A DNA stretch of 64,000 bases from Dehalococcoidia bacterium. Lineage in GTDB: Bacteria > Chloroflexota > Dehalococcoidia > UBA6926. Shown here in pieces: positions 1-64,000 of this stretch. The stretch spans positions 448,001 to 512,000 of the forward strand of contig CAXXET010000004.1 in assembly GCA_963666115.2 (NCBI GenBank), written 5' to 3'. A program made the translations under genes and the position numbers. The stretch's first letter is position 1; each line of letters begins with the position of its first letter. Under the pieces are notes generated by a model that searched no databases, had not been told where the DNA came from, and was given only the letters and a program-made list of their open reading frames with translations.

Positions 1-671
1 ATCTGCTGGAGGACCTGCAGATTCGCGATTACATCATCGATAAGCACCGCGACGCCGCGGTTGCGAAAGTGGAACTTGAGCGGAAGGCGAGCGAGGTGCG
101 GGCGCTAATTCATACGGCGCGTCCGGGCGTGGTCATTGGGCGCGGCGGGCAGCGCGTCGAGGAGCTGCGGCAGGAGCTTGAGGCACTGACGGGCAAGCGC
201 GTGCGCGTGGACATCAACGAGATTCGTCAGCCGGAGCTCGAGGCGACGCTGGTCGCGCAGAGCATCGCGGACCAGATACAGCGGCAGGTCTCTTTCCGGC
301 GCGCCACACGGCAGGCCGTCCAGCGATCCATGCAGGCCGGGGCGCAGGGAATCCGCGTCGCGGTATCGGGGCGGCTTGGGGGCGCGGAAATCGCGCGGAC
401 GGAGAAGGCGATGGACGGGCGGGTTCCGCTCCACACGCTGCGCGCCGATATCGACTTCGGCACCGCGGAGGCGCGAACGCAGATGGGGCAGATCGGCGTG
501 AAGGTCTGGGTCTATCGCGGCGATATTGTGACAGAGGCGACGCCGGAGGAGCTGGCGCGGCGCAGCGCCCTGATGTCCACGCCGGTGGCGTCCTCAGAGA
601 GCGAAGCTCCGGCCCAAACGGACGCGCCGGCGGCTGCCGACGAATCAAACACTGACGGGAACAACGAGTAG
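1..671 (+). CDS. rpsC: 30S ribosomal protein S3 (5'-truncated by window edge), acidic C-terminal tail
   Basis: HTARPGVVIGRGG, GRLGGAEIAR, VPLHTLRADID motifs; frame open from position 3. Confidence 0.97.
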   Translation, partial: LLEDLQIRDYIIDKHRDAAVAKVELERKASEVRALIHTARPGVVIGRGGQRVEELRQELEALTGKRVRVDINEIRQPELEATLVAQSIADQIQRQVSFRRATRQAVQRSMQAGAQGIRVAVSGRLGGAEIARTEKAMDGRVPLHTLRADIDFGTAEARTQMGQIGVKVWVYRGDIVTEATPEELARRSALMSTPVASSESEAPAQTDAPAAADESNTDGNNE

Positions 672-686
672 TCCGGGCTATCCGAC

Positions 687-1100
687 ATGCTGCAACCACG
701 ACGAGTCAAATACCGCAAGCAACACCGGGGCCGGATGCGCGGGATGGCGCAGAAGGGCAACACGGTGGCTTTTGGCGAGTTCGGCATCCAGTCGATGGAG
801 CCAGTCTGGCTGACGGGCCGCCAGATCGAGGCGGCACGGCGGGCGATGACGCGCCACGTCCGGCGCGGCGGGCAGATATGGATTCGCGTGTTCCCGCATA
901 AGTCGATCACGAAGAAGCCGCTGGAGACGCGGATGGGTTCCGGCAAGGGCAACGTGGACGGCTGGGTGGCCGTGGTGCGCCCCGGCAAGATACTCTTCGA
1001 GATTGCGGGGGTTCCCGAAGAGGCAGCACGGCGGGCGATGCGCCTTGCGCAGGACAAGCTGCCCATCCGCACGCAGATCGTCACCCGTGACATGGAGTAG
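687..1100 (+). CDS. rplP: 50S ribosomal protein L16
   Basis: [22 protein letters not shown]; gene order. Confidence 0.98.
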
Positions 1101-1106
1101 CGCAGG

Positions 1107-1322
1107 ATGGACATGGACGAGATACGAGCGCTGAATGACGACCAGCTCCAGGAGGAGCTGGAGAATGCGCATCGGGAGTTGTTCAACCTGCGCTTTCGCG
1201 CGGTCACGCGGCAGTTGGCCAACACGAGCGAGGTTGGCAAGGCGCGCAAGACCGTCGCCCGTATGAAGACAGTTATTCGTGAGCGGCAGTTGACGTCCTT
1301 CGCGGTAGAGGAGACAGCGTAA
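1107..1322 (+). CDS. rpmC: 50S ribosomal protein L29
   Basis: ELFNLRFRAVTRQLAN..ARMKTVIRE; gene order. Confidence 0.96.
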   Translation: MDMDEIRALNDDQLQEELENAHRELFNLRFRAVTRQLANTSEVGKARKTVARMKTVIRERQLTSFAVEETA

Positions 1323-1607
1323 ATGCCCGGTCAGAAGACACGCGTGGGCCGCGTGGTGAGCACGAAGATGGAGAAGACGGTCGTGGTGACCGTTGAGCGG
1401 CAGCGCACGCACCGCTTGTACAAGAAGGCGGTGCGCCGCCAGACACGGTTCAAGGCGCACGATGAGAACGGGGTGTGCGCCGAGGGCGACCTGGTGCGAA
1501 TCCAGGAGACGCGGCCGTTGTCCAGGGATAAGCGGTGGCGCGTGACAGACGTGCTGGAGCGGGGCGTCGTTGCGGCGCTGCCGGATGAGGCGAGGGCAGG
1601 TTCGTAA
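1323..1607 (+). CDS. rpsQ: 30S ribosomal protein S17
   Basis: [29 protein letters not shown]. Confidence 0.97.
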
Positions 1608-1975
1608 TGATCCAGGTGCAGACACGCCTTCGCGTCGCGGACAATTCCGGCGCCCGCGAGATCCAGTGCATCAACGTGCCGGGCGGCACGCGGCGGCACT
1701 ATGCGTCCGTGGGGGACATCATCGTGGCGTCCGTCAAGGAGGCGCAGCCGAACGCGGGCGTGCGCAAGGGCGACGTGGTGAGAGCGGTGGTCGTGCGCGT
1801 GGTCAAGCCGTATCGGCGGCCCGACGGATCGTATATCCGGTTCGATGAGAACGCGGCGGTTATCCTGACCGAGCGCGATCTGCCGCGCGGCACCCGCATC
1901 TTCGGACCCGTCGCGCGAGAACTGCGAGACAAGAATTTCATGCGGATCATATCCCTCGCCCCGGAGGTCTTGTAG
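1607..1975 (+). CDS. rplN: 50S ribosomal protein L14
   Basis: [25 protein letters not shown]. Confidence 0.98.
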
Positions 1976-1977
1976 CG

Positions 1978-2295
1978 ATGGCGGCAAAGATCAAGCGAAA
2001 CGACATGGTGTACGTGGCCGCGGGCAAGGACCGGGGCAAGCGCGGCACGGTCGAGCGCGTGATTCCGTCCAGGAACCGCGTGGTCGTGCAGGGCGTGAAT
2101 ATCGTCAAGAAGCATCAACGCCCACAGCCGGGCGTGCGGCAGGGCGGCATCATCGAGATGCCCAACCCACTGCATATATCGAACGTGCTGCTGATATGCC
2201 CCCACTGCGACAAGGCTGTGCGGGTGAGTTTTGGCACACTTGAAGACGGACGCAAGGTTCGACGGTGCAAGGCATGCGACGAGACAATCGACTAG
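1978..2295 (+). CDS. rplX: 50S ribosomal protein L24 (with CxxC..CxxC)
   Basis: [12 protein letters not shown] motif, VKKHQRP, PLHISNV. Confidence 0.97.
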
Positions 2296-2306
2296 ACAAC
2301 GACGAC

Positions 2307-2927
2307 ATGGAGCGCGGCGTTCCGTTCCCCGTTCCGGCGGGGGCGTCGACGGACGACGCGCAGCCTGCGGAGCTTCCGCGCCTGCGGCAGATGTATATCG
2401 ACGAGGTGGCCCCTGCCCTGATGCAGGAGTTCAACATCACGAACACGATGCGCGTGCCGAAGATCACCAAGATCGTTCTGAATATCGGCGCGGGAGACGC
2501 GCGCGATGAGGCGCGGGCGCTGGAGGGCATCCAACGCGACCTGACGACGATTTCCGGCCAGAAGCCGGTGGTCACGCGGGCCCGGAACTCCATCGCGGGA
2601 TTCCACATCCGCGAGGGGAACACCATCGGCGCGTCCGTGACGCTGCGCGGCGCGCGCATGTGGAACTTTTTGGACAGGCTGATGAACGTTGCGCTGCCGC
2701 GCACGAGAGACTTCCGGGGCGTTTCAACAAAGGCGTTTGACAGGCGCGGCAACTACAGTGTCGGGCTGCGGGAGCAGATCATCTTTCCGGAGATCGATTA
2801 CAACCGCGTTGACAGGATTCGCGGCTTGCAAGTGAACATCGTGACGACGGCGCAGACGGACGACGAGGGGCGGAGGCTGCTGGCCCTGCTGGGGATGCCG
2901 TTCGCGCGTGAGGAGATCACCAACTAA
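2307..2927 (+). CDS. rplE: 50S ribosomal protein L5
   Basis: [40 protein letters not shown]; ATG 2307 chosen to avoid overlap with rplX. Confidence 0.96.
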
Positions 2928-3112
2928 TGGCGAAGAAGTCAAAGATTGCCAGTTGGAAGCGAGAGCCCAAGTACAAGGTGCGGGCGTACAACCGCTGCTA
3001 CGTGTGCGGCAGGCCGCGCGCGTATTACCGCATGTTCGGCCTGTGCCGCATTTGCCTGCGGGAACGGGCGCTCACGGGGCAGCTTCCGGGCGTGCGCAAG
3101 GCGAGTTGGTAG
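2927..3112 (+). CDS. rpsN: 30S ribosomal protein S14, zinc-binding type Z
   Basis: 61 aa, [21 protein letters not shown]. Confidence 0.97.
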
Positions 3113-3130
3113 AGGGGAGAGCGTAAGCAG

Positions 3131-3532
3131 ATGACCGTTAGCGATCCCATTGGCGATATGCTCACCCGCATCCGCAACGGGTTGATGGCGCGGCACGAAA
3201 CCATCACGGTGCCGGCGTCCAAGACCAAGGTCGCCATTGCAGAGATTCTCAAACAGGAGGGGTTCATCCGCGACTTTTCGATCCTGAAGGGGTCAACGCC
3301 CCAGCAGATCGTGCGGATGCAGATGGCGTACCGCGAGGGCAACAGCCCCGTGATCAACGGGCTGCGGCGCGTGAGCAAGCCGGGACTGCGCGTGTACGTG
3401 CAGCGCGGCGAGATTCCGCGCATCTTCGGCGGTCTCGGCATCGCGGTTGTTTCAACGTCGAGCGGCGTGATGACGGGCCGGGAGGCGTGGCGGAAGGGTA
3501 TTGGAGGGGAGCTTTTGGCGTATGTGTGGTGA
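3131..3532 (+). CDS. rpsH: 30S ribosomal protein S8
   Basis: [29 protein letters not shown]. Confidence 0.98.
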
Positions 3533-3538
3533 GGGGAA

Positions 3539-3564
3539 GATTCTTCGCTGCGCTCAGAATGACA
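3539..3564. repeat. REP-like palindrome type B (GATTCTTCGCTGCGCTCAGAATGACA) followed by degenerate AATGA-containing tandem units
   Basis: Identical copy at 14582-14607; intergenic. Confidence 0.75.
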
Positions 3565-3630
3565 GATTTGGTCGAAATGACAGGTTTGGTCAGAATGAGA
3601 TGGGAATGAGAGGGAGTTAGGTTTTAGGAG

Positions 3631-4188
3631 ATGTCACGGGTAGGACGGATGCCGATACCGGTGCCGGGGGGCGTGCAGGTCACGATGACCGAGGGCGCGC
3701 AGGGCACAACTATTGCCGTCACGGGGCCGCGCGGCGAGCTGACGCGCCGGTTCCACCCCACGGTGCGATTCGAGCAGGAGGACGGCGTGATCACCGTCCA
3801 CCGCAAGAACGAGAATGACCGCGCATCCGGAGCGTTCCACGGCCTTTCGCGCGCGCTGCTGGCCAACATGGTCATCGGCGTATCCGAGGGATACCGGCGG
3901 ACGCTGGAAATCCAGGGGGCGGGCTACCGCGCGCAGCAGACGGGCAAGGGCATCACGCTGAGCGTCGGATACTCGCACACGGTGGAGGTTCAGCCGCCGG
4001 AGGGGGTCACGCTGGAGGCGGAGAGCAATACGCGCCTGCACGTGGACGGCATCGACAAGGAGCTTGTCGGGCAGGTCGCGGCCAATATCCGCAAGGTGCG
4101 CAAGCCGGGCGTCTATACCGGCAAGGGCATTCGCTACCAGGGCGAGCAGGTGAGGCGCAAGGCGGGCAAGGGCGCCGGACGCAGATAG
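3631..4188 (+). CDS. rplF: 50S ribosomal protein L6
   Basis: MSRVGRMPI, GYSH, YTGKGIRY. Confidence 0.98.
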   Translation: MSRVGRMPIPVPGGVQVTMTEGAQGTTIAVTGPRGELTRRFHPTVRFEQEDGVITVHRKNENDRASGAFHGLSRALLANMVIGVSEGYRRTLEIQGAGYRAQQTGKGITLSVGYSHTVEVQPPEGVTLEAESNTRLHVDGIDKELVGQVAANIRKVRKPGVYTGKGIRYQGEQVRRKAGKGAGRR

Positions 4189-4205
4189 GCGGAGTTTAAC
4201 CAGAC

Positions 4206-4574
4206 ATGCCACGGATCAAGACAGCGAGAGAGGGACGCAGCCGACGCCACCTACGGCTGCGCCAACGAGTTTCCGGCACGGAACAGCGGCCCCGGCTGTG
4301 CGTGTTCCGCAGCCTGAACCATATCTACGCGCAGGTGGTCGACGATTCGCGGGGCGTGACTCTCGCCGCCGCCTCGACGCGCGACAAGGACATTCGAGAC
4401 GAGGCGGACGGGCGCAACAAATCGGACCGATCCAAGATGGTGGGGGCGGCAGTGGCTCAGCGGGCGATTGCAGGCGGCATCACAACCGTGGTTTTCGACC
4501 GGGGCGGGTACCACTATCATGGGCGTATCAAGGCGGTTGCGGACGCGGCGCGCGAGAACGGGCTTGTTTTCTAG
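4206..4574 (+). CDS. rplR: 50S ribosomal protein L18
   Basis: [23 protein letters not shown]. Confidence 0.98.
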
Positions 4575-4598
4575 GGACGAGGAGCGGACGGAGAAACG

Positions 4599-5441
4599 AT
4601 GACACTAGGACGCACACGCGGGGCGCGGGGACGCACACGGGAACGACAGCGCGACGCCGACCGGGAATCGGACGGCCTGACCGAGAGCGTGGTGTCGATC
4701 CGGCGCGTGGCGAAGACCGTCGCGGGCGGGCGCCGTTTCACGTTCAACGCGCTCGTCGTCGTTGGCGACGGCAAGGGCAAGATCGGCTACGGGCTCGGCA
4801 AGGCGGCGGAGGTGCCGCTCGCGGTGCAGAAGGGCGGCGCGATCGCCCGCCGTTCGCTGATCGAGGTCGCGACGCTGGAGAGCAGCGTTCCGCAGCAGGT
4901 GGTCAGCCGATTCGGAGGCGCGCAGGTGCTTCTGCGTCCCGCCGCGCCGGGCACGGGCGTCCGCGCCAGCGCCGCCGTGCGCGCGGTGGTGCAGGCCGCC
5001 GGCGTCCGCGATATTTTGACGAAGTCGCAGGGCAGCAACAACCCCATTAACGTTGTCCAGGCCACCATCAAGGGCTTGCAGATGATGCGCGACCCGCGCC
5101 AGGCAATTTCACTGCGCCGCCTGGTGCGTGGCGAGGAGCCTCTCCCCGAGAAGGAGGCCGAGGCGACCAGCGACTATGCCGGGCCGACGCCCGTCGATCC
5201 GCAGCCGGTGAGCAGCGACCAGATCCTCGCGGAGAACGCAGAGGAGGAGCAGGCCACGGCTACGGAATCGGAGGCAATAGAGGTTGAGGCAGAAGCCGAC
5301 GCCGAGACGGAGACCGCGGACGCTGAGACGGATTCTGCCGAGGAGACGGACGCGCCCGCCGCCGACACTGAGGAGTCTGCGACGGGAGAGGCGGAAACCT
5401 CTGACGACAGTGAGGACGAGAACGAGGGCGCAGGGTCATGA
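4599..5441 (+). CDS. rpsE: 30S ribosomal protein S5 with long acidic C-terminal extension
   Basis: RVAKTVAGGRRFTFNALVVVGDG, PAAPGTG, GSNNPINV. Confidence 0.97.
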   Translation: MTLGRTRGARGRTRERQRDADRESDGLTESVVSIRRVAKTVAGGRRFTFNALVVVGDGKGKIGYGLGKAAEVPLAVQKGGAIARRSLIEVATLESSVPQQVVSRFGGAQVLLRPAAPGTGVRASAAVRAVVQAAGVRDILTKSQGSNNPINVVQATIKGLQMMRDPRQAISLRRLVRGEEPLPEKEAEATSDYAGPTPVDPQPVSSDQILAENAEEEQATATESEAIEVEAEADAETETADAETDSAEETDAPAADTEESATGEAETSDDSEDENEGAGS

Positions 5442-5629
5442 CAAAGGTGCGTGTGACGCTCACCAAGAGCCCGATCAACCAGAAGTCGGACCAGGTCAAG
5501 ACGCTGCGCGCGCTTGGCCTGCGGCGGATTGGCGATGAGCGGGAGCACGACTACTCGCGCTCGATTCGCGGGATGTTGATCAAGGTGCGCCACCTGGTGA
5601 CGACGGAAATCAGGGACGAGGGGGCGTGA
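5438..5629 (+). CDS. rpmD: 50S ribosomal protein L30
   Basis: TLRALGLRRIG, IRGMLIKVRHLV. Confidence 0.96.
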   Translation: MTKVRVTLTKSPINQKSDQVKTLRALGLRRIGDEREHDYSRSIRGMLIKVRHLVTTEIRDEGA

Positions 5630-5635
5630 GCGCCA

Positions 5636-6106
5636 ATGCGTGAGAATGAACTGCGAGCGCCTGCGGGGTCCCGCAAGCGCAGGCGGCGGGTGGGACGCGG
5701 AAACTCTTCAGGCCGCGGCACCTATGCCGGCAAGGGTATGAAGGGGCAGAAATCCCGTTCAGGCGGCGGGGTGCGCGCGAGTTTCGAGGGCGGGCAGCTA
5801 TCACTGGTCAAGAGGCTCCCGCACAAGCGGGGATTCAAGAACCTGTTCCGCGTGGAGTATGAGCCGGTGAATCTTTCAAGCCTGATGGATCTGCCCGCCG
5901 GTTCGGAGGTCAGCCCGGAATCGCTGCGCGAGCAGGGAATCATCAGGTCGGTCAGGAAGCCCATCGTCATCCTGGCGGACGGGGAAATCGAGCAGCCGCT
6001 GACCGTTCGCGCGCACCGCGTGTCGCGCACGGCGCGTGAGAAGATCGAGGCGGCGGGCGGCAGTATTGATACCCTGCCCAAGCCCGTCATTCACCGGCCC
6101 CGCTAG
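5636..6106 (+). CDS. rplO: 50S ribosomal protein L15
   Basis: RVGRG, KGQKSRSG, FEGGQ, KIEAAGG. Confidence 0.98.
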   Translation: MRENELRAPAGSRKRRRRVGRGNSSGRGTYAGKGMKGQKSRSGGGVRASFEGGQLSLVKRLPHKRGFKNLFRVEYEPVNLSSLMDLPAGSEVSPESLREQGIIRSVRKPIVILADGEIEQPLTVRAHRVSRTAREKIEAAGGSIDTLPKPVIHRPR

Positions 6107-6124
6107 CAGGGAGCGAATCGCGTC

Positions 6125-7462
6125 GTGAGCTACTCATCGACGACAGAACGGCGTCAGCCGCGTCCGGCGCTGATCCAGGCGATGATCGATGCCTGGTACC
6201 AGCCGGATCTGCGCCGCCGCATTCTCTTCACGTTCGCAATCCTCGTGATCTTCCGGTTCATCGCGCACGTTCCGGTGCCGGGGGCGGACATTGTCGCATT
6301 GCGGCAGCTTTTCCAGAGCAACCAGCTCCTGGGGTTCCTGGATATTTTCAGCGGCGGCGCGATGCGGAACTTGTCCGTGGCCGCGATGGGCGTGTACCCG
6401 TACATCACGGCGAGCATTATCTTGCAGATCATGGTTCCGGTGATTCCGCGCCTGTCCGCGCTGGCGCGGGAGGGGGAGGCCGGACGGCAGAAGATCAACC
6501 AGTACACGCACTGGATGACGGTGCCCATCGCCGCAGCGTCCGCGTACGGGCAGCTTGTGCTGCTGAACAGGCTTGGCGTCCTAGGGGCGCTGTGGCCGTA
6601 CCCGGGCGGCGAGTTCCTGCCGACGCTGGCGATGATCGTGAGCATGACAGGCGGGACGATGCTGCTGGTGTGGCTGGGCGAGTTGATCACGGAGAGCGGC
6701 ATCGGCAACGGCATCTCCGTCATCATCTTCGGGGGCATCGTAGCCGGACTGCCGACACTGTTTGGGCAGGGCGTGTTCGCGAACGATCCAATCGCACTGG
6801 CGCTCGTGGGCTTTGCCGGACTGGCGACCATCTATTTCATCGTGGTCTTCACGGAGGCGCAGCGGCGTATTCCGGTTCAATATGGGCGAAGCGTGACGCG
6901 GCAAGGACGGGTGTACCGGCAGAGCGGCTCGACGTTCATCCCACTGCGCGTTAACTCCGCGGGCATGATCCCGCTCATCTTCGCGTTCTCCATCCTGATC
7001 TTCCCGCCGACGGTGGCGAGCTATTTCCAGGAGGCGGACAACAACGTTGTGGCGGGGGTCGGCGACTTCTTCGCGCGGAACCTGGGGCCCGAAGGGTTCA
7101 TGTACTGGCTGCTGCTCTTCTGGCTTGTCGTCGCGTTCACGTTCTTCTACACGATGGTCACGTTCCAGCAGCAGAATCTCGCGGAGTCCTTACAACGCAA
7201 CGGGGGGTTCATCCCGGGCATCAGACCGGGGCAGCCGACGCACAACTATCTCATCCGGGTGTTGACGCGCATCACGTGGGGCGGCGCGATATTTTTGGGG
7301 ATCGTCTCGATCGTGCCGTTCTTCCTGCTGTTGGCGACGGGTGTGAGCACGCTGTCGATTTCCAGCACTGCCCTGCTCATCGTCGTTGCAGTTGTGCTGG
7401 ACACGATGCGCCAGCTGCAATCGCAGCTCCTGATGCGGCAATACGAGGGATTCTTGCGGTAG
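6125..7462 (+). CDS. secY: Preprotein translocase subunit SecY
   Basis: [36 protein letters not shown]; about 10 TM segments. Confidence 0.98.
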
Positions 7463-7475
7463 GGAGGCTTCACTA

Positions 7476-8126
7476 ATGCGAATCATTCTTCTTGGAGCGC
7501 CGGGCGCGGGCAAGGGCACGCAAGCGGCGACGCTCCATGAGCAACTGGACGCGCCGCACATCGCGACGGGCGACCTGTTCCGCGCCGCGCTCTCTGAGGG
7601 CACGCCGCTTGGGCTGGAGGCCAAGTCGTATATGGACCGCGGCGAGCTGGTGCCGGACGACGTGACGGTTCGGATGCTGCTGGAGCGCATTTCAGAGCCG
7701 GACGCGGCGGACGGGTACATCCTGGACGGGTTCCCGCGCAGCCTGGCGCAGGCGGAGGCGTTGGACGAGGCGCTCACGAGCCGCCATGAGAACATTGACA
7801 AAGTTCTATTGGTCGACGTGTCTGAGGATGAGCTGGTTCGCCGCCTGAGCGGGCGTCTGATCTGCCGCGGATGCCCAACGCCCTACCACGTCATCAACAA
7901 GCCGCCAAAGACGGAGGGCATGTGCGACACGTGCGACGGGGACGAGGGCAAACTCTACCAGAGGGACGACGACAAGCCCGAGACGGTGCGGAATCGGCTG
8001 GGCGTATACCGGGATCAGACCGCGCCGCTGATTGACTACTATACGGCCCAAGAGATTTTGACGAGCATCAACGGCGAGCAGGATATCGAGGGCGTGCGGG
8101 CGGACCTGCTCGCAGCGCTGGAATAG
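7476..8126 (+). CDS. adk: Adenylate kinase (Zn-lid type)
   Basis: GAPGAGKGTQA, LDGFPR, CxxC..CxxC lid. Confidence 0.98.
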   Translation: MRIILLGAPGAGKGTQAATLHEQLDAPHIATGDLFRAALSEGTPLGLEAKSYMDRGELVPDDVTVRMLLERISEPDAADGYILDGFPRSLAQAEALDEALTSRHENIDKVLLVDVSEDELVRRLSGRLICRGCPTPYHVINKPPKTEGMCDTCDGDEGKLYQRDDDKPETVRNRLGVYRDQTAPLIDYYTAQEILTSINGEQDIEGVRADLLAALE

Positions 8127-8147
8127 GCCTCGCCTCCCGGCATCGCA

Positions 8148-8957
8148 ATGGTATTCGGCGGCGGCCAGCAATCTCCAACGGTAAAGTCTGCGCGTGAGAT
8201 CGATCTCATGCGCAAGGCCGGGCACATCGTCGCCGACGTCCTGAACATTGTGCGCGACGCGGCCAAGCCCGGCATGACGACGGCGCAGTTGGACGAGATC
8301 GCGGGGCGGGAGATACGCGGGCGGAACGGCGTGCCGTCGTTTCTCGGCTACCAGGGCTTTCCGGCTCACATCTGCACGTCTTTCAACGAGGAGGTCGTTC
8401 ACGGCATTCCCGGTCCGCGCACGATCAAGGACGGGGACATCCTGTCCGTCGACTGCGGGGCAATTTACGACGGGTATCACGGCGATTCCGCGATTACGTT
8501 CGCGGTGGGCGACATTCCCGACGAGACCAAGAAACTGATCGAGGACACGCGCCAGTCATTAATCGCGTGCATCAACGCGGCCCGGCCGGGAAACGGGCTG
8601 CTTGACCTGACGAAGGCGATTCGGGACTACGCGGAGCCACGGGGCTACGGCATCGTTCGCGGGTACGGCGGGCACGGGATCGGCACGGAGATGCACGAGA
8701 GTCCCTGGATTCCCAACAACGTGGCCGATTTCGACAGCACGGGCCGCCGGGGACTGCGGCGCTTCCGGCTGCGCCCCGGGTCGACGGTGGCGCTGGAGCC
8801 GATGCTGACGCTGGGGGGCGGCTGGGAGACGGTCGTGGAGGAAGACGATTGGACGGTCTCGACGGCGGACGGGAGCCTGTCCGCCCACTGGGAGCACACG
8901 ATCGTCGTGACGGAGGACGGCCCGGAGGTTCTGACCAGCCGAACGGGGCAGCCGTGA
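8148..8957 (+). CDS. map: Methionine aminopeptidase type I
   Basis: VVHGIP, GHGIGTEMHE, EPM, SAHWEHTI. Confidence 0.97.
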   Translation: MVFGGGQQSPTVKSAREIDLMRKAGHIVADVLNIVRDAAKPGMTTAQLDEIAGREIRGRNGVPSFLGYQGFPAHICTSFNEEVVHGIPGPRTIKDGDILSVDCGAIYDGYHGDSAITFAVGDIPDETKKLIEDTRQSLIACINAARPGNGLLDLTKAIRDYAEPRGYGIVRGYGGHGIGTEMHESPWIPNNVADFDSTGRRGLRRFRLRPGSTVALEPMLTLGGGWETVVEEDDWTVSTADGSLSAHWEHTIVVTEDGPEVLTSRTGQP

Positions 8958-9022
8958 CGTAGCATTTTGTATTCGGGCTATGGCATACTGTTAGTTCGTG
9001 CGGCGCATCTGATGGGCGAGGT

Positions 9023-9250
9023 ATGACTCAAAAGAACAAGAAGGAAACAATCGAGGTTGAGGGCACCGTGCGGGAAGCTCTCCCGAACGGCATGTTCCGC
9101 GTGGACTTGCCGAATGAGCATTCCGTGCTGGCGCATGCCTCCGGAAAGATCAGGCTTAACTTCATTCGCATCCTGCCCGGGGACCGCGTTTTGGTTGAGC
9201 TTTCGCCGTATGACCTGAAGCGGGGACGGGTGACGTACCGGTTCCGCTAG
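9023..9250 (+). CDS. infA: Translation initiation factor IF-1
   Basis: [24 protein letters not shown]. Confidence 0.98.
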
Positions 9251-9298
9251 ATTTCACAGACGACGGGATGAACGAGCAGGGAAAAGGGACAGCGCGAC

Positions 9299-9412
9299 AT
9301 GAAGGTATCAGCGTCCGTCAAGGTGCGGTGCAACAAGTGCCGCATCGTTCGGCGCAAGCGCCGCCTGTTCGTGATCTGCGTGAATCCGAAGTGTAAGCAG
9401 CGACAGGGCTGA
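9299..9412 (+). CDS. rpmJ: 50S ribosomal protein L36 (not in ORF track)
   Basis: Manual translation [37 protein letters not shown], between infA and rpsM. Confidence 0.96.
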
Positions 9413-9434
9413 ACGGGGAGCACGGGACGGACTG

Positions 9435-9818
9435 ATGGTACGAATAGCCGGGGCGGATATTCCTGACAACAAGAAGGTTGCCTATTCACTTCGTTACATC
9501 TACGGCGTCGGTCCGCGTCGAGCGAGTGAAATCCTCGATCGGTCCGGGGTCGATCCCGACCGCCGAGTACACGACCTGACCGAGCAGGATATGGCGTTGC
9601 TGCGCGAGGCCATCGAGCGGGGCGGGTATCCGATCGAGGGCGATCTGCGTCGTGAGATCGCCATGAACATCCGCAGGCTCATCGAGATTGGCAGCTACCG
9701 CGGCGTCAGGCATCGAATGGGGCTGCCTGTGCGCGGCCAGCGGACGCGCACCAACGCGCGCATTCGCAAGGGGCCCAAGCGCACAGTGGCCGGCAAGCGC
9801 CGGGCTGCCCGCAAGTAA
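9435..9818 (+). CDS. rpsM: 30S ribosomal protein S13
   Basis: [24 protein letters not shown]. Confidence 0.98.
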
Positions 9819-9849
9819 GAATCGGCCCATCAAGGAGCAATAAGAGCAT

Positions 9850-10242
9850 ATGGCGAGACGAGGACGCCAGCGCGTGCGCCGCAGGGAGCGCAAGTCCGTG
9901 CCCTATGGGCGCGCGTACATCTACGCCACGTTCAACAACACGGTTGTCACGCTGACCGACCCTGTTGGGAACGTGATTGCGTCCGGCAGCGGCGGCGCGG
10001 TTGGATTCCGCGGTTCTCGCAAGGGGACGGCGTTTGCGGCGCAGCGGGCCGCTGAAGAGACCGCGCGGCGCGGCATGGAGCACGGGCTGCAACACGTGGA
10101 AGTGCGCGTGAAAGGCCCGGGCAGCGGCCGCGAGGCGGCGATCCGCTCCCTGCAGGCCACCGGCCTCGTCGTCACCGCCATCAGGGATACCACGCCGATA
10201 CCGCACAACGGCTGCCGACCGCGAAAGCGCCGCCGCGTTTAG
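9850..10242 (+). CDS. rpsK: 30S ribosomal protein S11
   Basis: [22 protein letters not shown]. Confidence 0.98.
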
Positions 10243-10287
10243 TTGTCAGAAGCGGCCATGCGGGCAACCAGGAGGAGCACGTAAGGG

Positions 10288-10923
10288 ATGGCTCGATATA
10301 CGGGGCCGGTCTGCCGGCTGTGCCGGCGACAGGGAATCAAGCTCTTTCTCAAGGGAGAGCGGTGCTATACGCCGAAATGCGCCATCGAACGGCGGCGCAG
10401 CGCACCCGGCGAATCGACGACGAGCAACCGTCGACGGCGGCGGCTCTCGGAGTGGGGCATCCACCTGAGGGAGAAGCAGAAGGCGCGGCACATCTACGGC
10501 GTGCTGGAACGCCAATTCCGCAGGCATTATGCAGTCGCGGCCCGGCAGCGGGGGGCGACGGGCGAGAACCTGCTCAAGATACTGGAGACGCGGCTGGACA
10601 ACGTGGTTTATCGACTCGGATGGGCCAACTCGCGCAAGGAGGCGCGTCAGATGGTGTCGCACGGCCACCTGGCAGTGAACGGCCGCCGGGCGCGCACGCC
10701 GTCCATCAGCATCAAGGAAGGGGCAGAGATTACGTGGGTGCCCAGCTCCACCAGCACGACGCAATATGAGATCGTTCAGTACCAGGCACAGCGGCGGCAG
10801 GCGCCGGAATGGCTGCAAATGGACGCGCGCAACATGGTCGGGCGGATGCTGCGGCAGCCTGAGCGGTCCGATATGGACATCCGCATCGACGACCGCCTGA
10901 TCGTTGAGTTCTATTCGCGGTAG
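10288..10923 (+). CDS. rpsD: 30S ribosomal protein S4
   Basis: MARYTGPVCRLCRR, LREKQK, LETRLDNVVYR, IVEFYSR. Confidence 0.98.
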   Translation: MARYTGPVCRLCRRQGIKLFLKGERCYTPKCAIERRRSAPGESTTSNRRRRRLSEWGIHLREKQKARHIYGVLERQFRRHYAVAARQRGATGENLLKILETRLDNVVYRLGWANSRKEARQMVSHGHLAVNGRRARTPSISIKEGAEITWVPSSTSTTQYEIVQYQAQRRQAPEWLQMDARNMVGRMLRQPERSDMDIRIDDRLIVEFYSR

Positions 10924-10935
10924 GGAGGCCAATTC

Positions 10936-12120
10936 TTGACCTTGATGACTGAGGCAGAGCTACAGCTAGAGTCGGGCGCGAGCCTGGCCCCGGAAATCAC
11001 GACCGACCGGTCGCAGGACTCGTACGGCCGGTTCATCATCGAGCCGCTATCCCAGGGTTTTGGGGTGACGCTTGGCAACGCCATCCGGCGCGTGCTGCTG
11101 AATTCGCTGCCCGGCGTGGCGATTACGGCGGTGCGGATCGAGGGCGCGCAGCATGAGTACTCCACCCTGCCGCACGTGCGCGAGGACATGGTGGACTTTC
11201 TGCTGAACGTGAAGGAAATCCGCATCCAGTCCATCACGGGACGCCCCGGCACACTGCGGCTTGACGTGAGCGGGCGGGCGGGAACGATCACGGCAGGCGA
11301 TATGCAGAAGCACGGCGATTACACGATCGTGAATCCCGATCTCGTGCTGCTGAATGCGGACAGCACGGACGCCCAACTGTCAATCGAGTTCACCGTCGAG
11401 CCGGGGACCGGCTTCAGGGCGGCGGAGACCTCCGTGGAGGACCCAATCGGCATCCTGCCCGTGGACGCCATCTTTACGCCCATTCGGCGCGCAAACTTCG
11501 AGGTTGAGGCGACGCGCGTCGGCCAGGTGACGGACTTCGACCGGCTGGTGCTGGAGGTGTGGACCGACGGCACGATCACGCCCGAGGACGCCGTCCGCAA
11601 GGCGACACAGATCATCATCGAGCAGCTGCAGCCGTTCACTGCCCTCGGGGAGCCGGATGAACTCGCCGGGGAGCAGGAGTCGGGCCTCAACGTTCCCCCT
11701 TCGTTGTCATCGATCAACGTCGAGGACCTGCGCCTCTCGACGCGAACGCAGAACAGCCTGCGCCGCGGCAACCTGGCAACAGTGGGACACGTGCTGGAGA
11801 AGTCCGCGCAGGAGCTTCTTGAGCTGCGCAACTTTGGCGAACAGTCTCTCAACGAACTGATCCAGCGGCTGCGCGATATGGGCCTGGCCATTCCCGGTGA
11901 CGATGAGGACCGCGCGTGGCGGCGGATACCGCTGGCGACGCTTGTTCCGAGCGCCGAGGGTGTCGCGGGCGCCGAATCCGAGCCGAGGGCCGATGGGGAC
12001 TCCGAGGAATCTGATGAGGGGGCGGTCTTTTCGATGCGCCCAGACGACGGTGTGTCCGAGGTGGACCTGACACACTACTCGCGCCGCTCATTCGCCCCGG
12101 ACGACGAGGACGAGGGATAG
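10936..12120 (+). CDS. rpoA: RNA polymerase alpha subunit, extended acidic C-terminus
   Basis: GFGVTLGNAIRRVLL, VDAIFTPI, LRNFGEQSL; GGAGG RBS upstream of TTG. Confidence 0.98.
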   Translation: MTLMTEAELQLESGASLAPEITTDRSQDSYGRFIIEPLSQGFGVTLGNAIRRVLLNSLPGVAITAVRIEGAQHEYSTLPHVREDMVDFLLNVKEIRIQSITGRPGTLRLDVSGRAGTITAGDMQKHGDYTIVNPDLVLLNADSTDAQLSIEFTVEPGTGFRAAETSVEDPIGILPVDAIFTPIRRANFEVEATRVGQVTDFDRLVLEVWTDGTITPEDAVRKATQIIIEQLQPFTALGEPDELAGEQESGLNVPPSLSSINVEDLRLSTRTQNSLRRGNLATVGHVLEKSAQELLELRNFGEQSLNELIQRLRDMGLAIPGDDEDRAWRRIPLATLVPSAEGVAGAESEPRADGDSEESDEGAVFSMRPDDGVSEVDLTHYSRRSFAPDDEDEG

Positions 12121-12132
12121 GATACCGCAGAC

Positions 12133-12483
12133 ATGAGACACCGAGTTTCAGGCCGCACGCTTGGCCGAAAGACGGCACCGCGGATGCTGATGTACCGCAA
12201 CCTGACGCGGGACCTGTTCCTGCGCGAGGCCATCGTGACGACCGAGGCCAAGGCCAAGGAGACGCGCAGCTTCGCGGAGCGCATGGTGACGCTTGGCAAG
12301 GACGGCGGACTCCCCGCGCGTCGGCGCGCGCTCAAGTTCATCCCGGACAAGGACGTTGTGGACAAGGTCTTCCGGGTATACGGGGAGCGGTACCAGGACC
12401 GTCCCGGCGGGTTCACGCGAATCACGAAGATCGGGCCGCGACAGGGCGACGCCGCGCCGATGGCGCGGCTGGAGCTCGTCTAG
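12133..12483 (+). CDS. rplQ: 50S ribosomal protein L17
   Basis: MRHR, TTEAKAKE, RPGGFTRI, GDAAPMA. Confidence 0.98.
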   Translation: MRHRVSGRTLGRKTAPRMLMYRNLTRDLFLREAIVTTEAKAKETRSFAERMVTLGKDGGLPARRRALKFIPDKDVVDKVFRVYGERYQDRPGGFTRITKIGPRQGDAAPMARLELV

Positions 12484-12494
12484 GACATCGAACG

Positions 12495-13313
12495 ATGCAG
12501 ACTGCCGCCCTCAGCACACCTGACACCGGCGCAGGCCACGCGCCTGCCGCGGCGGATCGTCTCGTCGTGCTCACCGTGGAATACGCGGGGGCGCGCTACC
12601 AAGGGATGCAGCTACAGAAGCCGGGCGTGCCGACGGTCCAGGGCGAGATCGAGGACGCGCTCTTCAAGCTGACGGGGCAGCGCTACCGGATTGCCGCCGC
12701 AGGACGCACCGATTCAGGGGCGAGCGCGCGCGGGCAGGTGATCAGCTTTCGACTGGAGACCGAACTGCCTCTCGATCGCTATGTGACAGGACTGAACCAC
12801 TATCTGCCGAATGACATCAGCGTAACCGGGGCGCAGCGGGCGCCCGGCAACTTTGACGTCACGCGGGACGCCCGCTCTCGCCACTACCGCTACACCATCA
12901 TCAACCGCCCGTCGCCGTCCGCGCTTCTTCGACAGCAGGCGGCGCACGTCAAGGACCCTCTCGATGAGGCTGCGATGGCGGAGGCGATACGAGCATTGGA
13001 CGGCTGGCTGGACGCCCGCCCGTTCACGGGCCCGCTGCCTGCGGATCGCAACCCGCTGCGCCGCTACGACTACGCAGCCGTGGCGCGTGACGGCGATATC
13101 GTGACGATTGACCTGCGCGGGAGCGGTTTCCTGCCCCACCAGGTGCGGCGGGTCGCGGGCGCTCTCGCGCGGGTGGGCGCAGGTCAGATGAGCGCGGACG
13201 AGTTTCACCGGCTTGCGCGTGAGGGCGCGCCGGGGGAGGCGACGTGGACAATGCCCGCCGCCGGTCTTTGCCTGATGGGCGTCACCTATGACGACGGAAT
13301 CCTGGACGACTGA
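12495..13313 (+). CDS. truA: tRNA pseudouridine(38-40) synthase
   Basis: AGRTDSG catalytic motif, FLPHQVR, PAAGLCL. Confidence 0.95.
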   Translation: MQTAALSTPDTGAGHAPAAADRLVVLTVEYAGARYQGMQLQKPGVPTVQGEIEDALFKLTGQRYRIAAAGRTDSGASARGQVISFRLETELPLDRYVTGLNHYLPNDISVTGAQRAPGNFDVTRDARSRHYRYTIINRPSPSALLRQQAAHVKDPLDEAAMAEAIRALDGWLDARPFTGPLPADRNPLRRYDYAAVARDGDIVTIDLRGSGFLPHQVRRVAGALARVGAGQMSADEFHRLAREGAPGEATWTMPAAGLCLMGVTYDDGILDD

Positions 13314-13323
13314 GGCAATCTCC

Positions 13324-14100
13324 ATGGCGCGTATACGCACATACAGCCCCAAGAAGAGCGAAATCGAGCGCGGGTGGCACGTCATCGACGCGGACGGCGA
13401 GACGCTCGGACGCCTGGCGACGCGCATCGCGTCCGTCCTGCGCGGCAAGGACAAGCCGACGTATACGACGCACATGTCAGTCGGCGACAACGTGATTGTG
13501 ATCAACGCGGAGAAGGTGCGCGTGACGGGGCAGAAAGAGAACCTGAAGACGTACTATCGCCACACGCAGTACCCGGGCGGGCTGCGCGCGGTGACGCTGT
13601 CCACGCTGCGGGAGAAGCACCCGGAGCGCATCATCCAGAACGCGGTGAAGGGGATGCTGCCGCACAACCGGCTTGGTCGGCAGAATCTGCGCCGCCTGCA
13701 CGTCTACGCGGGGCCTGAGCATCCGCACGAGGCGCAGGTGCGCGCGGGCATGGGCGCTGCGGGCCGACGCAAGCAGGCCGAGCTGGAGGCGCAGGCTGCC
13801 GCGCCCGCGCCGGAGGCCGCTCCCGAGGAGGCTGCGCCGGTGGTGCCGCCGACACGGCGACGGCGTCGGCGGGCCGCTGAGCAGGAATCACAGGAAACAG
13901 CGCCGCCGGAGGCAGAGGCCACCGAGACGCCGACTGCTGAGGAGTCCGTGGCAGAGAACGAGGACGCCGTCGCGGAGAATGATCAGGCGCCCGAAACCGA
14001 CGAGACAGTAGAGACGGCCGATTCAGCAGATGAGACGGCAGATGACACCGAAGAGGACAAGGAACAGGAAGAGACCAAGGAAGACTCCCAGGGAGGATAG
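13324..14100 (+). CDS. rplM: 50S ribosomal protein L13 with long acidic C-terminal extension
   Basis: WHVIDA, LGRLAT, KGMLPHNRLG, HPHEAQ; ATG 13324. Confidence 0.96.
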   Translation: MARIRTYSPKKSEIERGWHVIDADGETLGRLATRIASVLRGKDKPTYTTHMSVGDNVIVINAEKVRVTGQKENLKTYYRHTQYPGGLRAVTLSTLREKHPERIIQNAVKGMLPHNRLGRQNLRRLHVYAGPEHPHEAQVRAGMGAAGRRKQAELEAQAAAPAPEAAPEEAAPVVPPTRRRRRRAAEQESQETAPPEAEATETPTAEESVAENEDAVAENDQAPETDETVETADSADETADDTEEDKEQEETKEDSQGG

Positions 14101-14109
14101 CGGAGAGGC

Positions 14110-14511
14110 ATGACGACAGCAGGTCGATTTTTCCAGGGGACGGGGCGGCGCAAGCGCGCGGTGGCGCGTGTGCGCGTGACGCCGGGGGGCGAGTCCATGT
14201 TTGTGGTGGACGGCAAACCGCTCGAGGAGCGATTCCCGCTGGAAATCCATCGCCGCTCGATCTTGCAGCCGCTGGTCGCGACGGACTCGCTGCGCCGGTT
14301 CGCGATTTCAGTGAAGGTCACGGGGGGCGGGGTAACGGGGCAGGCTGAGGCGATCCGTCACGGCCTGGCGCGGGCGCTTTCGCGCCTCGATGAGTCGATG
14401 CGGCCGGTGCTCAAGAAAGTCCGCTTTCTCACGCGGGACGCGCGTGAGAAGGAGCGGAAGAAGTACGGCCTGTTCCGGGCGCGGAAGAAGCAGCAGTATT
14501 CGAAGCGGTAG
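14110..14511 (+). CDS. rpsI: 30S ribosomal protein S9
   Basis: GTGRRKRAVARV, GGGVTGQAEAIRHG, ERKKYG, QYSKR. Confidence 0.98.
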   Translation: MTTAGRFFQGTGRRKRAVARVRVTPGGESMFVVDGKPLEERFPLEIHRRSILQPLVATDSLRRFAISVKVTGGGVTGQAEAIRHGLARALSRLDESMRPVLKKVRFLTRDAREKERKKYGLFRARKKQQYSKR

Positions 14512-14607
14512 ATTCCCGCTTTCGCGGGAATGACGGAGTTGGGACGGGAATGACGGAGTGGGGGCCGGGTTAAGGCCTTTGGATTCTTCGCTGCGCTCAG
14601 AATGACA
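14511..14607. repeat. Cluster of REP-like palindromes (type A GATTCCCGCTTTCGCGGGAATGACGG, a partial copy, and type B) between convergent genes
   Basis: Type A copies also at 39916, 42263, 58946; type B also at 3539. Confidence 0.75.
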
Positions 14608-14643
14608 TTGGCGGGTATTGGCAGGCGCGGCGGGTGGGGGTGG

Positions 14644-16094
14644 CTAGATTCCGGTTAGGGCGCGGCCTGCGCCTATGAGGCGTTGGACGCGCTCCATGGA
14701 GCGGGCCTCGGCGTAGATTCTCAGCAGCGGCTCCCGTGCCGGGAGAAGCGGATCAGGAGCCATGAGCCGTCCTCCAAGCATGAACCGGTAGCCGTCGCTC
14801 GTTGAGATGTCCGTGACGGCCACGCCGGCAAGCTCTGCCGGTTGACTCTCCGACACCCTGCCCATGACGTCGGCGCGGAGAGCCGCCGGGAACTCAAGGT
14901 CAAGGCGGTCATACTGGTGCGGCCCGACGGTTTCATAGAGCCAGTCAATCAGACTCGACAGGGAGCGCCCTGTCTGCGCCATCGCGTCGAGGACGTAGAG
15001 CGAGGAAAGCACGCCGTCGCGCTCCGGAACGTGCCCCCGGAAACCAAATCCGCCGCTCTCCTCGCCGCCAATCAGCGCTGTCCGTCTCCATCATGCGCGG
15101 CCCGACGTACTTGAAGCCGACCGGCTCTTCATACACCGGCACATCGTATCTCTCACCGAGGATGTCAATCATGCGCGAACTGGTGATGGACTTCACCAGC
15201 GGGCCGCGCTCGCCGCGGATCTCCAGCAGGTAGAAAGGCGAGCAATGCAAAGAATTGCAGCGGGGTCAGGAAACGGCCTCGCTCGTCCACGCCGCCAACA
15301 CGGTCCGCATCGCCGTCAGTCGCCAGGCCAACCGTGTATCCGTACCGAACGACGGCCTCACGCAAGTCGCCGAGGTTGTGAGAAATAGGCTCCGGCTGTC
15401 TCATGCCGGGGAAGGCGGGGTTGGTGCTCGCTGTGGATCTCCATCAACTCCGTTTGCGCCGCCACTGAGCATGTCCGCCACATAGCCGATGCCCGCGCCG
15501 TACATGGGGTCGATGACGACACGCAGACCGGCGGCCTTGATGCGCTCCACATCCACCAGCGAGTGAAGCCGGTCCATGTACAGGGGGCGGGGATCGATCA
15601 TGGTGACGATGCCATCGCGCCGCGCGTCATCGAGAGGCATCACGGCAGGCGGCCCGCCTGCCTCAACCGCGTGAATCTCACGCTCAACGGCAGCGATAAT
15701 CTCCGGCGACGCGGAGCCGCCATATTCGGGCTTGTACTTGAAGCCGTTCCATTCAGGAGGGTTGTGGCTGGCGGGTGACGATGACCGCGCCGGCGGCCTT
15801 GTGGGCAATGACGTTGTAGCTGACGGTGGGCGTGGGGGCCCACGTGTGGCTCAGGTAGGACGGCACGCCCTCGGCGGCCAGCCCCTCCGCGACGGCGGCG
15901 GCAAAGCGTTCCGAGCCGAATCGCGTGTCATAGCCGACGACGACACCCTGTTCCGCCGTGCCCCGCCCTTTCAGATACTGCGCGACGCCTTTCGCGCAAT
16001 AGCGGACGTTTTCAAACGTGAACTCCTCCGCGATGACCGCCCGCCAGCCGTCGGTTCCAAAGGCGATCTGCGATTGAGTTGTCGTAATGGTCAC
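14644..16094 (-). pseudogene. Phosphoglucomutase/phosphomannomutase family gene with multiple frameshifts (probably sequencing indels)
   Basis: Motifs spread over several frames: IAFGTDGWR, GYDTR, ASHNPPEWNGFK, ATDGDADR, PVGFKY, EPLLRIYAEA; GTG start overlaps upstream TGA. Confidence 0.85.
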
Positions 16095-17234
16095 GATTCT
16101 GCGGCCTCCATTCCGTGGATGGGAAAAATGAGTTCTCGCACGCGCTTGACGGACTCTTCCGCCTCCCGCCACACACGCGCCTCGTCTGCCTCGAGAAGAT
16201 CGGGGGCGGGGGCGTCCCGCAGCTGCTTGAGTCCGTACGCCTCCTGGTACGAGTCCGGGTATGTCATCAGGCAATTCCACGCCCGCCATGACAGCATAGT
16301 CCATCGCCCAGCAGCGCGCGACGGCGGAGAGATCATACCCGCCGCCACCCATGGCCAGCCATTTGCCGGGGGAGAGCGCACCCAAAGCCGCGACGGCTGA
16401 CGTATGGCCTGCAGAGGTGAGGCGCAGGTGAGTGAGCGGGGTCGTCCACGTGCGTATCAATGCCCTGCTGCGTGACTAGGATGTCGGGTTGGAAGGCGCG
16501 GATGAGCGGCGCGACGGCGTTTTCGATGACATGCGCGTACGCCTCATTGTGCGTGCCGGGCGCGAGCGGAAGATTGACGGCGTAGCCGATGCCCGCCTCT
16601 TCACCCATCTCGGTTGTGTGTCCTGTGCCAGGGAAGATAGTGTCCCCCGACTGGTGGATGGAGACGGTCAGCACACGGTTGCTGGCGTAAAAGGCGTTCT
16701 GCACGCCGTCGCCATGGTGGGCGTCGATGTCAATGTAGGCGACGCGCTTCGCGCCAAGCGCAAGCAGGCGCAGGATGGCAATAACGGCGTCATTGAAGAC
16801 GCAGAACCCGGAGGCGAAATCCGGGGCCGGCGTGGTGGTAGCCGCCGCCCGCGTTGAAGACGACATCGGCCTGGCCGTTCCACACCGTTTCCGCCGCCAC
16901 GAGGGATGCGCCGGCGGCGAGCGCCGCGGCTTGGTACATGCCCTCCGAGATGGGGTTGTCGCCCCAATCACTGAAGCCATAGCGGTGCTGGCGATGGAGG
17001 TCCTCGCCGCGGCTGAACGCCTGCACGGATTCCACGTAGTCGCGGCCATGGAACGTCATCAGCTCCTGCTCGGTGGCAAGGCGCGGCTCGATCACGACTG
17101 CGCCAGGCTTCTCAAAGACGCCGTACGCCTGTAGAAGCTCATAGACGAGGCGCAGGCGCATGGGGGCGCAGCACGTGATCTTCGCGAAGAATGTTCCGCG
17201 TGAGTTCCGGGCTGTACATGAATCCTGCCGTCAT
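16091..17234 (-). pseudogene. acuC: Acetoin utilization AcuC / histone-deacetylase family gene with at least 4 frameshifts
   Basis: GGYHHA, ASGFCVFND, DIDAHHGDG, GGGGY motifs distributed over five ORF pieces. Confidence 0.82.
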
Positions 17235-17293
17235 CGAAAATACCGCGTTTCCCCTGCTTTCCCCTGTCGCTATGGTACAGGGCGGCGGACGGG

Positions 17294-18068
17294 TTAGACA
17301 GTCATTGTCATGTCCGCCATGCCGAGCGCGATATTCCAACCGGTCTCGGCGCGGACAGCTTCTATTTCATGGGCGATCTGTTGGTCATGGGCCGGGTTGC
17401 GGTGAACGACGAGGACGCGGGGTGTCCAGCCGGATTCCGCAACGATGCGCTCGATTTCGCCGCACAGGAGCGCGGGAGTCATGTGGCCGTTGCGCTCAGC
17501 GTCTGCCGCGCCGGCGTTCGAGTACGTAACCTCTGAAATGAGGATGTCCGGCGGGGATTCTGCGAGGGGCGCGGAGAAGCCCGGCGCGGTATCGCCGGTG
17601 TAGTAGAGGCTTCTTGCGCCGTTGGAGACGACAAAGCCGACGGCGGGCGCGGTGTGATTGGCAGGCAACGGCGTCACGGAAAGACCGGCAACCGCAACCG
17701 AACGGCCGGGCTCCAGCGGATGGAATTGGGCGCGGGGCTTGCCGTCCTCGCCCGTTCGCGTCTGGTAGGCGGAATAGATGACGTTGTTCATCAGGTGAGT
17801 TGAGAGGGCATCCAGCGTTGTCCGGGATGCCATAGACGTGCAGCGTGCCTGCTGACGGGGTCGCGTACGCCAGCGCGGGAAGATCGCGAATGTGATCGTA
17901 GTGGCGGTGCGTGAGGAAGACATGGCGGAGGGCTCGCAGTTCCTCACGGGGGAGGGATCGCGTTCAGGCTTCCCGGCAATCCAGGGCAAGGCGACCATCA
18001 ATGACGACGCCCGCAAGCCTCGTTGCGGACGATTCCGCGTTATGGACGCCGGTCAAGTGGACAATCAT
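17294..18068 (-). pseudogene. Metallo-beta-lactamase-fold hydrolase (class II cAMP phosphodiesterase-like), frameshifted
   Basis: ATG 18068 MIVHLTGVHNAES..LALD; THRHYDH metal motif in a different frame from NHTAPAVG, YTGDT, GHMTP. Confidence 0.78.
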
Positions 18069-18127
18069 GCGCCAATCAAATTATGACCCCGGCCCAATCG
18101 AGGACTGTCACCGGGCAGGACACGGGG

Positions 18128-19360
18128 TCAAGTCGTCGTGAGGATCAAATCAATGGTCACCAGTGGGTTGGAGAGATCGGAGACGTAGACATTCTTCTCC
18201 GGATCATCAATCGAGATTTCGAAGCAGTTGACGTAGAATCTCACTTCCTGTCCCACGTACCCTGTCTCTTCAGGCGGCTGCACGGTCATGAACGGGAGCA
18301 CGCCGGGTTCAACGACTCTCTTGATCCCTGTGATGTAGCCCGCAATCCTTGCCTGAACCCTGGTGCCGACGGGCGCCGGCTGGCCATTGACGATGACAGC
18401 GCCCTGGTAAATCCGCGGGAAGGGGTGGAGCGGATTGACACCCTTGGGGAGCGGATTATGGGCGCCGAAGCAGGACGCGCCCTGCTTGAGGTCTTCCACG
18501 TTGGACATGATCGATCGAATGGAAACGCCCAGGCCGGAGCCGGCGGCGCTGGGCCCAAGCACGTCCACGGTCCTTGCCGAGATGATGCCGACAACGTCCG
18601 CGTTCAGGTTGAAGAGGGGCGCTCCGCTAAAGCCTTCCGCAAATACCCTGTCGAGCCGGAAGAACACGGTTGCGTCCACTTCGTGCCGGGACTGAATCCT
18701 GCCAGCCACCCCAATGGGCGCCTGTCCGGCGGCCCCGCCCTGGTACCCAATGCCGACAACGCTCTCACCGGAGGGGACATATGCCTCCCCCACCAGGTTG
18801 AGCGGCGGAATGTCGGTATCGACGGTGAGCCGCAGAATGGCCACGTCTTTAAGTTCGTCCCGGCCGACAAGAGCGGCGGGAACCGAACCGGTCGTCGCAT
18901 GCGTCACGTAGATTAGCGAGGCATCCAACGGAATGAGCTCAGAACTGGTGACGATGTACCCCTCGTCATCGAGAACGAATCCCGTTCCCTGCAAGTTGCC
19001 GACGTTGACGCGAACAGTCGAACCCTGGACCTCTGCGACCACTTCTTCCGGCGTCCGAATCGGCCGTGGAGTGGCCGTTGCAGTCGGCCGGGGCGTCGCC
19101 GTGGGCAGAGGGGGGCGCGGCGTCGCGGTTGGGGTCGGCGTGATGGTTGGCGTCGGTGTAACGGTCGCGGTGTGGGTTGGGAGGGGAGTATACGTCGGGA
19201 TGGGCGTTGCCGTAGCGACGGGCGCCGGCTCCCCGTCACAGGCGCCGCTTAGCCCGATGGCAAGCGCGATGCCCACCGCAATGATGACGCCGAGCGGCAC
19301 ACGTCTCAGCAATCCACGTACTCCTCTATGCCCCACATGCTGACAGCTATACTTTTGCAA
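18128..19360 (-). CDS. Lipoprotein with PT-rich linker and trypsin-like (S1C) protease domain
   Basis: LSGAC lipobox, (PT)n linker, GTGFVL, DVAIL, GFSGAPL; start may be slightly downstream. Confidence 0.8.
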   Translation of the reverse strand: MQKYSCQHVGHRGVRGLLRRVPLGVIIAVGIALAIGLSGACDGEPAPVATATPIPTYTPLPTHTATVTPTPTITPTPTATPRPPLPTATPRPTATATPRPIRTPEEVVAEVQGSTVRVNVGNLQGTGFVLDDEGYIVTSSELIPLDASLIYVTHATTGSVPAALVGRDELKDVAILRLTVDTDIPPLNLVGEAYVPSGESVVGIGYQGGAAGQAPIGVAGRIQSRHEVDATVFFRLDRVFAEGFSGAPLFNLNADVVGIISARTVDVLGPSAAGSGLGVSIRSIMSNVEDLKQGASCFGAHNPLPKGVNPLHPFPRIYQGAVIVNGQPAPVGTRVQARIAGYITGIKRVVEPGVLPFMTVQPPEETGYVGQEVRFYVNCFEISIDDPEKNVYVSDLSNPLVTIDLILTTT

Positions 19361-20298
19361 TGGTCGAAACAGGCAACCGCTCCACCCAGCCTCCCCGCGT
19401 TGCTACCCATTCTACCGTACTTGTGACGGGCGGGACGGGAGTGATGGGAACGATCGTGGCAAATCGTCTCCTTGCGGACGGGCACGCCGTTCGCGCGTAC
19501 TCGCGCCGGGCAACGCAGGCGGGCGTCTCGCCAGGGATTGAGCCGTTCGACGGCGATATTCGCGATACCAATGCGCTGGCGCCGGCGCTCACGGGTGCGG
19601 ATGCCGTGGTCCACCTTGCGGGCATCCTGCGCGAGACCGGACGCGCGCAGACTTTTGGCGGGGTTTTCCTGGAGGGGACGCGGGCCGTCATCGAGGCGGC
19701 TCGCCAAGCGGGTATCCGGCGGTTCATCCACGTGACGGGAATGGGCGCGAACCCGGACTCCGCCGATGCCTTTGAGCGAACGCGGGGGTTGGCCGAACGT
19801 GAAACGCGGGAGTCAGGCCTTGACTGGGTTATTTTGCGGCCATCGGTGATTTTCGGCGTGCGCGGCAGCATGTTCGACCGCATGGAACGGAGTTTGAGGG
19901 TAACATGGCCATTCGCATTCGTGCCGCGACGGGACGGGTTGTACCAGCCCGTGTGGCGCGATGATGCCGCGCTGTGCGTCGCCGCCGCGCTGCGAGACGA
20001 CAGTCTGCTGGGCGGCACGTACGAACTCGGCGGGCCGGACACGTGGGCGTACAGGGACCTGGTCCGGCTGGCGCTGCGCCAACTCCGGCTCAGGCGAATC
20101 GTGCTGCCCCTCCCGTCCTTCCTGTTGCTGGCCGGGGCAGCCTTGCCGCGGGTGGCAGGAAGGAGAGCGCTGGTCACTGCGTCCGAGCTGCGGCAGCTCA
20201 CGCGGGATAACCGGACCGACCCCTCCGTGATGAGCGCGGCATTCGGCATCGAGCCGGTGGGACTGTTGGAGAAAGCGGATGAAGTATTTGCCCTCTAA
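19360..20298 (+). CDS. NAD-dependent epimerase / NDUFA9-like SDR
   Basis: VTGGTGVMG Rossmann motif, VVHLAGI, ILRPSVIFG, YELGGP. Confidence 0.88.
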   Translation: MVETGNRSTQPPRVATHSTVLVTGGTGVMGTIVANRLLADGHAVRAYSRRATQAGVSPGIEPFDGDIRDTNALAPALTGADAVVHLAGILRETGRAQTFGGVFLEGTRAVIEAARQAGIRRFIHVTGMGANPDSADAFERTRGLAERETRESGLDWVILRPSVIFGVRGSMFDRMERSLRVTWPFAFVPRRDGLYQPVWRDDAALCVAAALRDDSLLGGTYELGGPDTWAYRDLVRLALRQLRLRRIVLPLPSFLLLAGAALPRVAGRRALVTASELRQLTRDNRTDPSVMSAAFGIEPVGLLEKADEVFAL

Positions 20299-20459
20299 TG
20301 AGCCCCTAGCGGGCATGTCATAGAATAGAGCGGGTTGGGAGTGGATGCCGCCACCGGGCGGCAGCGCCTCACCAAGCAAGCGCAAGGGGAAAGTTGATAG
20401 TGGCCACGCGTTGGACAGGGCAATCGCCCGTGACACGGCGCGCTCCGGACGCGCCGCAG

Positions 20460-21143
20460 ATGGATCCGAATCGCGTTGCGCCGGCACGCACCGCAGGCCG
20501 GCGGCGCGGACGCGCCGGCGTGCGCCGCCCGGATGAGCATGAGCATTTGCGCGACCGCCTGAGCAGGTTCAGCCCGACACAGTTCCGGCTGACGATGCAG
20601 ATGAAGCTCGCCCTGAGCGGCCTGTTTTTCGGCACGTTTCTTGTCGCGGGCGGCCTATTCGTCGCATACCTGAACGCAGACGAGGCGCGCGTTGAGCAAT
20701 TCGGCTTGATCGGCGCTTTCGTGATCAGCCTGACATCAAGCGCGACGGTCGTTCTGCCCGCGCCCGGCATCCTGATCATCCTGAGCATGGCGGAGATCAT
20801 CGATCCGTGGCGGCTGGGGATTGTTACCGGCATCGGCGGGGGGCTTGGCGGCGGCACGGCGTACCTGGCCGGGGCGCTTGGCCGCAACGCGATGGGGGAA
20901 TCAAGCAGGATCAAGCAGCGCATGACGGACCTCTTCAACAGCAAGTGGGGACCGGTTCTTCTCTTCCTCGGCAACCTGATACCCTTTGCGCCCGGGGACG
21001 CAATCAGCGCCATCGCGGGCATCTCGCGCTTCCCGTTGATTGCCTTTTTCATCTACGTCATCATTGCCTCAATCATCAAGATGATTGCGCTGTCATGGCT
21101 TGGGCGCATTGCGCCGGACATCGCAGGGACTTTCCTGGGCTAA
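20460..21143 (+). CDS. VTT/DedA-like membrane protein
   Basis: SSATVVLPAPG, TAYLAG, PFAPGD..AG motifs; several TM segments; start uncertain. Confidence 0.7.
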   Translation: MDPNRVAPARTAGRRRGRAGVRRPDEHEHLRDRLSRFSPTQFRLTMQMKLALSGLFFGTFLVAGGLFVAYLNADEARVEQFGLIGAFVISLTSSATVVLPAPGILIILSMAEIIDPWRLGIVTGIGGGLGGGTAYLAGALGRNAMGESSRIKQRMTDLFNSKWGPVLLFLGNLIPFAPGDAISAIAGISRFPLIAFFIYVIIASIIKMIALSWLGRIAPDIAGTFLG

Positions 21144-21159
21144 AGAGGAGCGTCATTCC

Positions 21160-21621
21160 GTGCGAATCGCCATCGGGACCGATCATGCGGGCCTGCCTCT
21201 CAAGGACACGGTCATCGCGCGGGTGTCCGCGCTGGAGCACACGCCAATCGATCTCGGCGCGCACGAGTACGACGCGAATGACGACTACCCGGACTACGCT
21301 CTCGCCGTTGCCACGGAGGTCGCGGAGGGCCGCGCGGACCGGGGCGTTTTGCTGTGCGGGAGCGGCGTGGGGGCGAGCATCGTGGCCAACAAGGCCGCCG
21401 GCGTTCGCGCCGCCGTTTGCCATGACACGTATTCGGCGCGGCAGGGTGTTGAGCACGACGACATGAACGTGCTGTGCATCGGCGCGCGCATCATCGGATC
21501 GTCCCTAGCCGAGGCCGTCGTCGATGCATTTATCGGGGCCGCTTTCAGCGGCGAGGAGCGGCACGCGCGGCGGCTGGAAAAGGTCAGGGCAATCGAGGCT
21601 GCGCGCGGCGTGCCACAATAG
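21160..21621 (+). CDS. rpiB: Ribose-5-phosphate isomerase B
   Basis: GTDHAG, DDYPDY, CGSGVG, ANK, ERHARR. Confidence 0.93.
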   Translation: MRIAIGTDHAGLPLKDTVIARVSALEHTPIDLGAHEYDANDDYPDYALAVATEVAEGRADRGVLLCGSGVGASIVANKAAGVRAAVCHDTYSARQGVEHDDMNVLCIGARIIGSSLAEAVVDAFIGAAFSGEERHARRLEKVRAIEAARGVPQ

Positions 21622-21657
21622 ACGGAGACACGCGAGGGAATCCGAGGGGGTGTTGGC

Positions 21658-22887
21658 GTGGCAACGCCGGATTTGAAACCGAACGAGTTCGTCGACGCAG
21701 TATCCGCAGCCGTCGATGAGTTGAGTGATGAGCTTGTCCGCATCAGCAAGGACATTCACGCGCATCCTGAACTCAACTACGAGGAGTTCTATTCGTCGGC
21801 GCTGCTGGCGGATGCGATGGAACGGCACGGCTTCGCGGTTGAGCGGGCAACCGGAGGCGTTGAAACCGCATTCAGCGCCACGCTGGCGGGCGGCGCGGGA
21901 GACGGGCCGACAGTCGCGTTCCTGGCGGAATACGACGCGCTGCCGGAGATCGGACACGGCTGCGGGCACAACCTCATCGCAATCTCGAATATCGGCGCGG
22001 CCCTTGCCCTCAAGGCGCTGATGCCGCGTCTGCCGGGCACGATACAGGTGCTTGGAACGCCGGCGGAGGAAGGCGGGGGCGGCAAGATTCGCATGATCGA
22101 CGCAGGCTCCTTCGGCGACGTGGACGTTGCGCTTTCGTCGCATCCGGCGGCCAACCGCACCGTCATCCCCACCTCGATTCCCATTGAGGAGAGCTGGAGC
22201 CTCGCGATGGTGGGCTACCGGTACGCGTACCACGGCAAGGCCGCCCACGCGGCGGTCTCTCCCCACCACGGCATCAACGCGCTCAACTCCGTCATTCACC
22301 TGTTCACGGGAATCGACGCGCTCAGGCAGCACCTGCGGGAGGACGTCCGCATTCACGGGGTCATCACGGACGGGGGGCGCGTTCCCAACATCGTGCCGGA
22401 CTTCGCCGCCGCGAACTTCATGCTGCGGTCACGCGACCGCGACTACCTCGGCGAGGTCGTCGAACGGGTGAAACAGGTGGCGGAAGGAGCGGCGACGCTG
22501 ACGGGCGCGACGCTGGAGATACTGGACGCCCACCCGATGTATGAGAACGTGCGGCCAAATGAACCGCTTGCGCGCGCTGCGCGGCAGTACGCGGAGGCTG
22601 CGGGAATGCACGTTCACGATCCGCGGCCCGGCTCTCGCGGAGGCGCATCGACGGACTTTGGAAACGTGAGCCAGCGGATGCCGTCGTTTGCAGTGAACTT
22701 TGCGGTGAGCGAGACGCCGATAGCGGCACATTCGATACAGATGACGGAGGCGGCGCTGTCCGACCTGGCGCACGACAGCGCGCTGGGGGTGGCAAAGTCG
22801 CTTGCGCTGACCGGGATCGACGCGCTGACCGACGCGGATTTCATGCAGGCCGTTCGCGCAGACTTTGAGGCGAGGAACAGCAACTGA
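21658..22887 (+). CDS. M20 family amidohydrolase (Acy1L2/AbgB-like)
   Basis: HPEL, EYDALP, GHGCGHNLI, GTPAEEGGGGK, STDFGNVS. Confidence 0.9.
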   Translation: MATPDLKPNEFVDAVSAAVDELSDELVRISKDIHAHPELNYEEFYSSALLADAMERHGFAVERATGGVETAFSATLAGGAGDGPTVAFLAEYDALPEIGHGCGHNLIAISNIGAALALKALMPRLPGTIQVLGTPAEEGGGGKIRMIDAGSFGDVDVALSSHPAANRTVIPTSIPIEESWSLAMVGYRYAYHGKAAHAAVSPHHGINALNSVIHLFTGIDALRQHLREDVRIHGVITDGGRVPNIVPDFAAANFMLRSRDRDYLGEVVERVKQVAEGAATLTGATLEILDAHPMYENVRPNEPLARAARQYAEAAGMHVHDPRPGSRGGASTDFGNVSQRMPSFAVNFAVSETPIAAHSIQMTEAALSDLAHDSALGVAKSLALTGIDALTDADFMQAVRADFEARNSN

Positions 22888-22906
22888 TACCGTAAGGGCC
22901 AGTTCA

Positions 22907-24283
22907 ATGACACGTGTCAAGATCGACAATGCCCGGTTCATCATGACGATGAACGAGTCGCGCCGCATCATCAGCGACGGGACGATCATCCTCGACGACG
23001 ACCGCATCACGCACGTGGGCAAGGCGGCGGACCTGGGCAACGCGCCGGCAGACCGCGTTATCGACGCGACGGAGATGGTGATAACGCCGGGGTTCGTCAA
23101 CGGGCACATGCACATCTCCTACGCGCACGCGACGCGCGGCATCTTTCCCGACGATCTCAGCCCGCGCGACTATTTGGCGGGCGTGTTTGCCCTGCAAAGC
23201 TCTATGACCGAGGAGGAGGAGCGAGACACGTCGCTCCTGGGGATCACAGAGCTGCTTCGCGGGGGGACGACGACATTCGTGGACCCGGGGAGCACGCGCT
23301 TCCTCGACGCGTGCATGGACGCCTATGAGCGGGCCGGATGCCGCATCGTCGTCGGCAGGCAGGTCACCGACCGGACGAATCCCCTGAACCTGCCCGTCTA
23401 TGAGACGCGTGACGCGGTGTCATTGACCGGCCGGATCATCGATGCGTATGACGGCGGACTTGACGGGCGCGTTCACGCGTGGGCGATGCCGTTCTCCGTG
23501 GACTACTGCTCGCCGGATTTGCTCAAGGAACTCAAGGCGATGGCGGACTCCATGAACACGCGGCTCACGCTGCACCACGGGAACGGGCCGGGCACCGTGC
23601 GGTCATTCCTGGAGCGGTACAGCATCCGCCCGACGCTGTGGCTGGAGGACCAGGACATTTTGGGCAGGAACGTCGTGCTGTCCCATGTGATTGGGCTGGA
23701 CGATAAAGAGGTTGCGTCGATGGCGCGGACGCACACCTCCGGCATCCTGTGCCCCACTGCCGCCATGAAGATGGGCTCCGGCTTGTCACAGCACGGCATG
23801 GCGCCGGAGATGCTGCGGAGCGGTGTGACGCTTGGGCTGGGCACGGACGCGGGCAACAACTCGAATCTCGTTGAGACGCTGCGCTCCATGTACCTCATCG
23901 CCATCCTGTTCAAGGACGCGCGGACGGACACGCGCATGATACCGGCGGAGAGCGCGCTGGAGATGGCGACGATCGGGGGCGCGACGGCGCTTGGCATGGA
24001 CGATGAGATCGGTTCCATCGAGCCGGGCAAGAAGGCCGACCTCGTAATGTTCGACACGCGGCGGGCCGAGTGGCGGACACTCTTCAACCCGGTGAACAGC
24101 CTTGTGTACAACGCGGACGGGCGCAGCGTTCACACGGTCATGGTTGACGGGCGCACGGTTGTGGAAAACGGCCAGGCGCTGTACGTGGACGAGTGGGAAC
24201 TGGCGCAGCGCGTGCAACGGCACGGCGAGTCCATGCTGGAGCGCACCAACACGTCATACCAGCCCAATTGGCCGGTGATGTAG
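22907..24283 (+). CDS. Amidohydrolase superfamily deaminase (SsnA/AtzA/MTA-SAH deaminase-like)
   Basis: PGFVNGHMH, GTTT, LGTD, GSIEPGKKAD. Confidence 0.88.
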   Translation: MTRVKIDNARFIMTMNESRRIISDGTIILDDDRITHVGKAADLGNAPADRVIDATEMVITPGFVNGHMHISYAHATRGIFPDDLSPRDYLAGVFALQSSMTEEEERDTSLLGITELLRGGTTTFVDPGSTRFLDACMDAYERAGCRIVVGRQVTDRTNPLNLPVYETRDAVSLTGRIIDAYDGGLDGRVHAWAMPFSVDYCSPDLLKELKAMADSMNTRLTLHHGNGPGTVRSFLERYSIRPTLWLEDQDILGRNVVLSHVIGLDDKEVASMARTHTSGILCPTAAMKMGSGLSQHGMAPEMLRSGVTLGLGTDAGNNSNLVETLRSMYLIAILFKDARTDTRMIPAESALEMATIGGATALGMDDEIGSIEPGKKADLVMFDTRRAEWRTLFNPVNSLVYNADGRSVHTVMVDGRTVVENGQALYVDEWELAQRVQRHGESMLERTNTSYQPNWPVM

Positions 24284-24314
24284 CGGCTAACGGCTTGCGG
24301 GCGGGTGGCTGAGC

Positions 24315-24989
24315 CTACTGTCCGGCGAGGTCCGTGACGTCCAGGACTGCCGGTGAGCCGTCGGAGCCGTAGCCGTACGACCTGAGTTCGAGATCTGTGG
24401 GATCGGTGTCCATGAACAGGGGCGAGTACGCGCGGAAGCTGAACGTGCCGGCCTCATATTCAAAGTCCATCGGCGCGACGGTGAGGTTCGTATTCCACTG
24501 CTCCATTGGGCCAAGGTCCGGGAGGAGGGCGACCATCGGCTCATCGTGGCCCTTGTAGAAGACGAGGAACATCGCGCCGTCATCTTCGCCGGGCGGGAGG
24601 AATAGCTGGCCGCCGCCGGTCACGATTCCGGCGCCGCTCAACTCTCCCGGGGCGAGCGTCGGCGGCTCGCTCCACGTGATCAGGCCGGCCGGCGAATCAC
24701 CGGCGAGGGCGAGGTTGGCATCGTAGTTGAGCGCCGGGCCGAGGCCGTCGGGGTTTTGGTTTGTGTTGCTGACCGTGCCATCATCGCCCGAACCGGACGA
24801 CGACGCGCCGGAATCACCCGAATCCGATGAGGACGAGGATGAACCCGCGCCGGAATCGCCAGAATCGGTCGAGGACGAGCTCGCGGCGGAATCTGAGTCG
24901 GAGTCCTCGCTGCTTTCTCCGTTGGTACACGCGGCCAGGGCGGAAATCGACAGGATAAGCGCAAGAAGCAGAATCGCCGCGAGTTTCAT
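24315..24989 (-). CDS. Hypothetical lipoprotein with Ser/Asp-rich linker
   Basis: Signal peptide ending LAAC; low-complexity S/D/G tract. Confidence 0.7.
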   Translation of the reverse strand: MKLAAILLLALILSISALAACTNGESSEDSDSDSAASSSSTDSGDSGAGSSSSSSDSGDSGASSSGSGDDGTVSNTNQNPDGLGPALNYDANLALAGDSPAGLITWSEPPTLAPGELSGAGIVTGGGQLFLPPGEDDGAMFLVFYKGHDEPMVALLPDLGPMEQWNTNLTVAPMDFEYEAGTFSFRAYSPLFMDTDPTDLELRSYGYGSDGSPAVLDVTDLAGQ

Positions 24990-25106
24990 GGCCGTTTCCT
25001 TTCCCTACCGGGCGCATCTCTATCTGCCCATGATAACGCTCGCCAGTGGCAAAACGTTACGGCATCCGGCAGAATTCCGTCGCGTCCGGGCGCGGGGGGG
25101 CAGAAT

Positions 25107-26300
25107 CTAGATTGCGTTCTGCTCCCGCATGACGGTGGCGAGGAGGCCGACGCCTTCCTGGATTTCGTCCGGGGTGGGGAAGCTGTAGTTGAGGCGGGCG
25201 CGGTTGGGGCCTTCGCCGACGGGGGAGAACTGGTGGCCGCCGAGGTAGCGGACGCCGCGCTCCTGCGTGATCGGTTCAAGCGCCTGCATATCGGTATTCT
25301 CCGGGAACTCCGCCCAGACGAACATGCCGGCCTTGGGGACGGTCATCGAAACGAGCGGGCCGAAGTTCTCTCCGAGCGCGGCGATCATGGTGTCACGCTT
25401 GTGGCGCATCCGCATGTTGAGGTGGCTGATGCGGGCATCCATGTGGTCTTCCATGAACTTGGCGACGATGAGGCCGGAGAGATAGTCGTTGCCGACGTCC
25501 TGCTTGTACGCCGCCATCCGCTCAACAAGACGCTCATCCGCGGCCACCCACGCGACACGGACGCCGGGCGAGAGAATCTTGGAGAACGTGGCGATGTAGA
25601 TGACGCGCTCCTGCGCTCCGTCCAGCGACGCGATGGCGGGCGGCATCTCATCGACGTCCAGCGTCTGATCCACGTAGCAGTCGTCCTCGATGATCAGCGT
25701 GTCGTATTCCTGCGCGAGGGCGAGCATTTTCTCGCGGCGGTCGGACGGCATGATGGAGCCGTCCGGGTTCTGCGGGCTGGGGATGGTGTAAATGAACTTG
25801 GGCGTGACGCGCTCAGCCTTGAGTTCGGCGAGCTTCTGTTCAAGAAGGTCCATCCGCATCCCGTCGTCGTCCCTGTCGATGGTGACGATGCGGAGTCCGC
25901 TGGCGATGAAGGCGCGCACTGCGCCCTGGTAGAAGAATCGGTCGGTGATGATGGTGTCGCCCCGGGTGGTGAGCGTTTCCAGGCAGAGGGTGATGCCCTG
26001 CGCGGAGCCGTTGGTGGTGAGCACTTCATTGATGGCGGGCCACGTCATGCCGCGGTGGGCGGCCATCTTGTGGAGGATGATCTCGCGCGTGCGAACGGGG
26101 CCGTAGGTGGGCGGGTAGCGGGCGATGATCTCCTTCTCTTCATGGATGACCGCCCGCGCGGCTTCCGCCAGTTCTTCGATGGGCATGACGTCCGGGCCGG
26201 GATTGGCGCCGCCAAAATCGTACCGGAAGACTTCTTCCTGCCACGTGGGAACGGGCTTCTCAGGAACCGTCCAAAAACGGGAATAGTCGATGCTGCCCAT
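25107..26300 (-). CDS. PLP-dependent aminotransferase class I (LysN/ARO8-like)
   Basis: TNGSAQG, YTIPSPQNPDG, IIEDDCY, TFSKILSPGVR. Confidence 0.9.
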   Translation of the reverse strand: MGSIDYSRFWTVPEKPVPTWQEEVFRYDFGGANPGPDVMPIEELAEAARAVIHEEKEIIARYPPTYGPVRTREIILHKMAAHRGMTWPAINEVLTTNGSAQGITLCLETLTTRGDTIITDRFFYQGAVRAFIASGLRIVTIDRDDDGMRMDLLEQKLAELKAERVTPKFIYTIPSPQNPDGSIMPSDRREKMLALAQEYDTLIIEDDCYVDQTLDVDEMPPAIASLDGAQERVIYIATFSKILSPGVRVAWVAADERLVERMAAYKQDVGNDYLSGLIVAKFMEDHMDARISHLNMRMRHKRDTMIAALGENFGPLVSMTVPKAGMFVWAEFPENTDMQALEPITQERGVRYLGGHQFSPVGEGPNRARLNYSFPTPDEIQEGVGLLATVMREQNAI

Positions 26301-26366
26301 TACGCCCTCCGCCTCTCATTCCCCATGACGCGGCTCGCTGCCGCGCTGCGCGGAGAGTAGCACAAA

Positions 26367-26411
26367 GCGTCTCCCGCTGCCGACTCGTAAGCAGTCAGCA
26401 GCGGGAGACGC
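26367..26411 (-). terminator. Strong hairpin downstream of proX-like gene (probable intrinsic terminator)
   Basis: 14-bp inverted repeat GCGTCTCCCGCTGC / GCAGCGGGAGACGC, short T-run follows on minus strand. Confidence 0.6.
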
Positions 26412-26424
26412 CAAGGATTCGGGT

Positions 26425-27471
26425 TTACTCGGTTGGCCAGCCGGCGGGGACGACGCCCTCGTCAAGGGACTCCTGGATGGCGTCCGCAGCATCACTCGTG
26501 ACCCACTGGGTCCAGAGGTCTACGTTGTTGTTGAGCCACCACATAGCGGAGTCGGCGATGTCCGCGCCCTCGTTGTCCTGCTGCCACGCGACAACCGTGC
26601 CGAATTCAGGGATGTCAAAGCCCCACTTCTCGAACATGTCGATGACTTCAGGAGCTCGCTCCGCGAGGTCGGTGCGGACGGCAATCTTGATCTCGGCGTC
26701 GCGGTAGGCGCAGCCCACCGTCGGCTCGGGTCCGCCGTCAATGAAGGCCTGCATGCCGGACCAGCAGTCGTCCGTGTACGCGGGTTCATCCAGCCTGACA
26801 AGGTCAAGGAGGAGCGCCGGGTCGTTGGTGCCCCACTGGAAGCCAAGCCACGGCTCCTGGCGGTCGTAGGCGCCGTAGAGGTCCGCGTTTGCGGCTGCGC
26901 CGTCACCGGGCTTGATGACGTGGACGTGGTCAGTCAGGCCATAGGCTATGATCTGCGCGTCATTCACGCCCTCGCAGGCCCATCCGATAACGCAGGACAC
27001 CAGGCGCGCCTTGCCGTCCGAGTCCGGCGTGGCGAACAGTTCCTTGTACTGCGGGTCCTTCAGATCCTCGATGTTGTCCAGGTCCGGGTGTTGGTCCTGG
27101 AGATACTTCGGGATCACGAAGGCCGACTGCCAGTCCGCCCCGAGGCTAAAGCCGACTTCCTGCACCGTTCCCTCGGCAAGCGCGTCAACCCAGGCGGCGT
27201 CCTGGTTGGGCAGCCAGATTTCCATGGTCACGTGCGTATCACCGGCGCGCAGGCCCTGCAGCAGCGGGAGCGTTGCGCCGAATACGACGTCCGTGGGATA
27301 GCCATAGCCCTCTTCCACGATGTACTGGGCGATGCGGTTCTGAATCTGGGCGCTGGGCCAGTTCAGATCGCTAAAGACGATCGGATCCTTTTCTTCTTCC
27401 TGCGTGCATCCCGCCACGGCTGCAACGGCAAGCGCGGCGATCGCAATCGCAAGAACGGCAAACTTCCTCAT
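26425..27471 (-). CDS. proX: Glycine betaine/proline ABC transporter substrate-binding lipoprotein
   Basis: VAGC lipobox, DLNWPSA, MEIWLPN, CVIGWAC; operon with permease and ATPase. Confidence 0.82.
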   Translation of the reverse strand: MRKFAVLAIAIAALAVAAVAGCTQEEEKDPIVFSDLNWPSAQIQNRIAQYIVEEGYGYPTDVVFGATLPLLQGLRAGDTHVTMEIWLPNQDAAWVDALAEGTVQEVGFSLGADWQSAFVIPKYLQDQHPDLDNIEDLKDPQYKELFATPDSDGKARLVSCVIGWACEGVNDAQIIAYGLTDHVHVIKPGDGAAANADLYGAYDRQEPWLGFQWGTNDPALLLDLVRLDEPAYTDDCWSGMQAFIDGGPEPTVGCAYRDAEIKIAVRTDLAERAPEVIDMFEKWGFDIPEFGTVVAWQQDNEGADIADSAMWWLNNNVDLWTQWVTSDAADAIQESLDEGVVPAGWPTE

Positions 27472-27548
27472 GTGTTCCTCCCCTCCCTTTCCGGAGTTTA
27501 TTTTAGCGAATCCTTGCAAGCATTTCAGAGTGAGCAGGTTTAGGCCCT

Positions 27549-28622
27549 CTAACCGGCGGTCATGGCCTCTGCCCTGCGGGCGGCAACGGCCTGTGTAAGA
27601 CGGTCGATGATGATGGCAAGAAAGACGATGGCGAGCCCGGCAAGGAGTCCGTTGCCGGGCTCATTCCTCTGCAATGCCCTGTTGACGTTGTCGCCGAGTC
27701 CGCCGGCGGCCACGAGGCTTGCGATGGTGACCATGGCGAGCGCCATCATCGTGGTCTGGTTGATACCGGCCATGATAGTGGGCAGGGCCATGGGAATCTG
27801 CACCTTGAGCAGTATCTGGCGCGGCGATGAGCCGAATGCGCGCGCCGCGTCCACAACTTCCGGCGAGACCTGGCGGATGCCAAGAATGGTGAGGCGGATA
27901 ACGGGCGGCGCGGCATAGAGGATGGTGGCGAACACGCCGGCGGGCTTGCCCAGCCCGAAGAACAGGATTCCCGGCAGGAGATAGACAAAGCTCGGCATCG
28001 TCTGCATCCCATCAAGGATTGGACGCAGGAACCCCTCGATGACGCGGCTGCGCGCGCCGATGATGCCGACGGGCAGGCCGATTGAGACTGAGATCGCCAC
28101 GGCCACAACCATGAGGGCGAGGGTGTCCATGGTGTTGTTCCACAGGTCCATGAACCCCACGAACAGGAGCGCGAGCACGCTGAACGCGAGGAGCGGCTTG
28201 CGCCCTACCGCATAGGCCAGGAGGCCAATGCCCGCAACGACGGCGGGCCACGGGAACCACTTCAGGACGCGCTCGATGTAGACGAGCGAATACGTGACGC
28301 CGGTGGCCATGGTGTCAAAGGCGAACGAGGCCGTCGTCGTCAGCCAGCCCACGCCGCTGTCGATACCGTCTGCCACGACCTCGCGCACGGTGGTCTCCAG
28401 CATGAATGAGCCGTCGGTAGACAGTTCGCTGCTCACGGTGGTCGGGAAATCCATGCCCGGGCCCCATACAGCGAGGGAAATAATCAGAACGAGGAGGACG
28501 AATGCCGCGCCGAACCACTGCCAACTGGGCAAATCCCGGCCGGCGGGCGCCTGTGGCCGCGCGTCAGTCTCTTCGGTCGTTGACGCGGCCTTGTCAACGG
28601 CGACGTCGTCTGTGCTAGCCAC
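27549..28622 (-). CDS. proW: Glycine betaine/proline ABC transporter permease
   Basis: LDGMQTMPSFVYL, RLTILGIRQV, IMAGINQT. Confidence 0.9.
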   Translation of the reverse strand: MASTDDVAVDKAASTTEETDARPQAPAGRDLPSWQWFGAAFVLLVLIISLAVWGPGMDFPTTVSSELSTDGSFMLETTVREVVADGIDSGVGWLTTTASFAFDTMATGVTYSLVYIERVLKWFPWPAVVAGIGLLAYAVGRKPLLAFSVLALLFVGFMDLWNNTMDTLALMVVAVAISVSIGLPVGIIGARSRVIEGFLRPILDGMQTMPSFVYLLPGILFFGLGKPAGVFATILYAAPPVIRLTILGIRQVSPEVVDAARAFGSSPRQILLKVQIPMALPTIMAGINQTTMMALAMVTIASLVAAGGLGDNVNRALQRNEPGNGLLAGLAIVFLAIIIDRLTQAVAARRAEAMTAG

Positions 28623-29817
28623 TGTCGTCTCCGTTTTCTACCCCGCCGGACAGAAGCTCGTCGCGCCGGATTGCGCCGACGAGGACGCCGTCTTCAACGA
28701 CGGCCAGAGGATACGGCGCATCCTCGACAATCGGGAGGAGTTCATCGAGCGATGTATCCGGGTCAACGATGACGGGGTCCTGCAGCGCGGCGTCTTCCAG
28801 GGTCTCCTTATGGCGGTCGGCGAGCGATTCCACTTCCTGCTTGGTGAGCATCCCCTTCAGCCTGGAGCCTGCGTCCACCACGAAAAGGGCGTCGGTGTTC
28901 ATGTTCTCCATGATGACGAGCGCCGCGCCGGGGCCCTGCCGCGTGTGGATCGCGTCCGTCGCCTCGCTCATCACGGTGCGGGCCTGGATGAGGCGCGTCG
29001 AGGAGACATCGCGGACGAATTCGGTCACGTAGTCGTCGCTCGGCATGGAGACGATCTCATCCGGCGTTCCCTCCTGGATGATCTCGCCGTCGCGCATGAT
29101 GGCAATGCGGTTTCCGAGCTTGATGGCCTCATTGAGATCATGGGTGATGAAGATGATGGTCTTGTGCAGGTCTTCCTGGAGCGTGAGCAGTTCATCCTGC
29201 ATCTGGCGGCGGATGAGGGGGTCGAGTCCGCTGAACGGCTCATCCATGATGAGGACGGAGGGATCGACGGCAAGGGCGCGGGCAAGGCCGACGCGCTGCT
29301 GCATTCCGCCGCTCATCTCACGCGGGAAATAGCGTTCCCAGCCGCTGAGGCCGACCTTCTCAACCGTTTCATGGGCGACGCGGAGCCGCTCATCCTTGTC
29401 AACGCCCCTGACCTCAAGGCCGTAGGCGACGTTCTCCAGGACGCGGCGATGCGGCAGAAGGGCGTAGTTCTGGAAGACCATCGCGACGGTCGACCGCCTG
29501 AACTCCATGAGTCGATCCTGCGAGAGCTGGAGGATGTCCTCGCCCTCATAGAGGAGCTCACCGGCGGTGGGGTCGCTCAACCTGATGAGCGCCCTGGCAA
29601 GAGTGGACTTGCCGCTCCCGGAGAGTCCCATCAGGACGTAGACCTGGCCGCGGTCAACGCTGAAGGACACGTCGCGCAGCGCGGTGACGAGTCCCAACTC
29701 CTCCTGTATCTCCGCCCGTGACTTTTCGGTGTGCTCAGGATCGAGAGCCCGTTCGGGATTGTCCCCAAACACTTTCCATAGATTCTTCGCGTCTATCTGA
29801 CGTTCAGTTTCGATCAT
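28615..29817 (-). CDS. proV: Glycine betaine/proline ABC transporter ATPase with CBS domains
   Basis: GLSGSGKS, MSGGMQQRVG, MDEPFSGLDP, C-terminal CBS pair. Confidence 0.92.
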   Translation of the reverse strand: MIETERQIDAKNLWKVFGDNPERALDPEHTEKSRAEIQEELGLVTALRDVSFSVDRGQVYVLMGLSGSGKSTLARALIRLSDPTAGELLYEGEDILQLSQDRLMEFRRSTVAMVFQNYALLPHRRVLENVAYGLEVRGVDKDERLRVAHETVEKVGLSGWERYFPREMSGGMQQRVGLARALAVDPSVLIMDEPFSGLDPLIRRQMQDELLTLQEDLHKTIIFITHDLNEAIKLGNRIAIMRDGEIIQEGTPDEIVSMPSDDYVTEFVRDVSSTRLIQARTVMSEATDAIHTRQGPGAALVIMENMNTDALFVVDAGSRLKGMLTKQEVESLADRHKETLEDAALQDPVIVDPDTSLDELLPIVEDAPYPLAVVEDGVLVGAIRRDELLSGGVENGDDSG

Positions 29818-29980
29818 AACGTTGGCGCGCCAACTATCCTCCCCCCCTGATTGCGACAACATACTGTAACGGATTAGCCCGCAACCGTCCAATCGCGCGC
29901 CGGAGAGCAACTATTGGCGTCTTCATCCGATTCATGGCAAACTATACGGTGAGTCTTATAGGAATAACCAGGAGGGACAC

Positions 29981-31057
29981 ATGACGAGCAGACTTATGCT
30001 ACTTGCGCTAGCCGTCGTGGCAGGCCTGATGATCTTTGCGGCCTGCACAACCGAGGAAGACACACCTGTGCCGGCCGACGAGCCAACAGCGGCGCCGGTG
30101 GAAGAGGAGATGAGCAGGCTCGCCACCGTCATACAGCGTGGCAAGGTCATCTGCGCGATCAACACGGTGCTTCCCGGATTCGGCGCGCTGGACGCGAACG
30201 GAAACAACGTGGGCTTTGACATCGATCAGTGCCGCGCCGTTGCAGCCGCCGTTCTTGGCGACGCCAACGCGGTTGAGTATCGACAGACCACCGCCGCGCA
30301 GCGCGGGCCGGTCATGCAGTCCGGCGAAGTCGATCTGATGGTTCGGAATACAACGTGGACGACTTCCCGCGACGCGACGTGGGGCAACTTTGCCCAGACG
30401 ACGTTCTACGACGGGCAGGGATTCATGGTCCCGGCAGACCTGGGCGTGAGCGATCCGGTTGAGCTGGACGGCTCCAGCATCTGCGTGCTCCAGGGCACGA
30501 CGACGGAGCAGAACCTCCAGGACTTCATCAACCAGAACGGCCTGGACATCGAGGTTCTCACGTTCAGCGAGCAGCCGCCGCTGACGGAGGCATACCTGGC
30601 GGGACAGTGCCAGGGTGAGACGACCGACAAGTCCGGCCTCGTCTCGCTCCGCACGACGTATGACAACCCCAATGACCACGTCATCCTGGGCGCCACGATT
30701 TCCGAGGAGCCTCTTGGCCCCGTCGTGCCGCACGGCGACGACCAGTGGTACGACATCGTGAAGTCCGTCATCGCCATCCTGATCTACGCGGAGGCATTCG
30801 GGATCGATTCGATGAGCGTGCCGACGGCAGCGACGGGCGACACAGCAGTTGACCGGCTGCTTGGCCTGGGCGACACGAGCTGGGGCCAGGAAGCGCTGGG
30901 CCTGGAGCAGGACGTGGGACAGAAGGTCATCCGGCAGGTTGGCAACTACGGCGAGATCTACGACCGGCACCTGACGCCGCTGGGCGTCACCCGTGAGGGC
31001 AGCCGCAACGCGCTGTGGCTGAACGGCGGAGAGATCTACGCCGCTCCGCTCCGATAG
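29981..31057 (+). CDS. aapJ: General L-amino acid ABC transporter substrate-binding lipoprotein (AapJ/BztA-like)
   Basis: RNTTWTTSRD, FYDGQGFMV, ISEEPLGP, VGNYGEIYDR. Confidence 0.88.
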   Translation: MTSRLMLLALAVVAGLMIFAACTTEEDTPVPADEPTAAPVEEEMSRLATVIQRGKVICAINTVLPGFGALDANGNNVGFDIDQCRAVAAAVLGDANAVEYRQTTAAQRGPVMQSGEVDLMVRNTTWTTSRDATWGNFAQTTFYDGQGFMVPADLGVSDPVELDGSSICVLQGTTTEQNLQDFINQNGLDIEVLTFSEQPPLTEAYLAGQCQGETTDKSGLVSLRTTYDNPNDHVILGATISEEPLGPVVPHGDDQWYDIVKSVIAILIYAEAFGIDSMSVPTAATGDTAVDRLLGLGDTSWGQEALGLEQDVGQKVIRQVGNYGEIYDRHLTPLGVTREGSRNALWLNGGEIYAAPLR

Positions 31058-31164
31058 ACAGCGGGACAAGCGCGTTCTGACGGCGTCCTGACGGACGCGA
31101 CAGGAGCGAATAAAGCGGGGGGCCGAATGCACGGCATTCGGTTCCCCGCTATTCTATTGGCGAG

Positions 31165-32376
31165 ATGGCGGAACCAACACGAAGCTTCCTGACCTACCAG
31201 GGCATCCCTGTCTGGCGCCACGCGGTCATCATCAAGTGGGCGCTGCAGATGGTATCGGCTGTCGCCGTCGTCACGCTGGTCTTCTGGTTCTTCTCCAACA
31301 TCGCGTTCGCGATCAATGACCGCGAGATTCCCTTCGGGTTCTCGTTCCTGAGCCGCGCGTACGGCACGCCGGTTCCGGAGCACGTGCTGCCGTATGAATC
31401 GACGGACAGCTACGGCTACGCCCTTATCGTCGCCGCCGTCAACACAATCGTGTTGGCAATTGCGGGCGTGATCCTGGCAATTCTTCTCGGCACGCTCATC
31501 GGCATTGCGCGCATCTCCTCCAACTGGCTGGTCTCGCGCCTCGCCCTCGCCTACGTGGAGTTCTTCCGCAACGTGCCGCTGCTGGTGCAGCTTCTTTTCT
31601 TCTTCTACTTCATCCTGCTCCTGCCGCCGCTTGCGGAGAGCTACAACCCGTTCGGCGTCATGTACATCAACAACGCGGGCTTTGCCGTGCCGTCGCCCAT
31701 GCCCGCGGGCGAAACGGCATTCGCGATTGCGTGGGGCGTCGTGGCACTGGTCGGCATCGCGGCGGGGTTCGCTGCGCACAGGTCCCTCTCACGGCGGGAG
31801 ACGCTGACGGGGCGGGTGTCCTATCCGTTGACGGCGGGCATCGCTGTGGCCGCCGGCATCGCGTTTGCAGCGTGGCTCGCGATTTGGGCGCTCGCCGGGG
31901 AGGCGCCGCTTGCAATCAGCACGCCCGAGCCCGAGGGGCGATTCGGCAGGATCGAGGGCGGTCTGCGCGTCCGGTCCGGGGCGATCGTGATGCTGATCGG
32001 GCTGGTCATGTACACGGCGTCGTTCATTGCGGAGATCGTGCGGGCGGGCATCCAGTCCGTGGGGCGGGGCCAAACGGAGGCGGCGTCCGCGCTGGGCCTC
32101 AGGCCGGTCGGCGTGCTCCGCAACATCACGTTCCCGCAGGCGCTGCGGGTCATCGTTCCCCCGCTCATCAGCCAGTGCCTGAACCTGACGAAGAACAGCA
32201 GCCTGGCGGCGGCAATCGGCTTTGCCGACCTGACGAACGTGGCGATTACGATGACGCAGACCGCGCCCGCGATCTCCATCTTCCTGATCATCATGCTGGC
32301 GTACCTGCTGATGAGCCTGGCGTGGTCGGCGGTGGGCAACCTGTACAACTGGCGCACGCGGATAGTGGGGACGTAG
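31165..32376 (+). CDS. aapQ: Amino acid ABC transporter permease (AapQ-like)
   Basis: YVEFFRNVPLLVQL, AEIVRAGI, LTKNSSLA. Confidence 0.86.
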   Translation: MAEPTRSFLTYQGIPVWRHAVIIKWALQMVSAVAVVTLVFWFFSNIAFAINDREIPFGFSFLSRAYGTPVPEHVLPYESTDSYGYALIVAAVNTIVLAIAGVILAILLGTLIGIARISSNWLVSRLALAYVEFFRNVPLLVQLLFFFYFILLLPPLAESYNPFGVMYINNAGFAVPSPMPAGETAFAIAWGVVALVGIAAGFAAHRSLSRRETLTGRVSYPLTAGIAVAAGIAFAAWLAIWALAGEAPLAISTPEPEGRFGRIEGGLRVRSGAIVMLIGLVMYTASFIAEIVRAGIQSVGRGQTEAASALGLRPVGVLRNITFPQALRVIVPPLISQCLNLTKNSSLAAAIGFADLTNVAITMTQTAPAISIFLIIMLAYLLMSLAWSAVGNLYNWRTRIVGT

Positions 32377-32379
32377 ACG

Positions 32380-33639
32380 ATGGCGACCGCACGAATGACA
32401 CCTGGCGCGGACCTGCCTCCGCCGCGCATGACGACGGGGCCGGCCGGCTGGGCCAGGGCTAACCTGTTCAGCTCGCCAGGCAACAGCGCCACGACCATCC
32501 TCGTGGGAGCGGTGAGCCTGTACCTGATCTGGCAGTTCCTGGGGTGGGCGCTTGGCCCGGCGGACTGGTCTGTCATCCCGACGCTGGGCGGCACGCTCAT
32601 CATCGGCCAGTACAACTCGGAGACGGTGTGCCCCTCGCAGGACTGCTTCTGGCGCCCGCAGGTGTCACTGCTCATCGGGGTGACGTTCTTCGGCATCCTG
32701 TGGGCAGTGGCGGCGACGGCGCTGGTGCGGGGCGTGGCGCTGACGGTGGCGTTCGTCTCGGCGGGAATGGCGTTGATGCCCCTGCCCTTCAGCGAGATGG
32801 GCATGGACGTGCGGCTGCTGCTACTGCTGAACATCCCCGCCGTCTTCCTGGGCTACTGGCTGGGCAAGCACACGCCGGTCAGTTCCACCAGGAACCTGAT
32901 CATCATCGCGTTTGCCGGTTTCCTGTTGGTATACATCCTGTTGGGCGGCACAGTTTTCGGTTTCTTCGACGTTCCCGGTCTCCAGGTTGTGCCGTCGCGG
33001 TACTGGGGCGGGTTGACGCTGAACCTGCTGCTGGCGGCGGGCGGCATCACGGCAAGCCTGCCGCTCGGCATCCTCCTGGCGCTTGGGCGGCGCAGCAACC
33101 TGCCGTTCGTCAAGTTCACGTGCGTGGGCGTCATCGAGTTCTTCCGGGGCGTGCCGCTCATCACCCTGCTCTTCATGTCGCAGACGCTCCTGCCGCTGGC
33201 ATTCCCGCGCGATTTCCCGCTGGACGAGGTGATGCGGGCGGGAATCGTCATCACCGTGTTCAGCTCCGCGTACATGGCGGAGAACATCCGGGGCGGGCTG
33301 CAAAGCCTGCACCGGGGGCAGACGGAGGCGGCGCGCGCGCTGGGCATGCCGCCGTGGAACACGACGATCTTCATCACGCTGCCGCAGGCGCTCCGCAACG
33401 TGGTGCCGGCCATCGTCGGGCAGTTCATCAGCCTGTTCAAGGACACGACGCTGGTCTTCATCATCGGTATGTTCGACATCCTGCAGATCGGAAACTCGTT
33501 CATCGGCAGCAACCGGGAGTTCCTGGACAACAGCCGCGAGCTCTTCCTGTTCATCGCGCTGGTCTTCTGGACGATCAATTACGGCATGTCATACGTGAGC
33601 CGGCGGGTTGAAGAGACCCTCGGCGTGGGACGCAGGTAG
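32380..33639 (+). CDS. aapM: Amino acid ABC transporter permease (AapM-like)
   Basis: [33 protein letters not shown]. Confidence 0.86.
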
Positions 33640-33673
33640 GCGCGGCGACGCCGGCGAGAGGGAGGCGAGACAG

Positions 33674-34444
33674 ATGACCACCAACGGGGACGCGCAGGCG
33701 AACGGCGAGGTTGAGGACATCATCATCGCGCGCGACGTGCATAAGTGGTTCGGCTCGTTCCATGCCCTGCGCGGGGTGTCCACGACGGTGAAACGCGCGG
33801 AAATCGTCGTCATCCTCGGCCCGTCCGGCTCGGGAAAGTCGACGTTCATCCGCACGATCAACCGGCTGGAGGAGCACCAGCGCGGCGAGATCATCGTGGA
33901 CGGCATCACGCTCTCGAACGACATCCGCAACATCGACGCCATTCGCAGCGAGGTGGGGATGGTGTTCCAGTCGTTCAACCTGTTCCCACACCTGACGGTG
34001 CTGAACAACATCACGCTCGCGCCGATGAAGGTGCGGCACACGCCGCGCGCGGAGGCGGAGGAGACGGCGATGGGCCTGCTGGAGCGCGTGGGCATCCCAG
34101 AGCAGGCGCTGAAGTACCCGGCGGAGTTGTCCGGCGGCCAGCAGCAGCGCGTGGCGATTGCGCGGGCGCTGGCGATGCAGCCGCGGATCATGCTGTTCGA
34201 TGAGCCGACGTCCGCGCTCGATCCGGAGATGATCAAGGACGTGCTGGACGTGATGCGGGAACTGGCGCACTCCGGCATGACGATGCTGGTGGTGACGCAC
34301 GAGGTGGGGTTCGCGCGGGAGGTGGCGGACCGGGTGATCATGTTCGATGAGGGCATGATCGCGGAAGAAGGCCCGCCCAACGAGTTCTTCACCAACCCGA
34401 AGAGTGAGCGGGCGAAGCTGTTTTTGTCACAGATTTTGCACTGA
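33674..34444 (+). CDS. aapP: Amino acid ABC transporter ATPase (AapP/GlnQ-like)
   Basis: [27 protein letters not shown]. Confidence 0.9.
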
Positions 34445-34508
34445 GGGGGGGACGCAACTCCCTATACCTTTCCAGGGTTTGCCCAAGACAACGGGTTCCC
34501 GCGACCTA

Positions 34509-34555
34509 TTGACACGTTCAGGTCGAGAGGGTAAGATATTCTTACCATTGGTAAG
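34509..34555 (+). promoter_or_regulatory. sigma70-type promoter with overlapping palindromic operators
   Basis: TTGACA(34509)-17 nt-TAAGAT(34532); inverted repeats GGTAAGA-TAT-TCTTACC (34530-34546) and CTTACCA-T-TGGTAAG (34541-34555). Confidence 0.75.
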
Positions 34556-34564
34556 GACGTGCTC

Positions 34565-34858
34565 ATGGACAAGCAAGAAATCGTCAGCAAAGTAATCGAG
34601 ACTGTGGCCGATGTGCAGACAGTCGGTGGACGGCCCAGCGCAGGCATAGATGCATCTACGTGCCCGATCGGAGGAGTAGAGGGCTTCGACAGCCTCAATG
34701 GAGTGGAGGCAACCGTCATGCTCTCGGGGGCCTTCGGGGTTGATCTGCCTGATGACTATAACCCTTTCGTCTCCAACGACGGGAGGCGAGCGCTGACGAT
34801 TAGTGAGATTGCTGACAGTCTGAGTGCCTACCTGAAGCCGGAGGTTGTATCCAGATGA
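34565..34858 (+). CDS. Acyl-carrier-protein-like protein
   Basis: About 97 aa, acidic, GFDSL phosphopantetheine-site motif, C-terminal TISEIAD helix; ATG 34565 (GTG 34559 alternative). Confidence 0.7.
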   Translation: MDKQEIVSKVIETVADVQTVGGRPSAGIDASTCPIGGVEGFDSLNGVEATVMLSGAFGVDLPDDYNPFVSNDGRRALTISEIADSLSAYLKPEVVSR

Positions 34859-35208
34859 CAGAACACGAGGAGCAGCGGAAGGCGGTCGCGTCTCGCCTGC
34901 GTCTGTCCAGGGAGTTGGCTGGCTTGACCCAGAGTCAGGTAGCCAAGAGCTTGGGTTGGCACCGTCCGACGATCTCCGAAATTGAGGCCGGACGTAGAAG
35001 AGTGTCCGCGGAAGAACTCTCCGCATTGGCCGCAATGTATGGGGTGAATATCCCTTGGATTGTGGGCGAACAGGGCGAAGGTTCGAATCCCGCCGTCGAC
35101 CGAGTGAAGCTGGCAGCGAGGGAGTTGAGCAAATTGCGAGAGGAAGATCTAGATCGGGTCATCCAGGTTGTCCAAGCACTACGCACATCGAGGAGTGACA
35201 CCGAGTGA
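34855..35208 (+). CDS. XRE-family HTH transcriptional regulator (ImmR/CapH-like)
   Basis: RLRLSRELAGLTQSQVA..TISEIEAGRRRV; ATGA overlap with upstream gene. Confidence 0.9.
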   Translation: MTEHEEQRKAVASRLRLSRELAGLTQSQVAKSLGWHRPTISEIEAGRRRVSAEELSALAAMYGVNIPWIVGEQGEGSNPAVDRVKLAARELSKLREEDLDRVIQVVQALRTSRSDTE

Positions 35209-36065
35209 ACAGTCAGCGGGCAATAGCCCGGCAAGCGATGGCAGCCGCTCTTCGTACCCGGCTTTCTGCCGGCTACGGCCTCGACCATGCCGTCTGCATT
35301 TACGATGTCGCCGAGAAGCTCGGCGTTGGCGTTCGTTTTCTTGACCTCCCCAGCATGGAGGGCATGTATTTGTCTAACCCAGTTCCGACTATCTTCGTCT
35401 CGTCATTGCGCCCAGCAGGCCGCCAAACATTTACTTGCGCCCACGAACTGGGGCACCACAGCCGGAGCGATGGAGCAGAGATTGATGAGCTAATCGATCA
35501 ACAGGACAGAACCAGTCGAAACCCCAGGGAATTCGCTGCGGACTGCTATGCAGGCGCGCTTCTAATGCCAAAGATGGCCGTTTCCAAGGCGTTTGCGGTC
35601 CGAGGATGGGCCATGGAGGAGTGCACTCCTGAACAAGCCTACATGGTCGCAAGCTACTTCGGCGTAGGATACGCAACGCTGGTACACCACATGAGAAGCG
35701 CACTCCATCTTCTACCAGATACAAGGGCGCAGGCGCTGCTGAAGATGAATCCTCGCAAGGCACAGGCCCTTTTCTTGGGATGGCAGACTCCGGACACGGT
35801 TATAGCGGTGGACGCGCACTGGATTGGAAGACCCATCGATGCGGAAGTGGGCGACCTCATATTTGTCGAAGGCGGAGCGGAGGTGGATGGCACCTGCATT
35901 GAACTGTCTTCAGACGTGGCCCACGGGCGCGTCTTCCGCGCAACCAAGCCTGGAATTGGGCGCCTGGAATGTGGTGCCGCTTGGTCCGCATTCGTGCGAG
36001 TCTCCCGACGCGCCTATGTTGGGCGGGCTCTGTACCGGCACTGGGAAGAGGTAGAGGATGAATAG
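35205..36065 (+). CDS. ImmA/IrrE-family Zn metallopeptidase (CapP-like) with C-terminal extension
   Basis: RQTFTCAHELGHH (HExxH), EFAADCYAGALLMP; GTGA overlap. Confidence 0.88.
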   Translation: MNSQRAIARQAMAAALRTRLSAGYGLDHAVCIYDVAEKLGVGVRFLDLPSMEGMYLSNPVPTIFVSSLRPAGRQTFTCAHELGHHSRSDGAEIDELIDQQDRTSRNPREFAADCYAGALLMPKMAVSKAFAVRGWAMEECTPEQAYMVASYFGVGYATLVHHMRSALHLLPDTRAQALLKMNPRKAQALFLGWQTPDTVIAVDAHWIGRPIDAEVGDLIFVEGGAEVDGTCIELSSDVAHGRVFRATKPGIGRLECGAAWSAFVRVSRRAYVGRALYRHWEEVEDE

Positions 36066-36831
36066 GCCCCTTATGATAGAAGAAGACAATCTGTCAGTTG
36101 CTTGGGCGAAGGCACTTCTCGGGGTAGTGAAGGAGAACGAACTTTCGCCCCTTACGGTAGTCATCCGGGGATTCGACGGTGGAAGGCCCCCGGAAGTGGA
36201 AGCGATACGCCAGCTCCTTGATGGTGCGCTTGCTGCGGATGCAAAGGGACTATCTTGTAATGAGGTCGCCAACACTTTGTTCCCTGACTCGCTCTGGAAC
36301 CCACGCGCCGACCGTCAGCAACTCTACGAGAGGTACCGACGGATCATGCCGCGTGTGCTGAAGAACCGTCGCAACAGGTATGGGGTCTATTTCCAGCGCC
36401 TTATGTCCTATGGCCAAGACTCCGCCTACGAGGGCGGCATAAACCAATTGGAGCAGATCATCCAAACGTGGCATGCCGGCAATCACCGCAGATCCGCATT
36501 GCAGGCAGCGATTTTTGACCCCAGGAAGGACAACATCAATCAGCCTAGGAGAGGCTTTCCCTGCCTGCAACAGGTCGCATTTGCACAGGAAGGTTCCGAC
36601 GGACTGATGGTCACAGGATTCTATGCCACGCAGTTCATCTTTGAACGGGCGTACGGAAACTATCTGGGGTTGTACCGCCTCGGCCGTTTCATGGCCCAAG
36701 AAATGGGCAGGAAACTTAGCGGGGTGGTTTGCGTGGCCAGTCCAGCAAAACGCGACAGGACTAAAGGTTATCTTGGGGAAGTGGCACGTGGTGTCGAGGG
36801 AATCTTGAAGGACTTGCGGGAGGACAGGTGA
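36058..36831 (+). CDS. Divergent thymidylate-synthase-fold protein
   Basis: YFQRL..NQLEQII, AIFDP, FPCLQ (catalytic Cys position), RAYGNYLGL; lacks RSxD and HxY. Confidence 0.68.
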   Translation: MNRPLMIEEDNLSVAWAKALLGVVKENELSPLTVVIRGFDGGRPPEVEAIRQLLDGALAADAKGLSCNEVANTLFPDSLWNPRADRQQLYERYRRIMPRVLKNRRNRYGVYFQRLMSYGQDSAYEGGINQLEQIIQTWHAGNHRRSALQAAIFDPRKDNINQPRRGFPCLQQVAFAQEGSDGLMVTGFYATQFIFERAYGNYLGLYRLGRFMAQEMGRKLSGVVCVASPAKRDRTKGYLGEVARGVEGILKDLREDR

Positions 36832-38525
36832 CAGAGCAAGAAGCTCTGGGTAGGCTCATCGTCTTTGAGGGGCCGGATGGCGTGGGCAAGAGCACCCTAG
36901 CGCAACAACTCACGAACCGCCTGGGTGAGGCGGGCGTTCCTTGTAGATACTGGGCGTTTCCTGGGAGGCAGTACGGCTCTCTGGGCCGTCTGGTGTATGA
37001 CCTGCACCACGACCCTCCGAGCCTTGGCCTCAGCAAAGTCAATGAAACTAGTCTTCAAGTCCTGCACATTGCAGCCCATGTGGACGCGGTAGAAAGAGAG
37101 ATACTGCCCGCCCTTCATGCAGGGACATGGGTAGTCCTGGATCGGTTCTGGTGGTCCACTTGGGTCTATGGTGCAGCGTACGGAGTCCCGGAGCAATCTT
37201 TGCAGGCGATGATCCACCTAGAGGAACTCCATTGGGGATCATTCAAGCCGGACGTGGTGTTTTTGGTTGAGCGCGAGCATGGAATCCCGGATGATGGCGG
37301 GAAACAACACAGTCAGATATTGGACGGCTATCGTCAACTTGCGAGTCGTGAACGACTTCGCTCGCGCGTGGAAACGCTCCGCAATGATTCTTCAGTCGAG
37401 GACGCATTAGACGCCGCGTGGAAAACGATAGCGACTGTCGATCAAGGCTTCAGACAGAAAACGGCCGTCGCTGCCGACGCGGAGGAGGCCCTTCAAGCCG
37501 AACTGCCTGACGACAAACGCCGATGGTCGCGAGGTGTGTCGCACCTGTCGCCAGCCAAGCCCACTGCCGTATATGACACGTATTGGCGCTTCGCTGCCGA
37601 GCGGCAAGAGGTCTTCTTCCGCAGACTTGATGGTTCTCCACCTCCCTGGACTAATGACTCCATATTGGCTCGCTTCAAATTCACGAACGCCTACCGCGCC
37701 TCCGACAGGGTTAGCCAGTACCTCATCCGCGACGTCATCTACGCAGGGGCACAGGGCGTTGAGGAGGTTTTCTTCCGAACGTTACTGTTCAAGATGTTCA
37801 ACAGGATTGAGACATGGGAGCTTCTCACGGCTGCCCTTGGCGAGGTCGAATATTCATCGTATTCGTTCGGCGCGTACGATAAGGTTCTCTCCAATGCGCT
37901 CACTAATGGTCGAACCATCTACTCCGCAGCCTACATCATGCCTTCAGTGGGCCGCGTCTTCGGTTATTCCCGAAAGCACCGTAATCATCTCAAGCTTTTG
38001 GAGAGGATGATGGAGGATGGGCTCCCGCACAGGATCGCAAAGGCACTCACCATGCGGGACGCCTTCGAAATGCTGCGGTCCTATCCCTCCATCGGAGATT
38101 TCCTCGCCTATCAGTTCGTAACCGACCTGAACTACAGTGAGATTACCGACTTCTCAGAGATGGAGTTCGTTGTGCCAGGCCCAGGTGCCCTTGACGGCAT
38201 CCGCAAATGCTTCGCTGACCTCGGCGGTTTGACCGAGGCAGACATTATCAGGGTCGTCACTGAACGCCAGGAGGAAGAGTTCGAGCGACTTGGCTTGCGG
38301 TTCCGTGACCTTTGGGGAAGGAGACTTCAGCTCATTGACTGCCAGAACCTCTTTTGTGAGGTCTCGAAGTATGCCCGTGTCAAGCACCCTGCCTCCAGGG
38401 GGGTTGGCAATCGTTCGCGCATAAAGCAAATTTATCGTCCTACAGCGGAGCCGGTCGAATATTGGTACCCACCTAAGTGGGGCATCAACAGCTTAATGCC
38501 TTCTCAAGGAGCCACTGATGTTTAG
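36828..38525 (+). CDS. dTMP-kinase-like P-loop domain fused to a 5-hmdU DNA kinase helical (aGPT-Pplase1-like) domain
   Basis: FEGPDGVGKST, LDRFWWST; C-terminal YWRFAAERQ..PWTNDSIL..KFTNAYRASDRVSQ, HhH-like IGDFLAYQFVTDLNY, GPGA, QNLFCEVSKY. Confidence 0.78.
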   Translation: MTEQEALGRLIVFEGPDGVGKSTLAQQLTNRLGEAGVPCRYWAFPGRQYGSLGRLVYDLHHDPPSLGLSKVNETSLQVLHIAAHVDAVEREILPALHAGTWVVLDRFWWSTWVYGAAYGVPEQSLQAMIHLEELHWGSFKPDVVFLVEREHGIPDDGGKQHSQILDGYRQLASRERLRSRVETLRNDSSVEDALDAAWKTIATVDQGFRQKTAVAADAEEALQAELPDDKRRWSRGVSHLSPAKPTAVYDTYWRFAAERQEVFFRRLDGSPPPWTNDSILARFKFTNAYRASDRVSQYLIRDVIYAGAQGVEEVFFRTLLFKMFNRIETWELLTAALGEVEYSSYSFGAYDKVLSNALTNGRTIYSAAYIMPSVGRVFGYSRKHRNHLKLLERMMEDGLPHRIAKALTMRDAFEMLRSYPSIGDFLAYQFVTDLNYSEITDFSEMEFVVPGPGALDGIRKCFADLGGLTEADIIRVVTERQEEEFERLGLRFRDLWGRRLQLIDCQNLFCEVSKYARVKHPASRGVGNRSRIKQIYRPTAEPVEYWYPPKWGINSLMPSQGATDV

Positions 38526-39525
38526 CTTGTTTGAGGGACAAACGGCAGATCATGTCTGGCAGCAAGTTGTGGAGGCATTCCGGGCGGATGAAGGTGTATT
38601 CGCGCAGCCGAGCAAGGGCGGAGCAACCAGAGAGATGCTACACGCGACCATCACGATAAGTGACCCGCGGCAGCGATGGGTTATATCTCGACAGCCTCCA
38701 CTGAACATCGCCTTCGCCCTCGCCGAGGTCGTCTGGATCATGACTGGTCGTAACGACCTAGCTTTCTTGGAGCCATGGAACAGCAGACTTCCCGACTATG
38801 TGGGAACGGGGCCTGCACTACATGGGGCGTATGGGTACCGGCTCCGCCACCATTTCGGCGTCGATCAACTTGAGAGAGCATATCAGGCACTGAGAGGTAA
38901 CCCAGATTCGCGGCAGGTGGCACTGCAAATCTGGGATTCGTCGATTGACTTGCCGCATTCTGACGGAGCGCCTACTGACAAGGACATTCCCTGCAACGTA
39001 CTTTCGCTTTTGAAGGTACGGGAAGAAAGGCTCGAGTGGCTTCAGGTAATCAGAAGCAACGATCTATTCCGCGGAGCTCCGTACAACTTTGTCCAGTTCA
39101 CTTCTCTCCAAGAGATCATGGCCGGATGGCTCGGAATCGACTGTGGTGCCTACCACCAAGTGAGCGACAGTCTCCACATTTACGACCATGACGAGGAGAG
39201 CGTGCTCACTTCGGCGCCGGTACCGGATCTGCCCTCAAGTACGGATTCGCTTGCTTTGCCAAGGGAGGTGTCGGAGGCCGCATTTGGGAACCTGGCCAAC
39301 CGGATCGAACTCATGATTGCGCCTAATCTCACACACGCTGCCCTGGAGCGAATCATGCTCTGGGATGAAGGAGCGGAATCGTACAGGAATATGTTGGCTG
39401 TTCTTGTCAGCGAAGCGGCTCGCAGGCACAAATGGTGGGACATTTGCGATAAGGCAATGACGACCTGCACTAACCCCCTGTACTACGAGTTGTGGCGTCG
39501 ATGGCTGGACAGGTTCAGCGTATAA
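38518..39525 (+). CDS. Thymidylate synthase / dUMP hydroxymethylase-like enzyme
   Basis: GAYGYR, SRQVALQIWD, KDIPCN, RSNDLFRGAPYN, SLHIY; C-terminal helical extension. Confidence 0.85.
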   Translation: MFSLFEGQTADHVWQQVVEAFRADEGVFAQPSKGGATREMLHATITISDPRQRWVISRQPPLNIAFALAEVVWIMTGRNDLAFLEPWNSRLPDYVGTGPALHGAYGYRLRHHFGVDQLERAYQALRGNPDSRQVALQIWDSSIDLPHSDGAPTDKDIPCNVLSLLKVREERLEWLQVIRSNDLFRGAPYNFVQFTSLQEIMAGWLGIDCGAYHQVSDSLHIYDHDEESVLTSAPVPDLPSSTDSLALPREVSEAAFGNLANRIELMIAPNLTHAALERIMLWDEGAESYRNMLAVLVSEAARRHKWWDICDKAMTTCTNPLYYELWRRWLDRFSV

Positions 39526-39647
39526 TTGCGGCCGGCTGAGCCAGATGAGGATGCTCTCAGATGGGGAGCACCAACTTGAACCCGCCCCGAACGAGCGAGT
39601 TTGTCGTACAGACGGTACCTTGGCGGAACCGGACGATTCGAACCCAT

Positions 39648-39851
39648 TCACGCCCGCCTGTTCCGTTCCGCTGCCGCCTCAATTGCCTCACGGTATGGGC
39701 CTTCGCGCCTGAAGTGGCCGTCTCTACCATAGACGTTGGAGCCATTTACTACTTGGACAGGAGCGGTGCGTGTCCGCCCGTCTGCCTCCACAATCGTTAG
39801 CTCCCATTCTCCACGACGATTGATCGTGAATTCTCTCCTTGTTCCTGGCAT
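39648..39851 (-). CDS. Possible small hypothetical protein (67 aa)
   Basis: MPGTRREFTINRRGEWELTIVEADGR..; purine-rich RBS upstream; no recognisable motif. Confidence 0.35.
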   Translation of the reverse strand: MPGTRREFTINRRGEWELTIVEADGRTRTAPVQVVNGSNVYGRDGHFRREGPYREAIEAAAERNRRA

Positions 39852-39915
39852 CTTTGCGCCCCCCTCATCCATGTGTGCTTGCATTGTACGCGCCTTGTGA
39901 CGAGCGGGTGCGCTG

Positions 39916-39941
39916 GATTCCTGCTTTCGCAGGAATGACGG
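39916..39941. repeat. REP-like palindrome type A variant (GATTCCTGCTTTCGCAGGAATGACGG)
   Basis: Identical copy at 42263-42288; compensatory stem change relative to the 14511 and 58946 copies. Confidence 0.75.
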
Positions 39942-40059
39942 CGGGTTGGTCATTTCCGGGCGCGGGAGCGTCGGGGCTGTTTGGCGGTTTCGTGGCGGGC
40001 GGCGCCTGTAGAGTACAATGTCGCATACGGTTGTCCGGCGCTTGAGGGGAGGACGTTCG

Positions 40060-41136
40060 ATGAAAGCTCGTTTTCTGCTGCTTGGCGCGTTTGCCCTTGC
40101 GCTGTTGGTGTTGGCGGGCTGCGGCGGGGACGGCGATTCTGCGGATACTGCCCCGGCTGATTCGCCGGAGCCTGCGGGGACCGTGGACTCCGGCACCGTT
40201 GTGGCGGAAGCCGCGACCGCCGTGGTGGAGGCCATCGCAACCCGCGACGCGGGATCATGGGAGGATGAGCGGGCAGAGGCGCAGGTGGCCTTCGTGTCCG
40301 TCAGCGCAGGATTGGATCACGCCTGCGCCCTGTTGATTGACGGCCTAATCATGTGTTGGGGTTCCGGAACAGGCCGGGTTGCGCCGCCGGAGGGGATATT
40401 CGCGTCCGTAATCTCCGGGCGCCTACACTCCTGCGGGCTGAGGCCGGACGGCTCGGCGGAGTGCTGGGGCAGAGACATCGAAGGCCAGGCCGCGCCGCCG
40501 GAGGGGGAGTTCACCGCCCTCAGCGGCGGCAATTTTCACACCTGCGGACTGAGGCCGGACGGCTCAGTCGAATGCTGGGGCAAGGACGATTTCGGCCAGG
40601 CGTCGCCGCCAGAGGGGGAGTTCACCGCCGTCAGCGCCGGAGAGGATCACACCTGCGGACTGAGGCCGGACGGCCTGGTAGAGTGCTGGGGCAAGAACGA
40701 GTCCGGCCAGGCGTCGCCGCCGGAGGGGGAATTCGTCTCCGTCAGCGGAGGCCAGTTTCACACCTGCGGGCAGAGGCCGGACGGCTCAGCAGAGTGCTGG
40801 GGTGGGAACGACTGGGACCTGGCCGCGCCGCCGGATGGGGAGTTCACCGCCGTCAGCGCAACATGCGGGCTGAGGTCGGACGGCTCGTTGGAGTGCTGGG
40901 GCTATAAAGACTTCACCCGTGTGTGGACGGGGGAATTCGCCGCCATGGCCTCCGGATTGTACCAAGCGTGCAGCGTGAACACGGACGGCTCCGTGATCTG
41001 CTGGCCGACCGGGTTCTCGATAAATCCTCCCCGGGAGTTCACTTCCGACATCACCGGGGTTCATTACACCTGCTGGGGGGTCCTTGAGGGTGAGGGCTAC
41101 ACAAACACCTGTCAGGGCAAGGAGGACGTTCGATGA
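40060..41136 (+). CDS. RCC1/BLIP-II-like repeat lipoprotein, copy 1
   Basis: LAGC lipobox; about 37-aa repeats F.AVSAG..HTCGLRPDGS.ECWG....GQA.PPEGE; GGAGG RBS. Confidence 0.85.
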   Translation: MKARFLLLGAFALALLVLAGCGGDGDSADTAPADSPEPAGTVDSGTVVAEAATAVVEAIATRDAGSWEDERAEAQVAFVSVSAGLDHACALLIDGLIMCWGSGTGRVAPPEGIFASVISGRLHSCGLRPDGSAECWGRDIEGQAAPPEGEFTALSGGNFHTCGLRPDGSVECWGKDDFGQASPPEGEFTAVSAGEDHTCGLRPDGLVECWGKNESGQASPPEGEFVSVSGGQFHTCGQRPDGSAECWGGNDWDLAAPPDGEFTAVSATCGLRSDGSLECWGYKDFTRVWTGEFAAMASGLYQACSVNTDGSVICWPTGFSINPPREFTSDITGVHYTCWGVLEGEGYTNTCQGKEDVR

Positions 41137-42239
41137 AGACTCTCTTTCTCTCGATTGGCGCGTTTGCCCTTGCGCTGTTGCTGGCGGCGGGGTGCGGCGG
41201 CGGGGGCGATTCTGCGGATTCCGCGCCGGCGGATCAGCCGCAGCCTGCGGGGACCGTGGACTCCGGCACCGTTGTGGCGGAAGCCGCGACGGCCGTGGTG
41301 GAGGCCATCGCAACCCGCGACGCGGGATCATGGGAGGATGAGCGGGCAGAGGCGCAGGTGGCCTTCATGTCCGTCAGCGCCGGGTACCGAAATACGTGCG
41401 GCCTGTTGAGCGGCGGCATCGTTGTCTGCTGGGGCTTCACCGATGAGGTCGTGGATGATCGACCGGACGTGGAGTTCACGTCCGTGAGCGCCGGAGGTAC
41501 TCACGCCTGCGGGCTGACGCCGGACGGCTCGGCACAGTGCTGGGGCAAAGACCACGCAGGTCAGGCGACACCGCCCGACGGGGAGTTCACGACCATCAGC
41601 GCCGGGTCCCACCACACGTGTGGAGTGAGGCCCGACGGCTCGGTTGAGTGCTGGGGCGCGAACGAACTCGGCCAGGCCACGCCGCCGGAGGGAACATTCA
41701 CGTCCGTCAGCGGCGGGTGGGAACACACCTGTGGGCTGAGAACGGACGGCTCAGTCGACTGCTGGGGGTCGAACGAGTGGGAAGGTCAGGCTACGCCGCC
41801 GGACGGAACGTTTGACGTGGTCAGCGCCGGGATGTTCCATTCCTGCGGGGTGAAGACGGATGGCGCAGTGGCCTGCTGGGGCCTTGACGAATACGCCCAA
41901 GCGTCACCGCCGGAGGGGGATTTCTCATACGTCGGCGCGGGGCGGGAACACACCTGCGGGGTGAGGACGGACGGCTCTATTGCCTGCTGGGGCGAACACC
42001 GCCGGGGCGAGACATGGGGGCCGGAGGAGGAGTTGACGGCCATCGAGACGGGGGAGAAGCACTCCTGCGGCCTGACAGATGATGGCGCCGTGACCTGCTG
42101 GGGGAACACCACAGGCGTGGGCGCGATGCAACAAACCCAGGAGTTCACATCCGCCGTCACCGGGATAGGCTACACGTGCGGGCTGAAGGAGTATGGCGCG
42201 TATACGACCGCTTGTTATGAGTCGGACGACGGGGGCTAG
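41133..42239 (+). CDS. RCC1/BLIP-II-like repeat lipoprotein, copy 2
   Basis: AAGC lipobox; same repeat type; N-terminus nearly identical to copy 1. Confidence 0.85.
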   Translation: MKTLFLSIGAFALALLLAAGCGGGGDSADSAPADQPQPAGTVDSGTVVAEAATAVVEAIATRDAGSWEDERAEAQVAFMSVSAGYRNTCGLLSGGIVVCWGFTDEVVDDRPDVEFTSVSAGGTHACGLTPDGSAQCWGKDHAGQATPPDGEFTTISAGSHHTCGVRPDGSVECWGANELGQATPPEGTFTSVSGGWEHTCGLRTDGSVDCWGSNEWEGQATPPDGTFDVVSAGMFHSCGVKTDGAVACWGLDEYAQASPPEGDFSYVGAGREHTCGVRTDGSIACWGEHRRGETWGPEEELTAIETGEKHSCGLTDDGAVTCWGNTTGVGAMQQTQEFTSAVTGIGYTCGLKEYGAYTTACYESDDGG

Positions 42240-42262
42240 GGTAAGCGGGTTCCCGCCTGCTG

Positions 42263-42288
42263 GATTCCTGCTTTCGCAGGAATGACGG
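42263..42288. repeat. REP-like palindrome type A variant
   Basis: Identical to 39916-39941; next to the tRNA 3' end. Confidence 0.75.
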
Positions 42289-42297
42289 AGGCGGTTT

Positions 42298-42373
42298 TGG
42301 TGGAGCCGAGGGGATTCGAACCCCTGACCTCCTGCTTGCAAAGCAGGCGCTCTCCCGACTGAGCTACGACCCC
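42298..42373 (-). tRNA. tRNA-Ala(UGC)
   Basis: 76 nt, GGGGTCG acceptor stem with G3:U70, anticodon arm CCTGC-TTTGCAA-GCAGG, GGTTCGAATCC T-arm, encoded CCA. Confidence 0.97.
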
Positions 42374-42397
42374 ACGATTGAGCGGCGGGCGTCTCTT

Positions 42398-42532
42398 CTA
42401 TCCCGCCGATGCGCCGGCGATGGCGAGGGTGATGATCGCCCCGGATACGCAGACGGCCGCCGCCAGGATGCTCAGTTCAAGCAGGCCGAACCCACGCCGG
42501 CGCTTTCTTTCGCCCCCACGATCCTCGTCCAT
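42398..42532 (-). CDS. 44-aa peptide with type IV prepilin-like cleavage motif (not in ORF track)
   Basis: MDEDRGGERKRRRG/FGLLELSILAAAVCVSGAIITLAIAGASAG; GAGGTG RBS upstream. Confidence 0.55.
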   Translation of the reverse strand: MDEDRGGERKRRRGFGLLELSILAAAVCVSGAIITLAIAGASAG

Positions 42533-42601
42533 GCTCTCACCTCGCTTTGTTCCCGCGCCGCCCCTCTATTATGCCTTGTGAGCGAATGCGCGGATGCGGA
42601 C

Positions 42602-43087
42602 CTAACCGGCGGAGTCGGGGTCTGACGAGCCGACGTCTTCGCGGCCCGATGCGCCGCCGAGGGCTTTTTGAAGGGTGTCCCACGCGAGGACGGCGCACTT
42701 GACGCGGGCCGGATAGCGGGACGTGCCCTGCAGGGACATCAGGTCGCCCATCGCAGCCTCATCAACCTCTTCGCCAAGGATCATGGCGCGGAAGCCGCTG
42801 GCAAGCGCGTTCGCGTCCTCAATGGAACGCCCCCGCATGGCCTCCGTCATCATCGACGCGGACGACTGGGAGATGGAGCAGCCCTGCCCCACAAAGCCGA
42901 TGTCCTCGATCGCGCCATCCTTGATGCGGGCGGTCAGGCGAACCTCATCCCCGCACACCGGGTTGAACTGCGTCAGGTCAGCGTCCGGGGATTCCAGCAC
43001 GCGGTTGTTTCGAGGCAGCCGGTAGTGGTCCAGGATCAGCTCCCGGTACAGATCGTCGAAATACGGCTCGGGCTCACTGCCTGCCAA
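42602..43087 (-). CDS. sufU: SufU / NifU-like Fe-S scaffold or sulfur-transfer protein
   Basis: LYRELILDHY, NPVCGD, GCSISQSSAS, PARVKCA; TTG start overlapping end of sufS. Confidence 0.92.
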   Translation of the reverse strand: MAGSEPEPYFDDLYRELILDHYRLPRNNRVLESPDADLTQFNPVCGDEVRLTARIKDGAIEDIGFVGQGCSISQSSASMMTEAMRGRSIEDANALASGFRAMILGEEVDEAAMGDLMSLQGTSRYPARVKCAVLAWDTLQKALGGASGREDVGSSDPDSAG

Positions 43088-44324
43088 AGAGTTCACCAGC
43101 CTTCTTGAGGGCATCGATGAGTCGGTCAACGTCGTCGTTCGTATTGTAAACGTAGAAGCTGGCGCGGGCGGTGGCGGGGACGTTGAGGCGGCGCATGAGC
43201 GGCTGTGCGCAGTGATGCCCGGCGCGAATCTGCACGCCCTCCCAGTCCAGCGTCTGGGCGATGTCATGCGGGTGGATGGACTCAATGGCGAACGACACGA
43301 CGCCGCCGCGCTGCTCCGCGTCCGGCGGGCCGTGCAGCGAGACACCCTCGCCGAGCGAGCGCATTTGCCGGAGCGCGTAATCCGTGATTTCGATCTCGTG
43401 TTGGCGGACGGCATCCATGCCGAGCGCGGTCAGATAATCAATTGCCGCGCCGAACGCGACGACGTCGGCAAAGTTCGGCGTGCCGGCCTCGAACTTCCAG
43501 GGCGGGTCTTTCCACGTGAAGCCGTCCTCGCGCACCTCCATGATCATCTCGCCGCCGCCCAGGAACGGGGGCATCTCATCAAGGAGCGCCGCCTTGCCGT
43601 AGAGCACGCCGACGCCCGTCGGCCCCAGCATCTTGTGGGACGAAAAGACGTAGAAATCAGCGTCCATTTCGCGGACGTCCACGGCCATGTGAGGCGCTCC
43701 CTGCGCGCCGTCCACGATAGCGATTGCGCCCACGGCATGGGCCTTGTCCACCAGTTCGCGGACGGGATTCACGGTGCCGAGCACGTTTGAGACGTGCGTG
43801 AAGGAGACGGCCTTCGTGCGCTCCGTGATGAGGGTATCCAGGTCGGACAGGTCAAGGTAGCCGTCGTCCGTGACGGGGATGAAGCGGAGAACCGCGCCGC
43901 GCTCTTCGCAAATCATGTGCCACGGCACGATGTTCGAGTGGTGCTCCATGAGGGTGACGAGGACTTCGTCGCCCTCGTCCAGGTTGGCGCGTCCCCACGC
44001 ATAGGCGAGGAGGTTCAGGGATTCCGTCGTGTTGCGGGTAAAAACGATCTCGCTTGAGGATTCGGCGTTGATGAACGCGGCGGTCTTCTCGCGCGCGCCC
44101 TCGTAGGCTGCGGTCGATTCCTCCGAGAGGGTGTAGATGCCGCGGTGGACGTTCGCGTTGGAGGTGCGGTAGAAATCGGCCAGCGCGTCGATGACCTGCT
44201 TCGGCTTCTGCGACGTGGCCGTGCTGTCCAGGTAGACGACAGGGTTGCCGTTGATGACGCGGGACAGTATCGGAAAGTCGCCGCGAACGGCTTCGACGTC
44301 CAGTTGAGATGGGTGATCAGGCAC
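43074..44324 (-). CDS. sufS: Cysteine desulfurase SufS
   Basis: YLDSTATSQKP, EHHSNIVPW, SSHKMLGPTG, RAGHHCAQP. Confidence 0.95.
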   Translation of the reverse strand: MPDHPSQLDVEAVRGDFPILSRVINGNPVVYLDSTATSQKPKQVIDALADFYRTSNANVHRGIYTLSEESTAAYEGAREKTAAFINAESSSEIVFTRNTTESLNLLAYAWGRANLDEGDEVLVTLMEHHSNIVPWHMICEERGAVLRFIPVTDDGYLDLSDLDTLITERTKAVSFTHVSNVLGTVNPVRELVDKAHAVGAIAIVDGAQGAPHMAVDVREMDADFYVFSSHKMLGPTGVGVLYGKAALLDEMPPFLGGGEMIMEVREDGFTWKDPPWKFEAGTPNFADVVAFGAAIDYLTALGMDAVRQHEIEITDYALRQMRSLGEGVSLHGPPDAEQRGGVVSFAIESIHPHDIAQTLDWEGVQIRAGHHCAQPLMRRLNVPATARASFYVYNTNDDVDRLIDALKKAGELFGRQ

Positions 44325-44353
44325 GGGGGCCGGCCTTGCGCAGCGCCGCCGCG

Positions 44354-45151
44354 CTATTGCGACGCCGGCGCGACCGCGCTGCCTGCGCCGGACCGGATGA
44401 GGTCATAGCCGTGTTCCTCAAGGTCATGGGCGAGTTCCGGGCCTCCCGACCTGACGATTGCGCCGTCCAGCATGACGTGAACGGTGTCCGGCTCGATGTA
44501 GTTGAAGATGCGCGTGTAGTGGGTGATGAGCAGGATGCCCATTTCCTCATGCCGCAGTTGGTTGACGCCGTGCGAGACCGTTCGCAGCGCGTCGATGTCC
44601 AGGCCGGAGTCCGTCTCATCGAGGATGGCGAGGGTGGGATCGAGGACGGCGAGTTGAAGAATCTCGCTGCGCTTCTTCTCACCGCCGGAGAAGCCGGAGT
44701 TGACGTAGCGCACGGCAAACGAACGATCCATGCCGAGCGTGTCCATCTTCTCATTCACCATCTGCCGGAACTCGACCAGCGGCATCTCGTCGTCGCGGTG
44801 GGCGTTCACCATCTGCCGCAGGAAGTTGATCAACGTGACACCGGCGATCTCCACGGGGTACTGCGATGCCAAAAAGATGCCGTCAAGCGAACGCTGGTCG
44901 GGCAGGTCTAGCGTGATGTCCTTGCCCTTGTAGAGGATGCGGCCGCCGGTGACGACGTAGCGAGGGTTGCCCATGAGGGTATTGGCGAGGGTGCTCTTGC
45001 CGGAGCCGTTGGGCCCCATGACGGTGTTGACCTTGCCGGTGGGAATCTCCAGGTTGACGCCCTTGAGAATCTCCTTGCCGTCCACCTCGACGCGGAGATC
45101 CTCCACGACCATGACGGCATTTCCGTTGCTGCTCGTGGTAGTGGTGGACAC
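44354..45151 (-). CDS. sufC: Fe-S assembly ATPase SufC
   Basis: GPNGSGKST, GFSGGEKKR, LDETDSGLDID, ITHY. Confidence 0.95.
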   Translation of the reverse strand: MSTTTTSSNGNAVMVVEDLRVEVDGKEILKGVNLEIPTGKVNTVMGPNGSGKSTLANTLMGNPRYVVTGGRILYKGKDITLDLPDQRSLDGIFLASQYPVEIAGVTLINFLRQMVNAHRDDEMPLVEFRQMVNEKMDTLGMDRSFAVRYVNSGFSGGEKKRSEILQLAVLDPTLAILDETDSGLDIDALRTVSHGVNQLRHEEMGILLITHYTRIFNYIEPDTVHVMLDGAIVRSGGPELAHDLEEHGYDLIRSGAGSAVAPASQ

Positions 45152-45267
45152 TGGCTAAGGCTCCCTGCGCGCGGCTGTTGGCGAAAGATGCGGACAATTC
45201 ACGCTGTGCAGTCATTCTACGGAACGGCGGCAAGGCGTGGCAAGGCGGGGAATGGATACACTGGATC

Positions 45268-46305
45268 ATGGCCTCCGAAATCTACCGACCATCTGACAAG
45301 GACATAGACGCCGCCGGACGGGCGCTGGTGGAGCGTTTGGATACGCCTGCCGACGACCAGCAGTGGATCGATGCGGCTGTGCTGGTTGACGCATGGCGAC
45401 GCTCTCACAGCATCCCATTGCAGACCTTCAGAGCGAACCTGCGGAACAGGGCAGGAAGCAGGGCAATCGTTGCCCAGCGGCTCAAGCGCCTCCCGTCCAT
45501 CATTGGGAAACTCCAACGGCTTTCGAGGATTCGACTCTCCCGGATGCAGGACATTGGCGGATGCCGCGTCATCATGCCCACTGCGGATGAAGCGCTCCAT
45601 CTAGCCGGAGACTTCGCGGGAAGCCGCATCCGCCACGAACTGGTGAGGAGCCAGGACTACATCAACGAACCCAGGAAGACCGGGTATCGCGGCATTCACC
45701 TGATTTATTCCTATCGCAGCGAGCGGCGGGATGATCTCAATGGCCTGGGCGTTGAGATTCAACTCCGTTCCCAACTCCAGCATCAATGGGCTACCGCTGT
45801 CGAAACTGTGGGAACGTACATTGGGGAGGATCTCAAGTCCGGGAGGGGCGACCCTGACTGGCTCCGCTTCTTTGAGTTGATGAGCGCAGTGATCGCGCAT
45901 CGGGAGGGCAAGCCCGGAGTTCCCAATACGCCGTCAGATCATCGAGAACTGGTAGGCGCCGTCCAGGAAATCGCCGGGCGCATGAACGTCCTGGAACGCG
46001 TCAACGCGTTTCAGGAGGTGACCCGTCAACTGCCTCGTTTCCGAAAGGACACGGGCTACTGGCACGTCTTGGAGTTGGATATGGAGGCCCTGCAAATCAG
46101 GGGGTTTTCGTTCGGGCAGTCAGGGCTTGATGTAGCCTCGTCGCTCTACCGGGACAAGGAGGTCGAGAACAGGGGGAATCGGAAAGTCGATGTCGTCCTC
46201 GTCTCTGCGGATTCGGTGCGAGATTTGCAGAAGGCGTACCCGAACTACTTCACCGATATTCAAGCGTTCCTAGAGTTGCTTCACGATACGCTTGAGGCAG
46301 CCTGA
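45268..46305 (+). CDS. RelA/SpoT-domain protein (small alarmone synthetase-like) with C-terminal extension
   Basis: QRLKRLPSI, MQDIGGCR, GYRGIH, EIQLRSQLQHQWATAVE; no HD domain. Confidence 0.85.
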   Translation: MASEIYRPSDKDIDAAGRALVERLDTPADDQQWIDAAVLVDAWRRSHSIPLQTFRANLRNRAGSRAIVAQRLKRLPSIIGKLQRLSRIRLSRMQDIGGCRVIMPTADEALHLAGDFAGSRIRHELVRSQDYINEPRKTGYRGIHLIYSYRSERRDDLNGLGVEIQLRSQLQHQWATAVETVGTYIGEDLKSGRGDPDWLRFFELMSAVIAHREGKPGVPNTPSDHRELVGAVQEIAGRMNVLERVNAFQEVTRQLPRFRKDTGYWHVLELDMEALQIRGFSFGQSGLDVASSLYRDKEVENRGNRKVDVVLVSADSVRDLQKAYPNYFTDIQAFLELLHDTLEAA

Positions 46306-46557
46306 CCCGCAGCTTCCCTGGTCTTGCGCTCCTTCGCGCGCTGTTGCCGGGCCATGACCTGCTTGACGATCCTGTCGAGCCTCTCCGACGGGGTCTCATC
46401 CTTGTTCTTCGGCGCTCGCCTGACCTTGGCCACCACGGCATTCACCTCTGCACAAATCTCCAATTCATTAGTACTAAACAATTGTAGCACGCTATCCACT
46501 GTACAGACGGTGCGCGATGGCCGCAAATGGCGCAGGCGCTCGCCTCCTACCCGTCTC

Positions 46558-47958
46558 CTACCCGCCTCCACCGCCGGAGAAGCCGGGTTCGGTCATCTTG
46601 GCGGCGTCCAGGATGTCTTCGAGGGCGGCTTCGCCGAGTTCGGTTGTGCGCAGCGCCACCTGCCGCACGGTCTCGCCCGTTTCCGACGCCTCATGCGCGA
46701 TTGCGGCAGCGGCATCGTAGCCGATCACCGGCGCGAGCGCCGTGCAGATGGCCAGCCCCTGTTCCACGGTCTCCGGGCCGCGCTCCGTCGCGACCAGTCC
46801 CTCGATGCACTGCTCACGGAAATTGTCCGCCTCAGCGGCGAGCAGGTCGATGGACTGGAGGAGGTTGTGCGCGGCGACGGGCATCATGACGTTCAGTTCA
46901 AAGTTGCTGCCCTGCGCGTCCGCTATCGTGACTGTCACGTGGTTGCCCATGACCTGCGCGACGGCCTGCGCGACGGACTCCGCGATAACGGGGTTGATCT
47001 TGCCGGGCATGATGGACGAGCCGGGCTGAACCTCCGGCAAGGCGATCTCCGCGAATCCAGCGCGCGGGCCCGAGCCGAGCCAGCGCACGTCATTGGCGAT
47101 CTTCAACATGCTGACGGCGACGGTGTTCAGGACGCCGCTCGCCTCCGTGACGGCGTTCAGCGTGCTCTGCGCCTGGAAGTGGTTCTCCGTCTCGCGGATG
47201 TCGAGGCCGGTGGCGGACGCGAGGCGCGCGCAGACCATCCCGGAGAACTCCACGTCTCGACCGATGCCCGTCCCAACCGCCGTGCCGCCGAGCGGAACCT
47301 CGCACAACTCATCGACGGCGTGGCGCAAACGACGGACGGCCCGCTCCATCTGGCCCGCATGGCCCAAAAACTCCTGGCCGAGGCGGATGGGCGTGGCGTC
47401 CTGCAGGTGCGTCCTGCCGGTCTTGATAACGTCCCAAAACGCCGCCGATTTGTCCGCCAACGCCTGCTGCAGGCGCTCCAACGCAGGCACGAGTTCAATG
47501 GCGATGCCGTGCGCGGCGGCGACCTGTATCGCCGTCGGGATGACATCGTTGGAGGATTGGCCGCGGTTGACGTGGTCGTTTGGGTGAACCATGCGGGAAC
47601 CGGCGTCGCCGCCGAGGATCTGCGCCGCGCGGTTGGCGATGACCTCGTTTGCGTTCATATTCGTGGAGGTGCCAGAGCCTGTTTGAAAAATATCCAGGAC
47701 GAAGTGGGCGTCGTGCTCCCCGTCCATGACCTCCTGCGCCGCCGATTTGACGGCGGCGGCCATCTCCGGCGCGATGCCGCCCATCTGTTCGTTGACCTCC
47801 GCGGCGGAGCGCTTGATCAGCGCGAGGGCGCGGATGAAGCTGCGGGAGAAGCGCAGGTCGCTGATGGGAAAGTTGCGGACGGCGCGCTGCGTCTGCGCGC
47901 CCCACAGGGCATCGTCCGGCACCTCCATCTCGCCCATTGAGTCACGTTCGATGCGCAT
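46558..47958 (-). CDS. fumC: Fumarate hydratase class II
   Basis: RIERDSMGE, QTGSGTSTNMN, GRTHLQDA, GSSIMPGKINP. Confidence 0.95.
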   Translation of the reverse strand: MRIERDSMGEMEVPDDALWGAQTQRAVRNFPISDLRFSRSFIRALALIKRSAAEVNEQMGGIAPEMAAAVKSAAQEVMDGEHDAHFVLDIFQTGSGTSTNMNANEVIANRAAQILGGDAGSRMVHPNDHVNRGQSSNDVIPTAIQVAAAHGIAIELVPALERLQQALADKSAAFWDVIKTGRTHLQDATPIRLGQEFLGHAGQMERAVRRLRHAVDELCEVPLGGTAVGTGIGRDVEFSGMVCARLASATGLDIRETENHFQAQSTLNAVTEASGVLNTVAVSMLKIANDVRWLGSGPRAGFAEIALPEVQPGSSIMPGKINPVIAESVAQAVAQVMGNHVTVTIADAQGSNFELNVMMPVAAHNLLQSIDLLAAEADNFREQCIEGLVATERGPETVEQGLAICTALAPVIGYDAAAAIAHEASETGETVRQVALRTTELGEAALEDILDAAKMTEPGFSGGGGG

Positions 47959-47965
47959 CGGGTGA

Positions 47966-49411
47966 TTATCCTCCTGTTGTCATGTGGTCCGGCGAAAGAG
48001 ATTCCCGCGCCCCGGTCAGTGAAGAGGCCGTCACGCTCAAGAATCCCTGGTAGCGGCGGGCGGACAGGCGCGGCGCGGGATTTCCGGAGCTGTCCGCGAT
48101 GAAATGCCGCGCGCGGCGGGCGGCCTCAGATTCTCCCGGGTTCGGCAAGACGGCGTAGACCTGCCGCGTCCTCCGTTCCAGGTCAGTGTCCGATTCATAA
48201 TCCGCCACGGCAAGCAGGAACGGCAGGACGGCCGTTGCCAGCATGTCCAATGCCCGCCCCCGGCCGATGAGCGCGGACGGCTTGTTGGGGATGACGAGCG
48301 CACCGGTCAACCGCGCTGCCGCGTCTCGCGGGCTTTCGGCCTCGACAACCGCGCCCCTCAGATCGCTGAGCAGCCCCGGCCCATCCAGCCAGCGCCGCAT
48401 GAGTTCGACCGCAGCGGCCATCCGCCTAGCCGGGTGGTTGTCCGGCCTGACGCGAAACGTCTGCCACGACCGGCGCGGCAGCGATTCCAGCCCCGGGTGT
48501 TGCGCCCATTCCGTCTCCGCCGCCGCCGTGAACCGGTCATGGGCGCGCGACGGCAGCAGCCCCGCCGTCCCGAACAGGAGGCCTGCCAGGCGCGCCAGGC
48601 GCGCATCCTCGTCACCCGCGCCGACTGTCAAGCCGCGCAGCGTGTCAATCGGCATGAGCCGCGCGACTTCCTGGAACGCGGTCATATTGCGGATGTACCC
48701 CAGCCCCCTGAAAATGGCCTCGTAGAGAACCTGCTCTTGCCCGACGACAGCGATATCGCCCTCCATGGACGCCGCCCGCTCCTCGAGCCGCGCGTCGCCC
48801 AGCGCATCGAGCATCGCGGCTGCATCGCGCGGCTTTCCCATGCCGGTAAGCAACAGACCGGGCGATGAGGCTGTGGCTGCCGTGGCCGCGCGCTTCCGCC
48901 GGCGCGCGCCTTGACGCATTTCAAGCACGGGCGCTCCGGCTATCTCCGTCATGCCCTGCGCGTCCTCAACGACGTGCAGGACGACGCTGGCAAAGGCCGG
49001 GTTCGGCTCGTGTCCATGCGCGAACCAGTCTGAGGCGCGCAGGTGCATCTCAACGTCGCCGCGGATGATGCGGCGCGGCCGGCCGGGGGCATCCATCGCG
49101 ATGACCGCGCCGAGGAAGTCCGGGCCGTCTCCTGAATTGCGGGCGCCGGCGTGAATGACATCGACTTTCGAACCCGTGACCGTTCTCAGGCGGCGTCCCC
49201 GCCCGTTCCCCGCGCCGGCCTGCCATGCGTCGCAGAGGTGTTTCTCGCTTGGCCAGCCACCCGGCGTCCCGGACGCGCTGGCGGCATAATGAGCCGCCCC
49301 GTCGCGAACAACGAACCTGACGGACTGCCTGATACCTGTTGCTGCATCAATCCCGCGCATAACAGGAGTGTAGCGCACGTGTTCAACTCCTGGTCTGGCC
49401 GTCTCCGACAA
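47966..49411 (-). CDS. DUF2851 family protein (start uncertain)
   Basis: GPDF, GDVEMHLRASDWFAHGH, VVLHVV, RPDNHPARR. Confidence 0.75.
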   Translation of the reverse strand: MSETARPGVEHVRYTPVMRGIDAATGIRQSVRFVVRDGAAHYAASASGTPGGWPSEKHLCDAWQAGAGNGRGRRLRTVTGSKVDVIHAGARNSGDGPDFLGAVIAMDAPGRPRRIIRGDVEMHLRASDWFAHGHEPNPAFASVVLHVVEDAQGMTEIAGAPVLEMRQGARRRKRAATAATASSPGLLLTGMGKPRDAAAMLDALGDARLEERAASMEGDIAVVGQEQVLYEAIFRGLGYIRNMTAFQEVARLMPIDTLRGLTVGAGDEDARLARLAGLLFGTAGLLPSRAHDRFTAAAETEWAQHPGLESLPRRSWQTFRVRPDNHPARRMAAAVELMRRWLDGPGLLSDLRGAVVEAESPRDAAARLTGALVIPNKPSALIGRGRALDMLATAVLPFLLAVADYESDTDLERRTRQVYAVLPNPGESEAARRARHFIADSSGNPAPRLSARRYQGFLSVTASSLTGARESLSPDHMTTGG

Positions 49412-50696
49412 TGGTCCACTTGTAGGACGTCAACTCCCGCAGCCCCATCGGCCCGCGCGCGTGCAGCTTGTTGGTGCTGATGGCAACCTCCGCGCCCAGC
49501 CCCAGCTGCCCGCCGTCCGTGAACCTGCTTGACGCGTTGACGATCACCGCCGCCGCGTCCACCTCGTCCAGAAACCGCGCTGCGTTCTCGTCGCTCGTCG
49601 TCAGGATCGCCTCCGTGTGGCCGGAGCCGTATTCTGCGATGTGCTCAAGCGCCTCGTCGATGGAATCGACCACCTTGACAGCGGCGGTGAGGGAGAGGAA
49701 CTCGCGGCCCCAATCGTCCTCGACGGCGGTGATGACCCGCGTGGGAGGCTCGGGCCCGATCAGCGAGAGAGCGCGCCTGTCCGCGTGAACCTCCACGTTA
49801 TCCCGCGCCCATGCGCTCACGATCGCAGGCAAGACCTGCGGGGCGGCCTGCGCATGGACGAGCAGCGTGTCCAGCGCATTGCACACCGTGGGACGCTGCA
49901 CCTTGGCGTTGTAGGCGATGGCAACGGCCTGCTCAACATCGGCGCCGGCGTCAACGTACGTGTGGCATACGCCGATGCCGCCGGTCACGACGGGTATCCG
50001 CGCGTTGTCACGCACGAAGCGGATGAGCGTGTCGCTGCCGCGCGGGATCAAAAGGTCTATCCCGCCCTCGTACACCAGCATCTGGCCGACAATGGCCCGG
50101 TCCGTGGACTCGATGATCTGCGCGGCGTCGCGCGGCAGCCCGGCATCCTCCAATGCCTCGCGCACGATACCCGCGAGCGTCGTCGTGGAGTTGATGGCCT
50201 CTTTGCCGCCCCGCAGGATGACGGCGTTGCCGGACTTGATGCAGAGGGCGGCGATGTCGATGGTGACGTTCGGGCGGCTCTCATAGACGGCGGCGATGAC
50301 GCCGAGCGGCACGCGCCGGCGGCAGACGCGGAGGCCGTTCGCCAGAGTCGATGCATCGAACTCCTCGCCGATGGGGTCGGGCAAGTTGATCGTAGCGCGC
50401 ACGTCGGCGGCCATTCCCCGCACGCGCTCCTCGTTCAGAAGGAGACGATCCAGCAGGACGTCCGACATGCCGTCTGCCTGTGCCGCCTCATAGTCCCGCG
50501 AGTTGGCCGCGACGATCTCGCCGGAACGCTCCTCCAGCAGGGCCGCAATACGCTCAAGCGCGGCGTCCTTCTGCCCGGTGGACGCCCGCGAAAGAGGGCG
50601 GCTCGCCGTGCGCGCCGCCTGCGCCTTGCTGACAAGCTCCTCGGAAAGCTCGCCTGTTTCCGTTGTTCGTACCGCAGTTGCCGTCATCGGGTTCAC
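49383..50696 (-). CDS. proA: Gamma-glutamyl phosphate reductase
   Basis: YESRPNVT, LRGGKEA, VCNALD, NASSRFTDGGQLGLGAE, KLHARGPMGL. Confidence 0.96.
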   Translation of the reverse strand: MNPMTATAVRTTETGELSEELVSKAQAARTASRPLSRASTGQKDAALERIAALLEERSGEIVAANSRDYEAAQADGMSDVLLDRLLLNEERVRGMAADVRATINLPDPIGEEFDASTLANGLRVCRRRVPLGVIAAVYESRPNVTIDIAALCIKSGNAVILRGGKEAINSTTTLAGIVREALEDAGLPRDAAQIIESTDRAIVGQMLVYEGGIDLLIPRGSDTLIRFVRDNARIPVVTGGIGVCHTYVDAGADVEQAVAIAYNAKVQRPTVCNALDTLLVHAQAAPQVLPAIVSAWARDNVEVHADRRALSLIGPEPPTRVITAVEDDWGREFLSLTAAVKVVDSIDEALEHIAEYGSGHTEAILTTSDENAARFLDEVDAAAVIVNASSRFTDGGQLGLGAEVAISTNKLHARGPMGLRELTSYKWTIVGDGQTRS

Positions 50697-50777
50697 TCAC
50701 TCATCCGTTATGTTGCCGCTCATTCAATTGTAGTGGCGCAAAGCGGAGGCGTTCAAACGTGGGAACCGGCGACTGCC

Positions 50778-51371
50778 TTATGCTTCGCGCAGGTTATCGA
50801 GCAGCCGCTTGGCGTGGGGCGACGCGGCGGCCACCTTGTCCGGGTCGATTACTCCGATCAACTCAAAGCCATCCCTACCCTTGCGATATTCGCCCCTTGC
50901 CGTGCGTCGGGTGGCATTGGCCAAACCGCTGAGCACGTCATCCTTTGGGATTTCCTCTATGGCAGCCGGATTGCCAGGCAAGCTGTTCGGCCGGAACTCG
51001 TTGCCGAAGAAAGTGCTAAGGGCGTCACGATCGGCGAGAAACCACGATTCCATCACTTGAACCATGAGGTGGCAGTCGTCGCCCGCCGACCCCTGTGGCC
51101 GCTGCCATCCGTCCTGTTCGCGAAGGTGCTGCCATGGGTCAGCGGCTGTTACCGGCCCCTCTGCATCGACAAGCAGCATTGCGTCGCTATTGTCCCTGTC
51201 AACGGCGTTCGAAAAATCGTCGTAAGCGCTTTCCCGGCTGCCACACAGATTGACTCGTGGCATCCTGCCCTGCAGGTTAGCCTTCTCAAAGAACTTTTGA
51301 AACGCCTGCCGCTCAGCTGAATTGACTCGCCTGCGACTGCTGCCGCCCTCTACGAAGATCGTCGCACTCAC
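50778..51371 (-). CDS. DUF4276-like TOPRIM-fold protein
   Basis: IFVEGG, LLVDAE, MVQVMESWFLAD, YRKG; GTGA overlap with ATPase. Confidence 0.75.
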   Translation of the reverse strand: MSATIFVEGGSSRRRVNSAERQAFQKFFEKANLQGRMPRVNLCGSRESAYDDFSNAVDRDNSDAMLLVDAEGPVTAADPWQHLREQDGWQRPQGSAGDDCHLMVQVMESWFLADRDALSTFFGNEFRPNSLPGNPAAIEEIPKDDVLSGLANATRRTARGEYRKGRDGFELIGVIDPDKVAAASPHAKRLLDNLREA

Positions 51372-52570
51372 CAGCGGTTGCCCCCGATGTGACCGCGGCT
51401 CCACAACTCGCCCAGGCTGTATTTCTCAAGCCAGTCCTTGAGATCATCCTTATCAAGCCGTCGTAGCTCAGTACCGTTGTCACCCCTTTCCGTGACAATG
51501 ACGGACTCAGGGGTGTCAGACAGGGCATCGACGAGGATGTCTGAGTGTGTCGTGACGACTAGTTGAGTACGCTCTGAGGTTTCGCGCAGGAGCTTGGCGA
51601 TTTCAGGGATGATGTCGGGGTGCAGGCCCTTCTCCGGCTCTTCAAGGCAGATGAGGGGCGGCAGTTCCGGTTGACAGAGGATCGCTAAGAGGCACAGGTA
51701 CTGGAGGCTCCCGTCTGACATCCGCATAGCGGGGATTGGAGCATCCAGGCCATCCTCGTGAAATGCCGTGTGGATGAATGATCCCGTCACAACGGTGCGA
51801 ATGTCCTTTATCCGCGGATAGAACTCACGCAACCGCCCAACGATCTCATCTTTCGCTTTCGGGCTGCTCTCCATGCTGTTGAGTACCGTGCTTAGATTGG
51901 CACCGCTCTCCATCAGCGAACCAGGCATGCCCGGGGTTTGGGGGCGCCGGATTTCAGAGAACCGCCCAGTGTCAAATGACCCGTAAGATCGAATACCCAT
52001 AAATTCGTCGGACAGCAAAAATATCTCCGGATAAGCGATTGACTCACGAAGTTGGACAAGTATCGACTTGTCCGAATCGAAGTGAGGCGCCGTCAATTCG
52101 GTTGTCTCTCGTGATTGGGAGTCCCAGTCCGTTCGAACCGCCGTTGCGGCACGCTTGTCCCTTCTATACTCGTAGAGAGTCTCCCAATATGCCGTAGAGC
52201 GGCTGCCCTTCCGCTTGATCCATATGCGCTCACTGGCTATATCCACTCCGAGAGAAAGCAACGCCTTCACCAAGGACAACTCGTACCGTATGCCGCCAAT
52301 ATACGGAGGATTGACTCCTATTGTCGCCACTCCTGTACGACCCTGCCCCTTCCAGAGCCACTCATCAATTCCCCCACCATCATGTATCGCCTTGTCCAAA
52401 TCAGTAGCCGCCGCCTTTAGCAGGCCAACGGCGTGGATGAAGTTGGACTTGCCTGTCGCGTTCGGTCCGATGAGGACGTTGAGCGGCTCCAGGTCGATGG
52501 CCGTTTCTTCCGGCCCGAACGAGAGGATGCCGCTCAGCCGCAGCGCGCTAATCAGCCTGTTGTCAGCCAA
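51368..52570 (-). CDS. AAA_21/AbiEii-like ABC ATPase
   Basis: GPNATGKS Walker A, MSDGS signature, LEEPEKGLHP Walker B, TTHS. Confidence 0.88.
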   Translation of the reverse strand: MADNRLISALRLSGILSFGPEETAIDLEPLNVLIGPNATGKSNFIHAVGLLKAAATDLDKAIHDGGGIDEWLWKGQGRTGVATIGVNPPYIGGIRYELSLVKALLSLGVDIASERIWIKRKGSRSTAYWETLYEYRRDKRAATAVRTDWDSQSRETTELTAPHFDSDKSILVQLRESIAYPEIFLLSDEFMGIRSYGSFDTGRFSEIRRPQTPGMPGSLMESGANLSTVLNSMESSPKAKDEIVGRLREFYPRIKDIRTVVTGSFIHTAFHEDGLDAPIPAMRMSDGSLQYLCLLAILCQPELPPLICLEEPEKGLHPDIIPEIAKLLRETSERTQLVVTTHSDILVDALSDTPESVIVTERGDNGTELRRLDKDDLKDWLEKYSLGELWSRGHIGGNRW

Positions 52571-52661
52571 CGACCTTGCCTCCTCTCATCGCGTCTCATC
52601 GGTTGCAGGCGCCATGACCGCACCGCCCAACTATTCTAACCTGTCTAACCCGCCACTAATC

Positions 52662-53840
52662 TCACAACAGCGTCAGGTGGTCGCGGTGGATCATTTCTTC
52701 GCCGTGGTAGGCGGCGGTGTTGGCGTTGTCTTCAGACTGGAAGAATTGGCGGACCTCTGCGTTGTGGAGGCCGGCGAGGCGGCGCATGAGGTCTGCGGGA
52801 TAGGAGACCGCGCCACGCGCGACGCTCGTGTCATCGGGGGCGACGATTTCGACGATGTCTCCTGTGGTGAAATCGCCGCGCACCTCCCGCACGCCGACAG
52901 CGAGGAGGCTCGACGTGCCCCGCCGCAGCGCCTTTGCGGCGCCCTCATCCACGACGACCTGTCCGCGCACGAAGAGGGGGCCGAGGGAACGCCTGCGGGC
53001 AGACGGACGCCGCCGTCCCCATGCCGCAAACCGCGTCCCGATCTCCTCGCCGCGCACGATTCGCAGCAGCGCATCCGGGGCATGGCCGTTCGCAATCACC
53101 ACCGACGTGCCCCAGGACGTGGCCTCCGCCGCCGCCCGTACCTTTGACGCCATGCCGCCGCGCCCCTGTTCACCCGGCATCTCGGCGGCCATGGCCAGCG
53201 TCTCGTCCGTCACGCGGTCGACGTGATGAATGAGCGCCGCGTTGGGGTTGCTGCGGGGATCACTGTCGTAGAGGCCGTCGCGATCCGTGAGGAGAACGAG
53301 CATATCCGCCGCCATGAGATTCGTGAGGGCGGCTGAAAGGGTGTCGTTGTCGCCGAGCGTTTCGCTCAGTTCCTCCGAGGCGACGACGTCGTTCTCATTG
53401 ATGATGGGAATCACGCCGAATCCCAGCAGCTCACGCAGGGTGCGGCGAATATTGACGGCGGAACGGCCGGCGGTGAAGTCTGCGCGGGTAATAAGAGCCT
53501 GGCCGACGATGAGCCCCTGATCCGCGAATGCAGCCTCCCACGAACGCATGAGGCGGTGCTGGCCAATCGCCGCGAGGGCCTGCAGCGTCGCGACGCCCCG
53601 TCCCCTGCCCTCCAGGCCGATGATGCTGCGTCCAAGGGCGACTGCCGCAGACGTGACAACGATCACCTGCGATTGGGCGGCCACGATGTCCGCGACCTGT
53701 TTCGCGATGGACGCGATCAGGCCTTCATCAAGTTGATCGCCGCCCCCGGTCAGCACGCCGGTGCCGAGCTTGGCGATGATCAACCGGTTGCGCGGCAGCG
53801 CCGCGTTCTGATGCGTGTCTGATTCGGTGTGATTGGCCAC
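52662..53840 (-). CDS. proB: Glutamate 5-kinase with PUA domain
   Basis: KLGT, AAIGQ, PIINEND, GDNDTLSA, GGMASK, IHRDHL. Confidence 0.96.
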   Translation of the reverse strand: MANHTESDTHQNAALPRNRLIIAKLGTGVLTGGGDQLDEGLIASIAKQVADIVAAQSQVIVVTSAAVALGRSIIGLEGRGRGVATLQALAAIGQHRLMRSWEAAFADQGLIVGQALITRADFTAGRSAVNIRRTLRELLGFGVIPIINENDVVASEELSETLGDNDTLSAALTNLMAADMLVLLTDRDGLYDSDPRSNPNAALIHHVDRVTDETLAMAAEMPGEQGRGGMASKVRAAAEATSWGTSVVIANGHAPDALLRIVRGEEIGTRFAAWGRRRPSARRRSLGPLFVRGQVVVDEGAAKALRRGTSSLLAVGVREVRGDFTTGDIVEIVAPDDTSVARGAVSYPADLMRRLAGLHNAEVRQFFQSEDNANTAAYHGEEMIHRDHLTLL

Positions 53841-53929
53841 GGTGTTACAAGTATATCGCCGCGATACGCGCGGTCACTGCTACAATCGGCTTGCCGCCGG
53901 ATGACGGCGGCGATTTGAGCGCCGGGCAG

Positions 53930-55156
53930 GTGAGCGCCATTCGCGTCACGAGACTCTCATTGACCCATTTCCGGAATTACGCCGCGCAGGACTTTGCGCC
54001 GGCGGACGGCGTGACGCTGTTGACGGGCAGCAACGGGCAGGGCAAGACGAACCTTCTCGAATCGCTGTTCATTCTCGCAACCGGCCATTCCCACCGCGCC
54101 GACACGGACCGGGAGGTCATCGGCTGGAGCGCGGCGCGGGAGCCGATACCGTACTCCCGCATCGCAGCGGACGTGACGGCGGGCGACGGCTCGGAGCGAA
54201 AGCTGGAACTCGTCATGCAGTTGGCGCCGCGGGGGCAAGGAGGCGAGCCCACCGCCCCTGCCGAGAGAACGATTGGCCCATCAGGGCTGAGGGGGGGCAC
54301 GCTGCAGAAGGGCTACAAGGTCAACGGCGTTCGGCAGCGTTCGGCGAGCAGCGTCGGCGACCTGGCGGTCGTTCTTGCAGGGCCGGAGGAGGTCGATCTT
54401 TTCGCAGGCCCTCCGGCTGAACGACGCCGCGCGCTTGATTCAACGGCGGTTCAGACGGACGCGGAGTACGCGCAGACGCTCAGGAGATACGATCGCCTCG
54501 TCACCCAGCGCAATGCGGCGCTTCGGGAGGCCCGTGAGCGCGGCGCGGCGCAGAGGACCGAGGAAATGCGGCTCTGGGAGCAGGAGCTGATCCGCGCGGG
54601 CGCGTTCCTCCTCGGCCATCGGACGGCGATGATCGACGTCTTGCAGCGCGAGATGCTAACCGCGCACGCCGAGTTCACGGGCCGCGCCGGCCACCTTGCG
54701 CTTGAGTACCGTTCAACGGTCGCTGTTGGCGAGAGCGCCGGAGCATCACATGACCTGCAGCAGGGATTCGCCGATGCTTTGGAGGGCGCGTGGGCCCGCG
54801 ATTCAGCCACGGCTACGACATCTGTTGGGCCGCACCGCGACGATCTGCGAGTTGTATCCGGCGATATTGACCTTGGCGTGTACGGCTCTCGCGGGCAGCA
54901 GCGGACGGCCGCCCTTGCGCTGGTCATCGCGCAATCGGCGTATGTCGGCCAACGGCTTGGCGATGAACCGGTCATCCTGCTGGACGATCCGCTATCGGAG
55001 CTCGATGCCGACCGCCGCGAGCGCGTCCTGCGCCACTGCCTGGCGCCGGGCCGCCAGGTTCTGATCACGACCGCTGATCCGGAACTTATCCCCGCAGACA
55101 TCCGCGCTCAGGCCGCCACGTTTGCCGTGCGCGGCGGAACTGTGACGCCCAGCTAA
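53930..55156 (+). CDS. recF: DNA replication/repair protein RecF
   Basis: FRNY, GSNGQGKTN, GPHRDD, GSRGQQRT, LLDDPLSELD. Confidence 0.95.
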   Translation: MSAIRVTRLSLTHFRNYAAQDFAPADGVTLLTGSNGQGKTNLLESLFILATGHSHRADTDREVIGWSAAREPIPYSRIAADVTAGDGSERKLELVMQLAPRGQGGEPTAPAERTIGPSGLRGGTLQKGYKVNGVRQRSASSVGDLAVVLAGPEEVDLFAGPPAERRRALDSTAVQTDAEYAQTLRRYDRLVTQRNAALREARERGAAQRTEEMRLWEQELIRAGAFLLGHRTAMIDVLQREMLTAHAEFTGRAGHLALEYRSTVAVGESAGASHDLQQGFADALEGAWARDSATATTSVGPHRDDLRVVSGDIDLGVYGSRGQQRTAALALVIAQSAYVGQRLGDEPVILLDDPLSELDADRRERVLRHCLAPGRQVLITTADPELIPADIRAQAATFAVRGGTVTPS

Positions 55157-55199
55157 TGGTATTGCGTTAGGATGGAGAGGCGGCATGTGGAGGGGCGCT

Positions 55200-55472
55200 A
55201 TGACAACGCAAGATGAACTGTTGGAGCGAATCGGCTTCAATCCGGACATACTGGGCGGCAAGCCAATCATTCGAGGAATGCGCATCGCCGTTGAGCACGT
55301 TCTCGGCCTTCTTGCGGCCGGCATGTCCCCGGACGACATTCTTCGAGACTATGAAATCCTGGAACCGGAGGACATTCAGGCCTGCCTGGTGTACGCCCAC
55401 CGCTCACTCAAGGGTGAGCAGGTTTTCGCGCTCATCAAAGCCGCAGACCCCGCGAAACAGCCAATAGCGTAG
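55200..55472 (+). CDS. DUF433 antitoxin-like protein
   Basis: PDILGGKPIIRGMRIAV, EDIQACLVYA. Confidence 0.88.
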   Translation: MTTQDELLERIGFNPDILGGKPIIRGMRIAVEHVLGLLAAGMSPDDILRDYEILEPEDIQACLVYAHRSLKGEQVFALIKAADPAKQPIA

Positions 55473-55476
55473 CAAC

Positions 55477-55833
55477 GTGCGCTTTCTCCTTGACGCCTCA
55501 ACGTCTGCCCGACTATTGCGTCCTCTACTCGAGGGCCTTGGGCACGACGTGAAAGCCGTAGTGGATTTCGACCGTCACGCGCAGGACGAGCATATCCTGG
55601 AGATTGCGGTAGCCGAAGACCGCATCCTCATCACCCTGGACAAAGATTTCGGCGATCTGGTCTTTGCCCGTGGGTTCGATCATCGGGGCATCGTTCGGCT
55701 TTTCGACGGGGACGCGGAGCAACAGGCAAGCGCGATGGCGCGGCTGCTGGAAGAATCCGCAGATGTACTCCATAGACGGGCCATGGTTGTCATTGACCCT
55801 GACAGAGTGCGGATAGGACGAACCGGCGCCTAG
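55477..55833 (+). CDS. DUF5615 / VapC45-like PIN protein
   Basis: RFLLD, GHDV, DEHIL, ILITLDKDFGDL. Confidence 0.85.
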   Translation: MRFLLDASTSARLLRPLLEGLGHDVKAVVDFDRHAQDEHILEIAVAEDRILITLDKDFGDLVFARGFDHRGIVRLFDGDAEQQASAMARLLEESADVLHRRAMVVIDPDRVRIGRTGA

Positions 55834-55945
55834 CGTGATGGCCGGACTTGCGCACAAACTTGACCTTTTGCCCCGTTCGGCGTAGCGTCCACTCTATACG
55901 TGGGCGGCGCTGCTGAAACGCTGCGCGGCCGATTGGAGGAACGTC

Positions 55946-56794
55946 ATGACGAGGATCGTCAGTATTGAAGAGGCGGGAAATCGATTCAGGGACGGGATGC
56001 TCATCGCCACCACGGGCGGCAATGACCGCTCCTCGATGGCGCTGACGCGGGAAATCGTGCGGCGGGGCATCAAGGATCTCACCCTCGTTTTCACACCTGC
56101 GGGCGGTCTCCAGGGCGACATGCTCATCGGCGCGGGCGCCGTCACGGCCATCGACACCGGCTCCCTCACCTTCGGCGAGCGCGGCTTTGCGCCGAACTAC
56201 CGCCGTGTTGCCAAAGAGGGAGGCATCGCCGCGCTGGACAGCACCTGACCCGTCACGCTCACAGGGCTCCAGGCTGGAGCCAACGGCGTGCCGTTCATCC
56301 CGTCCCGCGGCGTGATCGGCACCGATCTGGTCAACCTCCATCCCAACTGGAAGATCATCGAAGACCCCTACAACGAGGGCCATGACATCCTGCTGGTTCC
56401 GGCTATCCGCCCGGACATCGCCATGATCCACGCCTTCAAGGCGGACCGGAACGGCAACGTCCTTGCGCCGAGCCACGAGGATCGCATGGTTGCGCAGGCA
56501 AGTGACAAGGTGCTCGTGACCGTCGAGGAGATCGTCGACTATGACCTCTCCGAAGACCCGCGCGGCGGCTTCCTGGTTCCGTGGCCGTTCGTCAGCCTCG
56601 TCGTCCACGCGCCACAGGGGTCCCACCCCGGCGGCATGCAGCCGTACTACGAGGCGGACAACGAGCACTTCGACCGGTACATGGAGGCGTCCAGAACTGC
56701 AGACGGGTTCAACGCGTACCTCGACGAGTTCGTGCGCCGGCACACCGAGGACGAATACCGCGAGATGGCGGCGCGCGTCGCCGTGCCTGCCTAA
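55946..56794 (+). CDS. CoA-transferase alpha subunit (GctA/PcaI-like), 282 aa with in-frame UGA at codon 101 (probable selenocysteine)
   Basis: ORFs 55946-56248 and 56288-56794 are in one frame; readthrough gives ALDST-U-PVTLTGLQAGANGVPFIP; PAIRPDIAMIHAFKADRNGN, APQGSHP. Confidence 0.82.
56254..56290 (+). promoter_or_regulatory. Putative bacterial SECIS element
   Basis: Lower stem CACGCT/GGCGTG, internal loop, upper stem GGCTCCA/TGGAGCC, G-containing apical loop starting 24 nt after UGA. Confidence 0.7.
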
Positions 56795-56821
56795 GCAGAC
56801 GGACAGAGCCGCACAAACTCG

Positions 56822-57565
56822 ATGCCGTTTCAGTCGGACGACTACACCATCGGCGAGTTGATGGCCACCCGCATCGCGCGGGAGGTTCGAGACGACACAT
56901 ACGTTAGCTCCGGCGCGGCATCGCCCGTGCCGATGGCGGGTGTTCTCCTGGCGCAGGAGACGCACGCCCCGGACATGATTTACGTCCCCATTGGCGCGTC
57001 TAACCCTGAACTCAACCTCATCAGCGGAAAGGAAGTCTTTGACCTCGCCCAGCGTGGCAGGCTGGACATCTTCTTTCTCGGCGGAGCGCAGATTGACGGC
57101 CACGGCAACATCAACCTGACCACCATCGGCGACCATGACAGGCCGGACGTGCGCCTCCCGGGCGCGGCGGGCTCCGGGATGCTCTACTTCATGACGAATC
57201 GCATCATCCTGTTCCGCCTGGAGCACACGCCGCGCGTCTTCGTGGAGAACGTGGACTTCATCACGTCCGCCGGCTCCAGCGGGGAACGAATTGAGCGCCC
57301 CGGCGGCCCTCATATGCTCATCACCAACATCTGCGTGATGATGTACCAGAGTGATGACAAGAAGTTCCGGCTTGAGTCCGTCCACCCCGGCGTCACCGTC
57401 GATGAGGTGAAGGACAACACCGGGTTCGAGTTTCTCATTCCCGACGACGTGCCGGTGACAACTGTTCCGACGCCGGAGCAGCTTGGGCTGCTCCGCGGCT
57501 CCATCAAGGACCGCGTCGGCGGCGAGTATCCGGGCTTCGTCGCGTCAGGGGGATTTGGCGGATAA
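56822..57565 (+). CDS. CoA-transferase beta subunit (GctB/PcaJ-like)
   Basis: FLGGAQIDGHGNINL, RLPGAAGS, FVENVDFITS, SVHPGV, NTGF. Confidence 0.88.
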   Translation: MPFQSDDYTIGELMATRIAREVRDDTYVSSGAASPVPMAGVLLAQETHAPDMIYVPIGASNPELNLISGKEVFDLAQRGRLDIFFLGGAQIDGHGNINLTTIGDHDRPDVRLPGAAGSGMLYFMTNRIILFRLEHTPRVFVENVDFITSAGSSGERIERPGGPHMLITNICVMMYQSDDKKFRLESVHPGVTVDEVKDNTGFEFLIPDDVPVTTVPTPEQLGLLRGSIKDRVGGEYPGFVASGGFGG

Positions 57566-57749
57566 AGTCCCTCAAAAATGCTTGACGCTCAGCGCGGGCA
57601 GGACAACAATGGTTCATGGACGCTGAGCGATCCACAGGGGTTTACGTCAAGGGCACGTTTGCGCGTGCCCTTGTGCTTTTTGCGGCACACGGGGCAGGGC
57701 TGAACGGCGCCGCGTTGCGGCGCCGCGTCGTTTAAGGGGGTAGGTCGAA

Positions 57750-58940
57750 ATGATCGCAACGGAAATCGCCGAGCGGGGAATGGGCCTGGGCTTTGAAGAC
57801 GAAGCGCCGGAATTCAAGCCGTTGCGGCGCGCATACGGGTTTGAAGAGGTAGCCATCGTCCCGGGGCAGGTCACCGTCAACCCGGAGCAAACGGATATCA
57901 GGCTCTCGATGGGAGACCGCATTTTCGAGCTGCCGATACTCGCAGCAGCGATGGACGGCGTGGTTGACCCCGCCTTTGCTGCCACGTACTCCCGCCTGGG
58001 CGGGCTTGCCGTGCTGAACCTGGAGGGCGTTCACGGGCGCTACCCCAACCCCGAGGAGGTTCTGCAAGAGGTAGTCGAAGCCCCCGCCGACTCCGTTACG
58101 GCCACCCTCCAGCGCATCTACTCCGCCCCGCTCAGGGAAGAATACGTCGGCATGACCATCGAGAAGATGAAGGCGCTCGGCGCGACCGTTGCCGTTGCCG
58201 CCACCCCTGCCAACACCAAGCAATTCGTCGGCGCCGTCGTTGAGGCTGGGGCGGACTATTACGTCTGCCAATCCACGGTCACGACCGCGCGGCATATCTC
58301 GTCCAGCCCGGTTGGGCTGCATTTCGACGATCTCGTGGGCCGCATTCATATCCCCGTCATCGTCGGCAACGTCGTCGGTTATCACCAGACGATGGAGCTG
58401 CTGCACACCGGCGTCGCCGGCGTCCTGGTCGGCGTCGGCCCGGGCGCGGCCTGCACCAGCCGCGAGGTTCTTGGCATCGGCGTGCCGCAGGTCACGGCGA
58501 CCATTGAGACCGCCGCCGCGCGCGACGAATACCACCGCCGCACGGGACGCTACGTTCCGATCATCACCGACGGCGGCATTCGCTCAGGCGGCGATCTATG
58601 CAAGGCGCTTGTGGCGGGCGCGGACGCCGTGATGCTTGGTTCCATCTTCGCCTCGGCGGAAGAGGCGCCGGGCAAGGGCTATCACTGGGGAATGGCGACG
58701 CCGCACCCCGCCCTGCCGCGCGGCACACGGGTGCGCGTGGGCGTCCGGGCAACGCTGAACCGACTCCTCTTTGGCCCGACGGACCGCACGGACGGCACGG
58801 AGAACCTCGTCGGCGCAATCCACACCGCTATGGGCATGTGCGGCGCGGAGACCATCCGCGAACTGCAACAGGCGGAGATGATTGTCGCCCCCGCCATCAA
58901 GACGGAGGGCAAGCAGCTACAGATGGCAGGCCAGGTGTAG
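57750..58940 (+). CDS. GuaB3-family IMP dehydrogenase-related protein
   Basis: RRAYGFEEVAIVP, AMDGVV, VLNLEG, GVGPGAACTSR, HWGMATP..LPRGTR; no CBS domains. Confidence 0.9.
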   Translation: MIATEIAERGMGLGFEDEAPEFKPLRRAYGFEEVAIVPGQVTVNPEQTDIRLSMGDRIFELPILAAAMDGVVDPAFAATYSRLGGLAVLNLEGVHGRYPNPEEVLQEVVEAPADSVTATLQRIYSAPLREEYVGMTIEKMKALGATVAVAATPANTKQFVGAVVEAGADYYVCQSTVTTARHISSSPVGLHFDDLVGRIHIPVIVGNVVGYHQTMELLHTGVAGVLVGVGPGAACTSREVLGIGVPQVTATIETAAARDEYHRRTGRYVPIITDGGIRSGGDLCKALVAGADAVMLGSIFASAEEAPGKGYHWGMATPHPALPRGTRVRVGVRATLNRLLFGPTDRTDGTENLVGAIHTAMGMCGAETIRELQQAEMIVAPAIKTEGKQLQMAGQV

Positions 58941-58945
58941 GTGGA

Positions 58946-58971
58946 GATTCCCGCTTTCGCGGGAATGACGG
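58946..58971. repeat. REP-like palindrome type A flanked by 18-bp direct repeats
   Basis: Identical to 14511-14536; TGGC(A/G)GGCCAGGTGTAGG at 58924-58941 and 58978-58995. Confidence 0.75.
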
Positions 58972-59002
58972 GTTGGCTGGCGGGCCAGGTGTAGGCGGGC
59001 TT

Positions 59003-59506
59003 TTACTCGACTGCGTTGACGGTGAAGCCCAGCTTGCCGGCGGGGATGTCGATCTCGAAGGTATCGCCCTTCTTCTTGCCGATCAGCGCGCCGCCGACGG
59101 GCGACTCATTGGAGATGCGGCCGCGCGCGGCGTCCGCCTCCGCCCGGCCAACGATGGTCCAGCGCTCCTCCTGGCCGTCGGAATCGACAACCACCACGGT
59201 TGAGCCGACGCGAACCTGGCCGTCATCCTGATCACCCTGATCCTCGATGATGACGGCCCGCCGCACGTTGTCTTCAAGCTGGCGGATGCGCCCCTCGAGA
59301 AAGGCCTGCTCATTCTTTGCGGCGTCGTACTGCGCGCTGTCTGTGATGTCGCCAAGCTCCTTGGCGCGCTGGATCATCTCCGCAACCTCGGGCCGGCGAA
59401 TGGTGCGGAGCTCTTCAAGCTCCTCCTTCATCCGCTCCAGTCCCTCGGCGCTGATATACACGCTGTTGTCTGTCGATGCGCTGTCAGTAGTCATATCAAA
59501 CTCCAT
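59003..59506 (-). CDS. greA: Transcription elongation factor GreA
   Basis: RRPEVAEMIQRAKELGDITDSAQYDAAK, ISNESPVG. Confidence 0.94.
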   Translation of the reverse strand: MEFDMTTDSASTDNSVYISAEGLERMKEELEELRTIRRPEVAEMIQRAKELGDITDSAQYDAAKNEQAFLEGRIRQLEDNVRRAVIIEDQGDQDDGQVRVGSTVVVVDSDGQEERWTIVGRAEADAARGRISNESPVGGALIGKKKGDTFEIDIPAGKLGFTVNAVE

Positions 59507-59530
59507 TCTGAGAGTTGGCTATACAGTGTA

Positions 59531-60853
59531 CTAGTCTTCAAGCTGTCCTGCCAGAGAGTTGAGCACGATTCCAGTGGCAACCTTCGGGAAGAAGTAGGTT
59601 GACTTGGGCGGCAGGCGCTCGCCGGCCTCCGCCGCCTCTGTCATATCCGCCATGCTCACCGCCTGCAGGAGAAAGCCGGCGTCACAGCCGCCCGCGCGAA
59701 CGACGCGTATGCCCTCCGCAGCGTCACGCGGGTAGGACAGCCAACCGCGATCCTCCGCCTCATGCTGGTCTGCGCCCACCCCGTGCGTGAGCAGCACGTC
59801 CAGGAAAACACAGGGGCCAAGCCGTCCCCACGCCTCCGATTCTCCCGACAGCAGCCCCTCGAAGATGCCGGGCTCCAGGGGGCGGAGCAGTTTGAGGACA
59901 TCGCCGGGCGGCTCAAGCAGCGCCATGATCGGCGCATCGTCCGCCTCGATTGCCGACGCGAATCTCTCAGCCGCTGCGGCATCGGACAGGCCGGCGATGG
60001 TGATTTTTTCCGCGCTGAAATACGTTTCCACCTGCCGCATCAGCCGCGACCGGGCATCGTCCGGCAGCCCCTGGACCAGACGATGGTAGGGAAGGCTGAC
60101 CAGGCCCGGGTCATCGAGGGACGTCAGCGCGGCCAGGATGTACGCGGCGGCGTCCTCGCCGTCCTCCGCCCCGCCGGGCTGCCGGCCACGGTACGTTAGC
60201 GCCGTCTCATAGCGGTGATGGCCGTCCGCGACGAACAGGGGGCCGGACACTCCAAGCCTGATTCCCCCAACCTCTCCCGGGTCAGACACGTGCCAGATGT
60301 CATACTCGTCCCCGGCAAGGTCTGTGAACGACGTGTCCGGCGGGCGCGACGATATGGCCCGGAGCAGCATTCGAACCGCGCCGCCATCGTCCTCATACAA
60401 CGCCATGATTGGGCTGATGTTTGCGTGAAGCGCATCCATCAGCATGAGGCGGTCGCGCTTGGCGGCCTCATGCGTGTGCTCATGCGGCAGCGCGGAGCCG
60501 TGCTCCCATTGCGCCAACCGGACCGCGCCCAGGATTTCGAAGCGACGGGTCTTTGCGCCGCCGAGCGTGAACGTGTGGCGAACCAGATAGAAATGCGCAG
60601 TCTCATCGCGCTGTAGGAATCCGCTTGCCGTCCACTCATTCCACGTCCTGCTCGCCGAACCGTACGGATCGGCCGGGTCCACGGCGGACGGCAGTTCGAG
60701 CCGGATGACGTTGTGCGGGCTGGCGTCAAGCAGGCGTTCGACGTCAGACGGGGCGATGACGTCATAGGGCGGCGCGGCAAGAGCGTCCAGCCCCCCCGCG
60801 CGGGTTGTATCGTAGCGCCAGCCGCGAAAAGGACGAAAGAGAGCTCCTGCCAC
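59531..60853 (-). CDS. DUF1015 family protein
   Basis: RPFRGWRY, APPYDVI, PHEHT, ADGHHRYETA, LPPKSTYFFPK. Confidence 0.88.
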   Translation of the reverse strand: MAGALFRPFRGWRYDTTRAGGLDALAAPPYDVIAPSDVERLLDASPHNVIRLELPSAVDPADPYGSASRTWNEWTASGFLQRDETAHFYLVRHTFTLGGAKTRRFEILGAVRLAQWEHGSALPHEHTHEAAKRDRLMLMDALHANISPIMALYEDDGGAVRMLLRAISSRPPDTSFTDLAGDEYDIWHVSDPGEVGGIRLGVSGPLFVADGHHRYETALTYRGRQPGGAEDGEDAAAYILAALTSLDDPGLVSLPYHRLVQGLPDDARSRLMRQVETYFSAEKITIAGLSDAAAAERFASAIEADDAPIMALLEPPGDVLKLLRPLEPGIFEGLLSGESEAWGRLGPCVFLDVLLTHGVGADQHEAEDRGWLSYPRDAAEGIRVVRAGGCDAGFLLQAVSMADMTEAAEAGERLPPKSTYFFPKVATGIVLNSLAGQLED

Positions 60854-60854
60854 C

Positions 60855-61682
60855 CTATGTCGCCTCCAGGATGCCGCCGGAGACCTCATCCTGCCCCTTT
60901 GCCCGCAGCACCGCCGACACAAGTTCCGGCAGGGCCTCTCCGGTCGGAGCGCGGACGACGATGTCGCACGCCTCCGTGAGAGCCGTCTCTTCCGGGTTGA
61001 TCTCAATGAGCGTCGCGCCGTTCAGCCGCCGCGCCACTTCCGGGAGGGCGGCGGCGGGGTACACGACCGCCGACGTGCCCAGGATCAGGACGCAGTCGCT
61101 CAGCGCGGCCTCCTCCTGGCAGCGCCGGAGAACGTCCGGCGGGATCGGCTCACCGAACATGACCGTGTCCGTCTTGAGGAAACCTTCACAATCCGAGTCC
61201 GGGCACCGGGGCGGCAGCCTATCCAGCGGAATCTCCTCACGTGTATAGCGTTTCACGCACTCAATGCAGCGGATCAACGTGTGGTTGCCGTGGATCTCGG
61301 AGATGTTCTCGCTGCCGGCGGCGCGGTGGAGGTTGTCGACGTTCTGCGTCACAAGGTGGCGCAGCGCGCCCATGCGCTCCAGGTCGACCAGCGCGTAATG
61401 GCCGGGATTCGGCTGGGCAGACTCCAGCGCCTCGCGCATTTCCGGCATCTGGTTGTCGTTCAGCCGCTCCTCCCACCACTGCTGCGGGTCCCGGAGGAAC
61501 CGTTGATAGCCGAGGTTGTCCGGCTCGCCGTACTTCTTCCAGAGGCCGCCGGGGCCGCGAAACGTCGGGATGCCGCTCTCGGCGGACATGCCCGCGCCGG
61601 CAAGCGCGGTAACGTACGTGGCCTCCACAATGGTCTGCGCGGCGTCCTCCAGGGCGGCTCGCACCGAGTCAGAAAGCGTCAT
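60855..61682 (-). CDS. cobB: NAD-dependent deacylase (sirtuin, CobB-like)
   Basis: GAGMSAESGIPTFRG, TQNVDNLH, EIHG, GTSAVVYPAA, EIN. Confidence 0.9.
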   Translation of the reverse strand: MTLSDSVRAALEDAAQTIVEATYVTALAGAGMSAESGIPTFRGPGGLWKKYGEPDNLGYQRFLRDPQQWWEERLNDNQMPEMREALESAQPNPGHYALVDLERMGALRHLVTQNVDNLHRAAGSENISEIHGNHTLIRCIECVKRYTREEIPLDRLPPRCPDSDCEGFLKTDTVMFGEPIPPDVLRRCQEEAALSDCVLILGTSAVVYPAAALPEVARRLNGATLIEINPEETALTEACDIVVRAPTGEALPELVSAVLRAKGQDEVSGGILEAT

Positions 61683-61728
61683 GTGATCACACCGTTCTCT
61701 TGGGGGCTGTCCAGTGATTATAGGCGTG

Positions 61729-64000
61729 CTAGACGCGCGCTGCCGACTGATTGATCCGCTGCTCCAGCCGTTCGGTGTCCTGCTCTGACAGGTTAAAGTA
61801 CTTCGCCTGCGGGTGGTGGAAGACGAGCGCGCTGACCGAGCCCTCCGGTTCCATCATCATCTCCTCTGTGAGGTTGACCCCAAGCGTTTCTGCCGGATTG
61901 AGGAGCCGCCACAGGATTTCCTGGTCCTCCAGCCTGGGACAGGCAGGATACCCGAACGAGTATCGCTTGCCCCGGTAGGCGGCGCGGAACAAGTCCGGCT
62001 TCGTGATGTCTTCCGGATCAGCGAATCCCCACATGGCGCGCATTCGCTGGTGGAGCAACTCTGCGAAACCCTCTGCGCCCTCCAGCGCCAGCACCTGCAG
62101 GATGTGTGAATCGAGGTACTCGCCCGTGTTCTTCCACTCGTCGGCCAGGGCGCGGACGCCCGGCCCAACCGTCGTGACAAACGCGCCCAGGTAGTCCGGC
62201 GCGCCGTCCGGGCGCACATAGTCCGCGAGGCTCAGGCCCTCCCCGGCGGCCTGTCTGCCGAATTGCAGCCTTTCCAGCGCGTGCCCCCCGTCCGGCGACA
62301 GGATCAGGACATCATCGCCGTCACGCACGGCGCGGAAGAACCTGAACACCGCAGATGCGCGGATATCGCCGCGTGACGCCATCTCCCTCTGAACACGGAT
62401 GACACGCTCATGCAGCTCAACCGCCCGCTCGTTGCCGCCTTCCAGGTCATCGAGGAAGCGGCCCCGGTATCCCAGGTGCCGGACATAGAGCATGGTCGGG
62501 TTGATGTACGAGAAGATTTCGTCCAGGTCGTGATCCAACACTGCGTGCTCGATCAGGTCCGGCGGGCGGGGGGGCGCATCGACGGGCGCGATGACTGCGG
62601 GCGCGCGGCCGTCAGGCGACGGCGCGGCGGAACGAGCCGCGTCCTGGTCGCGCAGGGTATCCGTCTCCACCCGCAGCGCATCCTCAAGCCGGTTCCTGTC
62701 CTCCCGCGAGCGGATGCGGTTGGCAAGGTCGAGCCCCGTCATGGCGTCCTGTGCATACGCGACAAGCCCCTCATATTCAGGCGCGATGCGCAGCCGTGTA
62801 AACCGGTTGCTCAACGCCGCGCCGCCGACAAGGATAGGCACATCAACACCCGCCTCCGTGAAATCACGCACAGTCTCAACCATCATCTGCGCGGACTTCA
62901 CCAGGAGGCCGGACAGGCCGATCATGTCCGGCCTGTGCTCGTGAAACGCCTCGATCAATTCGCCCGGCGGCACCTTGATGCCGCGGTTGATCACGCGGTA
63001 GCCGTTGTTGGACAGGATGATATCCACGAGGTTCTTGCCGATGTCATGCACGTCGCCCTTGACGGTGGCGAGCAGCACCTTGCCGCGAGAACTCGTCTCC
63101 GTCGTTTCCATGTGCGGCTCAAGATGCGCGACGGCGGCTTTCATCACCTCCGCCGATTCAAGCACTTCCGCGACAATGAGTTCGTTGGCCGCAAACAGCC
63201 GCCCGACCTCGTCCATGCCGTCCATCAGGGGGCCGTTGATGATTTCCAGCGGCGGGCGTCCCTCAAGGGCCGTGTCGAGATCCGGCGTCATACCTTCGCG
63301 CGTGCCCTCAACAACGCGCCTCGCAATGCGCTCATCCAGGGACAACCCTTCCATGCGGTCAACGCCCTGCTCGGCGGCGGATGCACGCTGCTCGCGGAAG
63401 TGGGCGGCAAAGGCGGCGATGGGATCATCGCCTCGCCAGAAGATTAGGTCGTCGCACAACTCACGCTCTTCGTCCGAGAGCGCCGCATAACGTACCAGGC
63501 CGCCCGTATTCACGATTGCGCTGTCAAGTCCCGCCTGCACGCAGTGGTACAGCATGACCGCGTTCAGCGCCTCACGGCCTGCCTGCGGCAGCCCGAACGA
63601 GACGTTGGAGATGCCGAGCGTCGTCTTGGCAAGCGGTAGCTCTTGCTTGATCAGCCGGATGCCCTCAATGGTCTCAACCGCCGAGCCGATGTAGTTCTCG
63701 TCGCCGGTGCCGACGGGAAACGTCAGCGCGTCAAAGATGATGTCTTCACCGCGCAAGCCGTACTTCTCCGTGAGCAGCCGGTACGAGCGTTGCGCGATTT
63801 CCAGCTTGCGCTCGCGCGTAATTGCCTGCGCCTGCTCCCGGTCATCGTCGATGCAGCCAACGATGACCGCCGCGCCGTAGCGGCGGGCAAGCGGCGCGAC
63901 GGCGGCAAAGCGCTCCTCGCCATCCTCCAGGTTGATGGAGTTGATGATTGATTTGCCCTGCGTGCGCTTCAGCGCCTCCTCGATGACGCTGACATCCGTT
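61729..64000 (-). CDS. metH: Cobalamin-dependent methionine synthase (5' part outside window)
   Basis: INSINLEDGEE, GISNVSFG, KGDVHDIGKN, SGLL, RYSFGYPACP. Confidence 0.96.
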   Translation of the reverse strand, partial: TDVSVIEEALKRTQGKSIINSINLEDGEERFAAVAPLARRYGAAVIVGCIDDDREQAQAITRERKLEIAQRSYRLLTEKYGLRGEDIIFDALTFPVGTGDENYIGSAVETIEGIRLIKQELPLAKTTLGISNVSFGLPQAGREALNAVMLYHCVQAGLDSAIVNTGGLVRYAALSDEERELCDDLIFWRGDDPIAAFAAHFREQRASAAEQGVDRMEGLSLDERIARRVVEGTREGMTPDLDTALEGRPPLEIINGPLMDGMDEVGRLFAANELIVAEVLESAEVMKAAVAHLEPHMETTETSSRGKVLLATVKGDVHDIGKNLVDIILSNNGYRVINRGIKVPPGELIEAFHEHRPDMIGLSGLLVKSAQMMVETVRDFTEAGVDVPILVGGAALSNRFTRLRIAPEYEGLVAYAQDAMTGLDLANRIRSREDRNRLEDALRVETDTLRDQDAARSAAPSPDGRAPAVIAPVDAPPRPPDLIEHAVLDHDLDEIFSYINPTMLYVRHLGYRGRFLDDLEGGNERAVELHERVIRVQREMASRGDIRASAVFRFFRAVRDGDDVLILSPDGGHALERLQFGRQAAGEGLSLADYVRPDGAPDYLGAFVTTVGPGVRALADEWKNTGEYLDSHILQVLALEGAEGFAELLHQRMRAMWGFADPEDITKPDLFRAAYRGKRYSFGYPACPRLEDQEILWRLLNPAETLGVNLTEEMMMEPEGSVSALVFHHPQAKYFNLSEQDTERLEQRINQSAARV

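Follow-up and report, generated by a model that had tools for sequence, protein, structure and literature searches.

The gene at positions 55946–56794 on the forward strand of a 64,000-nucleotide stretch of Dehalococcoidia DNA (the window) is, with high probability, an intact gene that specifies selenocysteine (Sec) by the UGA at codon 101 and encodes a probable acyl-CoA enzyme of the CoA-transferase fold. The protein family is new to the published selenoproteome. The UGA lies on a column that is otherwise occupied by an invariant cysteine, it is followed by a hairpin that is specific to the UGA-containing genes, and it occurs in a genome with a complete set of Sec genes. Taken together, the comparative data leave little doubt that this codon stands for selenocysteine and has a hairpin of its own.

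Gene structure

The gene comprises 282 codons, with UGA as codon 101 (56246–56248, forward strand) within the motif D-S-T-U-P, and it ends at a TAA stop (56792–56794). A Shine-Dalgarno-like GGAGG can be read from the sequence at 55935–55939 on the same strand, 6 nt 5′ of the ATG. A preliminary description of this DNA had noted two same-frame open reading frames (ORFs) separated by the TGA alone, and the ORF list indeed contains 55946–56248 (100 aa) and 56288–56794 (168 aa). The frame is open from 56249 onward, the GTG of the second ORF at 56288 being merely the first start-like codon. Read-through, as had been claimed, gives a protein of 282 aa without a further stop and with a single match to PF01144 (52 bits, residues 6–220), resembling the alpha subunits GctA, IpdA, and AibA. 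No specific model for the alpha protein was found in NCBIfam release 20.0. The adjoining gene at 56822–57565 (forward strand) encodes a GctB/IpdB/AibB-like beta subunit of 247 aa that also matches PF01144 (77 bits) as well as the PDB chains 1POI_B, 5MZW_D, and 6CO6_B. An ORF of 531 aa on the opposite strand (55790–57385) was rejected as a gene, being a shadow ORF in G+C-rich DNA that matches no family.

The genome behind the window amounts to 2.07 Mb in 9 contigs, with 63 % G+C. TGA terminates 653 of its 1489 ORFs of at least 300 codons, which rules out a genome-wide change of the code, in agreement with the preliminary description.

Conservation of the TGA and its pairing with cysteine

The alpha protein was searched against 401 Dehalococcoidia genomes, the tallies of the alpha form and of SelA taking in one unpublished genome (G257) on which no individual claim depends, and matches with an E value of 2e-52 or better were regarded as strong. 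A strong match with one in-frame TGA was present in 53 of the 401 genomes, and five strong matches were without one. Inspection of all 58 by codon located the TGA at the aligned codon in each of the 53, and revealed TGC (four) or TGT (one) at this codon in the other five. The Sec forms from this search are 36–94 % identical to the window protein. Among the weaker matches listed (E 1e-33 to 1e-36), at least five contain a single TAG or TAA in the matched part.

Combined with related loci in genome contigs, the Dehalococcoidia search yielded 54 distinct Sec-form protein rows. TAA or TAG was not encountered at codon 101 in any of the 53 strong-match genomes or the 54 distinct rows, counts such as 53 out of 53 overstating the number of independent observations, as the genomes are related and fall in about six lineages of the tree discussed below. 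The suggestion that the UGA falls on a conserved cysteine was borne out: cysteine occupies the column in all 19 full-length database homologs, and it is invariant in the 60 non-TGA loci found in genome contigs of Alpha- and Gammaproteobacteria, Nitrospira, and others, so that neither tryptophan nor a variable residue is found there. The motif D-x-T-C-P...GLQA...PF.P, which had been expected here, is likewise seen in the alignment. Around residue 101 it reads D-x-T-[U/C]-P, with D-N-T-U-G in some Dehalococcoidia.

That the TGA is genuine follows from its occurrence in 54 orthologues of distinct sequence, which stem from independent assemblies. The TGA site is also spanned by contigs, 88–99 % alike, of two DNA runs and of two metatranscriptome libraries (recorded as sponge and marine metagenomes), and none of the 40 differences listed affects 56246–56248 (180 more lie beyond these). 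The contigs of the metatranscriptome libraries bridge the TGA into the beta gene; these are assembled contigs and thus no proof of transcription. Both halves of the gene are under purifying selection. In a set of 23 coding sequences (282 codons), the pair fraction of non-synonymous differences was 0.081 against 0.338 for synonymous ones in codons 1–100, and 0.131 against 0.317 in codons 118–282.

The RNA hairpin downstream of the UGA

Folded from the UGA onward, a segment of 65 nt has a minimum free energy structure with a lower and an upper stem. The upper stem-loop (56265–56281, forward strand) starts 16 nt past the UGA and consists of a 7-bp stem, GGCUCCA/UGGAGCC, with the apical loop GGC at 56272–56274. 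Its distance from the UGA presumably fits the range of the bacterial SECIS model. The folding energy is unexceptional for DNA of 63 % G+C (z = −1.0, with 27 of 200 shuffled sequences folding equally well). As these single-sequence statistics are not significant, support for the hairpin was taken from comparison, using an alignment (A2) of 45 distinct Sec-form segments of 54 nt.

Across the seven pairs of the upper stem, 302 of the 315 cells of this alignment are paired. Compensatory changes were observed at two of them, namely pair 20–36 (GC 21, UA 15, CG 4, GU 1, UG 1, and other 3) and pair 22–34 (CG 29, GU 14, and AU 2); column 36, a third codon position at which changes are synonymous, varies in step with column 20. 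Shifting the 3′ partners by one to three columns lowered the paired cells from 75 % to 30–41 %. Between five and seven of the upper pairs form in all 45 Sec forms, as opposed to at most four in all 63 Cys forms. Of the 45 distinct Sec forms, 40 have the hairpin core CCAGGCUGG and five deviate from it by one base. Codon choice in the stem is equally specific: for alanine, GCT is used by 40 of 45 Sec forms as opposed to 3 of 63 Cys forms, and for leucine, CTC is used by 29 of 29 Sec forms as opposed to 3 of 52 leucine codons in Cys forms. In the 23 coding sequences, the synonymous rate at codons 106–117 (0.093) is the minimum of all 12-codon windows, compared with 0.31 for the gene overall, and codons 107–111 are invariant; the synonymous minimum of the gene thus coincides with the hairpin. 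The stem partly overlaps the codons for the conserved peptide L/V-Q-A-G, so coding constraint contributes to the conservation of the hairpin, and some Cys forms make hairpins of 4–5 bp nearby. The covariation, together with the codon usage particular to the Sec forms, argues strongly for the upper stem-loop being kept by selection.

The two-stem hairpin with a G-containing loop 24 nt past the UGA that had been proposed therefore stands as to its upper stem-loop, of which the first loop G is indeed found at 24 nt. The possible lower stem (56254–56290, forward strand, 56254–56259 pairing with 56285–56290) is weakly supported. It is part of the minimum free energy fold, has 68.5 % of its cells paired, and contains two pairs that fail in 18 and 29 of the 45 sequences; as it is poorly kept, it was dropped from the element.

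Selenocysteine machinery and alternative readings of the UGA

SelA (452 bits), SelB, SelD, and tRNA-Sec, for which the preliminary description had proposed a search, are all present in the genome. SelD carries an in-frame TGA of its own, and the one tRNA found with anticodon TCA was typed as tRNA-Sec. The UGA of the alpha gene would thus be decoded by the ordinary bacterial route, via tRNA-Sec, SelA, SelD, and SelB; the hairpin at 56265–56281, 16 nt past the UGA, presumably recruits SelB. A SelA match was obtained in 53 of 53 TGA-form genomes versus 300 of 401 overall, the genomes being related and the counts not independent. Further TGA-bearing genes of known selenoprotein types in the genome are three of the AhpC/TSA type and one DsbA-like gene, and hairpins of different sequence are located at similar distances from the UGA sites of these four genes and of SelD. 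A TGA-bearing member of the CMD family was not found in the genome, and FdhA, the alpha subunit of formate dehydrogenase, gave no match above the cut-off. A genome-wide scan for in-frame TGA codons by codon-usage score was abandoned in favor of this search with known families: depending on the threshold, it returned 243–1132 candidates, with a value of about 0 for the short upstream part of SelD.

The alpha gene resembles the AhpC/TSA-like, DsbA-like, and SelD genes of the same genome in having its UGA on an invariant cysteine column, a G in the apical loop at the usual downstream distance, a complete set of selA, selB, selC, and selD, and a gene that is split by annotation pipelines. It differs from other bacterial selenoproteins in belonging to PF01144 and in containing a lone Sec, and hence in not being of the usual thiol-redox type. 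Residue 101 is the sole Cys/Sec of the alpha subunit, a second cysteine and a CxxU or UxxC motif being absent, and the single cysteine of the beta subunit is not conserved among 79 aligned betas; consequently, no CxxU/UxxC redox pair can be formed.

The full-length protein might be made with a residue other than Sec at position 101, either cysteine inserted by a tRNA-Sec-like tRNA, or tryptophan or cysteine inserted by a near-cognate tRNA, and so function without selenium. Comparative data reveal recoding and not the identity of the inserted residue, and cysteine does function at this site in the relatives. Nevertheless, such a reading is very unlikely in view of the complete standard Sec set, including SelA and a Sec-containing SelD, of the typing of the single TCA-anticodon tRNA as tRNA-Sec, and of the maintenance by selection of a hairpin at the distance expected for SelB. 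Three genomes have strong matches of the Cys form alone; the absence of a SelA match from two of them (G128 and G108) also speaks against insertion of another residue, albeit that the third (G087) does have one.

Alternatively, the locus could be a conserved split gene in which translation stops at the UGA and the C-terminal 168–181 residues are produced by re-initiation, resulting in a three-chain enzyme without selenium. Gene callers give exactly such pieces, the nine close database relatives are C-terminal fragments, and a start-like codon follows 6–14 codons past the TGA in many lineages. These start-like codons are, however, ordinary conserved Val or Met codons that are present in the Cys forms too, and the 13 codons from the TGA to the next start-like codon are conserved as protein, with zero amino acid changes in the 23 coding sequences. 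Re-initiation would also leave unexplained why all 53 genomes use TGA as the stop to the exclusion of TAA and TAG, why it replaces the sole invariant cysteine of the family, why it is followed by a Sec-specific hairpin with compensatory changes, and why every carrier has SelA; it is given a very slim chance. A lone in-frame stop in one genome looks like a nonsense mutation, and the gene could be taken for a pseudogene or the TGA for an error of sequencing or assembly; both are practically refuted by the conservation of the same TGA in 54 distinct sequences from independent assemblies, the purifying selection on both halves, and the contigs of two DNA and two RNA-library runs without a change at 56246–56248 among the 40 differences listed.

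Protein family, fold, and gene neighborhood

The gene product constitutes the alpha chain of a two-subunit (alpha/beta) enzyme that has the class I CoA-transferase fold. The alpha protein matches the PDB chains 1POI_A, 5MZW_A, and 6CO6_A with E values of 1e-21 to 1e-24 as a single sequence and of 1e-31 to 1e-38 with a profile, and its relatives in the PDB also include the IpdA entries 6COJ and 6CON. A beta gene follows the alpha gene in 79 of 80 related loci.

In both the single-sequence and the profile alignments, residue 101 aligns with IpdA chain position 117, which is the sole difference within the aligned part between 6CO6_A (Glu) and 6COJ_A (Ala). We take 6COJ to be the variant of the IpdA catalytic base Glu105, which would place that base at the column of residue 101. 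This column contains Gln in GctA, Gly in AibA, Glu in IpdA, and Sec or Cys in the present family. According to passages in two published reports, GctB Glu54 represents the catalytic glutamate of the class I transferases, the corresponding residues being Gly57 in IpdB and Cys56 in AibB, and IpdAB, which is without the transferase glutamate, has no transferase activity (PMC5380842, PMC7756340). The beta subunit of the window has a gap at the site of AibB Cys56 in the alignment. In a sequence alignment of 79 betas, this variable stretch reads Y-V-P-I-G-A-S, V-S-L-L-G-S-R, and the like; an acidic residue is not conserved at the site of the transferase glutamate, which in class I enzymes forms the CoA thioester/anhydride.

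Among the Cys-form loci of the proteobacterial type, a family III CoA-transferase gene follows the beta gene in 30 of 60 and an acyl-CoA dehydrogenase gene is located nearby in 27 of 60; these neighbors would supply an acyl-CoA substrate. Sec- and Cys-form loci have no common neighbor cluster beyond alpha, beta, and opposite-strand shadow ORFs, and the three proteobacterial and Nitrospira loci scanned by hand have only beta in common. The neighborhood in the window, with a RecF-like ATPase gene, with a DUF433/DUF5615 pair upstream, and with GuaB3 downstream, carries no hint of the substrate.

The label CoA-transferase given in the preliminary description is thus correct for the fold and probably incorrect for the activity. 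Because the beta glutamate is missing, residue 101 falls on the position of the IpdA variant, and acyl-CoA genes are found among the neighbors, the enzyme is predicted to be probably one that modifies an acyl-CoA and does not transfer CoA. Like IpdAB and AibAB, it would act on an acyl-CoA by C–C cleavage, decarboxylation, or isomerization. Sec/Cys 101 would serve in this reaction as a catalytic nucleophile or base, a role that its position in the alignments makes likely.

In steroid catabolism, IpdAB (PDB 6CO6, 6CO9, 6COJ, and 6CON) acts as the COCHEA-CoA hydrolase that cleaves the ring. The present enzyme has the alpha/beta CoA-transferase fold in common with it (E 1e-21 as a single sequence and 3e-31 with a profile), as well as the absence of the transferase glutamate from beta and a special alpha residue at the same column. 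The residue itself is different, being Glu in IpdA and Sec or Cys in all members of the present family, and the alignment is a distant one of low identity. No steroid-catabolic neighbors of the IpdAB type were seen among the neighbors scanned in the window and in the proteobacterial loci. The enzyme is not an IpdAB orthologue, judging from these comparisons, and may work analogously.

The best profile match in the PDB (8.3e-38) was obtained with AibA/AibB, the 3-methylglutaconyl-CoA decarboxylase of Myxococcus xanthus (PDB 5MZW). AibAB combines the CoA-transferase fold with the absence of CoA transfer, and a cysteine has been proposed as its general acid, as described in part of one of the above reports (PMC7756340). 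This Cys56 is located in beta, at the old site of the catalytic glutamate, whereas the present family has its Cys/Sec in alpha, and its beta shows a gap or hydrophobic residue at the Cys56 site. The Acidaminococcus fermentans GctAB (PDB 1POI) has the same fold and arrangement of subunits, with E values of 2e-24 for both alpha and beta, while its GctB Glu54 is unmatched in the beta subunit described here.

Evolution of the Sec and Cys forms

A FastTree phylogeny was made of 123 alpha rows, of which 54 were labeled Sec and 65 Cys. The base of the tree is without resolution. The Sec forms fall in approximately six Dehalococcoidia lineages, and the 60 Cys rows of the proteobacterial type make up one well-supported clade among these Sec lineages. 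At least four changes between the Sec and Cys states are required on this tree; no firm direction was drawn from it. The near-uniform hairpin core CCAGGCUGG would fit a single origin of the Sec state, and in the Dehalococcoidia, where all lineages have this core give or take one base, Sec may be the older state. The fullest form of the proposal is tentative, and we give it somewhat less than an even chance: the protein would be the first enzyme of the CoA-transferase fold to use selenocysteine and belong to an uncharacterized acyl-CoA family of mechanistic IpdAB cousins, with a lone catalytic Cys/Sec in alpha and a non-redox carbon chemistry, Sec being older in the Dehalococcoidia and Cys, in Proteobacteria and Nitrospira, derived.

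Annotation and significance

Neither PF01144 nor the name CoA-transferase occurs among the 119 families and subfamilies in Table 1 of a 2026 review of prokaryotic selenoproteins (PMC13188914). Term searches likewise retrieved no CoA-transferase from the main text of the paper on BSepDB (PMC13326102) or from the SelCysML paper. The portion of the BSepDB supplement that precedes the family list contains neither "transferase" nor "glutaconate"; this portion has 16 matches to "CoA", which are organism names in the two passages shown. A full-text literature search, in which most matches were judged by title and the opening of the abstract, retrieved no report of a selenoprotein of the CoA-transferase type.

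Thiol-redox proteins make up most of the bacterial selenoproteins. If true, the use of a lone Sec by an enzyme acting on acyl-CoA would widen the chemistry for which selenium is selected. Sec/Cys 101 would identify the residue that is probably catalytic in a large, unstudied family whose members probably do not transfer CoA, and variants of residue 101 would offer a handle on the reaction.

Approximately one in eight of the sampled Dehalococcoidia genomes (53 of 401) carries the Sec gene, and among the matches listed the public protein sets have fragments only. That pipelines would split the gene had been foreseen, and the nine closest database relatives among the matches listed (58–99 % identity) are all C-terminal fragments of 162–180 aa. 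An abundant and sizeable marine and sponge-associated lineage is thereby mis-annotated at the alpha locus. The other 111 database matches listed are 244–292 aa long and 38–47 % identical. In total, 339 database relatives are annotated as "glutaconate CoA-transferase subunit A", and the source databases name the Cys forms after glutaconate CoA-transferase (GctAB).

Selenoprotein genes and the Sec trait

Outside the window, the genome holding it carries five more genes of known selenoprotein families with one in-frame TGA each: three AhpC/TSA genes (C6:445029-445403, C7:157096-157452 and C7:156421-156777; C numbers denote contigs), a DsbA-like gene (C3:8833-9378) and the gene for SelD (C6:420976-421899). 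At four of the six UGA sites of this genome, including that of the CoA-transferase alpha gene, a CCN proline codon directly follows the UGA. No formate dehydrogenase alpha subunit was found above the family cut-off in the whole genome (best score 37.8 bits), so it is other selenoproteins that maintain the Sec trait in this lineage.

In the search of 401 Dehalococcoidia genomes for the alpha subunit, the sole strong match (E 2e-52 or better) in each of G128 and G108 was the Cys form, and no SelA match at E 1e-30 was obtained in these two genomes, which are 81 % and 95 % complete. The combination would fit a replacement of Sec by Cys upon loss of the Sec trait. The Cys form occurs together with SelA in G087. 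Among the matches listed, weaker, paralogous ones (E 1e-33 to 1e-36, approximately 33-35 % identity) were observed in G175, G234, G340, G363, and G143; each has one TAG or TAA within the match span, where the alignment may have ended on the gene's terminal stop codon.

Gene neighbourhood

In the 60 proteobacterial-type Cys-form loci, a family III CoA-transferase (PF02515, approximately 400 bits) lies immediately 3' of the beta subunit gene in 30 loci, while an acyl-CoA dehydrogenase and a molybdopterin-binding dehydrogenase subunit are encoded close by in 27 and 20, respectively. This gene set may represent a conserved catabolic module.

In the window, beta is followed after 185 nt by a gene for a GuaB3-family IMP-dehydrogenase-related protein (57750-58940, forward strand; TIGR01304, 400 bits); no indication was seen at the locus that it shares an operon with alpha and beta. 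Immediately 5' of alpha, two small adjoining genes on the forward strand encode a DUF433 protein (55185-55472; 86 bits) and a DUF5615 protein with an additional weak match to Mut7-C RNase (55477-55833), an arrangement that looks like a toxin-antitoxin pair.
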